A stretch of DNA of 64,000 nucleotides from Ginglymostoma cirratum (lineage: Eukaryota), in NCBI GenBank assembly GCA_024137785.1, contig JAHRHZ010000030.1, positions 36,378,037 through 36,442,036 of the forward strand, read 5' to 3'. The notes under the pieces are model-generated. The model saw nothing but the letters and a program-made list of their open reading frames with translations, made no database searches and had not been told where the DNA came from. A program made the translations under genes and the position numbers. This document shows, piece after piece, positions 1 to 64,000 of this stretch. How positions within the stretch are numbered: the first letter of the stretch is position 1; each line of letters opens with the position of its first letter.

Positions 1-135
1 GAAAAGCTCAGCAGGTCTGGCAGCACCTGTGGAGAGAAATTAGTTAATGTTTCAGGTCGAGTGACCCTTCCTCAGAACCTCTCCCCACAGATGTTGCCTG
101 ATCTGAACATTTCTAGCAATTTTTGTTTTTATTCT
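1..135. mobile_element. Penelope-derived inverted-repeat element, truncated by the window edge
   Basis: gcaggtctggcagcacctgtggagag arm and a degenerate complementary arm; minus-strand CTGAGGA-AGGGTC...GACCT-GAAA-CA-TT hammerhead-like core. Confidence 0.65.
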
Positions 136-515
136 GCTTGAATTTTTTTTTAAAAATCACATTTTTAAATTTCAGGCAGAAAGCAGCAGACATCTCTGTT
201 TAAAGAGGTAGAAAAGAATGTTCCCAGGTTTTACATAAAGCAGGTCAAAATGCTTCAGTAAGTGACACTTAGACAGAAATTTTCTCTGCCTTTCTACCCT
301 GAAAGGTAATAAGATTCTAGCAAAACTACGGTCAAGCCACAGAAAGTGCAGTCTGATGAAGTGCAACTTTTTTGTGACACTTGAGGTTTAGAAGTAAAAT
401 AGTTTATTCTCATTCACTCCCCCATCTCCATCAGAAGTTTGGCTATCTTATCAGAACATCAAACTATGTCCTTTGTCATGATTAGGTCACGTCACCCTGC
501 TTTTCCCAATCCCTA

Positions 516-815
516 AAATGAAACCAAGAACTGTGGATGCTGGAGATCTGAAACAAACAGACAGAAATCGCTGTAGAATCTCAGCGGGTCTGACAGCTTC
601 TGTGAACAGAGAAACAGTTAACATTTGGCATCTATCTGCTCACTCCTTGCCCCTCCCCCCTCCCACACCTCTGCCAATCAGCACAACTCCACCTTTCCTA
701 GCCGCCATCAGTTCTCAAGAAGGGTCACTGGGCTTAAGACATTAACTCTGTTTTCTCTTCACAGGTGCTGCCCGAACTTGCCAAGTTTCTCCAGCAATTT
801 CTGTTTTTGTTTCCC
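516..815. mobile_element. Penelope-derived inverted-repeat element
   Basis: Arms near 550-625 and 740-815 are imperfect reverse complements around a C-rich spacer; decayed core gttctcaagaagggtc...aagacattaac. Confidence 0.7.
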
Positions 816-864
816 AATCCCTTGAAGGTCTCACCTACATAAACAACAGATTGTGAATAGTTAC

Positions 865-935
865 CTCTGGGGCTCTTGGACTGTCCTGTTTTCTACCTTC
901 TGTTCACATTCCTTAATCATGGAGCTGAGAATAAC
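865..935 (-). CDS. RELCH: RELCH exon VILSSMIKECEQKVENRTVQEPQ (probably penultimate coding exon)
   Basis: 71 nt, tttcag acceptor, gtaact donor, phase 0 in, phase 2 out. Confidence 0.95.
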
Positions 936-2689
936 CTGAAAGGGAGCACAGCGAGTAAGACCTCAACATTCATTATTTTAATACACATAGCATATATTTG
1001 CACACGAAACAACTAATTGTATTTGTCCAGCATCTTTCATGACAGCCAACCAAGTATCCTGGAAATGTGAATGCTTTCCTTCTGTAGCAACATTGAGTCA
1101 ACCCAGAACCAGGCCAGTCGCAGCCAAAGTGGTCAATGGCAACATTTATTCTCCACAAAAACCTCCTTCCATCCTACCTGCCCTTGTGTTCATGGTCATT
1201 TGAAAACACCTCGCTCTTAACTCTGTTTTTCACAGAGTTTCACATTTTGCCCTTGGATACTGCAAACATTAACTGCAGAATGACTGATGTTTGGTGCATT
1301 TTGTTTTCTTTCAGTTTACACAAAAGTGCCATAAATCATAGGTAAGGGCAGTTGCAGATCTCCACTTGACAACATTCCATACTTCTAAACCATTTCCAAA
1401 TCCAATCCAGATGAAGAATGTCCTAACGTGGTAAGTATTTTAAGTTTCTAGATGCTTTTGGATAATGGATATTTGTCTGCCTATTCTCCTGTTAATTCAA
1501 TCATAGCTGATAATCACAAAGGGAGTCATAGCTTTTGAGCGTGAATAGATTATAAAACACGTAGCTGGAACATGACATGCAAGGCTAGGTTACTTTGATA
1601 CTCAGAGGCAAATTGCATTGATTGCTTGTTTCGTTTTGGCACTGACACATCATCCACCGTTGAAAGAAGAAATGACTGAAAATTCACACTATTCTACCTC
1701 AATAAGCAGTCCAAGGGGTTCTAAGCTGGTTTATCTAAACAAGGGCACCATTGTGGGTTGGTCAATGAGCCACCTGGGATACTGGCTTGAAGCTCGTGAA
1801 TGATTCTTTGTACATGGAGAAGGATGGAACAACACAAAATGAATGTTTCAAAACCACCCAGTGAGTGACCAGCAAATGACCTTGACCTTGGTGTGTGGAG
1901 ATGCAGGCAGAAGCACAGTCTGACACAGTGAGCGCACAAGTTAGTACTCCTCTTGTTTAAGTGCTTGCACCGTACAATCCAGCTGAAGTTTGCCCCCACA
2001 GCAGTAAGGCAGATGCTGAAGGCCCAGCCTACGACTATTAATATCAAATTAAACCAAACATTATGCAGGAGGAAAGCTCCATGCAGTCAGTTGTAATAAC
2101 TTTCACTCTCAGGTTGTGAATGTGGGAATGATCAATATTGCAACAAAAAAACAAATTGAATAGGTATCTGAATCAAACAGATCTGTAGTGTTAGTGGACG
2201 AAATGAGGGCAACTAGCCGGTATAGACTGGACAGGCTGAATGGTCTCTGCCTGTGCCTTAAACAACAATGAAGCTATGACAGAACAGGAGGCCAAAATAT
2301 CCAACATTTTACTTAGTTTACAGTTTTTGAAGGTCCTATATTCCACTTTTTGCTTAACCAAGTCTTAAAATTGAACTTACAATAGAGAAAACCAACTTGG
2401 ATTGGGAAAAGTTGCAGTTAATTTGTACAGTCAAGTAATATCATAGGTAAGTCACATGGAAGAGAATATAGAAAAAGAAAATGTAACCATGACAATAAAC
2501 ATTAAGTAAGACCTGTTTCTGTATACTGTTTCCCCTCAAGCATGATGTGTAAGATTTGCATTCGGCAGTTTGTGTGTGCTCAAGTGTGACTGACATGCAC
2601 GCATCGAGGGAGTTTCACACTCGATCTGGTTCAGGTTGTACTTAACCCAAGATTGTCCAGTGCTGTGTGTGTCTGTGCTACCTTGCCAA

Positions 2690-4630
2690 ATGAGCATCAT
2701 GGCTTAGTGCCACTCTCGTACCTTTTCACCATATCCAAATGCATTGTTTCTATTCAATGAATCATCCAGTACCCACTTGAATGGCTCGATTGACTCAGTC
2801 CCTACCATATTTCCAGGCAATGCATTCCAGGTTGGAAACACTTGCTATGTGAAAGCTTTTTTTCTCCCCCAAGATCACATTTGTTATGTTTGCAAGTCAC
2901 TTTCAATCTCTGCCATTCTCTGGGAACAGTTTCTCCCTAGCTACTCTACCCAGACCTCTCAACTTCGCAAACTTTCATCAGATTTCCTCTTAGCCTGCTT
3001 GTCTCCAATGAGAACAGTCCCACCTTCTCAAATACATTCTCATAACTGAAGCTTTTCATTCCTGAAACCATTTGTGAGAATCTTTTCTGCACTCTCTACA
3101 ATGCATTCACATCCTTCTTACAGTGTGGCACCCAGAGCTGTACACAATCCCCCAGCTGCGATCTAACAGATGTATAAATTAAGCATAAAACTTTCTTGCA
3201 CATGTACTCCATGCCTCTATTAAAGCAGCCCCGGGTATTATCTGCATTAACTGCTCTCTCTACCGGTCCTGCCACCTTCATAATCTATGCACATCTACAC
3301 CCATGTCCCTCTGCTCTTTAAATAATGCATTCCCTGTTTTATAATATCTATCGATGTTTTCACATCAAAATTAATCATTTCACACATCTCTGCATTGAAC
3401 TTCATCTGTCACCCATCTGCCCGCAACACAAACTTGTCACTGTCCTTTTGGAGTTCTACACACACTTCCTCAATTTAGCATGTACCCATGTGGTACTGCC
3501 TCTTTTAATCCATGAGCTACAAATTATGTTCTCTCACAAGTCTGTTATGTTCTTTTTCCCTTTATTCATTCACGGGTTTAGGGAGTCACTGACCAGGCAG
3601 CATTTATTGCCCATCCCTAATTGCCCAGAGGGCAGTTAAGAGTCAACCACATTGATGTGGGTCTGGAGTCACCTGTAGACCAGACCAGGTAAGGATGGCT
3701 GTTTCCTTCCCTAAAGGGCATTAGTGAACCAGATGGGGTTTTCCTGACAATCAACAATGGATTCATGGTCACCATTAGATTCTTAATCCAGATATTTACT
3801 GGATTCAAATTCCGCCATCTGCTGTGGCAGGATTCAAACCCAGGTCCCCAGAACATTACGTGGGTCTCTGAATTAACAACCCAGTGATAATGCCACTAGG
3901 CCATAGTCCCACATGGGGAGGTAATGTCGAACACCTTTTGACAGTCCACATAAAAGAACATGAACAGCAGTACGCTCATAAACCCTTTCTGTTATTTCAA
4001 AAACCTCCAGCAATTTAGTCAAACATAATTTGCCCTTTAGAAATCCACGCTGGATCTTCCTCAACTATCCACTTTTATCGATGCAGCTACTACATATAAC
4101 TCAAAAAGTCATATACAGAAGCTTCTCCAGCACTGACTTTAAACTGACTGATCTGTAATTGCTGGCTATGTCCTTACAAACCATTTTGAAAAAGATTATA
4201 ATATTTGCATTCTTGATGTCCTCTGGTACTTCCCTAATCTAGTGAACACTGAAAGATACGACGAGTGCACCTGCAATTTTCCACCCTTACCTCCTTCAAT
4301 ACCCTTGGATGGATTTCATCCAGTACCGGTGCCTTGATAACTTTAAGTATCAATAGCCAATCCAATTTAATTCTCTTCATCAATTTGAACGCTTCTAGTG
4401 ACAGAGCTTCCTGCAGTCTTACCTGAGTAGCATTGTCTGTATCACCCAAGAAGGTCAAAGTACTTTTTTAACAGCTAAATCATTAATCTTGCCTTGTGTG
4501 TAAATCCCCTCTTTTAGTACATGATCAGCCTTACACCTCCTTTTACCAGTCTTTTATTATTTATTTGCCTAAAGACAACTTTGGGATTCTCCTTCATGTT
4601 ATCTGCCAGCCTTTCCTCGTAATTCTTCAA
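2690..4630 (-). mobile_element. Degenerate CR1 LINE RT region interrupted by a SINE
   Basis: ORF remnants YTSVRSQLGDCVQLWVPH, GFLKGKLCLTKLLEVFE, KAPVLDEIHPRVLKEV. Confidence 0.85.
3555..3915 (-). mobile_element. tRNA-derived SINE, near full length
   Basis: A-box TGGCCTAGTGG, B-box GGTTTGAATCC, tail gggcaattagggatgggcaataaatgctg; related copies near 4640, 34370, 42340, 45855 and 56170. Confidence 0.8.
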
Positions 4631-4992
4631 TAGGCTTAGTTTAGGGTGTAGATTCCCTTTCTCAAAGAGCATGAGTGAATCAGGTAGGTTTTTATGACAA
4701 TCGGCAGTCATCAGGCCATTTTTTTATGGAATTCAAATTGTCACTTGCCCTGGTGGGATTCGACTTCATGTGCCCAGAACATTAGACTGAAGCTCTGGAT
4801 TGCTAATCCAGTAACTTGACAACCACTCCACTAACATCCTTCACTTTGAATTCTGGTTGGGGCAGATGGTTGCCGGTCATTTGTGCTGAAACAATAAACT
4901 ACGTATGTCAATTATTCAATAATGGAGTGCTCGTCAGCTACATATAAAGAAGATGGGGGGTGCACAGGATCACTTAATTTGTAGGTACAAAC

Positions 4993-5081
4993 CTCATGCT
5001 CTGGCGAAAGGTGCTCCATATCTGTTCGCAAACACTTCAGTCCAGGGAGAAAATGGCATACCATCAGTTCTTCCGAAATAA
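4993..5081 (-). CDS. RELCH: RELCH exon (F)ISEELMVCHFLPGLKCLRTDMEHLSPEHE
   Basis: 89 nt; ttgcag acceptor preceded by TCCTTAAC; gtttgt donor. Confidence 0.95.
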
Positions 5082-7524
5082 CTGCAAGCACAACTGTTAA
5101 GGATAATTACCTTCCAATTTCATTTTAAAATACACTGACTAACCATTTTAAGGCCATCAAATAGCTTCCGGTTTGAAAGCATGAGCACATTCACAGTCTT
5201 AGGACACACCTCCTTTCAAAAAAAAATCAGAGTTTTAATAAAAATTACTGTCAGAGAAATAGGAGGATGACAGAACACGAAGAATTTATGCAAAGCTATT
5301 TTATGGCTACCAGTCCATCATTCACCTCCCGAGTGAGTTATGAAATTTTATCTGATGACATTACAGTTTGTTCAACATAGCACTCACATTTAAAATAAGG
5401 GAACAGATTAAAAACTAATTACAAACTCGACATTAGGAATGATCATAAGTGAGATTAAGATACATAATCAGGTTATAAAATTGTAAACGGAACGATTAAA
5501 ATGGACAGTCTTGGTTTCTGGCTAAACATTTGTATTCTTTTATATTTATCTGAAACATAGCAAGTTCTTTGAAGTTAAAAGCTGTGAAGCATAAGCCCCG
5601 AGTAATCGCTCTATTCCCCAATGCTTTGAAAGAATTCATAAGACCATAAAAGTTTTAACGAGCTTTAAAATGATTCATTATTTTTGCAGTCTCATGAATC
5701 AGTGTTTGGAAATTATTTTGAGGCTAAGAGATTCAGAGGACTGATTCAGATTTAGAACACTGGATGGCATGAAAAGAAAATCTATACATTTTTGGGTTAG
5801 TATTCTTCAAAATGTAGTATGTTCACAAATTTTAGAAATGGACCCATCACCCAGAGCCTGAGCTTTTCTTAGCATTTCTTCCACTAATTAAGCTTTGAAT
5901 GATTTTGCCATGAACCGGTTGTAATGTTAACTATAAGACACTGGAAATTAACTGCCAAACTTAATTACTGTCAATTTCTGGGCAGGGAAAAGGTGTAGGT
6001 TATGTAGAAGAAATGGGAGAGACTGCCTAAATTTGCTTTTGTTCATCTTGCTTCTGCATTTTTCACAAAAAAAATGTTATGATTGTCTTCTAAACCTGTG
6101 CAGTCCTTTTAAAAGTTAAAATCAGGAGCTTTAAGTTAAAACTACAATGTTTTCTAAGTATAGCTGATAATGAAGAAATGTTGGTGTTTTTCCTGGCCAT
6201 GGAGGAACAGCCAGTCATTTCATAGTGGTCTAATTCAGACTAGGTGGACAACCATATACAATATCAAGATGGAAAAATAAAATCAAAAGATGAGGGTGCT
6301 GTTCCTGGATATATTTAACAGTCCTTCACACACAATGAAAGTGTTTGATACTCTCAGACTGTAAACAAAAATAGGAAGTGCTAAGAGACTCAGCAGGTTT
6401 GGCAGCATCTGTTGAGGGGGGATTGGTGGGGGGGAAAAAAAAAACACAAAAAAAGTTGGGTGGGGAAGAGAGAGACAGAAAAAAGAGTTAATGTTACAGG
6501 TTATAAACACACAGAGCTGGAGAAACTCAGGGGAGGTTTGGCAGTATCTGTGGAGGGATACAGGGTTAGTGTCGAGTACAACAGGATTCTTCTTTTTAAC
6601 ACCAAATTTAACGTTCTCCAGCACTACTTTTTTCCCAGATATTCAGCATACACAGTATTTTGCTTTTGTTGTAGATTTTAACATTTTATTTTCTCTCCTT
6701 TGCTTTTGGTTTTATCCTCTCATTGTTAGCTTCCTTATGATGGACAGATGATTTTGCTACCCACACTTACCGTATATACAGATCCTTCCTACAAAAATAA
6801 AAAAGGTCCCATTACAATTCCTTTTGTACTAGCACGACAACACTTCTGCCATTTCATCTCTCCCACCTAGAACTCCACCATATCTCATCTAGTTCTTACA
6901 CTGTGGAATTTATCTCTGGTCCACCATCGTCTGACAAAATAATTTCTAAATGTGGACACACTCTCGTCCAGTCATTATCTTTATATGCCTTGATTCAATC
7001 ATTTGAGTCCAGGATGGGGACCAGAACAGGTAAAACTACAATCATATTGATGTGTAATATATGATACAACTCCTTACATGGTATTGGGAAGTTTAAAAAA
7101 AAGTGTTAGCTTGGATCTATCTGGCTGTACATGGCTCAGGTCCAAAACAGAGTTCTAATGACAAGGTACATGAAAGTTCTCTGCATGTGTTCAAATACTC
7201 TCACTTATGTAACTATGGAAATAGCTGTTTTAAATATATTTCTCTTAAATCAATGAAACAATCTGAAACAAAGGTTATAAAGAAATACAACAATTTTTCA
7301 GTTAAATAAACCACAAGCAAATTAAGAGCTGCTGAAATGCTTAAACTTAGAAGTAATCTTTGTTCATACAAATGCATTAACCAGTGATGGGATTAAAATA
7401 TAAATGGTAATTAAATAAAAACAATTTAAATGGAGGCATTCAAATTTTTCGGAAGGGTAATGCTTTTCCCAATTCACTTGTATGAGGTCAGCATAAACAT
7501 TAGGTGCATTATAGAAAAGGATAC
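5082..7524 (-). other. U12-type (minor spliceosome) GT-AG intron
   Basis: Donor GTATCCTTTT; branch site TCCTTAAC about 14 nt before the AG, with no real polypyrimidine tract. Confidence 0.93.
6365..6680. mobile_element. Degenerate Penelope-derived inverted-repeat element with a duplicated left arm
   Basis: Two ctcag...ggtttggcag(c/t)atctgt units followed by a complementary arm. Confidence 0.55.
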
Positions 7525-7641
7525 AGCAACAGGACAATGCACTATAGGCTTCAAACAATTGAATGGCAATGTCCAATCTTTTTGTGTCAATTGCTTGCTG
7601 ATTGTTTGAGATCGCCAACTTGTGTAGGTTAGGGAGAACAA
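7525..7641 (-). CDS. RELCH: RELCH exon (F)VLPNLHKLAISNNQQAIDTKRLDIAIQLFEAYSALSCC
   Basis: 117 nt inside ORF 7364..7744; acacag acceptor, gtatcc donor. Confidence 0.95.
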
Positions 7642-7929
7642 CTGTGTAGAAAGGGGGGAAAAAGACAATGGGTAACTTTTGTTTTAAGATGGAAGGTGAA
7701 CCTGCCTTTTCTTTTACATAAAACATTATCTCTTCATTTAGCATGTGCTGACTGTCAAAATTAAAAAACAGACCCAGCCAAACAAACCTTAGTATAAAGC
7801 CAGCTATTTGTATGCCTCATTTCCGCTTCTCCTCGAAATGTTTTATTTTTAATGTATGGGAAAGTACCTGGTTTCCACTTCAAGATTGGCAGCTCACATG
7901 CAAAGCAAAGTGAATGGAGGCAGGCTACA

Positions 7930-8140
7930 ACAGCATAAGATATTGGAACTGAATCAAGCCATCCTACCAATCGAGTCTGCTGCACCATTTGATTATGGCT
8001 AATGTTTCTCAACTCCATTTTCCTGCCTTCCCCCTGTAACTAGTGATCCCCTTATTAATCAACAACCTATCTCTGTCTTAAGTACACTCAATGATTTGGC
8101 CTCCACAGCCTTCTGTGGCAATGAGTTCCACAGAGTTACT
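7930..8140 (-). mobile_element. CR1 LINE 3' end fragment
   Basis: cataagatattggaactgaa...tggcctccacagccttctgtggcaatgagttccacag. Confidence 0.7.
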
Positions 8141-8944
8141 GGAACACTGCTGTAACACTGAGATCATCTTTCCCTTTATGTTCCCCATTTAGTTAGCAAG
8201 AAATTAAAATATTAACATCTCTTTTGTACCCTTTCAGTCATCACAACATGGGGGAGGGTCTCACTGTTTGACTTCTACGATATGATGGGAAATCAGATTC
8301 CATTAAGCCACATGTGCAATAAAATAAATTACACTGTGGAACCAGGACAGACCGACAGCACACAGGCAGTATGAGAACTCCGCCACATGGGACAGCTAGT
8401 GAGTGAGATGAAGTTACAGTGCCATAATTTATTTGAAGTCTGCCAAGTGTGACAAGGATCTATATTGTCAACAGGGAAAAAAAAAGTCAACTATACAAAG
8501 AAGACCAGTTATTCTTCCTATCAATGGAACAATTTATATATAAAAACAAAGATATTCAATCACTAGTGATTCTTTCCAAGACAAGGAGTAATGTGGTACC
8601 CACTCCTATATATACAATTACAGTTACAATAAAACATGCCTGCCAAAGGCAGACATCTTGACTTTTATGGAGGCAAGGTGTCAATTTCGTATCTTTCTTG
8701 CACTTGATCTAATTCCTTCACCACTCCTTAACGTTACTGAGGTTGAGGACCATCTACGTACTGAAGGTCTCAGAATTTATCCAGATATTACAAACATACA
8801 ATCTCTGAAATACCTCCAAATAATAGTTAATCTACATATTAAGCTTTAACAGGTTTTGCATCAAAAGTTAACGTTATTAAAAGTATGAATTCTGGTATTG
8901 ATGAGGAAAGAAAGGTGATGTACAGCATTAAAAAACAAACATAC

Positions 8945-9083
8945 ATTCATCCCTAAATCTTGGTTCAGCATTTGGCCCAACTCTTCCAAAAGTCTTGATT
9001 ATTTCCATGTGCAGAGAGTGTTGATCATGGTACTGTGGATCTTCAAGAAATGAAGCCAACTGCATCTTGACTCTTTCCAAAAG
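8945..9083 (-). CDS. RELCH: RELCH exon LLERVKMQLASFLEDPQYHDQHSLHMEIIKTFGRVGPNAEPRFRDE
   Basis: 139 nt, taacag acceptor, gtatgt donor. Confidence 0.96.
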
Positions 9084-9799
9084 CTGTTAAAATGAAGTGG
9101 AGGGAGTCAATTAGCATTTAAATACCCAGGCTGCTACAAAAAAAATTTGAATCTCGGTCATTTCATATTGCATTCTTGCTAAAGACAGAGCCAAGAACTT
9201 GTTAAACAATGGACTCTATTCCTATTCTGACGGTGTTATGATCCCAGTTGATGGTACTACTGAACAGATCAGATTCCAAAAGAAACCTAGCTTGATAGAT
9301 TTTTTATTTTTGTTTTGTTAGTTTACATGGGCAGTCATTTTCATATGAGGCTGCAGTATTTTTTTAAAAAACAAAGTTTATTATAGAAAAGAAGAAATAA
9401 AAAGTTACCTAAATACAGAAAACAGTTAGAAGAATACCACAACATACACCAAACAGTTTTTATGTTTCCCGATGCCATTATGCCAATAGACCATCTCCGG
9501 TCCAGAGAAATTACAATCCTGATCTTAGATTTTTAGGGTTTGACTTAACTGACTCCATCCAGCTTCTTTCCTCTGGATGGTGCAAAGAGTTTAATGAGTC
9601 CTTTCCAAATCTGTCAACATGAACTTTTCACAAATTACAGAACTTAAACTTTGATAGTTTAAATGACCTTCAGGTTTCTAACCGAACTCTCCTGGCTTGA
9701 AAGCTTCATAAACTAAACCCTTCTGCTTTGGTGCCTTCTTCCCTGCCCCAATTCTATTCTATGACGGAAGGTAAACTGGCAGCTAAACTTAACACTGGG

Positions 9800-10003
9800 G
9801 AGAGAACATTACTGCAGGTGTTGGAATCTATACTGAAAACACAAAAAAAAAGTGCTGGAAATCACAGTGGGTCAGGCAGCATCCATGGAGAGACAGCAAG
9901 CTAACAGCTCTGATGAAGGGTCATCTAGGCTCAAAATGTTAGCTTGCTCTATGCCCATAGATGCTAAGTGACCCATTGATTTCCAGCATTTTTTGTTTTC
10001 AGG
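9800..10003. mobile_element. Penelope-derived inverted-repeat element with a decayed hammerhead motif
   Basis: CTGATGA at 9910, AGGGTC-atcta-GGCTC, AAAA in place of GAAA; complementary arms. Confidence 0.7.
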
Positions 10004-10744
10004 TCAACACTGATGACTTCTGAACTGAATTAATAAATAAACTTGCTCACCCTAGATTCTTTTGAATTGAAAACACAGTTAATGACCTTACATGCATATA
10101 CTACAGGTCATAAACCCAACGGTGTAAACACCTTTCTTTTAACGCCATAGGGTCTGCAGTCTCCTACTCTCTGACAAAATGTTGGAATTAAACACTTTTC
10201 CAGAAGGACTCCCTGAACTTGTTTTTGTTTTGGAAAAGAAAACCATTCACAGAAATAACCAACACCCAGCTGCCTTTATTCTGAAATCTAAATTCCAAAA
10301 ATTATATTAATACACGTATAAAAGTCATACATCTATCACCACATCAGGATAATCTTCATTTGCTGAAAAAATGAAGTTAACTGGCATTAAAAACAGGAAA
10401 CATATAGCACATCAATCAGTAACCTGGAAGAAAAAAGCTGGGCATGGGTCACTAGTTAATTGGACTCTTTACAAGTGCTGTGAATGTCTATCCAGTGACC
10501 ATGATGAATTCTTCTCTCTTCAGCTTTGCAAAGCCCTGCAAAAGTGTCTCATCTGTCTTTGTGCAATCTTTACAAAAGAAACTTCATCCAAAACTAACAC
10601 TTTTTAAAAAAAAACTATTAATTTTCACTATTTCAGCCTTGGCTTGGCTCAAATCATCGACTCATGTTGCTTATGGATCTTTTCACCATAATTTAAATGC
10701 ATGTACAAAATTGATTCTTTTTGGTCAGTCTTCATCATTAAAAC

Positions 10745-11062
10745 TAGACAATGCCCGAAATACTCAGCAGGTCTGGCAGCATCTGTGAAGACAAACAGAA
10801 GCGATAAACATTTCAGGCCAACAGCCTTACTTAGAACTGGAAAAAGTTACAAATATGACTGGCTTTAAGCAAGTGCATTTAATTTCTCTGTGATTGACCT
10901 TTCCCTTTAACTCTTTCGTTTTATTTGCACTTGCTTGAAGTCTGTTTACTTGTTAAGAGTTTCCACTTCTGAAAAACATCAATAAGCCAAAACTTTATAT
11001 CTATTTCTATGTTCACAGATGCTGCCAGATCTACTGAGATTTTCCTGTGTCTTCTATTTATA
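10745..11062. mobile_element. Old Penelope-derived inverted-repeat element
   Basis: ctcagcaggtctggcagcatctgtgaa is complementary to ttcacagatgctgccagatctactgag. Confidence 0.65.
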
Positions 11063-11299
11063 CCTGAAACACTTCACTTTAGGGTGATCAGTTTGCCTTG
11101 AAGCATGTAATAAATCACAAAGGCATTCAACGTTTCAAGCTCAACTATTTTCTCAAGTCTGTATCGGATCATTGTATCAAATAATGTGCATTGCATCTAT
11201 TATTGTATTATAGTTACTACCTGCCAGGTCTGATGTGTTAAACAACGGATAGACACAATGCAACAGATATTCAAATCAGTTTGTCTTTTATCACTGTAC

Positions 11300-11363
11300 C
11301 TCTCTCTGGGTTACTGTTTCCATAATAGTGCCAAAAGCAGGTATTGTAGCTATTCGTACGGAG
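11300..11363 (-). CDS. RELCH: RELCH exon SVRIATIPAFGTIMETVTQRE
   Basis: 64 nt, ttccag acceptor, gtacag donor. Confidence 0.95.
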
Positions 11364-11830
11364 CTGGAAAGAGGAAGGAAAGTGTTAGCATCTTTGCACC
11401 TCCATAAAGTATCAATGTAAAATATACACATATTTGTAGTATAAATTAGTGTGTAAGTTTTGTTAGACTGTTTAAACATAAATGTTAGTGTGAATAAAAT
11501 CTAAAGTATACAATTTCCTCATCAGCACTTCACAGATGTCGGAGATGGTGACTGCAGGAGTACGTCAAACATTTATATTACAAAAGGCAACATGTTCAAA
11601 TATGAACTGTGATGCATTTGAGCACAATTTACAAAGGGAAGCTAATTTAATAAGGATTTAAGCAACAGGTTGCTATAAACAGAATTATCAGTTGGTCAGC
11701 TATCAAATCTGGTGAGAATACTGCAATGTTATTTCACAGAAGTCAGTGTCAAAATTGACAATTAGGTTTCTTGCTCTCTTCTGCTTTTTTTTTTCTGTTT
11801 AAGTCTATGGTCTCAGTCTGAACAACTCAC

Positions 11831-11913
11831 AATTCAAGGTCACTGGATAAGGTAACAAGAGCCGGTGCAACCCGCTTGTCAATTAAGGCTTCATTCATGC
11901 CTCGCACGATCAG
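11831..11913 (-). CDS. RELCH: RELCH mutually exclusive exon, downstream copy: LIVRGMNEALIDKRVAPALVTLSSDLE(F)
   Basis: 83 nt, ttacag acceptor, gtgagt donor; paralogous to 12734-12816. Confidence 0.92.
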
Positions 11914-12733
11914 CTGTAACCAGTCAAAAAAAAAAATGCAACAAAAATAAAACAAAAAACACATTGATGAAAAGGATCGATTAGTTAACAGAGAATGAGC
12001 ACTCAGACTCTCGGTTCATTCAAGGAAGTATTCAACCACACACGATAAAGGCAAGGCATATGGCACACGCTCAACAGCTAGTTAATATCAACCTGTGAGA
12101 AATTAGTCGGTTAAACAAAATCCACGCATCCCTTTTGCTCTGAAAAAAAAAATCACCCGTCTAATTTGATATTTTGCCAAAATAGCTGTGTTGGGAGGCC
12201 AGATTTCATTAGATTTGAAGTTTAAGGAAGTAAATGACAGGCAAAACAGAAATAACAGAAGTTTGGATACCACTGTGCTAATCAACATGAAAGATTTCTG
12301 TGATAAAACCAATGTATCTGAAGGTGGTGACTTCAGCCACAAAAAACTTGTTACACAACAAAAACTCATCAACCTCAATTAAAATATTGCATAACTGAGG
12401 CTTATTTGCATGACATGCAAAGTGCTTTTCTCAAGATTTTGAATGGCATTGATGTGAATGATTACAAAAATGGAATGAGTTATTTACAAAGCTCATTGTT
12501 CCCAGTGTTCCACAATCTCAAAATTGGGACAAGGAGCCATGTGTTGCAAAATAAGCATGTTTTAGTCACAGTCAATTCTAACATAAGCTTGCACATTTAA
12601 CAATGTCTGCAGCAGCTGGTTACAAGATTAGCTGTGCATCACTGCAGTGACAAGTAAGTGAACAAATCAAAGGGTGATTTCTCAGCAAAGTACTGAAAAG
12701 TGATGCGCTTTAACCGGTTAGGAAGAAACTTAC

Positions 12734-12816
12734 ATTTCAGGGTCACTGGAGAGAGTGATAAGAGCAGGGACAACTCTCTGAGCTACCAGAGTTTCATTCA
12801 CCCCCTTCACCAACAG
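12734..12816 (-). CDS. RELCH: RELCH mutually exclusive exon, upstream copy: LLVKGVNETLVAQRVVPALITLSSDPE(I)
   Basis: 83 nt, aatcag acceptor, gtaagt donor; same length and phases as 11831-11913. Confidence 0.92.
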
Positions 12817-14044
12817 CTGATTGGGCAGAACAAGGGATGTCACATGTGATACGTAGAAAGAGTGAGCAGAGTATCATGGGAAGTAGCATGGCACATCGAA
12901 GAGAGAGAGGAACAAAAGACCAAACAAAAATTAGAGAAGCAACAATTTCTACAGAACAGCTCAACATTTACAGGGTTTGAAACACTACAGCAGCTCAAAA
13001 TTTCTATGGAATAGCAGCACATACCAAAGCTGATCAGCTGATCCACAGATTTATTTCCGAAAAGAATCCCACAATATCAAACAAAAACTGATAATTAGCT
13101 GTCTCACATCTATAACATTGGAGGAATTATTTTATATTAATATTGCTGCCCACATAAGTAATCCAATATTAAAAAAAAACTTTCTGGCCTACTTATTTTA
13201 AATATTAAGGAATAATTCAAAGCACATCTAAATCCCTACAGTACATTTTGGATGTGTGAAATAAAAGATTATTAGAGGTTACTACTTGCATCAAATTTAT
13301 TCCTCAAATGACAGAAACTGAGTTCAAAAAATTATTTTTTCCAAATAATAACATATATAAACAAACTTTACCAGGCCAGTATGCAGTAAGTGGATAGATG
13401 TGCGTTACAAAGTCTACTTTTTCTGGGTATATCCCTGGGATTAGTCAGTCATTCAATGACAGATCAAGTTCTAACTGTAACATTCTAGATTTCACAACCT
13501 GCTGGCTACAGGATAGTAAATATATTTAATAATGTAGCTTAAAACACATTTTCCCCCTATAAAATGAAGGGTAAATGTGAAATGAGAACCTCATTTATAA
13601 AAATAAAAATATCCAATGAGCCTGCTTTGCCACTCAATTTCAAAGCTGATTTTCCTCCATGTCATATTCCTGTCCTATCGGATGCCTTAGTTTCCAAAAA
13701 TCTCCCAATTGTTATTTTGAATATACTCATCTGTCTGCAGCTCTCAGAGTCAAAGAATCCTTCCCATCTTAGACCTAAATAGTGACTTATTGCCATGAGA
13801 CATAGCCTCTTAACTCCTTCCCCTCCCTAGATTTTCCATTCACAGTAAACAGACTCTCAGACTCTAGTCTATTAAGTCATACCCACAAAGGCCACCAACA
13901 TCCCCACTCCGCTGAAACTTCCCTGAATTTGAAATTGAAGTACTACCAGCAGACGCTGTCTTGCAGTGCACAACGCTGTTCAAAAATAACAAGCATGGGG
14001 CTGGATGAACACAGCAGGTCAAGCAGCATCATAGGAGCAGGAAA

Positions 14045-14080
14045 ACTTGACGTTTCGGGCCTAAACCCTTCATCAGAAAT
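14045..14080 (-). ncRNA. Mirror copy of the hammerhead motif, in the sense of the RELCH pre-mRNA
   Basis: Exact reverse complement of 14197-14232. Confidence 0.72.
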
Positions 14081-14196
14081 GGGGGAGACGCCTCTTCGAC
14101 TTGTCTGCCTCCTCTCCACCTATCCTCTCCTCTATCCATCCTCTATCCGCCTCCCCCTCTCTCCCTATTTATTTCAGAACCCTCTTCCCCTCCCCC

Positions 14197-14232
14197 ATTT
14201 CTGATGAAGGGTTTAGGCCCGAAACGTCAAGT
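14197..14232 (+). ncRNA. Minimal type I hammerhead ribozyme motif
   Basis: ATTT-CTGATGA-A-GGG-tttagg-CCC-GAAA-CG-TC-AAGT: complete core, stem II, ACGT palindrome in place of stem III, GUC triplet ending at 14228. Confidence 0.75.
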
Positions 14233-14707
14233 TTTCCTGCTCCTATGATGCTGCTTGACCTGCTGTGTTCATCCAGCCCCATGCTTATCATCTCGGATTC
14301 TCCAGCATCTGCAGTACCTTTTATCACTGTTCAAAAATATCTGTGTTGAATCAGGTCTGCCAGCTTTGGTAAGGTACAGAAGCACAAAAACATCTCACCC
14401 TGGCAGACAAAGCTTACATTTTAAAGCAAGGAAGAATCTAAAAAAACACTTTGATCGACTAAAACACAGTAGCTGATAACAGAAGTAATAATTGCAATCA
14501 CACACAATTCTACGTTAATAGATATTTCACTATGGTAACATTTTATATTGAAGTCATTCAACTCCCATTCGGCTGTACTCTAATGAGAAGGGCAAGTGCT
14601 GCCCTATTAATATCTATGTTACGTAGAATATCAATCGCATTTTCAGGAAGCTGATTCTTTTTTACATCTGATTTTTGTTAAAAGAATGATTTCATTGAAA
14701 TTCTTAC

Positions 14708-14807
14708 CTCAAACATTCTAGCAGCAGTGCATCTAACAAGCGCTGAAGTGTGCACAACACCATACCACAAAACTGTTAACAGCAGCTCATGGTATGCTGG
14801 ATTTGCT
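14708..14807 (-). CDS. RELCH: RELCH exon (G)ANPAYHELLLTVLWYGVVHTSALVRCTAARMFE
   Basis: 100 nt, tgctag acceptor, gtaaga donor. Confidence 0.96.
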
Positions 14808-15589
14808 CTAGCAAAATAAGCAGAATTAGAAAGATCAGACTTAAAACAATTAAATCGAACATTTAAGTGCTTTCGGGAAAGCCATATCCTTCCTACACAG
14901 ACTCAACTCCAATAGTGTTTCCCCCCCTACTCCTCCTCTGCTACCCACAAACATTCCAGGTTTCTGATGAAAGCATTTTAAACAAAAGTAATTGTTCAGA
15001 CAGCCCTCTTTGACACCTGCTTTACAATCATGATTGAAGTCGCAGGATTATGTTGATCAACAAGTTTAAAACTACAATGGGAAATTCCAGTCTTTAGCTA
15101 AAATAGAAATGGTATGAATCAGTTTGGAGCAACTCCCTGCTCAAAGAAATTAAAATAATTTTGGCTGTCACAAACTAATTAAACTAATCAAAAAGTATAT
15201 AATGAATGGAGTAGACTTGTCAGTTCTCTACTTCTGGCTACTTAGGAATCCTTCAAGTGATCACAAACATAAATCCAAACAGATCAAACTGGAAATTAAA
15301 ACAATTGATTGATTCCATTGGGAAATAAGTAGTTTGGATAGAAAAGGAACCTACATCATCAGAACCAACTCTCCAAAAGATGCTGAAACGGTGTGGAGCT
15401 TCCAAGGCAGGACAATCAAAGTGGTAACAAATGCAAAGGGGAAGAAAAATAGTTGGGATCATTCAAAGCCAAGGGGACAGAGGAAAGGGAAATACTGCAA
15501 GAATGAAAACTTAAGGAGCCAGTGAAATGAAGCAATGTTAAGGAGGGCATCTGACAGCATTTAAACAGCAACACAATATTAAAATGCTT

Positions 15590-16560
15590 TAACTGGATTA
15601 TTGCAGATGACAAAACAAAAAAAACTGGTGGTGTTGTTGATGGCAAAGAGGATCATCTCAAACTACAATCTGATATTGATCAGCTGGCAAATTGGGCAGA
15701 GCAATGGCAGATGAAAATTAGCCCTAAAAAGTGTGAGGTGATGCATTTAGGGAGGTCCAACAAGGGAAGAATTTACACAATGGATGACAGGTCCCTGGGG
15801 GGTACTGAGGAACAAAGGGACCTTGGTGTACAAGTCCATGGATCCCTGAAGGTGTCAGCACAGGTAGGCAGGGTGTTGAAGCATGTGGGATGCTTGCCTT
15901 CATTAGCTGGGGCTTAGAATAAAAGGAGCAGGGAAGTCTTGTTGCAACTTTATAAAACATTGGTTAGACCACAGATGGAATGCGGTGTGCAGTTCTAGTC
16001 ACCACACTAGCATAAGGATGTGATTGCACTGGAAAAGGGTGCGGAAGAAATTCACCAGGTTGTTACCTGGGATGAAAAGTCTCAATTATGAGGACAGACT
16101 GGACAGGCTGGGTTGGTTTTCCCTGGAGCGGAGGTGGTTTGAGGGGGCCGGGAGGTGGGGGGTGGGCGGGGGGCGCGGGGGCGAAGAGAGGTGTGTGCAC
16201 TGATTGAGGTACACAAAATGATGAGAAGCATAGGCAGGGTAGATCATGCGAATCTCTTCCCAATGGCAGACATATCTAAAAATCAGAGGGGGCAAGTTTA
16301 GGGCGAAGAGTTAAGTGGTTTAGAGGGGATCTGAGGAAACATTTTTCACCCAGAAGGCAGTAGAAATATGGAACATGCTGCCTGAGGGGGTGGTAGAAGC
16401 ACGTACTATTTCAGCAGTGAAGCAGCATCTGGAGGAGCACAAAATGCCAGGCAAAGTAGGCTATGCGTCAAGTGCAGGTAAATGGGATCAGTATGGGTTT
16501 GGTTTTTGTGGTCAGCGGAGATATTGTGGGCCGAAGGAAATGTTTCTCTACTCTATGACT
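15590..16560 (+). mobile_element. CR1 LINE 3' fragment
   Basis: ORF remnant KCEVMHLGRSNKGRIYTM...EQRDLGVQVHGSLKV; ends in ctctatgactct; G-rich insert at 16141-16183. Confidence 0.9.
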
Positions 16561-17509
16561 CTTGGGAAAAGGACGGTTAAACATGGGAGTTTAAGAAGGA
16601 AAAAAAGAAATAAAAGCTCTCATGAGGAATTAAAGTGAGGGCAGTGAAAGACAACTGGAAGGGAAAGTGGCTGAGTGAAGAGTAAATTAAATGGATATGG
16701 AGGTCTGATTGCTTGCGATGTTTACAAATGTGGGAACTAGATTTAGGTCAAGGAAGTGGTTTACAGCTTCAGAAAATGCAGGAACTTAAGTGCAGACAGA
16801 AGTCAGGAAGTCAATGAGAGTACAGCTACCATTAGAGACTGAAGGCATTGTCCTACGATACCACGCACTGGCTATAAAATGCAGATGAAAATAAGATCAT
16901 AGGAAACAAATAAGGGGAGATTAGTCCGGACAAAGGAGTAGGCTGAAGAGTAAGGGGAATTGTAGTTGTAATGGATGCCTTCTTAGGAAAATGGATAGCC
17001 ATGTGTGCTGGAACATGATAAGCTTGTTGAAGTTACAACAGTATATATTGAGGAAAGGCAATTGGATGCTATATTCAGTAAACTCAGGGATTAAGAGATA
17101 CTTCCTGAACTTTGAATCTCCAGAAGTTGTTGGTTAGCATACGCATCGCTACTGGTTTGCTCCAGATAATGACCACTACGAGCCTCCTTGATTTCTTTTT
17201 AAGTGTCTATTTGCATTCTAATTCCTTCTTAAACTCACCAGAGAAAGTAAAGTTGGGCTCCTGAGACACAGTGATAGGATCCCTATCTCTACCTTGGTTA
17301 CATACACAAACCACAGACCAGGTCAAGGCAGACACTGGGGATGATAAAATGTTTATACTAGGGAGTAAGCATCAGAAATAGAATACTGCATTTGAAGGTG
17401 GCTATCATAGCTGAAAATTACAATGGAACATCAAAAAAAAGTAATGCAGAAAATGGGGGCAAAGAGAATTCAGAGATACAGAGTTTTCACAAACAACGGA
17501 ATATCTTAC

Positions 17510-17616
17510 CCTAGTTCCACAAATGAAGCCTTCAGACTATCAAGAGGTGCATGAGATAATGAAAGTGTGGTCATTACATCTTCCAAAAATCCCACGAGGA
17601 GTTTCCGGTCTTCTTC
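17510..17616 (-). CDS. RELCH: RELCH exon EEDRKLLVGFLEDVMTTLSLSHAPLDSLKASFVEL(G)
   Basis: 107 nt, ctgcag acceptor, gtaaga donor. Confidence 0.96.
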
Positions 17617-17716
17617 CTGCAGGACAGTTACGTTTATTCAGCATTTTAATAAATTCATTAACTAAATCAAGAGGAGGTTGCTAAGTCTAAAAATTACAAA
17701 TGTCAACTTCCTTTAC

Positions 17717-17802
17717 CTGATTGTAACAAGTGAGTACCCCTGTTGCATATATGGGAACTGTTGCCTTTGTTAGCACCCCATTGCCGGCTGTGGCCGATAC
17801 GT
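17717..17802 (-). CDS. RELCH: RELCH exon (D)VSATAGNGVLTKATVPIYATGVLTCYNQ
   Basis: 86 nt, aaaaag acceptor, gtaaag donor; followed by a 100-nt intron. Confidence 0.92.
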
Positions 17803-18499
17803 CTTTTTGCAAAGCAAGAAACAAATGTCAATGCATGTTATCCTATATCTGTTACAATTAATTCCCTTTACAAAGGCCATTTGTTTAACTGTATCATGCT
17901 TTTTGCACATTAAGAGGCCATAGAATTATACTTTGATACCTAAAATAGTTGTCTTTAGAATAATTCAACTGAAGTTTTAATAAATCCAGCAGAACTTACA
18001 GTAATTTCTGACACATAACCACCTTCTATACAATCATATGAATAGCACAAACCTCTAGACTTTTTGTATTATAGACAGAACAACTACATTAAATTTTGTG
18101 CCATTCATTCATTGAATACAATTAATTTATTTTCCAATTCCAGGTGGTCACAATCACCTCTCAAAAGGGCTGACGAGCACAGATTTTAAAAGTATTTTGT
18201 CAACAATGGTGGAAACGTATATAATAACAACAGGTTTCTGAAATTTTACAGTAATGCTTGTTAAAATTTTCAGAAGGCCAATTACTATTAGTGCAAGTTG
18301 CACAACAATTTTTTTTAAAAAATTGAATTCTCAGATGTGCAGACTCAGAACATTTCAAAACAGAGCTGACATGAATTAGAAAACGCTAACTCATATTTCT
18401 TCTATACTCTCTTCTCGCCCAGAACTGTAAAATTAGGCTTTCAATAAAAAACCAGCACTGGATTGTTTAACAGAGTGGGCCATGTGTGGGTGTGCTTAC

Positions 18500-18548
18500 C
18501 AACAGCTTCTTCTGAAAGCCTCAGTATTTCTTGGAACTGTGGCTTTAC
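18500..18548 (-). CDS. RELCH: RELCH exon VKPQFQEILRLSEEAV
   Basis: 49 nt, ccttag acceptor, gtaagc donor. Confidence 0.94.
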
Positions 18549-19572
18549 CTAAGGGTGTACAATACATCACATTAGATTAAAACAAAGGCAAAACCATCTA
18601 AAGTCAAACAGAACTACATACCCACTACGTCAGTTGTATTTAAAACATAGGAATGGTAAATTAGTTAATTAAGAAAAGCCATCTCAGCAAGCTGAACAAA
18701 GATTGAACTTAAGCTTTTTTTTTAAGAAAAGAAAACAAAGTCATCGGGGAAGAAATACACTTTTACTAGTTTTGATATTTTCAAATAGAAGAGAGGTATT
18801 ATGAAAAAAATGAGTAATTGTCAAATCTAGGTTTGGACATCCAGCAGTGTTACTGGTTAAATTATCATTTCGACAGGAGCAGCCAGTGCATGTTCTGTCC
18901 TTTTGAAATTCAAGCATCTGATTATGATTTTAGATCAGATGCAACTGAAATTCAGTACAAGCCTTAAAGCCAGACACCCAGAGCTACACTCTGACTCTAC
19001 AAAAGAATGGGCATGAAGGAACAAGGTAATTTGATACTTTGCCATTCTACAGACAAATACAAGTGGAAGTTTAATTGGACTTCGACAATAACTGCAACCC
19101 TAAAGAAAGAAATTTTAAAATGAATAAGCCTCAAAATAATATGCCCAGTTGCCAACACGTTCTGACAATATAGGGCTAAAATGATCAAGTATTTCATAAG
19201 ATACAAATAACTCTTGCTATACTGGAACACATCTCAACGACTATCTGGTTTATTCTGTTAGTTTCTGGAGATCAAGGAGCATTAATGTGGAGATAGTGCA
19301 GAAAAATGGTGTTGAGGTAGAAGATCAGTCACGATCTAGTTGAATGGTACAGCAAGCTCTAAAGGGGTCTAAATGGGCCTATTTTCTAAGCTCCAAATGC
19401 AGAACTCACTCTCAAGGGATTAAATAGGAATTTCTTTAAGAGAGACATTGTAAACTGAACAATCACACGTAATTGTTAAAGTTACTCAATCATTTGCATT
19501 GTTCTGACACATATTTAAAAGAACAATTGGGTAAGCTGTGTAACTACTGACAAGGAGTTTAAATTAACACAC

Positions 19573-19696
19573 CTTCGTATTTGTGAAAATTTTACCAAAC
19601 GTCCGACACAGCCTCCAGAAATACCGGGAGAAATCATGGACACAGGATGTGGAGGTAACGTTAATTTTACCAACAGTTTCTATCAAGTGTGGTAAT
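19573..19696 (-). CDS. RELCH: RELCH exon LPHLIETVGKINVTSTSCVHDFSRYFWRLCRTFGKIFTNTK
   Basis: 124 nt, ttccag acceptor, gtgtgt donor. Confidence 0.95.
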
Positions 19697-20100
19697 CTGG
19701 AACAAAATAATGAGAGTCACTTAGAACATCTGCTCCATTTTGTGGCTGAAGCCTCAGTTACCTTCAGATGAGCAATAAAATTACCAAGGGCCAAGTAGTT
19801 TTGAGTGCTCCAACAAAATTTTTACAGTTTAAAATGCCGAGTTACTGTTAAGTTCAGTCTGCAAGATTTCACATCATTGCACAAGAGTTTAAAGAAAATT
19901 GTACTGAAATTAAAAGCCTCTTTTAAAGACACGAAGTTTAAAAACAAACTATTTTTCATATTTGAGGACACTTTCATCACTGTCATAGGTAAATACGTAT
20001 CCATGTCAAATGGCTCCTAAACTGACATCAATTAAAAAAAAAACAGCCAACGACTTTGAAGGGATATTGGTAAAAAGAGGGATGAGAGTGACCAACTCAC

Positions 20101-20257
20101 AGCTGGTTAACGACCCACAGAAGGTTCTCCCAGCCAGTTGTGCCCTCATGTTCTAGTTGATTATCGTAGAGTTGCAATAGCACTGATAACTGTTCCCTGC
20201 TTCCAATGATTGTTGCCACATCTTGAAGAGGGGAGGCCGGTCGTGGGAATCTTGTCA
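20101..20257 (-). CDS. RELCH: RELCH exon (V)TRFPRPASPLQDVATIIGSREQLSVLLQLYDNQLEHEGTTGWENLLWVVNQ(L)
   Basis: 157 nt inside ORF 20097..20360; ttttag acceptor, gtgagt donor. Confidence 0.96.
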
Positions 20258-20562
20258 CTAAAAGAAGATAAAATTGATTCATGATTGAGACATATATATG
20301 GCTGGTCATGTTTTCAAGAGAAGCATTTGCCAATTCTCCTCTCAAATTTTGTGGATGCATTAAAATTCATTAACTTTTGGCATGCTTGCTGAATTTAATC
20401 CTATAAGAGTAGAATATTCCCAGTTTGGTCCCATTGCTGATCTCAGGTGGGTGCACAGCAGTCTCACAAGGGCTTGTTCCTTCACATGCTTGGGTGCAGT
20501 GGCACTGGGAGCATAATTTGCATTAGATTCCCACTGATACAAAGTCCTGACCATTCTGAAAT

Positions 20563-21260
20563 TCAGAAGTCACATGACACCAGGTTATAGTCCAACAGGT
20601 TTATTCAAAACCACAAGTTTTTGGAGTGCTGCTCCATCATTAGCTGCAGTGGGAGGGAAATGCACAGACGCAGAACATATAGACAAAGAGATAAAGGTAA
20701 TTAAGAGTGTGTCGACAGACAAGTACAAATAGGGTGATTGGCGCATTGACAGGTTGAATAACAAGTCTTTGCAGGTGATCAAGAGTGTCAAACAGCGTGA
20801 ATTAAATGTCAATGGCTGAGTAACAAGTGAAGGGATGACCTATGAACCGATTAATTAAGGCAGATGGACAATTAAAATACTCAAAAATAAGATGGTGCGG
20901 GAGACAGACTAAATGGTTGGAATAACATGATAGGAATTAGAGTTGCATGAGAAAAGTCTAACCAAAGTGACAAGTAATCCAAAATTATACAAACTAATTG
21001 ATTTAGAGAGATAGTAACAAGTTATTAAGACAACACTTAATATTTGACACGATCACCTTGACACACTTAATTACCTGGAATTACCTTTATCTCATCTATT
21101 TATTCTATGCCTGTGTGCTCCCCTCCCACTTCAGCTGACCAAGGAGCAGCACTCCAAAAGCTTGTGATTTTGAATAAATTTTGAATAAAGGACTATAACC
21201 TGGTATTGTGTGAATATTGCTTTTGTCCACACCAGCCCAACAACAGCAACTCCACATCAT
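20563..21260. mobile_element. Second Penelope-like family, fragment with inverted ends
   Basis: Ends near 20570-20715 and 21060-21215 are imperfect complements; decayed motif CTGACCA-AGGAGC-agc-ACTCC-AAAA-GC-TT at 21135. Confidence 0.65.
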
Positions 21261-21549
21261 GCATATCATTCACAGATCACAATCAACTCTACCTCACCTT
21301 CCATAGAAAATGCTCTGTACAAATACATTTCAATTCCGTAATCTCCGATAATTAAGCACATTTCCGAAACATATATTGTATTACTTAGAATCAACCATTC
21401 AACCCTTATTCCTGGTTGGCTATCTTCCATGTGTGACATACCACCAAAACACCTTCCACCCTGTAACCATTTGGCTCACCTTGTTCACTGTGGCCTTCTG
21501 TATGAGCAATTCATTGAGCATCACTCCACATCTCTACCTGTAGCCCTTT

Positions 21550-22210
21550 ACAGAAACTGATCCCATTCCCTTTTGAATGCCTTGATCGAACCTGTTTCCA
21601 ACCTCACTGAGGCAGTGCGTTCCAGATCCTAGTCACCTATGCATAAAAAAAGTTTTACCTCTTATCACTATTGCTTCTTTCAGCAATCAACTCCCATTTG
21701 GTTCCAAATCCTCTGGAACAGTTTTTCCCTACCTATTCATCCAGGTTCCTCATGATTTTGAATACCTCTATCAAATTTCCTTTCAATCTTCTCTTCTCCA
21801 AGGAAAACTGCTCCAACCTCTCCAATTTACCCACGTAACTGAAATATTTCATCCTGGGACCACTTGCATGAATCTTTTCTACATCTGCTCTAACACATTC
21901 AGATCCTTCCTTGAATGTGGTGCCCAAAACTGGGCACGATACTGCAGCTGAGGCTCAACTAGTTTTATACAAGTTCAACATAACCTCCTTGTTCTTGTAT
22001 TCCATTTCTCCATGGATGAAACTAGGATGCCATGTGCTTTACTGACTGCTCCCTTAATCCCATCTTGCCATCTTGAACAATTTGTGCACATATATACCAA
22101 GAGGCCTCAACTCCAGAGCTCCTTTTAGAATTGTACCCTTCATTATATTTTATCCCCTCTGTATCTTTCCTACCAAATTTAAACATCTCACACCTCTCAG
22201 CATTAAATCT
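21550..22210 (-). mobile_element. CR1 LINE fragment
   Basis: ORF remnant LERLEQFSLEKRRLKGNLIEVFKIM. Confidence 0.85.
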
Positions 22211-22394
22211 CGTTTGATCTCTCAGCATTACAGTTCGTTTGTCTAAGAACAGGAACCATTACCTTCTAAAGTACCCAGTTTTAGCATTTAATGAGATATT
22301 TTAAGGCAGATTGTGACACAAAGATAGTCTGGTAAATAAGTCTGAAGAGTAAAAAAAGAAAACTACCCGCTCACTTAATGCCATTGTAAAGTTC

Positions 22395-23155
22395 TGACAA
22401 ATGGAGAACAATTTGGGGAGATGTGAAGTTGTCCAATTTGGTAGAAAGGATATAAAAGAAGCATATCACCTAAACAAAGAGAGTTTGTAGAGTTCCCAGA
22501 GATGCAGAAGGATCTGGGTGTTCTCGTACATGAAACACAACAGACTAGTATGCAGGTACACCAAATAATTAGGAAGTAGAATGTTATTTATTATGAGGGG
22601 AATGGAATAAATGTAGAGGGGTTATGGTTCAGTTTACAGGGACACTGGTGAGACAGCATTGGAGAACTGTGTGCAGTATTGGTCACCTTATTTAAGGAAA
22701 GATGTAAATATTTTGGAAGTAGTTTATAGGTGGTTTACCAGAATAATACCGAGAATGTGCAGGGTGTCTTATGAGGAAAGATTGGACAGGCTTGCATTTG
22801 CTGGAGTTTAGAAGAGCTGACTTGAGTGAGACATGCAAAGTCCTGAGGGTCCTTGACAGAGTAGATGTGGAGAGAATGTCTCCTCTTATGCAGGAGACTA
22901 AGCCTAGAGGTCAGTGCTTAAAAATCAGGAGTCACCCTGATTCAAAGTTCTTAGACTCTATTTGCACTGCTTTTACAGGAAGAAAACTTTGAATAGTTTT
23001 AAGGTGAAAGTGGATAGGTTATTGACTAGCAAGGGAGTGAAAAGGTTTAATCGGGGGTAGGTGGGAATGTGTTTTGAGGTTAGAATCAGATCAACTATAG
23101 TCTTATTGAATTGAGGAGCCACCTTGAGGGACCAAATGTCCCATTCCTGCTGGTA
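22395..23155 (+). mobile_element. CR1 LINE fragment
   Basis: ORF remnant LLEFRRADLSETCKVLRVLDRVDVERM. Confidence 0.85.
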
Positions 23156-23766
23156 ATTGGAAATGTAGTAGGATTAATGAGGCATAAATTCGGACCACTT
23201 TTAAGTTTATTATTTGGAAGCAAAAAAACTTGGAGTGACCAAAATGTAGCACAAATCAAATAATGATGATAAATACCAATAGTTTGAAGGAAAAGTTTTA
23301 AGAGGATGGTTACACTGGGAGAGAAGGAGAGGGCTAAGGTTGAAGGGAGTTCTCTTGCTTGTCTTTCACAACTTTCTGAAGACCCTGGAATCAGAGGAGA
23401 TGTTATTCCCAACAATTCTTTTCTTGTATTTTCCATGGACTATCTGCTAGCTTACAGCAAATGAACACGAAAATCTTGCGGTTATTCACCTAAAACTAAT
23501 TACGAGTGTCATTAGAATGCTTGCTACCCAACAAAACATCACATTGTCATTCAGCTCAAAGATAATTCTTATACCATGTACCAATCCTTAATTACTACTT
23601 CTCTCTAAATTCTAGGAGTGCATGACATGAAGTAATAAAGTTCTCAATGTAGATTTGAACATTGGAAACTCAAAATAGTTACAATTATCAAGGGTGGCCT
23701 CACCAAATCTGCACTTGGACCATTATCATAAACACTGTACAAGCAAATCACTGTACAATACAATAC

Positions 23767-23914
23767 CCTCTATCTGTGGCACTTCTCCTTGAAGCTTTGC
23801 TTTACTTGCAAAAGGAGCATTTTTCAGAACCAGTGCAAAAAGTGGCGGAATTAGTGATTGCATGGCTGAAAGATGCAGGTGGAGTTTATTCTCATCGAGT
23901 CCATGCTCTCCATC
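23767..23914 (-). CDS. RELCH: RELCH exon DGEHGLDENKLHLHLSAMQSLIPPLFALVLKNAPFASKAKLQGEVPQIE
   Basis: 148 nt, atatag acceptor, gtattg donor. Confidence 0.95.
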
Positions 23915-25263
23915 CTATATACAAAAAAAAGTCGACAGGATAGGGTTTAGAAACAAATTAGGCCTCAGATTTGCATCAGTAATACGCATCTTAAAAAGCA
24001 AATTTAGTATATGAACTACATAAAGTCAAATATCAACACAAAACATTTTAAACGTCCTACAGTGTTCATCATCACTTTGAAGATTGTCTTGCAGATCAAG
24101 TTAAATTTGTTTAATGAAAGCAAAGCAAATATTAACATTTAGTTTTGAAAATTTCGAATTTCCGCATACAATATGAATTATTTTACAAGGTTATATCCAA
24201 TAAGAATATTCTGATATCGGTCTGTGGAAAGTGCTTACAAGTCAAAAAGTGAGAGATTTTACATACTTTATGTAAAAATGCGATGGTTATTAGGATAGTT
24301 TCTTATAACACCATGTTCTACAGCTGCCCAGAGAGCTGGCCATACTAGATCCGGTACAGTGCAACGAGATACGACTAATGAACGATCTCATGACAAAGAC
24401 AGCCTCAGGCAGTAAAAGTGACATTTCATATTCAGTTTGAGGGAGAGAAAGTAAAGGACAAATAAAGACAAGTGAGGGCTTGAAAACAGATCTGGCTTAG
24501 AGAATTGGTAAATTAGATTAAAGGATTGGTCAACAGAGATGTCATAAAAGACATTTAAAGGGATATTCAAGAATACATAGACTAGATACATCCAAACAGT
24601 ATGCAAAACGCCAAGGGTGGATGCAACATTTAGGGTTAACTAGAAAATGTCAAAGATAGCATCAAACTTAAAAGAAAACAAAACACTTGAAGAAATGGTC
24701 AAAAAATTAATGAGAATAAAAATAGAGTCACAAAGAAGGCTAGACAAAAACAAAGACAGTAAGGATTTCTACAGATATTTAAAAAGGAAAAAGAATAACA
24801 ATGTGCATTTACATACTGCCTAAACGGTCTCCAGATCATTGTTAAATCAGATTTGAAATCAAGCAGCACCTGAAAAGCATTCTGGAGAGACAGCTAAAAT
24901 TTGTACAAATAAGCAAGTTTTAGACAAAGTCTTAAAGAAGCAGACAGGGGTAGGGAGATAAGAATGTTTTGAGGGGAATTCTAGACCTCAGGGCCCAAGA
25001 AACTAGAGACATGGTCGCCAATTGTGGGGCCATTAGATTTGGGAAGGGTCATGGGGCCTAAATTGAATGAGTGCTGAGTTCTCAAGCAGATATAGGGCTG
25101 GGTAGATTGGGAGTGGGAAGCACATGGAGGGATTTGAAGGGAAGGGTGAGAATTTTAAAATTGAAGTAGCAGTGGACTGGAGTCATAAACAAGTGACTAC
25201 AGTAATGATTAATTAACTGGACTTGCATCAAGATTTAAAATACGATGTATCTCTTATACCTAC

Positions 25264-25428
25264 CCTGAGTATTTTTTCAATGTTGCTTAGCAGAGTCGGA
25301 ATGAGATGGGACTGAAGTTTACCCAGCTCTGTGGTCCATGCTGCAAAAGCTGGCAGGAAAACTTGATGCGTAGCATTAATTACCCGTTCTGAGGGGTCAT
25401 TTAAGGCAGACATCTGCAATTCAAAACC
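25264..25428 (-). CDS. RELCH: RELCH exon GFELQMSALNDPSERVINATHQVFLPAFAAWTTELGKLQSHLIPTLLSNIEKILR
   Basis: 165 nt inside ORF 25228..25524; ccacag acceptor, gtaggt donor. Confidence 0.96.
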
Positions 25429-25554
25429 CTGTGGTTGGGGAAGAGAAAGCCAATTTATATAGAGGAACAACAAAATGTGGGAATTTCCATGAAGATACTT
25501 GATCTGAATAGAAAGAAATTCCAAAAACTGTAGTTACTTGCAACAGTACTATAC

Positions 25555-25695
25555 CTGCAAATATTTGTCAGGATCATCAATGTAAGCCATAATAATACCA
25601 AGGCTTTTAATGACTGCTTCTCGCACAAGATCTGCCTTATCCTCTGTCAACATCTGCTGCAGCATTGACAGCACCAATGAACTGCGAATCTCTTT
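25555..25695 (-). CDS. RELCH: RELCH exon KEIRSSLVLSMLQQMLTEDKADLVREAVIKSLGIIMAYIDDPDKYLQ
   Basis: 141 nt, ttccag acceptor, gtatag donor; HEAT-repeat region. Confidence 0.96.
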
Positions 25696-25784
25696 CTGGA
25701 AGGGGGAATCATCAATTTAGCACAGTAATCGCTATGTTGAGTCGGTCATTTTAAAACAGAAAAAGAGAGTTAAATGCTTCTTAC

Positions 25785-25856
25785 AGGCAAGTAGGGTGCA
25801 AGGGCTCCACAGGCTTCAGCCACCAGCAATCTTCGCTCTGGATATTTGTGATTGAT
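25785..25856 (-). CDS. RELCH: RELCH exon INHKYPERRLLVAEACGALAPYLP
   Basis: 72 nt, ctccag acceptor, gtaaga donor. Confidence 0.96.
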
Positions 25857-27109
25857 CTGGAGGAGGGGGGAAGATAACGCCAAGACATGAACAAAACGCT
25901 TGTTAATTTCCTTGTCTCTATGGTGAAAAACAGAACAGATTAAATCAACAATAGAAAGAAAGATAGATAACAGGAAAATGAAGGCAGTTCAATTCACAAG
26001 CATTTTCACCGATGCTGTAAGATTGTGTTACAAGTCGTACCCATGTGGAGGAAGTAGGAATAACCAACTAAAGCATTTATCTTGCTGCTTTTCTGATAAC
26101 CAGCTGACTTAATTCTTTAGCGCACTGACGCAGAATGAAATACCCAAGTTCAAATGTTGCCTTCTGCTGAAATCTGGATCCAAGCTTTGTCCAGATAAGG
26201 ACCTGACAACTCTGGTTGGATCATTTGCAAGAGAGCATGACAACCAATGAAAAGTTCAACCAACGGCTATGCAATGCCCCAACAAAGGCTAACAGCTATC
26301 ACAATAGAGATTTCCTAAAGGTAAAAGCTTGAAAGTAGCAAGATTGTTCTTGGTGCTGTTGGCTATTTTGATTGTTCATTACATGCAGACATTCAATATA
26401 TCCTTGCTGATTTTCTCATGAGCTCACTACGACTGAGAATTTCTCAAGACAAGGGGATGACAAAGCAGTCTGAGTGGCACTCCACCTATTATTAATAATT
26501 CATTATTGTCATCACAGCTGCAGTATGTACAATCTACATGATCAACTGCAGCAAATCATCAAGGTTACTTCAACAGCACTTCCCGTATATACAATCGGTA
26601 CCAACTCGATGGAAAAGAACGCAATCACTTCAAGCTATACACCACCTTAACTTGAAAGGAATCCGCCAAGCATGCTAAGAGATAGCAAAAGACCTTTCCT
26701 TTCTAATCTTGGGAAATGTGACACACACTCATGGACATGATTGGCCTCCTTCTATAGTGTAAAATTCAGTGTTCTATAAAGGAAAGGCAATGCAAAACAG
26801 GAAAGCTGTGAACCTCCAGGAATGTTCAGAGTGAGAGTGTGCTATGACACCCAGCATTTTGGGGATGCAGCCTGGTCCAATCATGAGCTAGGTTCGTGTT
26901 GTCCCAGAGCACAGTTTCCTTGCTGAAGCACGACAATGATAGTAGCCAATGCAGCGTGAGGTGCAGTATTAAAATGCAGAACTGTCCTGTAAGTGAACAG
27001 CAAATGTGCCATGTGGGTTCTCAGAGGCTAGAATATATTGGATATCAATGTCTACCGACACGCAGAGTTGGTAGCCAATGGCCGGGAAGTACTGAAATGT
27101 TGATACCCA

Positions 27110-28135
27110 TTATACAGTCAGAGTAATACAGCATGGAAATGGAACCTTTGGTCCAACCAGTCCATGCTGGCCATAATCCCAAACTAAACTAGTCCCATCT
27201 ACCTGCGCCTGGCCCATATCCCTCCATGTCCTATGCATTTACTTATCTAAATGCCTTTTAGATGTTGTAACTGTATCTGCATCCACCACTTCCTCTCAAA
27301 GTTCATTCCACATGTGAAGCACTGTGGAAAAACATTGCCTCTCATGTCTTTAAAATCTTTTTCCTCTCACCTTAAAATATGCCCCTGGTCTTGAAATCCC
27401 CCACCCTAGGAAAAAGACAGCTGTCATTCATCTTATCGGTACCCCTCATTATTTTATAAATCTCCTACACTCCAGTGAAGAAATTTCCAGCCTCAAACCC
27501 TCCATTCCTGACAACACTCCAGCAAATCTCTTCTGAACCCTCTCCAGCTTATTAATATCCTTTTTAAAACAGGGTGACCTGAACTGGACAGTACTCCTGA
27601 AGAGGCCTCACCAACATCCTGTACAACCTCAGTGTAACATCCCAACTCCTGTATTCAAAAGTCTGAGCAATGAAGGCACGCATGCTAAATGCCTTAACCA
27701 CCTTACCTATATGTGACGCAAACTTCAAAGAACTGTGTACCTGAACCCATGGGTCTCTCTGTTCAACAACACTGCCCAAGGCCCTACTTTTAATGGTATA
27801 AGTCTTGTCTTTGTTTGTTTTACCAAAATGGAATAGCTTGCATTTATCCAAATTAAACTCCATCTGCCAATCCTCAGCCCATTGAATCACTTGATCAAGA
27901 TCTCTTTGTAATCTTAGATAACCTTCTTCACTGTCCACTATACCACCAATCTTGGCGTCAACCGCAAATGTATTAACCATGCCTTCCAAAACATTTATAT
28001 AAATGAAAAACAAAGTGGAACCAGCACCAATCCCTGTGGAAAATTGCTGGTCACAGGTCTCCAGTCTGAAAAAACAATCCTGTTGTCCAACATGGGGTTG
28101 CTTGAATAAGTGATAGCTGAATTCGGCAAGTGTTT
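27110..28135 (-). mobile_element. CR1 LINE 3' fragment
   Basis: ORF 27564..28232 contains FAVDAKIGG (decayed FADD motif) and WQMEFNLDKC. Confidence 0.92.
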
Positions 28136-28142
28136 CATTGAA

Positions 28143-28297
28143 TAATAGAATCCCTACAGTGTGGAAACAGGCCCTTCGGCCCAACAAGTCCACATGGACT
28201 CTTGGAGCATCCCACCCAGACCCATCCCCCACAACCCACCTAAGCTACACATCCCTGAACACTACGGGCAATTTAGCATGGCCAATCCACCTAACCT
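28143..28297 (-). mobile_element. 3' part of an HE1-like SINE
   Basis: Same sequence family as 47525-47855 (agaatccctacagtgtg...ggcaatttagcatggccaatccacctaacctg). Confidence 0.75.
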
Positions 28298-29743
28298 GTT
28301 TGTGTGTCAAGTTTCTTGACGTCAATCTTGCTTGGAGAGTTTGGTAAAACGGAGCCAGAGTATTAATGAGGCATTAACAGAGCATTTAAACAATAATCAC
28401 CATCAACTGGCAGCTCGCTAGTGCCTTGTGAGAATTTCACCCTGTCACTTGTGAAAAGTGCTAAAGGTAGCGAGATGCTCCTGGTGTCAAGATTGGTCTT
28501 GTCACCTGATTCTGCCATGTATCTTGCCACAGCCCTGTAAATATTTCATTCTTTTGAAAGTGCCAGGGGTACAGCTGGTCAAATATTCTTCAACTGTGAC
28601 TCCAAAAGCAGCCTCTGAAAAGCATCAATTACATCAACCCAACGGGGGGATCTGCTGTGGCTGAGAAACACCTCTGTGGTCTCAGAAACTGTAAAACATT
28701 TATATTACTGAGGTAACCATGGTAATATACATTGCACTCTGCTGGCCTATGTAGGTGTCACATCATTAGGCTTTCTAATGAGGTTTTGTAACTAGTTCAT
28801 TGATGCTTCACTTGGGGGAAATCCAACTTCCCCATTGTCATCAATAAAATAACTTCACAATGAATAAAGGAAGTCCTGAGGAAATACTATGCTAAATCTA
28901 CATCAGGCTTCACCCTTCAGGACGTTTTTCATAACTGAAGGAAAAGTATCTTGAGCACTGGTGACAGAATAACCAATTACATTTGTAACAAACTTGGAAA
29001 ATGAATGCAAGGACTAAGATGGAGTTCATCAAACTGAACTAGCACGACTCCAGGCCTATGGTAACCCAAGGCATTGTTGTCAATTGCACAGGACACAAAC
29101 TTCAGGAGTATTTTTTTAAGAAAAGCAAAATGAATAAACAGAAATTCTCAATAGTGGTATATGAAAGTTAGGGATTTCACAAGAGAACCTAATATATCCA
29201 AAACTCTAATGCAGGAGAGACAAATAAAATGAGATATTTACAATGGCAGAAAGGGAGCCGAAGATGCAAACGTCTTCAGATGGCAGAGTTAATGGGTGAT
29301 TTTCCACAATAGTGTCAAAATCCATGGATGTGTTAAAATGGGTTTTATAAAAAATCTGGTTCCCCGAGTTCCCCAAATATTTGAGAGGGCCATGTTCCAT
29401 AAATTCCTTATGCAACATTAACCACAACATCTCTATTTTCCCCTGGCATTTACATGGCCAAGATTCAAATGCTTGATTCAGTTGGATTGGCTCAGATTGT
29501 TCTGCAATGACAACCTGCTGAGCAGCAATTATCAAACATCTTAATGCTCCAGGTTTTATATTCGCATGGGTACCAAATCATTTCTCCAACTAGATTCTTT
29601 AAATAAAGATACACAGTCTTCACCAAGTCACTTCCATTACTTTAAAGCTCAAGTTATAAAAAATTAATCAGCAAATGAGAAGGTAATTATTGAATCTGGT
29701 GGCTATGTTTTTTTTTTAAAAACAGGTTAGATGTTGCACTTAC

Positions 29744-29834
29744 CTGCTCCCAGCACTGTGGTAAAAGTTCAGCCTCAACACGGGTAGGTCCAACATGCCG
29801 AGCAAATGCTACACAGCCTGTTAAAATCATCTGT
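29744..29834 (-). CDS. RELCH: RELCH exon (R)QMILTGCVAFARHVGPTRVEAELLPQCWEQ
   Basis: 91 nt, atccag acceptor, gtaagt donor. Confidence 0.96.
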
Positions 29835-30469
29835 CTGGATCGAACAGGAAAATTCTAGATTATTGACAGAGAGACTATGCATCCTAAAAAAAAAAAAACA
29901 CTCAGCACATTTGATGAAACCAGTTCAGATCCTTTTCCATTTTGTTAGCCAGTCCACTATCTCACAAATAAGGGTTCCCCAAAACGTTGAGTCGAATGCA
30001 AAATGTTTTCTTAAGAGTTGAGAAATGGTTAATGGTTTATCCAATGAACAAAAGGGAGACATCAAAAACTGTGGTTTACCACTGGCTTTAGTTTCCACGT
30101 AAGCTTCATTATAGATGGAATATTTTCTTCAAAGTGTTTCCACCGAAACTACTCTTCATTCTTCATGACTATAATTGATTAAACTCAATGCAAATTATTT
30201 TTTATCTGGTTTAGAATATTTATTTAGCTGGTACCCTACTGTGGGATCATATCTGTTGGTTTACTCCTTTCAGTTAAGAAAAGCTGAACTTCTTTTTGAG
30301 GATGAAGAAGTTTGAAGGTTTATATTTTACAAGAAGAGGTGGCCAAGCGCGGGGAATAATTGCTGTAAATGGGTTAGAGAACGGAGTGGTGGAAGAGTGT
30401 TCGAGGGTGTGCTGTGAGGAGAATGCAGAGTGTTGCAGTGTTATTTGGACAGGCTGACCAAGGAGCCAG

Positions 30470-31252
30470 ATGCCTGATAGATACAGTATAAAGGTAGGTA
30501 AATGTCAGGTTATCTACTTTAGCAGCAAAAATAGGAAGGCAGATTATTATTTGAATGGTTGTAATTGAGAAAGGGGAATGTTCAACGAGAGTTGGGTGTC
30601 CTTGCGCACGAATCACTGAAAGCAAACGTGCAGGAGCAGCAGGCAGTAAAAAGGCAAACAGTTTGCTGGCCTTCAAAGTAAGAGGATTTGAGTACAGGAA
30701 CAAAGATGTCTTGCTGCAATTAAACAGGGCATCAGTGAGGCTGCACCAGGAATGGCGTGTATAGTCTTGGTCTCCTTATCTGAGGAAGGATGTTCTTATG
30801 AACGAGGGAGTGCAGCAAAGGTTTACCAAATTTAATTCTTGGATGGCAGGATGGACGTATTAGGGGAGATGGAATCAGTTAGGATTGTTATTCACCGGAG
30901 TTTAGGAGAATGAGGGGGAACCTCATAGAAGGGTATAACATTCAAACAGAACTAGACAGGTTAGATGCAGGAAGGATATCCTCAATGTTGGGGATAGTCC
31001 AGAACCAGGGACCGTAGTTAGAAATTTCTTCACCCAGAGTGGTGATCCTGTGGAATTCACTACCACAGAAAGTGGTAGAGGCCAAAATATTGTGTTTTGG
31101 TATAGCTCTTGTGGCTAAATGGATCAAGGGATATGGGAGGAAGGCTGGATTAGAGTATTGAGCTCCAGGATCAGTCATGACCATATTCAATGGCGAAGCA
31201 GGCTTGAGGGGTCGTATGGCCTACTCCTGCTCTTATCTTCTATATTTCTATT
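30470..31252 (+). mobile_element. CR1 LINE 3' fragment
   Basis: ORF remnant RGFEYRNKDVLLQLNRASVRLH; typical 3' tail. Confidence 0.88.
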
Positions 31253-31443
31253 TAAGCATTTAATAAAAATACTGCACTTTTCAATTAAAGCAGTGCCTAA
31301 AGAACCTCCTAAAAAAGGTTATTCTGTTAGTCAACAATGCTGATCAACAGCTATGCATTGAGACAACAGTATATGCATGCCAAGGAAATGTGGTGACTGT
31401 TGTTCAGGAGTGAGATTATTAGATACACAGCAACTGCTCTTAC

Positions 31444-31556
31444 CTCTGTTCATCATCTGGACGTTTAATTAGGTTGAACAGAATATGTAGAAGCTGATCC
31501 CTCTCCTTGGGTTCAGGGTGGAGGCAAGCTGTACACAGGATTAGAGGAATTAGCTC
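31444..31556 (-). CDS. RELCH: RELCH exon ELIPLILCTACLHPEPKERDQLLHILFNLIKRPDDEQ(R)
   Basis: 113 nt, acttag acceptor, gtaaga donor. Confidence 0.96.
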
Positions 31557-32424
31557 CTAAGTCAGGGAGGGAAAAGAAACAGATAAATAACATGCAATAT
31601 AGTATTTGCATACAGCTGGTTTATTTTCATCTACAAAAAATATCTTTGACATTTCATCATTCAACAGGTTGTCCAGGTCCAGTGTTCTAAGTTTCATGAT
31701 CATCAGCAAAACACCAGTAGTCCTCATTCTGAAGCACGACTTTTTTTTTTGGGGGGCGGGGGGGAGAAGGGGAGTCACCAAAGTCCTACTGCTGATTTCA
31801 CTCTCCTGATCCTTTTAACAGTGCCAATGAAGCAGTGATAATCAATGAGTTACTGGGTGACTAATCTTTTTGCTTGCTGAATTTTCAGTAAATCTTCTGA
31901 TGCTGAACTTGCTAGCTTCTCTTTGCAGTGCACTCTTTCTTACATTATAACTGTGACCAGACTTCAAAGTACTCAACTGGCTGCAAAACAATGACAGACG
32001 CTCCGAGGCACTGCAAGGCATGACAAACAGATTCGTTTTCTTGTTGTTTTGCACTGAGCTTTCCCAAGTTGTGGAACCAATTGTTATCCTTCCAGTGATT
32101 TATTGCATGACAAAAGTTATTTTATTTCGCTACTTTCCACACCCCTGGATTTCTGTTGCTGAATATTTCGTAAAACATCCAAATTTCTTTCAATGCCAAT
32201 GCTGCTTCAGAAACTCAAGTTTCCTCTTTTGTGCAAAATGTTTCCTTCCAAACAACAATTCAATTTCCTAAAGGGGCTGAGGTCCATTCAGGTTAAATAC
32301 AGCCAACAGTACTGAGGAAATTTATTGCACCATTCTTGTGCCCTTGGTCAAGAATCAAGAACATTTTTTTTGTCTGTTAGAAGACTCCGTTCCCCTTTCA
32401 TTGTAAACTTCTCACCTTTCTCCC

Positions 32425-33570
32425 TTGATGGCCAGTTCCCCCATGGGATAAAGGGCTATCCTATAATGAATAGTCACTGGGAGATTAGAAGAATAAAAGA
32501 GGCAATCTCATTGACAAATACTGAATTCTGAAGGGACTTTATTACGCAGGCTCGGTGATTTTTAGATTCCCAGGAGCAACACTCAGTCTCAGGCTAAGGG
32601 GCCAATTATTTAGGATTAAAATGAGGAGAAATTATTTCACATAAAGGCTGTGAATCCTCAGAATTCTCTAACACAAAGGATTGTGGATGCTCCACTGTTG
32701 AATACATTGAAGGCCAAAGAGAGACAGGTTCTTGGTCTTCCAGGGATTTTAAGGAAACAGGGAACAGATGGGAAAGTGGAAATCAGCCAGGATTGTACTG
32801 AATTGCAGAATAGCTCGATGGGCTGAATGATCTATGCCAGTTCTTATTTCTCATGTTTTTGTCAACTTCCTTAGTGTCCCTTTTAATCTTCAAATACCAT
32901 AAGTGACATACTTTTCTAATTGGTAGGAACTTAAGTAGCTGGAGCAGGATTAAGCCATATGCCCTTCAACAAGGTCACTGCTGGTCTTCTACTATGACTC
33001 CACTTTCTTGTTCTGTCCTCATATCTCTCAATTCCTTTTTACGCTCCCCCCCCCAAAAAAATCTAGACCTTTGTCTCAAAGATGCTCAAGGACTGACCAT
33101 TCCAAGCTCTCCAGGATACAGAATTCCAAACGTTTTTGACCTTTTGAGCGAATACACTTCTCTATTTCAGTAGTACATGGTGGACTCTTTTCTTTTTGGG
33201 AGGAAAAGTAGAAAATGCTGGAAATACTCAGCCAAATGTATGGAAAGAATCAGAATAAGTATCTACTGGAACCTCATTTGGAGACTGTGACCCCAAGTTT
33301 GAATTTTCCCAGTCAGGGAAAACCTTTCCTCAGCCTATATCCCGTCCAGCCAACTCAGAATTTTATATATTTCAATTAGGTCATTGCTCATTCTTCTCAA
33401 CTCCAGGGAATACAGGCCTAGGTTGCTCAATCTTTCGTCTTCAGATAATCCTTTCGTCTGGAAATCAGTCTCTTTGTTGCACCTCCTCTCAGGACCAAAC
33501 CAACACATGCTACTCCAGGTGTGGTCTCATTGAAGCACTGTTTAACTGTAGTAAGACTTCTATACTTCGA
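32425..33570. mobile_element. Two convergent CR1 3' fragments (+ near 32425-32865, - near 32930-33570)
   Basis: CR1 RT C-terminal and 3' UTR motifs on opposite strands. Confidence 0.7.
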
Positions 33571-34135
33571 TGAGGGAAGATATCAAGCCAGAAAAGGTCC
33601 AAAGAGAGTTCTAGAATTTGGGCATGATAGCTGAAGAGTATGCTGGAGAAAATTGAAGCGGGGAAGGCTCTACCAGTGATTAATATCACACATGCTAAGT
33701 AACACACTAAGATATCATAACCAGGGGTCAGTTTAAGGCAGCTATGTGGGTTCATGCTCAATAATGTCTAAGAGATGCATTGAACAAACCGGTTGTTAAA
33801 AATAAAGTTCACGTAGACAGCCTTTGAATGTAGTTTAAAAAAAAATCAAAGTTGTACACTTAAGTCTCTGGTTTTAGCTACCGCATTACACACACAGTTT
33901 TATACACAACTCATGTTATAGCACATGCCCAGTGGAGTTAATGCTGAATCCTCAAGCAAAATGAAAAACCCAAAAACAGCCCGTTATAAAGCAGCTCAAG
34001 TGCAGGCCTCGAGGAAAAAAGACAACAGTTAACTAGATGCTAGATACCTGTGGACACAGCCTACCTTACTCCATTTTTTCATGTCTTTAATTCTTCTCAC
34101 TAATCCCTTGCTGAGACATTGGGAAGAACATTGGA

Positions 34136-34137
<2 letters not shown>

Positions 34138-34178
<41 letters not shown>

Positions 34179-34278
34179 NNNNNNNNNNNNNNNNNNNNNN
34201 NNNNNNNNNNNNNNNNNNNNNNNNNNNNNNNNNNNNNNNNNNNNNNNNNNNNNNNNNNNNNNNNNNNNNNNNNNNNNN
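34138..34278. other. 41-nt poly(A) run followed by a 100-N assembly gap (34179-34278)
   Basis: Seen directly in the sequence. Confidence 0.99.
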
Positions 34279-34804
34279 AAAATCGGTGGGGACCATTCAT
34301 CCACCAGAGTGTGCCTGCCATTCCAGATCAGGCCTGATCTGCAATTAAAACTCTTAACTATCTTGTTACTGCAAACTCAAGGACAACTAGGGATGGGCAA
34401 TAAATGCTGGTGTGGCCAGCGATACCTACATCACATGCATTAAAGTAAAACATCACAGCCTGACAATTCTCGCCAGCTCTGAAATTCTCAATTGACTCCT
34501 CGAATCACAACTTTTTCGGGCAGCATAGGTGGAGGCAGTGGGGTTAGTGTGAAGAAGAGAAAGAGAGATTTCCACAACACTTTATTTCAAGAATCGCTTC
34601 CCAATGTTGCCCAAGTGGCCTAACTCTAATATTTCTTCTTCTTCTTCTGGACTCTCCTACTGGGGGAAACGGTTTCTCTCGATCCAAACAAATCTTCTCA
34701 AATGCTAAATACTTCAAATAGATTACCGTTCAATCTTCTAAATGCTAGGGTACATATGACTAGACTACACATATTAGCCTCATAACTGAACTCATTTCAC
34801 CCGG

Positions 34805-35262
34805 ATAAAAGATTTACAAGGGATGTTGGAGGGTTTGAGCTGTAGCGAGACACTGAATAGGCTGGGACTATTTTCCCTGGAGTGTCAGAGACAGAGGAGT
34901 GACCTTATAGAGGTTTATAAAATCATGGAGGGGCATGGATAGGGTGAATAGCCAAGGTCTTTATCCCAGGGTAGGGGAGTTGAAAACTAGACAGCACAGG
35001 TTTAGGTGAGAGGGGAAAGATTTAAAAGAGACATAAGGGGCAACTTTTTCATGCAGAGTGGTGCATGTATGGAATCAGCTGCCAGAGGAAGTGGTGGAGG
35101 CTGGTACAATTACAACATTTAAGACATCTAGTTGGGTATATTAATAGGAAGGGTTTAACAGGGATATGCGCAAAATGCTAGCAATTGGGACTAGATCAGT
35201 TTAGGATCGCTGGTTGGCATGGAAGGGTTGGACCAAAGGGTCTGTTTTCACGCTATACAACT
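34805..35262 (+). mobile_element. CR1 LINE 3' fragment
   Basis: Closely similar to 36385-36850. Confidence 0.88.
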
Positions 35263-36069
35263 GGAATATTCTGGTGAATCTGTGTACCACGGTCAATAAA
35301 GCCCCTCTCAGACAGAATGCCCAGAACTTGAATGCCTTGTTCTAATTGTGGTTTTATCAGAGATTTATACAAACTTAAGTTCCATTCCTTTAGATACTAG
35401 CACCCAAGATAAAGGCCGACATTCCATTAAGCCTTTACAGTGTATTTTGTACCTATCAACATCAGCCTTTCACTGAACCCAAAATATTCATATCAGGTTG
35501 ATCAGCCTAAATGGTGGAACCTTAGGTGACAGCAACAATCATTAATATACAGAAGTCAAAATAAATTTGGTAAAATTGCCCATTCCAACTTTTATTAAAA
35601 CAACAAGATCAGCAAATGCTAATTCAGGATAGACTGATAAAAAGCCTTCTAATTTACATAAGAAGAATTCCAACTCAAGCTCAACTCAACTGTTTTTAAT
35701 GCGCACTGTAGCTTCAATATACAAGATCTGGCAATGATTCAACCAGCTCATCAAATTTGATCAGCTCTTCCATTAAAGAAAGCCACTAGTCCATCAATCT
35801 GCCACAAGTTGCAGAGGTGTCTCTGTTTTATCCAAACGTAACGTAATAGACATTATTCTTCATTTCTTCCACGAACAGTCACAAAAGACTGGGGATTTTT
35901 AAGCTATCATTTGCCTAACTATCAAGTACTTGTGCTTGGGAGAGGAGAGGAGAGGAGAGGAGTTACAGGGTATCCACTGTAAATTTGAGAGCACAAGATG
36001 GAAAGTTGCGCTTCACTCCTCTTCTTTTTACAATTGTAAGTACAAACTGCAATTTCACTAAAATACAAG

Positions 36070-36852
36070 ACAACCTTGGGAAGGCAAATGAGGGCAGGAT
36101 TTATCCACTTAATGGTGGAGTCCTGGGGAGTATTGTCAAACAAAGAGACCTTGGAGTGCGGGTTCATAGCTGCTTGAAAGTAGAATTGCAGGTAAACAGG
36201 ACAGTAAAGGTGGTGTTTGGTACACTTTCCTTTCTCAGGCAGTGCATTGAGTATAGGAGTTGGGAAGTCACGTTGTGGCTGTTCAGGACAATGCTTACGC
36301 CTCTTTTGGAACACTACATTCAATTCTGGTCTCCATGCTATAGGAAAGATATTGTTAAACGTGAAAGGGCGCAGAAGAGATTGACAAGGATGTTGCTTGG
36401 GTTGGTGGGGTTGAGCTATAGGGAGAGGCTGAATAGGCTGGGGCTATTTTCCCTGAGTGTTGGAGGCTGACGGGGTGCCCTTATGGAGGTTTATAAAAAT
36501 CATAGGGGCCACGGACAGGGTGAATAGCCAAGGTCTTTTTCCCAGGGTAGGAGAGTCCAAAACTAGAGGGCTTAGGTGTAAGGTAAGAGGGAAAAAATAT
36601 AAAAGAGACCAAAGGCCAACTTTTTCATGCAGAGACCGGTGCACGTATGGAATGAGCTGCCAGACGAAGTGGAGGAGATTGGTACAATTACAACATTTAC
36701 AAAGGCAACTGGACGGGTACATGAATAGGAAGGGTTTAACAGGGATATGGGCCAAATGCTGGCAAATGGGACTAGACTAGTTTAGGATATTTGGTCGGCA
36801 TGGACAAGTTGGACCTAAGGGTCTGTTTCCATGCTGTACGACTGCATGACTC
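36070..36852 (+). mobile_element. CR1 LINE 3' fragment
   Basis: ORF 35985..36470: QRDLGVRVH...PLLEHYIQFWSPCYRKD...LSYRERLNRLGLFSL. Confidence 0.92.
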
Positions 36853-37235
36853 CTCTAACTTAGAACAATCTCAAGTTCCACCCACATATTTTCAAAGATG
36901 GTACAGGGAGTCCACGTTTAACATTGTCTGTTTCAGTGCAAGTTTCATTTCACTTCAGGCTATCAGGACTAGAAATCTCATTGACCTTCTCAGGATTTGT
37001 CTTAATGCTGTTTACTGCAGTACTTTACCTGACCTAATTGGTGTGACCCCTTCCTGTTTCAGACTAGAGGCTACCAGTGATCTCTCCCTGTTGCACGCTG
37101 CTGCAGACCACCCACGTTGCAGCCACTGCTCTCTCCCCCTCACCTGACCAGGTTACCCAAATCTGTCTGGACACGATGGAGTCACTCCTCCTGGCCACAT
37201 CAGAGTTCGGCATCACATCAAATCACTGAGGCAGC

Positions 37236-37860
37236 TGTTATGGACCAGACCCTCCCAAAATGTTTTAAGAAGGTAGCCTAGATCTAACGTTTTCTTATTC
37301 CAAAGGCAAATGTGAAGTGTCTGTCCCAGATGCAATGCGGTGCGACTGGGCAAACTACTTGACATGAAGCAAAATACAATTTGTTTGAACACTGTAGTTA
37401 AAACACAACCAAAGAATGAAGCATTTACAATAACTTAACTCTACTGGAAAATTTAACAAAATAACATAGTAATTTATGACTAATTAACTGTTCCGAAATA
37501 GTAACATCCCATAAACACACCCCTTGGCTAAAAAATGGAAAATTCAGACACATTCTCCCATGCAAATCGCCAATCCAGTAGGAAAACATCAAGACAAAAC
37601 TCAGAGAAAGTAGCAGCCAGGACACATTCACTGAAGCTTCCAACTCTTGAGACCTCAACAGTTTCTGCTAAAAGCTAAGCCAAAAATCCTAGAAATCCTG
37701 ATCGGCGAGAGCCACACCAATTCAGGCTGTTTCCAAAAAAAAACCCAAGGCCTGTTTACACGACTGATCTTCAGTCGCCAGGTCGCACTTCTCGTTCAAA
37801 TCGCTCTCTTAAAAGAAATCAGGACAAAATAACCTCTTAAAGCTACAGCATCGTCTCACA
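37236..37860. mobile_element. Solo LTR, 625 bp
   Basis: TGTTA...TCACA termini flanked by the 5-bp direct repeat GCAGC (37231-37235 and 37861-37865). Confidence 0.75.
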
Positions 37861-40209
37861 GCAGCCAGGACAGTGCGTATCCCTACCCCAATTATTTCAG
37901 AATTGTAACTGAGCTTAATGATTGACAATATTAGCACTTAATCTTACTTTGTACTTTTCATAGATCATGACCCCAAACAAACTTCACTCGAAATACACTG
38001 TTATGGCAATATGAGATGGATAATGATTGTTATGACAAAGAAACAGGCCAATCAGCCCAACAGATCAGTGTCTGTGTTTATGGTCCAGACAAGCACAATG
38101 ATCAGGAATTAGAAGGTCATGGAGAAGGCATCATCAAAACGTCTAATAGATGGGTAGTACTTTAGATAATTGAAACGTTAAAGCCCATACAAAGTAATAG
38201 GCAGTTACAATTACATTTTTAAGAAGTTAAGCTGATTCCATTCAGTTCAGGTTTTCTTTTGATCATCTTCTTGATTATGAATCACCACCACTGCCTAGCA
38301 CTGTCCAGGGGCCATAACAGTTTCATATTAAACCCAAATTATTGGAAGCGTATGAAAATATTGCAACTCCCCTACCAACCCTAAAATGTGCTGGGGAGGT
38401 TGGCCATATTTCTTAGCTTTTAGAGGGACTGCCCATAAATGTCACTTCTTACTGGTGGTCTGGTCTCAAATTCATGTATGCCACCAGTCATTCTCTCTAC
38501 CCCTGGTTTCACCATTCAGCTCCAGCATCTGGTTTGATGAACCCTCCTAGTTCCATTTTCTCTCATAGCCCCTTCTTCCCAGCGTCAACCAGTTAGGTCC
38601 AGACCCCATCTAATTTCACAGTGCAAATAGACCGGAATGTCCAGAATATTGCATTCTGCTCAAACGTGAAACATTTCTTTCTTTCCCTTTTGGATCTCAC
38701 CTCCGATGCGTGCACTTCTGGTAGGTATTTTGAGGTTACTGAAGCTAAATTCTGAAGATCCAATTCAACCTCACATGTTCATTCTATTAATTTTGATTTC
38801 AACTAACATCTCCAGAATCATTTGTGAGAAAGAAAATACCTTGACTATGAGGCAGCAATATAATGAGGGAGCTGAAACAAACTCAGTGTGACTCTCAAGT
38901 GAATTCAAATTCATTAAAAAAGCTCAAGAATAATTACATAAAATTAGTTGTTTTTTTCCTTTTCCTAGCCTCCGTTTTCTGTTCATTATCTAATTTGTCT
39001 ATTATTTCTATTCAATTTGAAGTTGTCACTTCAAATTGATCCAACATCCAGTCTGCAGTAGGATCTGTTTCACACACAAATGGATGATCAAAATCCCAAT
39101 TTTACAGTCACATTTCTCAACAGTCATGTTGGAGCTCAACTTATTTTATTGAGAGAAACAGATCTTCTAGCTAATTTTATCAAAAACAAATAAAAGGGAT
39201 TTGACTTGGAAATTTTCTATACTGTTGGTAGATAGAATTCATTGTAGAAAGATGGGAGTGCTTGGTAAGAAGACAAAACAACAGAAATCTGTAAAAACTG
39301 GAGAGAAAACAGAAGCACTTGGAAAATTTAAAGGAGATATATCTAACTGACAGTAATCAAAATATAATCACAATAATGCAAAGTGAAAATGACTAAAATA
39401 AATCAGTTGATGGGATATATATCAAAGGTCAATGTTGACGCATTGTTGTGAGGTAATCCCAAAACTTTGTAAATTGTTGATGCAACATCAATTAGAATAC
39501 TGTGTACAGTCTTGGTAACTGCAGCTGTTGAAAAGAAACAAAATAGAGCAACAAGGATGGTTGAGGCAATGGAAAGATCAGATTAAAATGGAACAATTAC
39601 ATAAATTGCTCTCATTGAAAAAGGAGGGGGCCCTGAGGTCAGACACTTGCTGGCTATTGAATTCGAAGGGCACTGCCCCTGAAGGCAATGCTATGAGCAT
39701 AACATGATTAAAAAAGAAAACAACAGGTTTGACTCACCATTAGGTGACAGACTAAAAAGGGAAACTTGAAACAATCTTTCCCATTAACTGAAATGGCAAA
39801 TAGAGTGTTCTGACTGAAATGAATTAGTGGGACATTTATGGAAATCAAATGGGAAAAATTGAACAGTTAGCTCCCTTCTTGTACAGTAACCACAACAATC
39901 TACCAAGGAAGGATATGATTTGCTGTAGTTTGGGTCAAATGAAATCGCATTACAGGAAACACAAGTAGAAATCATATTAAATTGCAACAGTGACCGTACA
40001 AAATATATAGGATGGAAGAGTGTGATTTTGATTAGTCTCCAAATAGGTGCAGAAACAGCACATAGTATTTCAGAGAACAGACTTAAAGCAGCAATCTAGC
40101 AATCCCAATTATATCCAAAGAGGGGGCATCAAGGACTTATCCATTCACCACCATCCCGACCAGCTATGAAGACAATGTAAATTGTCATCATCTGATTGAT
40201 TGATTTATT

Positions 40210-40432
40210 GAGCGTGTCAGGGAGTGGTGTGTCATTACCTGCTATCTTACACTGTTACATTTTGTATCCTGTAATTTTGTTTAGGCCTTGCCATAGATGG
40301 CGGGAGTCTGTTTGGTAGGTCTGGGCCTCTAACATCATCCAGTACTACTTCTTGGCCTCCCTAATGGCTTTACAGAAGTCATATCTGGATTTTCTGCGTT
40401 GGTCTAGGACACCTAACTTGAATGCTGCATGT
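40210..40432 (-). mobile_element. Rex1/Babar-like LINE fragment
   Basis: Translates to AAFKLG..RKSRYDFCKAIREAKK...DSRHLWQGLNKITGYK; family assignment from recall. Confidence 0.65.
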
Positions 40433-40894
40433 CCTTCCTTAAATCAGCCAACAGATGCCTGACAACTTGCACCAGACTGTTAATAGCACTCAACTTAGTG
40501 TTTCAACATTCTGCAACTGAGGATTACTTCTCCAATGGAAATATCTACATTTTTTAATCAGAGGCACTAACTCAGTGTTCTGTACCAATGAGATCTACTT
40601 CTATGTATTGAAGAGATCTGGTGATGACTTGAGCTTTCAGGTATTATGTAGTAATGGTAGTTACCCCAATAACTGGGATTATTCATAGTGGATGAAGCAC
40701 ATGTAAACACCAGCCAAAACAATTAATATAGATGCCATCTACTGGTAAATATTAGAATAGCAATTACAAGCATCAGCGATGAATTAAGCAGATTGGAATG
40801 AATTTACCATGATTTGGATATTCCTTGCCCTCATCTTCCACCCGACATATATCCATCGAACACCAGATCATCATCTATTTCGGGCCACTGAAAG

Positions 40895-42200
40895 GTTACA
40901 GCACAGAAACAGGCCACTCATCCCATCACGCCTGTGCCGGCTGAATAAAATAGTCATCCATTCTAACCCTACTTCCCAGCACTTCTGTAGCAGGCTACAT
41001 CATTTCAGGTGCAGATCCAGGCTCCTTTTAAATGAGTCGAGGGTTTCCACCTCAGCCACTGAACTGGGCAGTGAATTCTAGGCTACACTCTTGGTCAAAA
41101 AAGTTCTTCACACAGCCTCTCTAATCCTTCTACTGCAACCTTAAATCTGTGCCCCCAAGTAATTTACCGCATTGCTAGAGGCAACAGGTCTCCCAGTCCA
41201 ATCTATTCAAGCCCTTCATTGTTTTCTACACCTCAATTAAGTACGCCTCAGCCTCCCCTGTTCTCAGGAAACAACCCTAGCCTAATCTTTCCTTGTAATT
41301 TTTACGCTCTAGCAACATTGCTGCAAATTTCCTCGGTATTCTCTCCACAACAATTACATCCTTCCTGTATCATCATAAACAGAACTGTACACAAAATGTC
41401 AACAGTGGCCTAACTAGTGCCTTGTATAGTTTCAGGATTACTTCCCTGCTCTTGTATTCAATAACTTGCCTAATGAAGGAAAGCATCCCATAGACCATCT
41501 TCATCACTGTATCCCGCCACCTTCAGGGACCTGTGGACATGCACCTGAAGATCTCTCACTTCCTTCACCCATCTCAACATTCTCCCATTTATTGAGGATT
41601 GCCTTGCTTGGTTTGCCCTCATTAAATGCATTATCTCACATTTCTCCAGACTGCATTCCATTTGTCACTTTTCCTCCTAGTTGATCAAATCACTGATATA
41701 TATCAGCTGTTAACAGCCACTCTTCAACAAGACTGTCAATTCTTGCATCATTTGCATATTTACCAATCATGCCTTCCACATTTAAGTCTAAATCTTCAAT
41801 TTGTATCACAAACAGCAAGGGACGCAAGAGTGAACACCAAACTCATCTGCCATTCGCACAAGATAATCACAATACATCCAATTACATTTATCCTTTGTTT
41901 CCTGTCACTGAAGCAATTTTGGATTAAGGCTGCCATATTTCCCTTTATTGTGTGGGCTTGAATTTTTCTTAACTGTCATGTGACTGTGTCAAATGCATAA
42001 CATCCATGTAGAAAACTTCCACTGTAACTCCTTACTTCTTCAAAAAAGTTGAAGCCAGTACGACACAACTTGCCTCAACAAATCTGTGCTGATTATCTCC
42101 AACTAATCAGTGCCTCTAAGTAACAGTTAATCCTCTCTCTCAATATTGATTCCAGTAACTTGGCTTTACCCATAACACGTCTTTGAACGATACTTCCAGT
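40895..42200 (-). mobile_element. Degenerate CR1 LINE fragment
   Basis: ORF remnant EKCEIMHL...VRDLQVHVHRSLKV. Confidence 0.85.
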
Positions 42201-42549
42201 GTGATGCCACCAAATGTCCCAAAAGGATCATTTCCTCTGCAACACCCTATGCCAATCCTTAATCTCACCCAAAAACTCTGGCCACGACAACTTCCAATGC
42301 AACTGATGTAGACTGAGCAATAACCTCTAGTTCTAAGTGACATTTATTGTACCTGGACTAGTGACATAGAACCCCAGGCAAATGGTCTGGAGACATGGAT
42401 TTGAATCCTAACATGGGAGAAAATGAAATGTGAATTTGACAAAAAAACTGTGACGAACAGCTGGTCTAATAGTGACTGTGTAACCACTTATTTTCCAAGC
42501 ATTGACAAGCTAGTCCATAGAAAAGAGGAGCAGGAGTATGCCATTCAGG

Positions 42550-42680
42550 ACGACCGAAGGGTTTCCAGCCCAAAATGTTTACTCTCCTGCTCTTCGGATA
42601 TGGTCAGAACTGCTGTGCTTTTCCAGCTCTACATTTATTGACTCTAGCTTCCAGCATCTGCAGTCCTTACTGACTCCACT
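42550..42680 (+). mobile_element. Single decayed arm of the Penelope-derived element
   Basis: gaagggtttccagcccaaaatgtttactctcctgctc...tccagcatctgcagtcct matches the 14200-14320 family. Confidence 0.65.
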
Positions 42681-44019
42681 TCTAAACTCCAGCAGACACA
42701 AGCTTAGCCTACCCAATCTTTTCTCATAAATCAACCCACCCATTCCAGGGATTAGTCTAGTACAAGGAGACCAATACTGAGCACTGTACCCAAGGTTGTA
42801 CTTAAGGCTTCAGCTGGAAACTAATAATGAAGATCTGATTATTTGTAGGTTATTTTGCAATAGTATCTAATGTGTCACCATGCACCTCAAACCACAAAGA
42901 AGGATTGCGAAAGACTGAAACACACACAGGAATTCTAATAGAATTAGGCTTGAAAATGACTTAAAATAGAACAAGACATTCCAGAAGAAGAAATATATTA
43001 CACAAACTGCACATCAAAGCACTCGTGCCTCATAAAACAACTCCCTTGGTAGACCTGCTGTAGAAATTAAATCAAGGCATTTACTACAGAGTGTGGCCAA
43101 AACCTGTCGAGTCTGTCAACCAGGCATTGCCAGCTTTGCTCAGCAATCCATACTGACACTTGGTCATGTGAATTTCTGGTATTTATTGTGCTCATGGTGG
43201 GGTTAATGAGATGCAGTCGTTCCTTTTGTGAATTCACAAGAGGCAGCAAGTCGTGGTATCACACAAGTCTTTCAGGTAATTAATACAAGCATCAGCAACT
43301 GACTAAACTGCTGCATTTGCAAAGTACTTAAAACCATTGGCAGGAGCAGAGAGCTGACCTAACTGTGGAGGAACTCAGCTTGTTTGATGCGGGCAATTTA
43401 TGGTACGAGTTAGTGCCAATAAACCTACGTGACCACAGCATTGTCAGGGCAGATTGTGCATACTGTAATAATTCCAATTTGCACATTATTCAGTTTGTTG
43501 CAAAATCTCTCTGCTCAAGGATTTACCATTTAACGCATAATTCATCTACGCATTTGCCACCACCCACTCAACCAAAAGCACATCATCTCACAATTTCCCA
43601 CATTAAACCTGACCCGATCTGGTCTAGTCTACAAACACTTTACTGTCCACTTCTGTTAATCCCAATGCTCCTTTTATGTCTGCAATTTCCATTGCGACCC
43701 TGTAACCACAGATCATTTACATAATTAATAAAAGCAATGGACTGCTGCTAGGCTTCATTGTTACAATTCTTCTGTTCAAAAAAAATCTATTAACCACCAA
43801 TATGTTTCCTTTTTCAACTTCCTTTTCAGGCTGCAACATTTCCTTATAAATCAAATACTTGAATTTCATTAACAAAGCTCTCATCTGGCAAAATATCAAA
43901 TGCCTTTTGAAAATGCCTTTGTGGATAGATGCCTATTGCATACCATTTAACAATCCACTGCATTATTTTCTCAAAGTACACTATACAGATTGCCAGGCTC
44001 AGCTTACTGTTTAACAAAT

Positions 44020-44352
44020 AGAAAACATAGAAGATAGAAGCAGGAGGTGGCCATTCGGCCTTTTGTGCCTGTGCCGCCATTCTTCACGATCATGGCTGAT
44101 TGTCCAACTCAATAGCCTAATCCTGCTTTCTCCCCATAACCTTTGATCCCATTCACCCCAAGTGCTATATCTAGTCACCTCTTGAATACATTAATTGTTT
44201 TGGCACCAATTACTTCCTGTGGTAACAAATTCCATAGGCTCACCACCCTTTGGGTGAAGAAATGTCTCCTCACCTCTGTCCTAAATCGTCTACCCCTAAT
44301 CGTCACAATGACCTATGGTTTTGGACACACCCACCATCAGGAACATCCTCCC
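44020..44352 (-). mobile_element. CR1 LINE 3' end
   Basis: aacatagaagatagaagcaggag...aaattccataggctcaccaccctttgggtgaagaaat. Confidence 0.8.
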
Positions 44353-44644
44353 TGATACCCTTGTGGTATCAGATCATAATTCATTTAGTTCTTTCTATAC
44401 AAGAATTATTTTTTACCATACAGATTGGTTTCAAAGAACTGACACTACTGATGTCAGGCTAGTAAGCCTATTATTACTTGTTTTATCCCTTTAGACTGTA
44501 CATGCTACCGTCCTGTCCTGTGGTGCAACTTCCATATCTAAAAACATTGTGGTCATATCCTCACCAATTTCTTACTCAATCCTCAGCAAGCTATAAGGCA
44601 CATCACCCAAGTCCAACGCCCTTTTCATTTTACCACCATCATGG

Positions 44645-44860
44645 TAAGGGTCTTCTGCTGCAGTGGTATTGTCCCTGCCTCTGAGCCAAGAGGGCTGGGT
44701 TCAAGTCCCATCTGCTCCAGAGGTGTGCAATAAAATCTCTGAACAGATTGATTGGAAAATAAACAAAGCCATTCAAAGAAAAGAAAAAACCCCATCATAT
44801 CATTCAAAACACAAAATACTCTGCCATTACCACACTGCTGCTCATGGGATCTTGCTGTCC
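44645..44860 (+). mobile_element. tRNA-derived SINE fragment
   Basis: gcagtggtattgtccctgcctctgag...GGGTTCAAGTCCC (A-box and B-box-like). Confidence 0.6.
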
Positions 44861-45128
44861 TTCCCCCCCTCCCCTTTACTGCCACACTTTTGACTATGCT
44901 TGGCCAGCTAATTGCTCCACATTCTCATCTTGAATGCTTTCATTCCTGCTGTAGAATTACTCCCCATGAACGGAGGCAACACATTCATTTGTTGTCTGAG
45001 GTTGCTTCATTCTTTCCTCAATCTGTTCAGCCTCCTCGTTATCTTGAGACATTAGGATTGGTTGCTGCTGTCACTAGACCACATACATCCTGCACCATGA
45101 CTTGCATGTGCCAATTTTACTTTGTTTT

Positions 45129-45183
45129 CAGTGCGCATCTTAATAAAGCACAGTGCACATCTTAATAAAGCACAGTGCACATC
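45129..45183. repeat. 22-bp tandem repeat, 2.5 copies
   Basis: Unit CAGTGC(G/A)CATCTTAATAAAGCA. Confidence 0.9.
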
Positions 45184-45852
45184 AGGAACATTTGTTGAAA
45201 AGCTGTCATCAGTTGTTTACCAGCGTTAACGCCAATTCCTGGGAAAACTGAAAAGCAACCCTATTCCACCTTCATAGAGATGAAACATGTTATCCCCAAA
45301 TTTTTTGCAACAGGCTGAACAAATAAAACAAAAAAGACTAGCTACAGAAAAAGAAGCATGCTTCGAAACACAAGGTTCAGGCCTCCACACAATATAGTTG
45401 AGAAATTGACAGTTCTGTCCATTAGCAACATGCTAACAATTTCAGGGTGTGCACCAGCATGGGTTTGCCTTGACTCTAATTGGAATACATTATTGAGGTA
45501 AACTGTAATCCTGAGTGCAAAACTAGCCCCTACATCCTTCCTCAACTCACTAATTAGATCCTCGATTCTTCCTTACTCCAAACTTGATACCCTCATCCTG
45601 AAAAATCCCAAGGAGCTCATGAAGATTTTAGAAGCTGCGGTGACAATGTTGTGAAGGTGGAAGGAAGATATTGGGGTCAGAAACTCAGTTTGTGGTTACA
45701 GGTCATTGAGATTATCTTTCCATGGTCAAGGAGTTCCAGAAAGGGGAATGTAGTTGGTAGCAAGGTTACAGAGACAGTAATGGGTTCTGGACGAGGAAGG
45801 AGCACAGAAATACAAGTTGAAATAAAGAAAACTAAGTTAAATTTTAGCAACA

Positions 45853-46180
45853 GGGGAGGCAATGGCCCAGTGGTGTTATCACTGGACCGTTAATCTATAT
45901 ACTCAGGTAAGATTACGGGGGCCAGGGTTCAAATCCTGAATTCAATAATGAATCTTGAATTAAGAGTGTAACGATGAGATAAAACCATTGCCAATTGTCA
46001 AAAATACACATCACTAAATGCCCTTTTGGGAAGGAAATCTATCATCCTTACCTAGTCTGGCGTACATGTGACTCCAGAAACAATGTTGGTTGACTCCAAA
46101 CTACTCTCTAGGCAATTAGGGATGGGCAATAAATGCTGGCCTAGCCAGAGTCACCCACATCCCGTGAGTGAATAAAAAAT
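45853..46180 (+). mobile_element. tRNA-derived SINE, same family as 3555-3915
   Basis: TGGCCCAGTGG A-box, GGTTCAAATCC B-box, ggcaattagggatgggcaataaatgctggcc tail. Confidence 0.82.
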
Positions 46181-46560
46181 ACCTACAAGAAAATACTATG
46201 CTATAACTGTTTTACTCCCAACATTGTTTAACAATTTCAGTGAAATTTTTTGAAATGACCAATCAAAATCCACATTGTAAATGATGCAAGGTTGACACCA
46301 TCTGCATTAGTTTTCTCACAGTAAAATTTAAACAGTAAATGGGATAAGCTTCACACTAGAAGTTAGAGTTTTAGGAGTTAAAAAAATCTATTCACTAGAA
46401 AGGCAAAAACACTTGGTGAAATGACCATTAGGATATTAATACAAATTAAGCAGGTTAACCTGAGGCTTTTAATTTATAAAAGCTGCAGCAAAAAATACAA
46501 AGACTGTAGCGGCAATAATGGAGAAAGCCTTTTGGATACCTTGAGGTCTTCTTAACTCAC

Positions 46561-46584
46561 CTGACAGAGATGTATTACCATTTT
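46561..46584 (-). CDS. RELCH: Candidate 24-nt alternative microexon KMVIHLCQ
   Basis: tcctag|AAAATGGTAATACATCTCTGTCAG|gtgagt; in frame in a phase-0 intron; UGC motif about 15 nt upstream of the acceptor. Confidence 0.75.
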
Positions 46585-46739
46585 CTAGGATCAGAAATGC
46601 AAGTACAGAGTAAGTATATAACAAACTTGCTCCAGAATACAGAACAGGAGTAGTGAGATTGAAATTGTAAGAAACAAAATGAGAGAATGATTAAAATCTT
46701 TGTAACTGCACTTATAACGAAATAATGCTTTTCTCTTAC

Positions 46740-46835
46740 TTCTCGTTTTGCTAGCAGCACATTTGGTACTATGTGTGGTAGACATCGTCCCAACATCAGC
46801 ATTACACACTGCTCACTATCTGCGATTCGAGAAAC
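46740..46835 (-). CDS. RELCH: RELCH exon VSRIADSEQCVMLMLGRCLPHIVPNVLLAKRE
   Basis: 96 nt, gtccag acceptor, gtaaga donor. Confidence 0.96.
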
Positions 46836-47524
46836 CTGGACAAGGGGGAAACAAACTTTATTTATGCAACTATTTGTACAGCTCTGTTGTTTAAAATTGT
46901 GCTTTCATTGCAAATTGGCAAAATAAAATTGAAAATAAAAGCATATGTCCACACTCTCAATTATCTGAAATGACGGTGTCACTACCTCGGTATCAATAAC
47001 TGACCAGCTTCACATCACACCCTTCAACAGCTGTGGAATTACTTTTCCAACAAAGCACCCTTGGACTTTTAAGAATTTTTATCCATTACTCAGATGCAAG
47101 TGTAAGGGCTCCTCATGTCTTAATAGCTAGTTTAACATTTCCAATTTCCCCTCAGTTTCACAAGTAGAATTTCCCCCAATTATTAGCGCATTCATCCATC
47201 CTTCAATGTTCTCTGTTCTGATTTGGAAGCTACCTTGTCATCCAATGGTAGAGTTCTCAACTCAAGTTCATCACTTTCACAAAGACACATCATAGACAAG
47301 GACAAGAACACAGCTTCCACTTGGGAAAAGTACTGTGTAAAAGCTTCCAGGAAATGTACCTATCCTTCTTGCTCATACTTTGCTTTAAAATGGGAATAAA
47401 CATGCAAGTAAGATTAGAAATGACCTCTTTAGTGTTGCACTTGCTGATCATGTGTGAGCAGCATCCAAAATTCTGAGAGTTTGCTTGTTTGAATAATTGG
47501 AAAGCTTAAAATAAAAAAGCACGC

Positions 47525-47855
47525 AGAATCCCTCCAGTGTGTAAGGAGGTAATTAGGCCCATCGAGTCTGCACCAACCCTCCCAAGAGCATCCCACCCAG
47601 ACCCACCCTATTCCTGTAACCCCACACTTCCCATGGCTAATCCACCCAGCCTGCACATCCCTGACACTACCGTGCAATTTAGCATAGCCAATCCACCTAA
47701 CCTCCACATATTTGGATTTTTGCAGGTAAAACAGAGCACCCAGAGGAAACCCGTGCAGCAACAGGGAGAACATGCAAACTCTATACAGACAGTTGCCCGA
47801 GTCTGGAATAAAACCCAGGTCCCTGATGCTGAGAGGCATCAGTGCTGACCACCAA
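47525..47855 (-). mobile_element. HE1-like SINE, near full length, with an internal duplication
   Basis: tRNA-like head, central tgtgtagagtttgcatgttctccc-like domain, CR1-like tail; aatccacc...cac(c/t) segment present twice. Confidence 0.78.
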
Positions 47856-48265
47856 GAGTAGAAGACGGAACCCACCCTGCATGCAAGTATTCACTGTGTA
47901 CACAGGTTTGAAATTACTACCCTTCAAGGGACAGTGCATTTTTCTTGTGGCTGCGTCAAATGTAGGGATCTCCCCTACAAATTGGATGCCTCCAATCTCC
48001 AACTTAAAGCTACCATAAATCATTAACTCTTGATAAAGGAAAAATCAGAGGTACTTAGCATCCATCATCCAGTTCTGGACTGACAAATGAACAGAAGGAG
48101 TGAAATGGTACAGAACAGTCTCTCAAACAGAAACCTGCATAAGTTAAGATTCACATGACAACTACACACCAATATTCAACATATTAACAGGAATCTCATT
48201 CTAAAGATCACAGAGAATACATTTTAGGTCTATATAAATGTGCAAATTTTGAACCAAGAGTTTAC

Positions 48266-48341
48266 CTCTGCGCCCAAGCGACTGTCAGTTGCCATGCGGC
48301 AAAAAGACAGCAGTGCTTGATGAAATGCAGGTGATAACATC
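48266..48341 (-). CDS. RELCH: RELCH exon (R)MLSPAFHQALLSFCRMATDSRLGAE
   Basis: 76 nt, tttcag acceptor, gtaaac donor. Confidence 0.95.
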
Positions 48342-48529
48342 CTGAAAACAAAACAGGCATATTGAACAAAATTTTAGAATTAGAACTTTTACAGTATACA
48401 GTTATAATATGCTTAATTAAACCCATCATAAGCAGTTTAATGGTCAGCTATTCTCGGACACACCTCACCTTGCTTTGCTCATCTCAACTTACATCATCCA
48501 AAATCAGAGTCATTCACTGACATTTTAAA

Positions 48530-49300
48530 AAATTAATTCATGGGACGTGTCAGTGTCAACGTTAATAATTTACTTCTAGTCGCCCTTGAGAATATGGTGG
48601 TGAATGGCCTCCCTGAACTGCTGCAGTCATGCGGTGAAGGGGAACTGTCTATTTTTAGATAGGGAGCTTCAGGATTGTGTTTCAGTGAAAAGGAATAGCA
48701 ATAAATCACAAATTGACGTGAGATTTACAGCTGAAGTTGGAGGTGGTAGTGTTGTCTTTATCCCAGCAGGCAGTACAGATCCTGGGTTTGAGAGGTACTG
48801 TTGAAGCTTTGGTGAATTGTTGCAGTGTCCATCTTGCTGACAGCATACATGTGCTGGGGAACGACAAGTTACAGTGGGCAATGTGGTGCTGATCAAGCTG
48901 AGCTTCACAAGAGGTGCCGGAACTGCACTCACAGATATGTGGAGAATATTCCATCACACTCTTGAACTGATCAGTGCAGACAGTGGACAAACTTTGAGGA
49001 CTCAGGAGCTGTTACTTAACAAATTCCTAGTCTCGGACTTATAAAATTGGTCCAGCTAGGTTTCTGGTTTCCCTCTGGCTATTGATGCAGGGGGATTGGC
49101 AATGGCATAGTCAAGGGGAGTTTTATTATGTGATGGTCATTGCACTTAAGTGGCAAGTAACATTCATTAGCCCAACTTCGGATGTCATACAGGTTTAGCT
49201 GCATGTAGGCGCAGAACATTTCATAACTACAGGAGTTGCAAATGGAACGGAACACTGTGGAATCAGTTAGCTCTCTCAATTCTGAATCTGAAATGGAGGC
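48530..49300 (-). mobile_element. Degenerate non-LTR retrotransposon 3' region
   Basis: ORF remnant TVCTDQFKSVMEYSPHIC; 3' end resembles the SINE tail. Confidence 0.6.
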
Positions 49301-50049
49301 AAGATTATGAATCAAACAACTTCCATGAGTTTAGTTTCCAGTGTCTGGAACCCCTGCAGCAAAGGCTTGGACTCAGATGAGTGACCTTCAGTAGCCACAG
49401 CCATTTTCCATTCTGCTTATTGTAGAAAGGACCAACATCTCTCTCAACACTGGATTCTACTCCTACAGCATAGACAATGTCAAAATCAACATAGGCCAGA
49501 ATCAGTATGTCTTGAACTAGGATCTTAACTTGTTTAAAAATGATTGGAGGCTTCATTAGGTTGATCCTGGGTATGGCAGGAGGTTCAAGTAGAATTGGTA
49601 GAAAGGAGTTGGCAACAGAGATGAATGGAACTTCCTTCACTCAGACAGTAGTCAACTTGTGACATTATTTAGCAGAGAGGCGTACAGGCTGCATGGTTCA
49701 GCATATTCAAGGTTGAGAGAGACAGATTTTGTCAGCAGGGGAACCGAGGGATATGGGGAAAAGCCAGGAAAATGGAGCTGAGGATAATCAGAGCAGTCAC
49801 AAGTAGAAGAGATTTGGTGGGCTGAACGGCTGACTTCAGTTCTGACACCTTAGTCTCAAGATCAGATGGAAGAAAGAAAAATGGAAAAGGACTTTGTTTA
49901 AATGGTCTTTCACAAACTTGGAATGCCCTGAAGCTCTTTAAGCCAATTAAGTATTTTTGGAGTGGCATTACTATTGCAATGCCAGCAATGCAGCAGCCAA
50001 CTGGTGTACAGCAAGCTTACCAGCAGTAAAATCAATAATAAGATCATAA

Positions 50050-50555
50050 GACACTTGTTAAACCTCAGTTGCAGTAATGTACAATTGTGGGCACCACATC
50101 GTAGGAAAGACATTGGAGAGAGTGCAGAAGTGATTTACAAGATTGAGAAACATGAGTTTTGAGGATAGATTGAAGAAGTTGAGACTGCTCTCCTTGGAGA
50201 AAAGGTGGCTAAGAGGAGATCTCGTTGGAGGTTTTCAAAGTCATGAGCGAGCTGGATTGAACAAATAAGTAGAAGCTGTTCCCGCTCATAAAAGGAACTA
50301 GAATAATAGGACAAAATTGGAAGTGATATGCAAAAGAAGCAAAGGTGATGTGAGAAAAATCTTTTTCACACAGAATAGTTAGGGTGTGGAGGTGGTTCAA
50401 TTGAAACATTCAAAAGGGCATTGGATGATTACTTGGATAGAAATAGTGTACAGGGATATGGGGAGAAAGCTGGAGATTGGCACTAGGTAATGACACTTGT
50501 TTGAAGAGCCAGTGCAGGCATAAGCCTTACAACCTTCTGCACCATGACAATTCAG
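50050..50555 (+). mobile_element. CR1 LINE 3' fragment
   Basis: VQLWAPH, then ctccttggagaaaaggtggctaagaggagatct. Confidence 0.85.
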
Positions 50556-50619
50556 ATTCATTTCAGGCATTGTTTGATGGATGAATCTTGACTAGGAGAT
50601 GCTCACTGCCCTTCTTTGA

Positions 50620-50812
50620 TTGGTGCCATCTAATTTCTTACACTGGACTTGAGGGGTCAGATGTTTTATTCAAACTGACACCTCTGTGTAGCATTCCTTC
50701 AGTACTGCACTGGAAATTCCAACATAGATTATGTCCTCAAGTCACTGGAATGGGATTTGACTCCTTAAATTTTTTTTGACTCAGCAGTAAGCATGTGACC
50801 AGTGATCCAAGG
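50620..50812 (-). mobile_element. Ancient DeuSINE-like fragment
   Basis: ttcagtactgcactggaaa...tagattatgtcctcaagtcactggaatgggatttgac resembles the Deu domain plus tRNA head (from recall). Confidence 0.55.
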
Positions 50813-51686
50813 GAGCAAAAAATGTTCTACTCTGTTTAGCCCTCCATCCAAAAAAGCAAAACCACACCCTATTTCCTCCACTGAAGTCTCTTGACATTAC
50901 ATACCACCTGAGAATGTTCAACTGTGTGACATTCAGTGATATTTATTACTGATACTCAACCATTTGCTAGTAGTGTTGTCACTACAGGATATAAATGAGT
51001 GAAAACTTTAAACTGGTAATTACTTTTGTACAAGGAGTACAGATGGTCATTGTTTCAATATCCTGAGTATGCACCCTAATTAAAACTTTCATTACTACCT
51101 TAGCTCACCAGTCACATACTCCACCAATCCTACCCCTTGTCCCATAAAATCATTTTACTGTTGGAGCATACAGCAAATCCCAAAAACCTAGAAACCAAAT
51201 TGCTGACCCACTTAAGCATTTGAAGATTATAGGACAAGTGATTGCAACTGTTCAGATCTATTCAGAAACCAGAATTTGCACATTTCCTGCGATACTATGG
51301 TACCGGAATAGGAAATCTTTACACAATTATTTGCTTTGACCTTGATGACCATATGTAAAAAGCACTAGATAAATTTGATTATACAGAAAGCACAGGATAA
51401 TGATGACAGCTTTCACAAGAAGCTCAAAGTCAAGTTTCTACTGATGTATTTCACTGGCATTGTAAAAGCCTTTCCTGATGACAGTGAACAATAATCCAAA
51501 AAGATGCCCAGCGATTAAGTGTAAAAAGCAGATTAAAAGGCTTGTCAAGATAGATTTCTTTCAAAATTGGAGATGAGATTAATATACATGAAAGCAAGCC
51601 AGATAAAACGGATGCACAGCGTATGTAAACTTACAAATCAGATCAATCGCTTGTTATTCCGTGATGACTTAACAGCAGCAACTGAC

Positions 51687-52022
51687 CTGTTTGGCTTATC
51701 AAATTGAACAGACTCATGAGCTGACTGAGAACAAACTATCGCCGGTTCAGCTTCTTTCTTGTTCTTTGTCGTTAGTGTTGTTACTGTGACTGACGTGACC
51801 GAAGGTCGAGAAGGATTTGTGATAGTGTCTATTGGGCAAGAAGTGGAGACCTCCTTCTCGTCGCTACAGCTATTCCTTTCAAAACTTCTGATGTCCAGGT
51901 ACTCCCCACTATCTACGGTTCGATTCTCAGGCACTTGTTCTGTCACGGCTGGAGGATGCACCGTGCTGTCAGTGGTGGTAGCCACAGCAGCAAAACTCTG
52001 CCGCTTGAGCTCTTCTATTTCA
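51687..52022 (-). CDS. RELCH: RELCH large variable exon (S)EIEELKRQSFAAVATTTDST...SVQFDKPN(R)
   Basis: 336 nt overlapping ORF 51638..51985; taacag acceptor, gtcagt donor; ends in conserved VxFDKPNR. Confidence 0.9.
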
Positions 52023-52574
52023 CTGTTAGAATTGAAACAAAATCAATTATGTGCATAATACAACATTTTTGACATTCTGTTAAGAACTTTTTAAACTTTG
52101 ACTGTGTTGTAAAACTGCAACCACATAATATGCAATTTACAAATATTGGCATGTCCAATAAATATTTCGCGGAAACTGACATAATGCAATAGCGTTAGTG
52201 ACAATTATGCGGTACTCTGTGCAAAAGCATATGTTTCAATCCTAGCACAAACAGATATTTGAGCTCAGCTAACTTTAATACAGGAAAAACAAGTGGCTTG
52301 GAGCTGAACAGGGAGATTGATTTTGACGACTCAGGCGGGTGGAGAAGCAAGGACTTAAGAAAAATTGAGCTTGGAGAGAAAGTTACACACCAGCTGCAGA
52401 GGGGAACTTCAACTAATACGGCAGCAGTTTAGAATGAACAGTGTAGAACAAAGTCAGAATTATTTCTCAATTAAAGCTGAAGGAAGCACATAGGATTAAG
52501 TGCCCTCAATGATAATTTACAGACCTGCAGACAGTGAAAAGAATGATCAACAAAACGAATGGTAAGGTGTTAAA

Positions 52575-53118
52575 AGATAGCAAGAACTGCAGATGCCAGA
52601 GTCAGAAATAACACGTACGCAACAAACGACAACACCCTCTGGTTGCCACCCATTTTGACTCCCCCCTCCCCACTCCTATTCTCTGGGTGACATGACCATC
52701 CTGGGCCTCCTCCAGTGTCACAGTGACACCACCTGCAAACTGGAGGAGCAGCACCTCGGGAGCTTCCTGTCCGATGGGCTAAACACGGAATTCACCAGTT
52801 TTAAAAATTTCCCCACACCCAGCCTCATCCCACTACCAACTCTCCCTCTCATCCCCGCCTCCTTGACCTGACGCAACCTGTCCATCTTCTCTCCCACCTA
52901 TCCACCCCTCCCACCCCACTGACCAATCCCCACCACTCTCTACCTGCACTCACCTACCACCATCCCCCTACCTTCCCTAGCCCCACCCCTTCTCTCTATA
53001 TATTTCAGAGCTCCCTTCCCCCTCCATTTCTGAAGAAGGGTCTCGACTCGAAACATCAACTTTCCTGCTCCCCTGAAGCTGCCTGGCCTCCTGTGCTTCT
53101 CCAGCTCCATACTGAGTG
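52575..53118 (+). mobile_element. Penelope-like element 3' end: GIY-YIG C-terminal remnant, pyrimidine tract and hammerhead-bearing terminus
   Basis: About 52636-52806 translates, with frameshift and deletion, to LVATHFDSP..SLGDMTILGLLQCHSDTTCKLEEQHL..GSFLSDGLNTEFTSF*; CTGAAGA-AGGGTC-tc-GACTC-GAAA-CA-TC at 53030-53057. Confidence 0.8.
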
Positions 53119-53244
53119 ACAAAGTTGTTGTCTTGTATTAAAATACAGGTCTTGTATTGGAAATTTTAAAATTTTCACAGGAGACAGAGGTAAATTTTTG
53201 CTAAACTGGACAAAGATTCCACATACCTTTACAATTTCACATAC

Positions 53245-53336
53245 CTCTTAAGCTGTCTGATTTGCATTGTAAGGGTTATTTTTTCATTCTTTAAGATATG
53301 AAGTTGATCTTGTAGCTCTTGCACTACTTTAGTTTG
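53245..53336 (-). CDS. RELCH: RELCH coiled-coil exon QTKVVQELQDQLHILKNEKITLTMQIRQLK(S)
   Basis: 92 nt, ttccag acceptor, gtatgt donor; phases fit both neighbours. Confidence 0.88.
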
Positions 53337-53599
53337 CTGGAAAAGAATATACAATATATTAATATGTAGAAATCAATTCGATACAGCGTTGCAAAGGGAT
53401 TCTGTAATGTGTGGGTACCCATTTTAAGCATGACCTTATCCAATATTTAAGTTAAAGCTAAATATTTAAATAGGACATTACTTACTTGGGGATGGGGGTG
53501 GTGATGGAAGCACGTACCAGGTCACTTTAAAAACTTCTCAGATTTCTGTATTAAAATGTGTATAATGTTCTGTTCTGGGTTGCTTATTTAGCAATTGGA

Positions 53600-53885
53600 A
53601 TGGAGAAGATGAGAGGGGAAAAATTATAAAAAGGAACCTAAGGGGCAACATTTTCATGCAGAGGGTGGTGCATGTATGGAATAAGCTGCCACAGGGCATG
53701 GTGAAGGCTGGTACGATTACAGCATTTAAAAGTCATCTGGACAAGTACAAGTAAATGAATAGGAAAGGCTCAGAGGTATGGGCCAAATGCTGGCAAATTG
53801 GACTAGATGAATTCAGGATATCTGGTCAGCATGGATGAGTTGGACCATAGGGTCTGTTTCCATGCTGTACATATCTAAGACTATG
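53600..53885 (+). mobile_element. CR1 LINE 3' end
   Basis: Same subfamily as 34805 and 36070. Confidence 0.85.
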
Positions 53886-54308
53886 AATAGCAGGTAATAT
53901 CTGTGGAATATAAACCAACAATTGAATCTAAACCTCTACCTAAAGGTAGAGACAGCAAGCTAAGCATACAGCATAGCTTGGTCCTGCACCCATCCTGATT
54001 TGCATGATCCCACAAGACATCAGGTATGGGGCTACCAAGAGAACGTTTTCTCATTTTCAGAATGCAATGTAGCATATATCAAATACAAATTAATGACACA
54101 AAGGAAGCAGTTTATTTTTAAGCTTTTCCTGAAAAAATTTGGTTTAACATTTATTTAAAAGCTACTAGCTTAAGCTGTATTTCTGAGCCCCATTCTGCTC
54201 GCCCAACAAAATGGCAGATGTAAAAAACAGCAGGATTTGAATCCTACTATCACATAATCTCAACAGCTGAACTAGTTTTAAAACATAGACACTATTCTGC
54301 TCTGTTAC

Positions 54309-54506
54309 CTCTTCTAACTGCAGGTGCTGCAAAGTGGCTGGTTCTTGGACACTCGGTAGCCCTTCCAAGTCACCTGGCTCCACTTCAACAGCCACATCCT
54401 TCATTTCTTTTGATGAGGTTGCATGGCTTCCATACTCCCGATACATCTGCAACAGGTCTGGCGGCTTCGGAATGTTTAATCCAACATCATCCCACAGCTC
54501 AAAATC
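54309..54506 (-). CDS. RELCH: RELCH exon DFELWDDVGLNIPKPPDLLQMYREYG...QHLQLEE
   Basis: 198 nt, ctttag acceptor, gtaaca donor; donor position less certain because the 3' part is poorly conserved. Confidence 0.88.
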
Positions 54507-55748
54507 CTAAAGTGGTTGAACAAAAAACACTGAATAATACTTTCCATGGGAACTTTTCCATCACTCTAAATTAAATGTATCACCAAGTATAATACTGATT
54601 ACACACAAGTGCCTTGCAACAAAAAAGAATTTTTGCACCCGATTTCGTGAATCTGTAATAATCACAGGAAAATGTACATGGTCCAACTTTACCCAAGTTC
54701 AAACTGGATGACCAATGGAATAATCAACTGGACTAGACAACAGCAGGGGCTGTGTCTAGGCACTAATTAAATTATGCACAGACAAAACATTATTAGGTAT
54801 TTTAAGAGATCACATATTTTTCCTTTTCTTGGGGACCACAAAGCGCAATGGAAGTTAGATTGCCATAATTGGAGTACCAGGAAAGTTCTGCAACTTGAAA
54901 ATCAAGTGCTGCATACATTGGTTAGCTGTGTAACATAATGTTGCTTTTTGGAAGCAGTTCAAGTGGTACAGTGTTAAAAAGCTTTAGGCGCCAAAAGCAG
55001 CAGATTGGGAAACACATCCAGAGGCTGCAGACAGCAAGCATTCATCTCTTCCTCTCTGTCTTCGCATGAAGAAGATACAGAGAAGAAAGCAAAACATCTT
55101 ATAAGGTATATTTCATAGAAGAAAAGACTTTATTTTCCTGTTTACTGGGGGCACCTTTACTATGAGGTCGTTAATTGATCCTGTCTCTTCACACATTACC
55201 AGATATGGAATAGTTTGCTTTCCAGAACTTGCTGCTCTTCGAAACTGTCCCAAAAACACTCATGAACTTACCGTCCAGGCTACTTTTACCAACATAATTG
55301 GTCTAATCCATACAGGTTGAAATCATACACAATCATTCTTTGCATAAACCCTTTTTATTTCTTCCTATATATCCCTAATGCTCTGGGGCATCTCAACTAC
55401 TTCCACAAATTACTTCTTACATTTATCACCACCCAAACTGATTCATCTTCAGAACTGAGATCATCGCCCGCTATTGCACTAATTTTTTTCCTAAGGTACC
55501 AGCTCTTTCGATGTCCCTGTCCTTCCGAAATGTCATGTACACTTGAATATTCAATATAATTCATTTAAAACAACCAGTTGTAAACGTAATGGTGATTCTT
55601 CCATCAACCATTCTGTTCAGACACACCACTTAAAGGCTACAAGGAGCCTTTATATAAAATTAGTATGTTCTACATCATAGAAAGTAAATAGTATTCAAGT
55701 ATTAATTAACACTTGATTCTGCATAATGTATACTTGAAATATTATTAC

Positions 55749-55862
55749 CTGGTCATCATTTTCATCTGAAAAGGTTATTGAGGTGAGTTTGTAATTAATC
55801 TTCAATAAATATTCATTCACTAGGAAATTTAATGCTCTTTTCTCAAGAGGTTTAACAGCTTC
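55749..55862 (-). CDS. RELCH: RELCH LisH-motif exon EAVKPLEKRALNFLVNEYLLKINYKLTSITFSDENDDQ
   Basis: 114 nt, atatag acceptor, gtaata donor. Confidence 0.96.
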
Positions 55863-56169
55863 CTATATAAGAAAAATGAAAATTTGAGCTCAATAAAGCG
55901 AAGCATCCATGAATATCCTGTGAATGGAAAACATCAAGTTTTTTCCCCACAGGCAAGATTAAAGTAGCTAAGCAAGCTTCACCCTTCTACAGATATTAAC
56001 AAAAATCCTTTATCAATTATCGAAAACTTTAGAAACAATTTCCCATTATTGTTTCACATTCACATCATTGGAACATGATTAAAGATGCAACACTCATTCC
56101 TTTCCAAAACAGTACACACAAAATAATCACATTATTGATCAGTTTACAGAAGGATTTAAAAATAAATAT

Positions 56170-56490
56170 TCCAGCAACGTGGGTACTTATTACCCATCCT
56201 CGCTGCCCCAGGAGACAGTTAAGAGTAAGTCACATTCCTGTGGGTCTGGTGTTACAGACCAGACTAATGTAAGGATGGCTGTCCTTTCCAAAAAGGAATT
56301 AGTGAACCAAATGGGTTCCAACAATTGACAATGGTATCATGGTCTTCATTAGATGCTTAATTCAAAATTTTTTTACAAAAACTGAATTCAAATTACACCA
56401 TCTTCCATGGCAGGATTTTGGAACCCATATCCTCATAACATTACTAGAATATTAATCCAGAGATCGAGGTAATAATACCATCACCTCCTA
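56170..56490 (-). mobile_element. Degenerate tRNA-derived SINE
   Basis: Same family as 3555-3915. Confidence 0.7.
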
Positions 56491-56589
56491 ATCACATGAT
56501 GGACCTGTATACTGATTTTTTGAGATTCATCGAAATTCCTCCAGATCATAGCGCTCGGCAAACTCTCTCCCTTTAAATAGCACCTGCTG

Positions 56590-57690
56590 CTCTGTTCTTT
56601 CCGATAAAGTGGAAATGTTCACATTTTTCCATGTTGTACTCCATCAGTTAAATTTTGCCCACTCACGCAACCTATTTATAATCAAATTGCAGTCTTATGT
56701 CCTCTTAACAACTTATTTTGCCACCTACATTTGGGGCATCAGTAAATTTAGCAGCCTAAAATTCAGTATCATCATTCATGTCATTAATATAGATTACAAA
56801 CAGTTGAGGGCCCATCACTGTGATATTCTATTACATACAGCTTGCCAACCTGAAAAAGAGCTAATCACCTCTATTCTCTACTTACTGGCAGCTAACTAAT
56901 CTTCTATCTATGCTAAAATGTTGACCCTACAGACCTTCCACCAGGACCTCTTATATTGTGCAGTAACCTTTGAAAATGCCTTCTGGAAATCCATGCATAC
57001 CACATCCATAGGTTCCCTTTTGTCCAGACTATTTGTTACACTCCTCAAAAGAATACCAATAAATTGGTCAATTGTGATTTCCCTTTCACAAACCCACGTT
57101 GACTCTGCCTGATTGTTTTGAGATTTAAGTGTCCTGCTACAACCACCTTAAGATTCCAACATTTTCTCTATGACTGACGTTAAGCGAACTGATCTGTAGC
57201 TTAAATAAAACAAAGAACTGTGAATGCTGGAACTCAAACAAAAACAGAAAAAGTGTTGGAGGAACTCGACAGGTCTGGTAGAATCTGTATAAAAGTACAA
57301 TAGAGTTAATGCTTCAAGTCCAAATGACCATTTACCGGTTCAGATGAAGGGTGACTAGACTCAAAACATTAACTCTTGTTGTTTTTAGCATTTGGGAAGT
57401 TAAAAACCATGCACCTACTATCTCAGTAGCAACTTCTTATAAGATCTTAAGATGCAGGCCATCAGGTCCTAGTGACTTTACAGCCTTCAGTTCTAATAGT
57501 TTTCATTTCGTTGGTGGTTGTAACTGCTTTAAGTCCTTCCCTTAATTTTGCCTTTTGGGTTACAAGAATTTCTGTGATATCATTTGTGTCCTCAAGAGTG
57601 AAAACAGACAGAACATCTGAATGCTTCTACCAATTTGAACTTCCCATTGTTAATTCCCCAGGCTCACTCTAGGGACCAATACTCATTACT
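56590..57690 (-). mobile_element. Old CR1 LINE fragment with a nested Penelope-derived element (about 57203-57380)
   Basis: CR1 motifs on both sides; insert carries cagatgaagggtgactagactcaaaacattaactc. Confidence 0.7.
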
Positions 57691-57924
57691 TTCTTTAAGA
57701 AACATACAACCCTGGCTTCTTTATCTACAACACACGTTTTTGTAAAAATGCACCATAAATATACTTAAATCAATTCTATTTCATCTTGTTTAAGTGGAAG
57801 AAAATGGCAAATAATCTAAAACCAATATTTAACTTCTTAGGGGCTCAATTTGGTGTGGGTTGATGCAGGAGTATTAAAACAATTACTGCTTCATTAAGAA
57901 ATGCAACGTACATGTCTTGGACCT

Positions 57925-58300
57925 TATAGAATCATACAATACAATCCTACAGAACAGAACAAAGGAATATGGCCCACTGTGTTTGTGTTGGCCTCTTGAA
58001 AGAAGGGCCTAATTATTCCCATTCCCCAATATTACTCCACAGCCCTGTGAATATATACTCTTCAATTATAATTGAATTCCCTTTCAAAAGTTACTCTCAA
58101 ACTCATTTCCACCAATCAAGCAGTGAATTGCAATCATAATTTGCTGCAAAAAAAAAAAAAAATTCTCATCTCCCCCAGCTCTCTTGCCGATTACCATAAA
58201 TCTGTGTCTTTGGGTTAATGATTCTCCTGCTGGTGGAATATGTTGCTTTTTATTTGCTTATTCAACCCCATCAATTTTGATCACCTTAAATCTCTTTGCT
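57925..58300 (-). mobile_element. Degenerate CR1 3' end
   Basis: catagaatcatac-type tail repeats and CR1 3' UTR-like sequence. Confidence 0.55.
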
Positions 58301-59642
58301 GTCTTTAGGGCCTTACATCGTACGAACAGCTTTTGAATACAAATTTAAAAATATTATATCCAAAAGTACTCTGCTCACATAAAAACAGCAGTAAAAGGAA
58401 AATAAGAACGAGATGGCCAAATAGAAGATGTCATTATAATTTTGAGATTTGAAATTCAACAATCAGAATGAGTGATTTGGATATTAGAAAGTGCTCAGGT
58501 TGTGGACAAGGCTGTAAACTGAACAAACAGGTTTGGTGATGAAACGTTTGCAACCAAACCCACCGGCTTGGCGAGCATGTCTACGACCTCAGTGCTCAGT
58601 TTGCACCATTGATCGTGCTTGTTGCTTTATCTAGTACGTTGCATTGCTTCATATTTTAGAAAACTGTTTAGATAACACACAGGAAAAGGCAAGTTGAGAT
58701 ACAAGTGAATTTCAACAATCAAATCAGAATTACATGCTCTTCTTTATGCACCCCAATCCCAAGTTATGCATTCTGACTGGGTCACAAAAATTTAACATTT
58801 TTACAGCTGGGTCATTTCTGGAATCCCAGATAACAAGCATGCTAAAATGTTGACCTTCCTGTCCTTATACTAGGACCTTTTATTTTGTGCAGTCACCTCT
58901 GAAAATGCTGGCAAGGGAGAAGCAAGGCAAAAGTGCTTTCTGGGAATCAAGAGAAAAGAAATATTACTTACAACTCAGATGGGGCACGAGGACGACTGTG
59001 CTTGGACTTTTGGAGAACTAATTGAACACAGCATGGAAATGTATCTGAGGAGAATGTGTAGAGTAACGGACTGTATGTTGGAAATCATAACTTGTGTACA
59101 ACTAAACATTTGGTGCATTCTTATTTTTTGCGGTTGACTTTTTGGGGATGTGGCAGGAGAGTGGTGGAGAAAACAAAGTGGCTACCGTAGATGCTGCATT
59201 AGCAAATATTGTTGGGAACTGCAATGTGCCAAATCACGGAAATTGGTAAGGTACGACTACCTCTGTTAATTGCAACTTAACAGAACGTGGTGTTAGGGCA
59301 GTTAAAATAGAGTCAGAAAGACAAAATAGAGGATAATTTAGAAAAGACACTGTTGGTATGAATGGATATTGCCTAGCTCTGTATGTAACCAAGGAAGTTT
59401 AGGAATTTATCATAGGACAGGCAAAGTATATATCAAAACTATACATTTTCAGACACAAATAATTCACTTGAAAAGGAGCAAGGATCAATTTTACCTTACC
59501 GATCCCACTAATTACAAGAACATCTTTATTCCAAAAACAACAAGGCCAGGTGTTCAAACACCCCAAAAAAAACCTGCTCCATGAAAGTATTTTGCTTCCT
59601 AATAAATTAAAACTTATTTTCTTTGCCCCCACAATATCTTAC

Positions 59643-59698
59643 CTGAATTTCAGGGCTGGATTTATAATTTTTCCGTTCCTGTAAAGGAACATCATTTT
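59643..59698 (-). CDS. RELCH: RELCH exon (E)NDVPLQERKNYKSSPEIQ
   Basis: 56 nt, tcacag acceptor, gtaaga donor; an alternative in-frame acceptor would start the exon at 59707. Confidence 0.92.
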
Positions 59699-60154
59699 CT
59701 GTGAAGGCTGAAAAAGCAAAAGTAGATTTACACAAATGTTAAATGTTCGAGGTTTGTTTATGCATTATGAAAGCAGAAAGAGAAGAAAGTATAATGTACA
59801 CCACCTGCAGCTTGTGTCAGGTTGGCACGAAGGGACTGAATGGTCTCCTTGGCTTTCCGTAGTTCAAATTCCAGGACTGGACAGGGATTGTATTAAACAC
59901 ACAAAGGAATCCAACCAAGAAAAAGGAAAAATAAAAAGGATGGGTGTGAAAATAAAAGAAAAAACAGTTTTGAAACAGAACGCATGCAACTTATGGAATC
60001 TTGTGAATACACGCAGCAGAGTTTGCATCGTAATAGCTTGGTGAAATTTTTTTCCATACTTTCACATACTTAATGCAATCTATTTAAATCTTCAATTTGT
60101 TTCTAAGGAAAAAAAGGAGATTCTTAATGAAAACAGTAAAATGATATTCATGAT

Positions 60155-61890
60155 CATATAATCATAGGGTCCTACAGCACAGAGATATGCCCTTCAGCCC
60201 AAACTGGCCCACGTGGACCAAAATGATAAACCATGCTAACCCCATTTCCCTGCAGTTGGCCCATATCCTTCCAAACCTTTCCTATCCACTTATTCATCCA
60301 AAAGTCTTTTAAAATGTTGTTCATGTACCCGCCTCAACCACTTCCGCTGAAAGCTCATTCCATACGTGTATCACACTGTAAAAAATGTTGCCCCTCAGGT
60401 TCTCACATTTTCTTTCCCCTCTTGACTAGAGGGCATCAGTTTAAGACCTTGATTCCCCAACACTGGGGGAGAAAAGACTGAGTGCTTTCACCCTTATCCA
60501 CGCTTCTCAAGATCTGATACACCTTTATAAGATCCGCCCTGCCTCAGTCTCCTACGCTCTTAAAAAAAAGCCCTAGCTTGTCCAATCTGTCCCTTAAACT
60601 CAGTCCGTTCAGTCCTGGCAACATGCTTGTAAATTTCTTCTGCACTCTTTCCAGTTTAATAACATCCTTCCTATAGCAAGGTGACCAAAACTGAATTCTA
60701 TACTCCCAAGTGCGGCCTCATCAACGTCCTGTACAACTGCACTACAACTTCTCAACTTCTGTTCTCAGTACCCTGACTGATGAAGGCTGGTGTGCCAAAA
60801 GCGTCCTTCACTACCCTGTCTGTGACTCCACTTTCAGAGAATCGTGCACCTGCACTCCAAGGTCTCTCGGTTCCACTACACTCCTTAAGGCCCTACCTTT
60901 CACCACGAAACTACTACTTTGATTCGACTTTCCAAAATGTCAACAATAACCTCTCACTTATCTCTGTTAAGCTTAATTTGCAATTTCTCGACCCACTCCC
61001 CCAGCTGATCAAGATCCTGCTGCAATATATCTGACAACCTTCCTCACTGTCCATGATACCGCCTATTTTAGTGTCATCTGCAAACTTACGAATCACACTT
61101 TGTACATTCTCATCCAAATCATTGATGTAGATAACAAATCCAGCACCGACCCTTGAGGCACACCACTAGTCACAGGCCTCCAGTCAGCTAAGCATTCTTC
61201 CAGTATTACCCTCTGCTTCCTACCATCAAGCCAATTGTGTATCCAATTTGCCAGCTCTCCCTGGATTTCATGTGATTAAACCTTCTACAGCAGCCTACCA
61301 TGTGGAACCTTATCAAAGGCCTTACTGAAATCCACCTCTACTGCCCTGCCCTCACCAACCTTCCTGGTCACATTAAAAAAAAAACTCTAACAAATTTGTG
61401 AGGCATGATCTCCCACACACAAAGCCATGCTAACTACTCCTAATCAAACCTTGTCCTTCCAAATGCATATATATCTTATTCCTCAGAACCTTCTCAAGTA
61501 ACATACCCACTACAGATGTTAAGCTTACTAGTCTATAGTTCCCAGGTTTTTCTTTGCAGCCCTTCTTGAATAAAGGCACAACATTCACTATCCTCCAGTC
61601 TTCTAGGACCTCACCTGTGGCTAACGACTATGCAAATATATCAGCCGCCCCAGCAATTTCTTCTCTAGCCTCTTGCAGGGTTTGTGGATACATCTGGTCA
61701 GGGCCAGATTTATCCACCTTCATACATTATAAAACATCCAACGCCTTCTCTACTGCGATATAGGCTATCCCCAAGATATCACCACTAACTTTCCCAAGTT
61801 CTCAAGTCTTCAAGTCTTCACAGTAAACAGAGGAGAAATATTCATTGAGGACTTCACCCGTCTCCTGTGGTTCCACACAAACATGTCCAT
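60155..61890 (-). mobile_element. Longest CR1 LINE fragment, about 1.7 kb, disrupted RT
   Basis: ORF remnant IRKFADDTKIGGIMDSEEG; ccatgtggaaccttatcaaaggcc is the KAFDKVPH motif on the minus strand. Confidence 0.93.
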
Positions 61891-64000
61891 ACATTCACGG
61901 AGGAAAAAAAAATTATCCTGGTTAAAATTGTACAAAAAATATACTGAAGCATCAAGTAGTCAGCAGTTATACTTAATCCCTACAGCAACTATTACAAAAA
62001 TTACAGGGAATTATCAAGTTTCAAGCAGACAAAAGGACAAAGATGCTATGAAAAGCTGAGCAAGATATTTGAAATAATTAAAATACATTAGAGATTATCC
62101 CAGTAGGTATAACTACAGCAGCAATGACAGAAGTAGAAACAGCGAAACAAAGTGTTCCTTTATAGCAATCCTAAATAAAAGGTGAGCACTCACAACACAA
62201 CACAGAAACATTTCACAATAAGCCTCTTCATTTGGAGAACACATGACCCTGTTTATAATTACTGCTACTAAATAGATGTTCTGAAATTTATACGACTAGT
62301 GCAATGACACGCTCTCACTCTTTCTTGTACTGAACAGGCTCTGTGTATCAGTAGCAATGGTACTGGTTCCAGTGTCATGCATTTTAAACAATACCATGCA
62401 GTGTTTTGGAAACTGCAGTTTTCTCTAATTTTCTAATATCTAAAATCTTCAAGGACAAGTAGGAACAATTCTGAAAGTGATGGGTAATTTCACCAACATC
62501 TGTTTTCATCTGGACAGCTAGAAGTAGACTTCCACTCTATATTCATATGTAACACACTGGCAAGCATGGTAGTTCAAGGAAGGTAGGCATGACTAACAAA
62601 TCCTGTGAACATACTGTGTCACCATTCCAAATGTGCATTTTTAAATTTCTGGTGCAAGAAAATGACCAGTCTAGTTTTCAGCTTTAGGTGCATGGGCTTG
62701 CTCCATTTTGGGAACCAGAAAGTGGAAGCTCAGTGTTTTCAAACTTAGTCCCAGTTAACTTCCGCTGAAGTCTTTCTACTTTCATTGCTGTTTACGGATC
62801 TAACAGATTGCAATTAGCTACATGCTGGTTAAAGCATAATGGTAGCGCTTGCATCCTCATTCTGGCCTTATCAAGACAGATTTTGTAGCTGATACTGTCT
62901 ATTCTAACAACTTAAACAACACATTTTCTTCTGAAAGATTTATTCTGGCAGCAGGTTGCTATGCATCATTCATTCATGAGTAGGGCAGGAACATAGTGCA
63001 ATTGAACAAGGTATATCGTACTCCATTTTGTGGCACATTCTCTTCCAGAATATAAGACTGCATATTCAAGTTGCTATGGAAACGCAAATTTAATTTTGTC
63101 ATGAAATACTGCTGCCTTCTATATGTTGAATTGTGAGCTCTATTCTGTCAGTATGCTATGTACTTATATCTTCAGCCATGGCGGGGACGACACATCTTAC
63201 AATTTATAGCATCACAAGAAACAGTGAATGGGAGACCTCTAGCTTGAGGTCATTTTTCCATTGACTTTATAATTTTCAACTGTCATATTAAATGGTTTAC
63301 AATTTAATGCAAATATGTTTTTGTTGGACAAAAATAACCCTTTTACAAGTCACTGTGTGACAATGAATTCTTTGTGGGTATTAATTAAATGATGGTTTGC
63401 AAATTGGTAATAGGTACTGATATACCAGTTAGAAGCTTGCTGATTACTCTAAAACAGTTGATTCTAATCACAAAGCAAGGTAAAACATCTAATTGTGTCT
63501 CTGAGGTAGGGTGTGTGACAATGAACAATACTCATGGTAAATCATGGAGAAGGTCATGCTCCAATTGGCCCAATTGTTGTAATTGCTTTTTAATTTATTA
63601 CTTTACATTTTGTAGAGCAGTAACTTGGTAAACGTTGATTAATATTGTAATAAAATGGATTTCATGAGATGTATGCATTAAAAAAACACTAAAAATAGTT
63701 CACATAATAAAAACCTATTTTCTGTTCCTGTCAGAGCACAGCATTCAACTCCTTAGCAAACAAAGAAATAATTAATTGAAAACATAATTTATACAGTTCA
63801 AGTCCCCAAAGGTTTCAGTTGAATTTTTGGAACTTCCTCAAATGTCTGTAGCCAAATTCATTTATTGTAACTCCCAATATAGATGGGTTCACCCTGGGGG
63901 CTGTGACCACAAAGTCTGCTTTTAGTCAGCTGTCTTTAAAAGCAGTGCCCAAGATTGTAAAAACCTGAATTATGCTCAAAATTCTGTAATTCTTTGAATG

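Follow-up and report, generated by a model that had tools for sequence, protein, structure and literature searches.

A fold-back insertion in a RELCH intron

The window, meaning the whole 64,000-nt stretch of Ginglymostoma cirratum DNA that was analysed, carries part of the gene RELCH on its minus strand. Three shark RELCH proteins place the exons, and the best named matches of one exon are shark RELCH proteins with 93–98% identity; single RELCH exons searched against Pfam gave no significant match. Protein matches and exon mapping thus bear out the RELCH intron location given in the original prediction. The insertion described here lies in a 1,891-nt intron that leads to the first of two alternative 83-nt exons (Table 1), at 381 nt inside the donor of the preceding exon and 1,172 nt before the alternative one.

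The two arms of the insertion, at 13991–14087 and 14190–14286, are exact reverse complements of 97 bp separated by a 102-nt spacer, and in this respect the perfect inverted repeat is as originally described. The full insertion measures 338 bp (13989–14326) and is flanked by a 13-bp target-site duplication, CTGTTCAAAAATA, that had not been noticed before. Its inverted copy of 99 bp is followed by one additional A and then by the direct copy; the latter measures 238 bp, and its final 38 nt, the tail, lie outside the repeat.

Table 1. Features of the insertion and of the surrounding RELCH exons (window coordinates)
Feature	Position	Strand	Basis or remark
RELCH mutually exclusive exon, second	11831–11913	-	Ends read from sequence, ±2 nt
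RELCH mutually exclusive exon, first	12734–12816	-	Protein-guided exon mapping
Target-site duplication, left copy	13976–13988	+	Last 3 bases (ATA) also fit family sequence at inverted-arm start
Inverted 5'-truncated copy of element end, 99 bp, without tail	13989–14087	-	Outer end at family mode
Minimal type I hammerhead motif, RELCH-sense	14045–14080	-	Predicted cleavage after 14049
Single extra A at copy junction	14088	.	Identical junction at one other genome site
Direct 5'-truncated copy of PLE terminal repeat region, 238 bp	14089–14326	+	29 other loci, 28 of them ~99% identical
Hairpin loop, part of direct copy	14089–14189	+	Sequence
Minimal type I hammerhead motif	14197–14232	+	Predicted cleavage after C14228
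PLE tail, 35–38 nt, direct copy only	14289–14326	+	TTATCTC at both tail ends in family sequence; tail as in the available text of PMC8557442 and PMC11167929
Target-site duplication, right copy	14327–14339	+	First bases (CTG) fit element's continuation
RELCH exon upstream of host intron	14708–14807	-	Protein-guided exon mapping

When the comparison is carried over the 99 bp of the left arm, which has the family's G at 13990, the right arm differs by a private A at 14287, and the mismatch is one base in 99. The direct copy departs from most relatives at both 14287 and 14289, and the 14287 variant has one match in the genome as compared with 26,313 for the common version. Two source subfamilies were rejected as the cause of this G/A difference because the right-arm variant is unique in the genome. 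With one arm mismatch and two private changes in the direct copy, neither zero arm divergence nor a very recent insertion can be upheld. At the mutation rate of 7e-10 per generation given for the epaulette shark (PMC10587355, in its available part), two changes in 337 bp would correspond, very loosely, to about 8 million generations; the rate is that of another species, and the two changes are possibly one event or reverse transcriptase (RT) errors. Relative to its family this copy is young, and it is not demonstrably polymorphic. The joint expected of an empty site in other individuals or in the related species did not occur among the 15 matches listed of 439, where coverage of the flanks is thin.

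One other site in the genome (L002; G000:C250:3027253–3027573) has the same junction with a different, 15-bp duplication, and is 94% identical to the window element; its own arms differ at four sites and an indel. Within the window element, a pyrimidine tract ending in TTTCAG (14160–14178) stands 19 nt before the probable RNA start discussed below, and because one copy in another locus (L085) starts exactly after it, the element may use this tract as a splice acceptor.

Hammerhead motifs in the two arms

Each arm holds a hammerhead motif, as originally proposed, except that the stem II first given as GGG/CCC is better read as a 4-bp GGGU/GCCC following an extra A. On the plus strand the motif comprises stem I AUUU (14197–14200), CUGAUGA (14201–14207), the extra A (14208), stem II (14209–14220, including a U-G pair, with loop UUAG), GAAA (14221–14224), CG, UC (14227–14228) and AAGU (14229–14232). 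The closest published likeness is the min-HHR of Penelope-like element (PLE) terminal repeats (Cervera and de la Pena 2014; PMC4209133), for which the available text describes dual motifs ~100–700 bp apart on opposite strands. The features shared with that description are the conserved core (CUGANGA, GAAA and UH boxes), an additional nucleotide that separates position 9 from 10.1 ahead of stem II, the G10.1–C11.1 pair, a helix I of 4–5 bp (4 bp here) and a palindromic helix III remnant, and they support the original assignment to the dimer-type minimal hammerheads. Stem II has 4 bp in the shark motif, whereas the Schistosoma families in the same source have 7–8. The whole motif is present in 35,387 exact copies in this genome, or about one per 120 kb, as against about 9,000 motifs in the richest vertebrate that the accessible part of PMC4209133 reports; shark terms were absent from two of its supplement files.

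Rfam, searched to an E value of 10, gave no hit to a hammerhead in the window, and the bare pattern CTGATGA..GAAA occurs there at chance level (3 found, 2.67 expected), so the standing of the motif rests on family evidence. Among 210 motifs collected in the genome with a search pattern that left out stem I and the palindrome, 182, 14, 4 and 4 belong to four motif families and 6 are unassigned. Stem I pairing amounts to 3.2–4.3 bp within these families and 0–1.9 bp across them, and in one family the palindrome ACGU has become AGCU. Such covariation in stem I and helix III between families points to selection that acted on the source elements and not on the window copy. The original prediction had taken a lack of stem II covariation across copies to count against it; no compensatory change in stem II was seen within the window element's family, which is uninformative in one young family, and it is between motif families that covariation is found. 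Two more, decayed minimal hammerhead motifs are present in the window, at 53023–53060 (plus strand) and near 60–100 (minus strand), the latter from another family.

In folding models of the element, the pairing probability of stem II rounds to 0 and the motif is 99.9% paired with the opposite arm; an active-like dimer reaches −5.1 kcal/mol as compared with −28.8 for the best co-fold. The sequestration originally proposed is therefore reproduced as a folding prediction, and the orientation of the element agrees with the antisense arm being transcribed first in RELCH pre-mRNA. Published minimal hammerheads show no cleavage as monomers and low cleavage as dimers in the available part of PMC4209133. 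Because of this behaviour, the predicted sequestration and the protein dependence of an anole hammerhead described below, both window motifs are predicted to be silent passengers. That silence is a by-product of the insertion and not evidence of design. Read ends in RNA data show no pile-up at the cleavage site, which is a weak test with a fragmented library.

The source family and the origin of the inverted arm

Longer copies of the family run upstream into GIY-YIG and RT coding sequence. The Pfam model RVT_1 matches locus L066, whose end carries the same terminal sequence (E 1.7e-7; 31.6 bits, cut-off 29.6), and GIY-YIG matches locus L011 above its cut-off (E 4.7e-6). The CCHH of the endonuclease is visible by eye in translation as a CxxC between two boxes and two downstream His, and in both loci the linker CNRRKCYTC (CX4CxxC) precedes the endonuclease. 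Linkers of the form CX2-5CxxC are assigned to Neptune and Nematis in the available text of PMC8557442, and the translated family sequence fits this Neptune/Nematis type. With RT, GIY-YIG, a hammerhead in the terminal repeat, tail, inverted copy and duplication, the element is an EN+ PLE. The coding domains, tail and duplication support the PLE origin first suggested for it, and the inverted terminal copy that had been expected is present as the 99-bp truncated arm. The longest open piece of the family is 483 aa, one locus (L067) is a partial tandem, and no full-length element was recovered among the family loci examined. One copy (L175:1480–1920) continues beyond the tail, enters a short frame starting MPTLKKLP and then returns to the terminal repeat; its jump-back point falls within a few bases of the start of the window's direct copy and is a possible second hot spot for breakpoints.

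A 37-mer of the tail region has 26,313 exact copies in the genome and a 25-mer downstream of the motif has 136,580. From 100 copies taken in order from two contigs (C1–C2), 30 have an inverted arm with a duplication, 8 an inverted arm only and 11 a simple truncation with a duplication, while 11 have the duplication elsewhere, 16 end at an assembly gap and 24 are not classifiable. An inverted arm thus occurs in 38 of the 100, so the arrangement is not special in the way that had been supposed, and opposite-strand minimal hammerhead pairs were published in 2014 (PMC4209133, available text). Target-site duplications are 13–16 bp long in 35 of 41 resolved copies, and by extrapolation the subfamily would contain ~10,000 such fold-backs. 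The locus is real and is an ordinary PLE fold-back of a known sort.

The accessible sections of PMC3846280 and PMC8557442 describe EN+ PLEs with the same head-to-head inverted copy, one-sided tail of 30–40 bp, target-site duplication and assembly gaps, the last of which interrupt 16 of 30 such fold-backs here. The duplications are longer in the shark family (13–16 bp) than in the rotifer examples of those papers (8–10 bp), and the window insertion, at only 338 bp, is unlike them. In many family fold-backs (L064–L156) the arms are separated by a run of exactly 400 N, which in some cases is flanked on either side by duplicated sequence, and it is likely that the hairpins break the assembly at these sites.

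We conclude, with a probability of roughly 0.88, that the locus holds a single truncated insertion of an abundant PLE, that both ends of a staggered 13-bp cut likely primed RT at two neighbouring sites on the RNA, and that the hammerheads are passengers predicted to be silent. In this scheme the bottom-strand end would have primed at the tail end and been extended by 238 nt, the top-strand end would have primed ~35 nt further in and been extended by 99 nt, and head-to-head joining of the two cDNAs would have left a single additional base between them. During transcription of RELCH the antisense arm would come first, and the sense motif would zip into the 97-bp helix on emerging, besides having neither a dimer partner nor the element's protein; the resulting hairpin would be a likely ADAR substrate and likely neutral for splicing.

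Inverted arms in the sample end 23–44 nt short of the tail end, and 26 of 38 end 31–36 nt short. Among 72 duplication-bounded head-to-head pairs, drawn from all family loci collected and chosen in several ways, 60 consist of one tailed arm and one arm 25–40 nt shorter. Both ends at which RT would have started lie at the repeated TTATCTC and often share two or three bases with the target. LINE-1 offers a precedent in twin priming, whereby both target ends prime cDNA and a 5' inversion results inside the target-site duplication; the pieces there cover different parts of the RNA, whereas the shark copies overlap and so form a true inverted repeat. Biochemistry is available for PAc (Poseidon of Anolis carolinensis; Frangieh et al. 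2024), in which, according to the available part of PMC11167929, two RT start sites bound the tail and both DNA strands are cut and extended in vitro. The same source reports that unprocessed RNA is the main substrate, that no RNA ends occur at the cleavage site and that the hammerhead needs protein. On the present reading the shark family resembles PAc in these respects, with two putative start sites at the tail and no clear excess of 5' ends at the cleavage site, but PAc belongs to the Poseidon clade, whereas the shark family has the CX4CxxC linker of Neptune/Nematis. The arm asymmetry, the TTATCTC ends and the anole biochemistry are most simply read as the priming of one cDNA by each of the target ends. 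We infer this two-ended priming from genomic structure, and the proposed connection between PAc's two start sites and inverted copies is our own, and is not one that PMC11167929 makes in its available part.

The main competitor is self-priming or copy-back on one template, as proposed for rotifer PLEs (PMC3846280, available text), and would fit the palindromic junctions seen at many family loci. It would also fit the finding that the arms of one insertion mostly carry the same subfamily variants (8 of 76 variant sites discordant, 28.5 expected at random), a concordance that suits one RNA read twice, contemporaneous RNAs and copy-back alike. Gap-free pairs are discordant at 8 of 76 sites and gapped pairs at 1 of 64 (p 0.07 when compared with three times the background), and a higher count of 36 of 189, made without the duplication filter, was discarded as inflated by neighbouring independent insertions. 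However, copy-back leaves unexplained the clustering of outer ends, the second TTATCTC and the short target matches at both ends; four of 46 gap-free pairs differ at 2–4 subfamily-variant sites, and the window junction has a 102-nt non-palindromic spacer. We therefore regard it as unlikely, and least improbable among the alternatives. That the hairpin is instead a non-autonomous unit moving whole, in the manner of a MITE or a retrozyme, is suggested by the second site with the same junction and a different duplication, but we consider it the least probable of all the readings. Family copies number in the tens of thousands, yet only two junction matches exist genome-wide; the second site is diverged from the first and within its own arms, arm lengths vary freely across the family, tandem units are absent, and the 38-nt tail lies outside the repeat. 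The tail outside the repeat and the two junction copies also led us to reject a MITE or other DNA transposon. Non-LTR retrozymes carry a type I hammerhead from PLE terminal repeats and include one chondrichthyan example (bioRxiv 10.64898/2026.07.22.740005, available text); they form head-to-tail arrays, whereas the window element is a single head-to-head insertion. A non-LTR retrozyme was accordingly rejected for the window, where one inverted pair is found in place of head-to-tail hammerhead units.

RNA start, editing and the RELCH exon pair

The 5' ends of family copies were counted with patterns requiring three non-family bases before a given position, and the numbers are raw, with no per-position denominators. 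By this measure 3,721 apparent ends coincide with A14197, at which stem I begins. The cleavage product A14229 has 640, as compared with 521, 189 and 139 at three control positions, and these raw, unnormalised counts give no clear excess at the cleavage site; 7 of 30 cleavage-site matches inspected by eye are small indels. From the A14197 group, 60 of 100 listed sites were taken, leaving out near-duplicates across gaps and sites already collected, and the preceding base is G in 39 of these 60. It is G in 17 of the 26 that lack upstream element DNA (background 0.24, p 1e-5) and in 1 of 17 in the cleavage-site group. RT stalling at the upstream C-rich tract would account for the pile-up and not for the G. 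The sequence CCATTTC around A14197 is one that we take to be Inr-like.

An added G in LINE-1 copies has been taken as a copied cap (PMC9341517, available text). Given the pile-up at A14197 together with the extra G, it is likely that many family insertions were copied from a capped RNA starting at stem I, and the lack of a clear cleavage-site excess suggests that this RNA was uncut at the hammerhead. The window copies probably had a read-through transcript as template, because both reach beyond A14197. A capped start at stem I with uncut copying was not found in the titles and abstracts listed by literature searches, a coverage outside which most subscription papers fall and in which the Penelope promoter paper (PMC2377424) is represented by its abstract. 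More tentatively, and at somewhat less than even odds, these copies may record a whole PLE cycle in vivo. Capped RNA would begin at the first base of stem I, each DNA end would have its own RT start at one of two TTATCTC sites, which lie ~95 and ~128 nt downstream, and synthesis would proceed through the uncut ribozyme to the cap; ~ten thousand young hairpins edited in ribozyme stem I would then be the shark counterpart of inverted Alu pairs.

Reads from a polyA RNA run with the same species label were compared with the stretch 13000–14690. Of 41,724 reads, almost all lie on the element, 93% continue into other sequence and the unique flanks are covered to a depth of 0–2, and for these reasons the signal is that of the family and not of the window locus; a second raw run gave 21 reads. 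Among the data sets listed as containing the sequence, none is labelled as RNA. The polyA run listed A-to-G changes at 31 sites, T-to-C at 18 and C-to-T at 15; in what is probably a DNA run from a related species these numbers were 9, 10 and 9. At 14248, G is found in 2,946 of 14,616 RNA reads (20%) and in 1,217 of 137,797 genomic copies (0.9%). At A14229 and A14230, the first stem I pairs, G reaches 21% and 15% in RNA, as compared with 4 of 137 and 1 of 141 in a genomic sample that is biased to young copies, the RNA being from a different animal. Other changes are also several-fold commoner in RNA than in that sample (C14278T, 34% versus 7%), and a few strongly expressed copies could dominate the RNA signal. 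A-to-I editing of the family RNA is nevertheless likely. The proposal that the hairpin is an ADAR substrate thus gains from the A-to-G excess at the level of the family, the evidence being family-wide rather than specific to this locus.

The locus alone is of little importance, and it is the family that carries the interest. The available part of PMC4209133 offers no in vivo evidence for a role of PLE hammerheads, and cleavage is dispensable in vitro in that of PMC11167929. With tens of thousands of young copies, the RNA start, the priming sites and cleavage can be examined statistically base by base, and biochemistry gains a defined RNA of 128 nt to work with. PLE insertions would, if the editing is true, be a large source of double-stranded RNA in sharks.

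A further proposal is that the host uses the hairpin or the ribozyme to steer the mutually exclusive exons. The distance from the insertion to the first alternative exon downstream is ~1.2 kb, and an RNA structure ('RELCH dock1') steers exon choice in human RELCH, which responds to an oligo against that structure (bioRxiv 10.64898/2026.05.17.725762, available text); PMC8609283, in its available part, deals with other exons. The purine-rich loop of the element also pairs with the exon's pyrimidine tract at −41.3, as compared with −33.0 for the best of 334 other windows. However, shuffled loops reach a mean of −43.0 and 202 of 300 are as good, so we attribute this pairing to composition, and the loop–tract pairing probability is 0 in the whole-intron fold. 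In the same kind of model, a crude equilibrium folding of the 2-kb intron, removing the element shifts the predicted openness of the branch point and pyrimidine tract of the first alternative exon from 0.388 to 0.387. With the modelled fold unchanged near the exon, the significance once attached to the nearness of the exons is not borne out. Docking or selector helices for the RELCH exon pair did not stand out, the two alternative exons long predate the insertion, and an intronic copy is unremarkable at the motif's genomic density. Steering of exon choice by the element is therefore very unlikely, and the single-insertion reading, with the hairpin as a bystander, is preferred. Among relatives, 36 use one exon, 22 the other and none both, with 34 of 92 unmatched by the motifs used.

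The first alternative exon has an apparent distant branch point (CUAAU) and pyrimidine tract ~75–120 nt before its acceptor (window ~12890–12939, minus strand). Elsewhere in the window, an inverted pair of another repeat family, 81% complementary and with a 411-nt spacer, lies at 20559–21224. Older, diverged inverted pairs resembling the same repeat class as the element are found at 10739–11062, 9865–9978 and 13–778, the first of them in the intron after the exon that follows the RELCH alternative exons.
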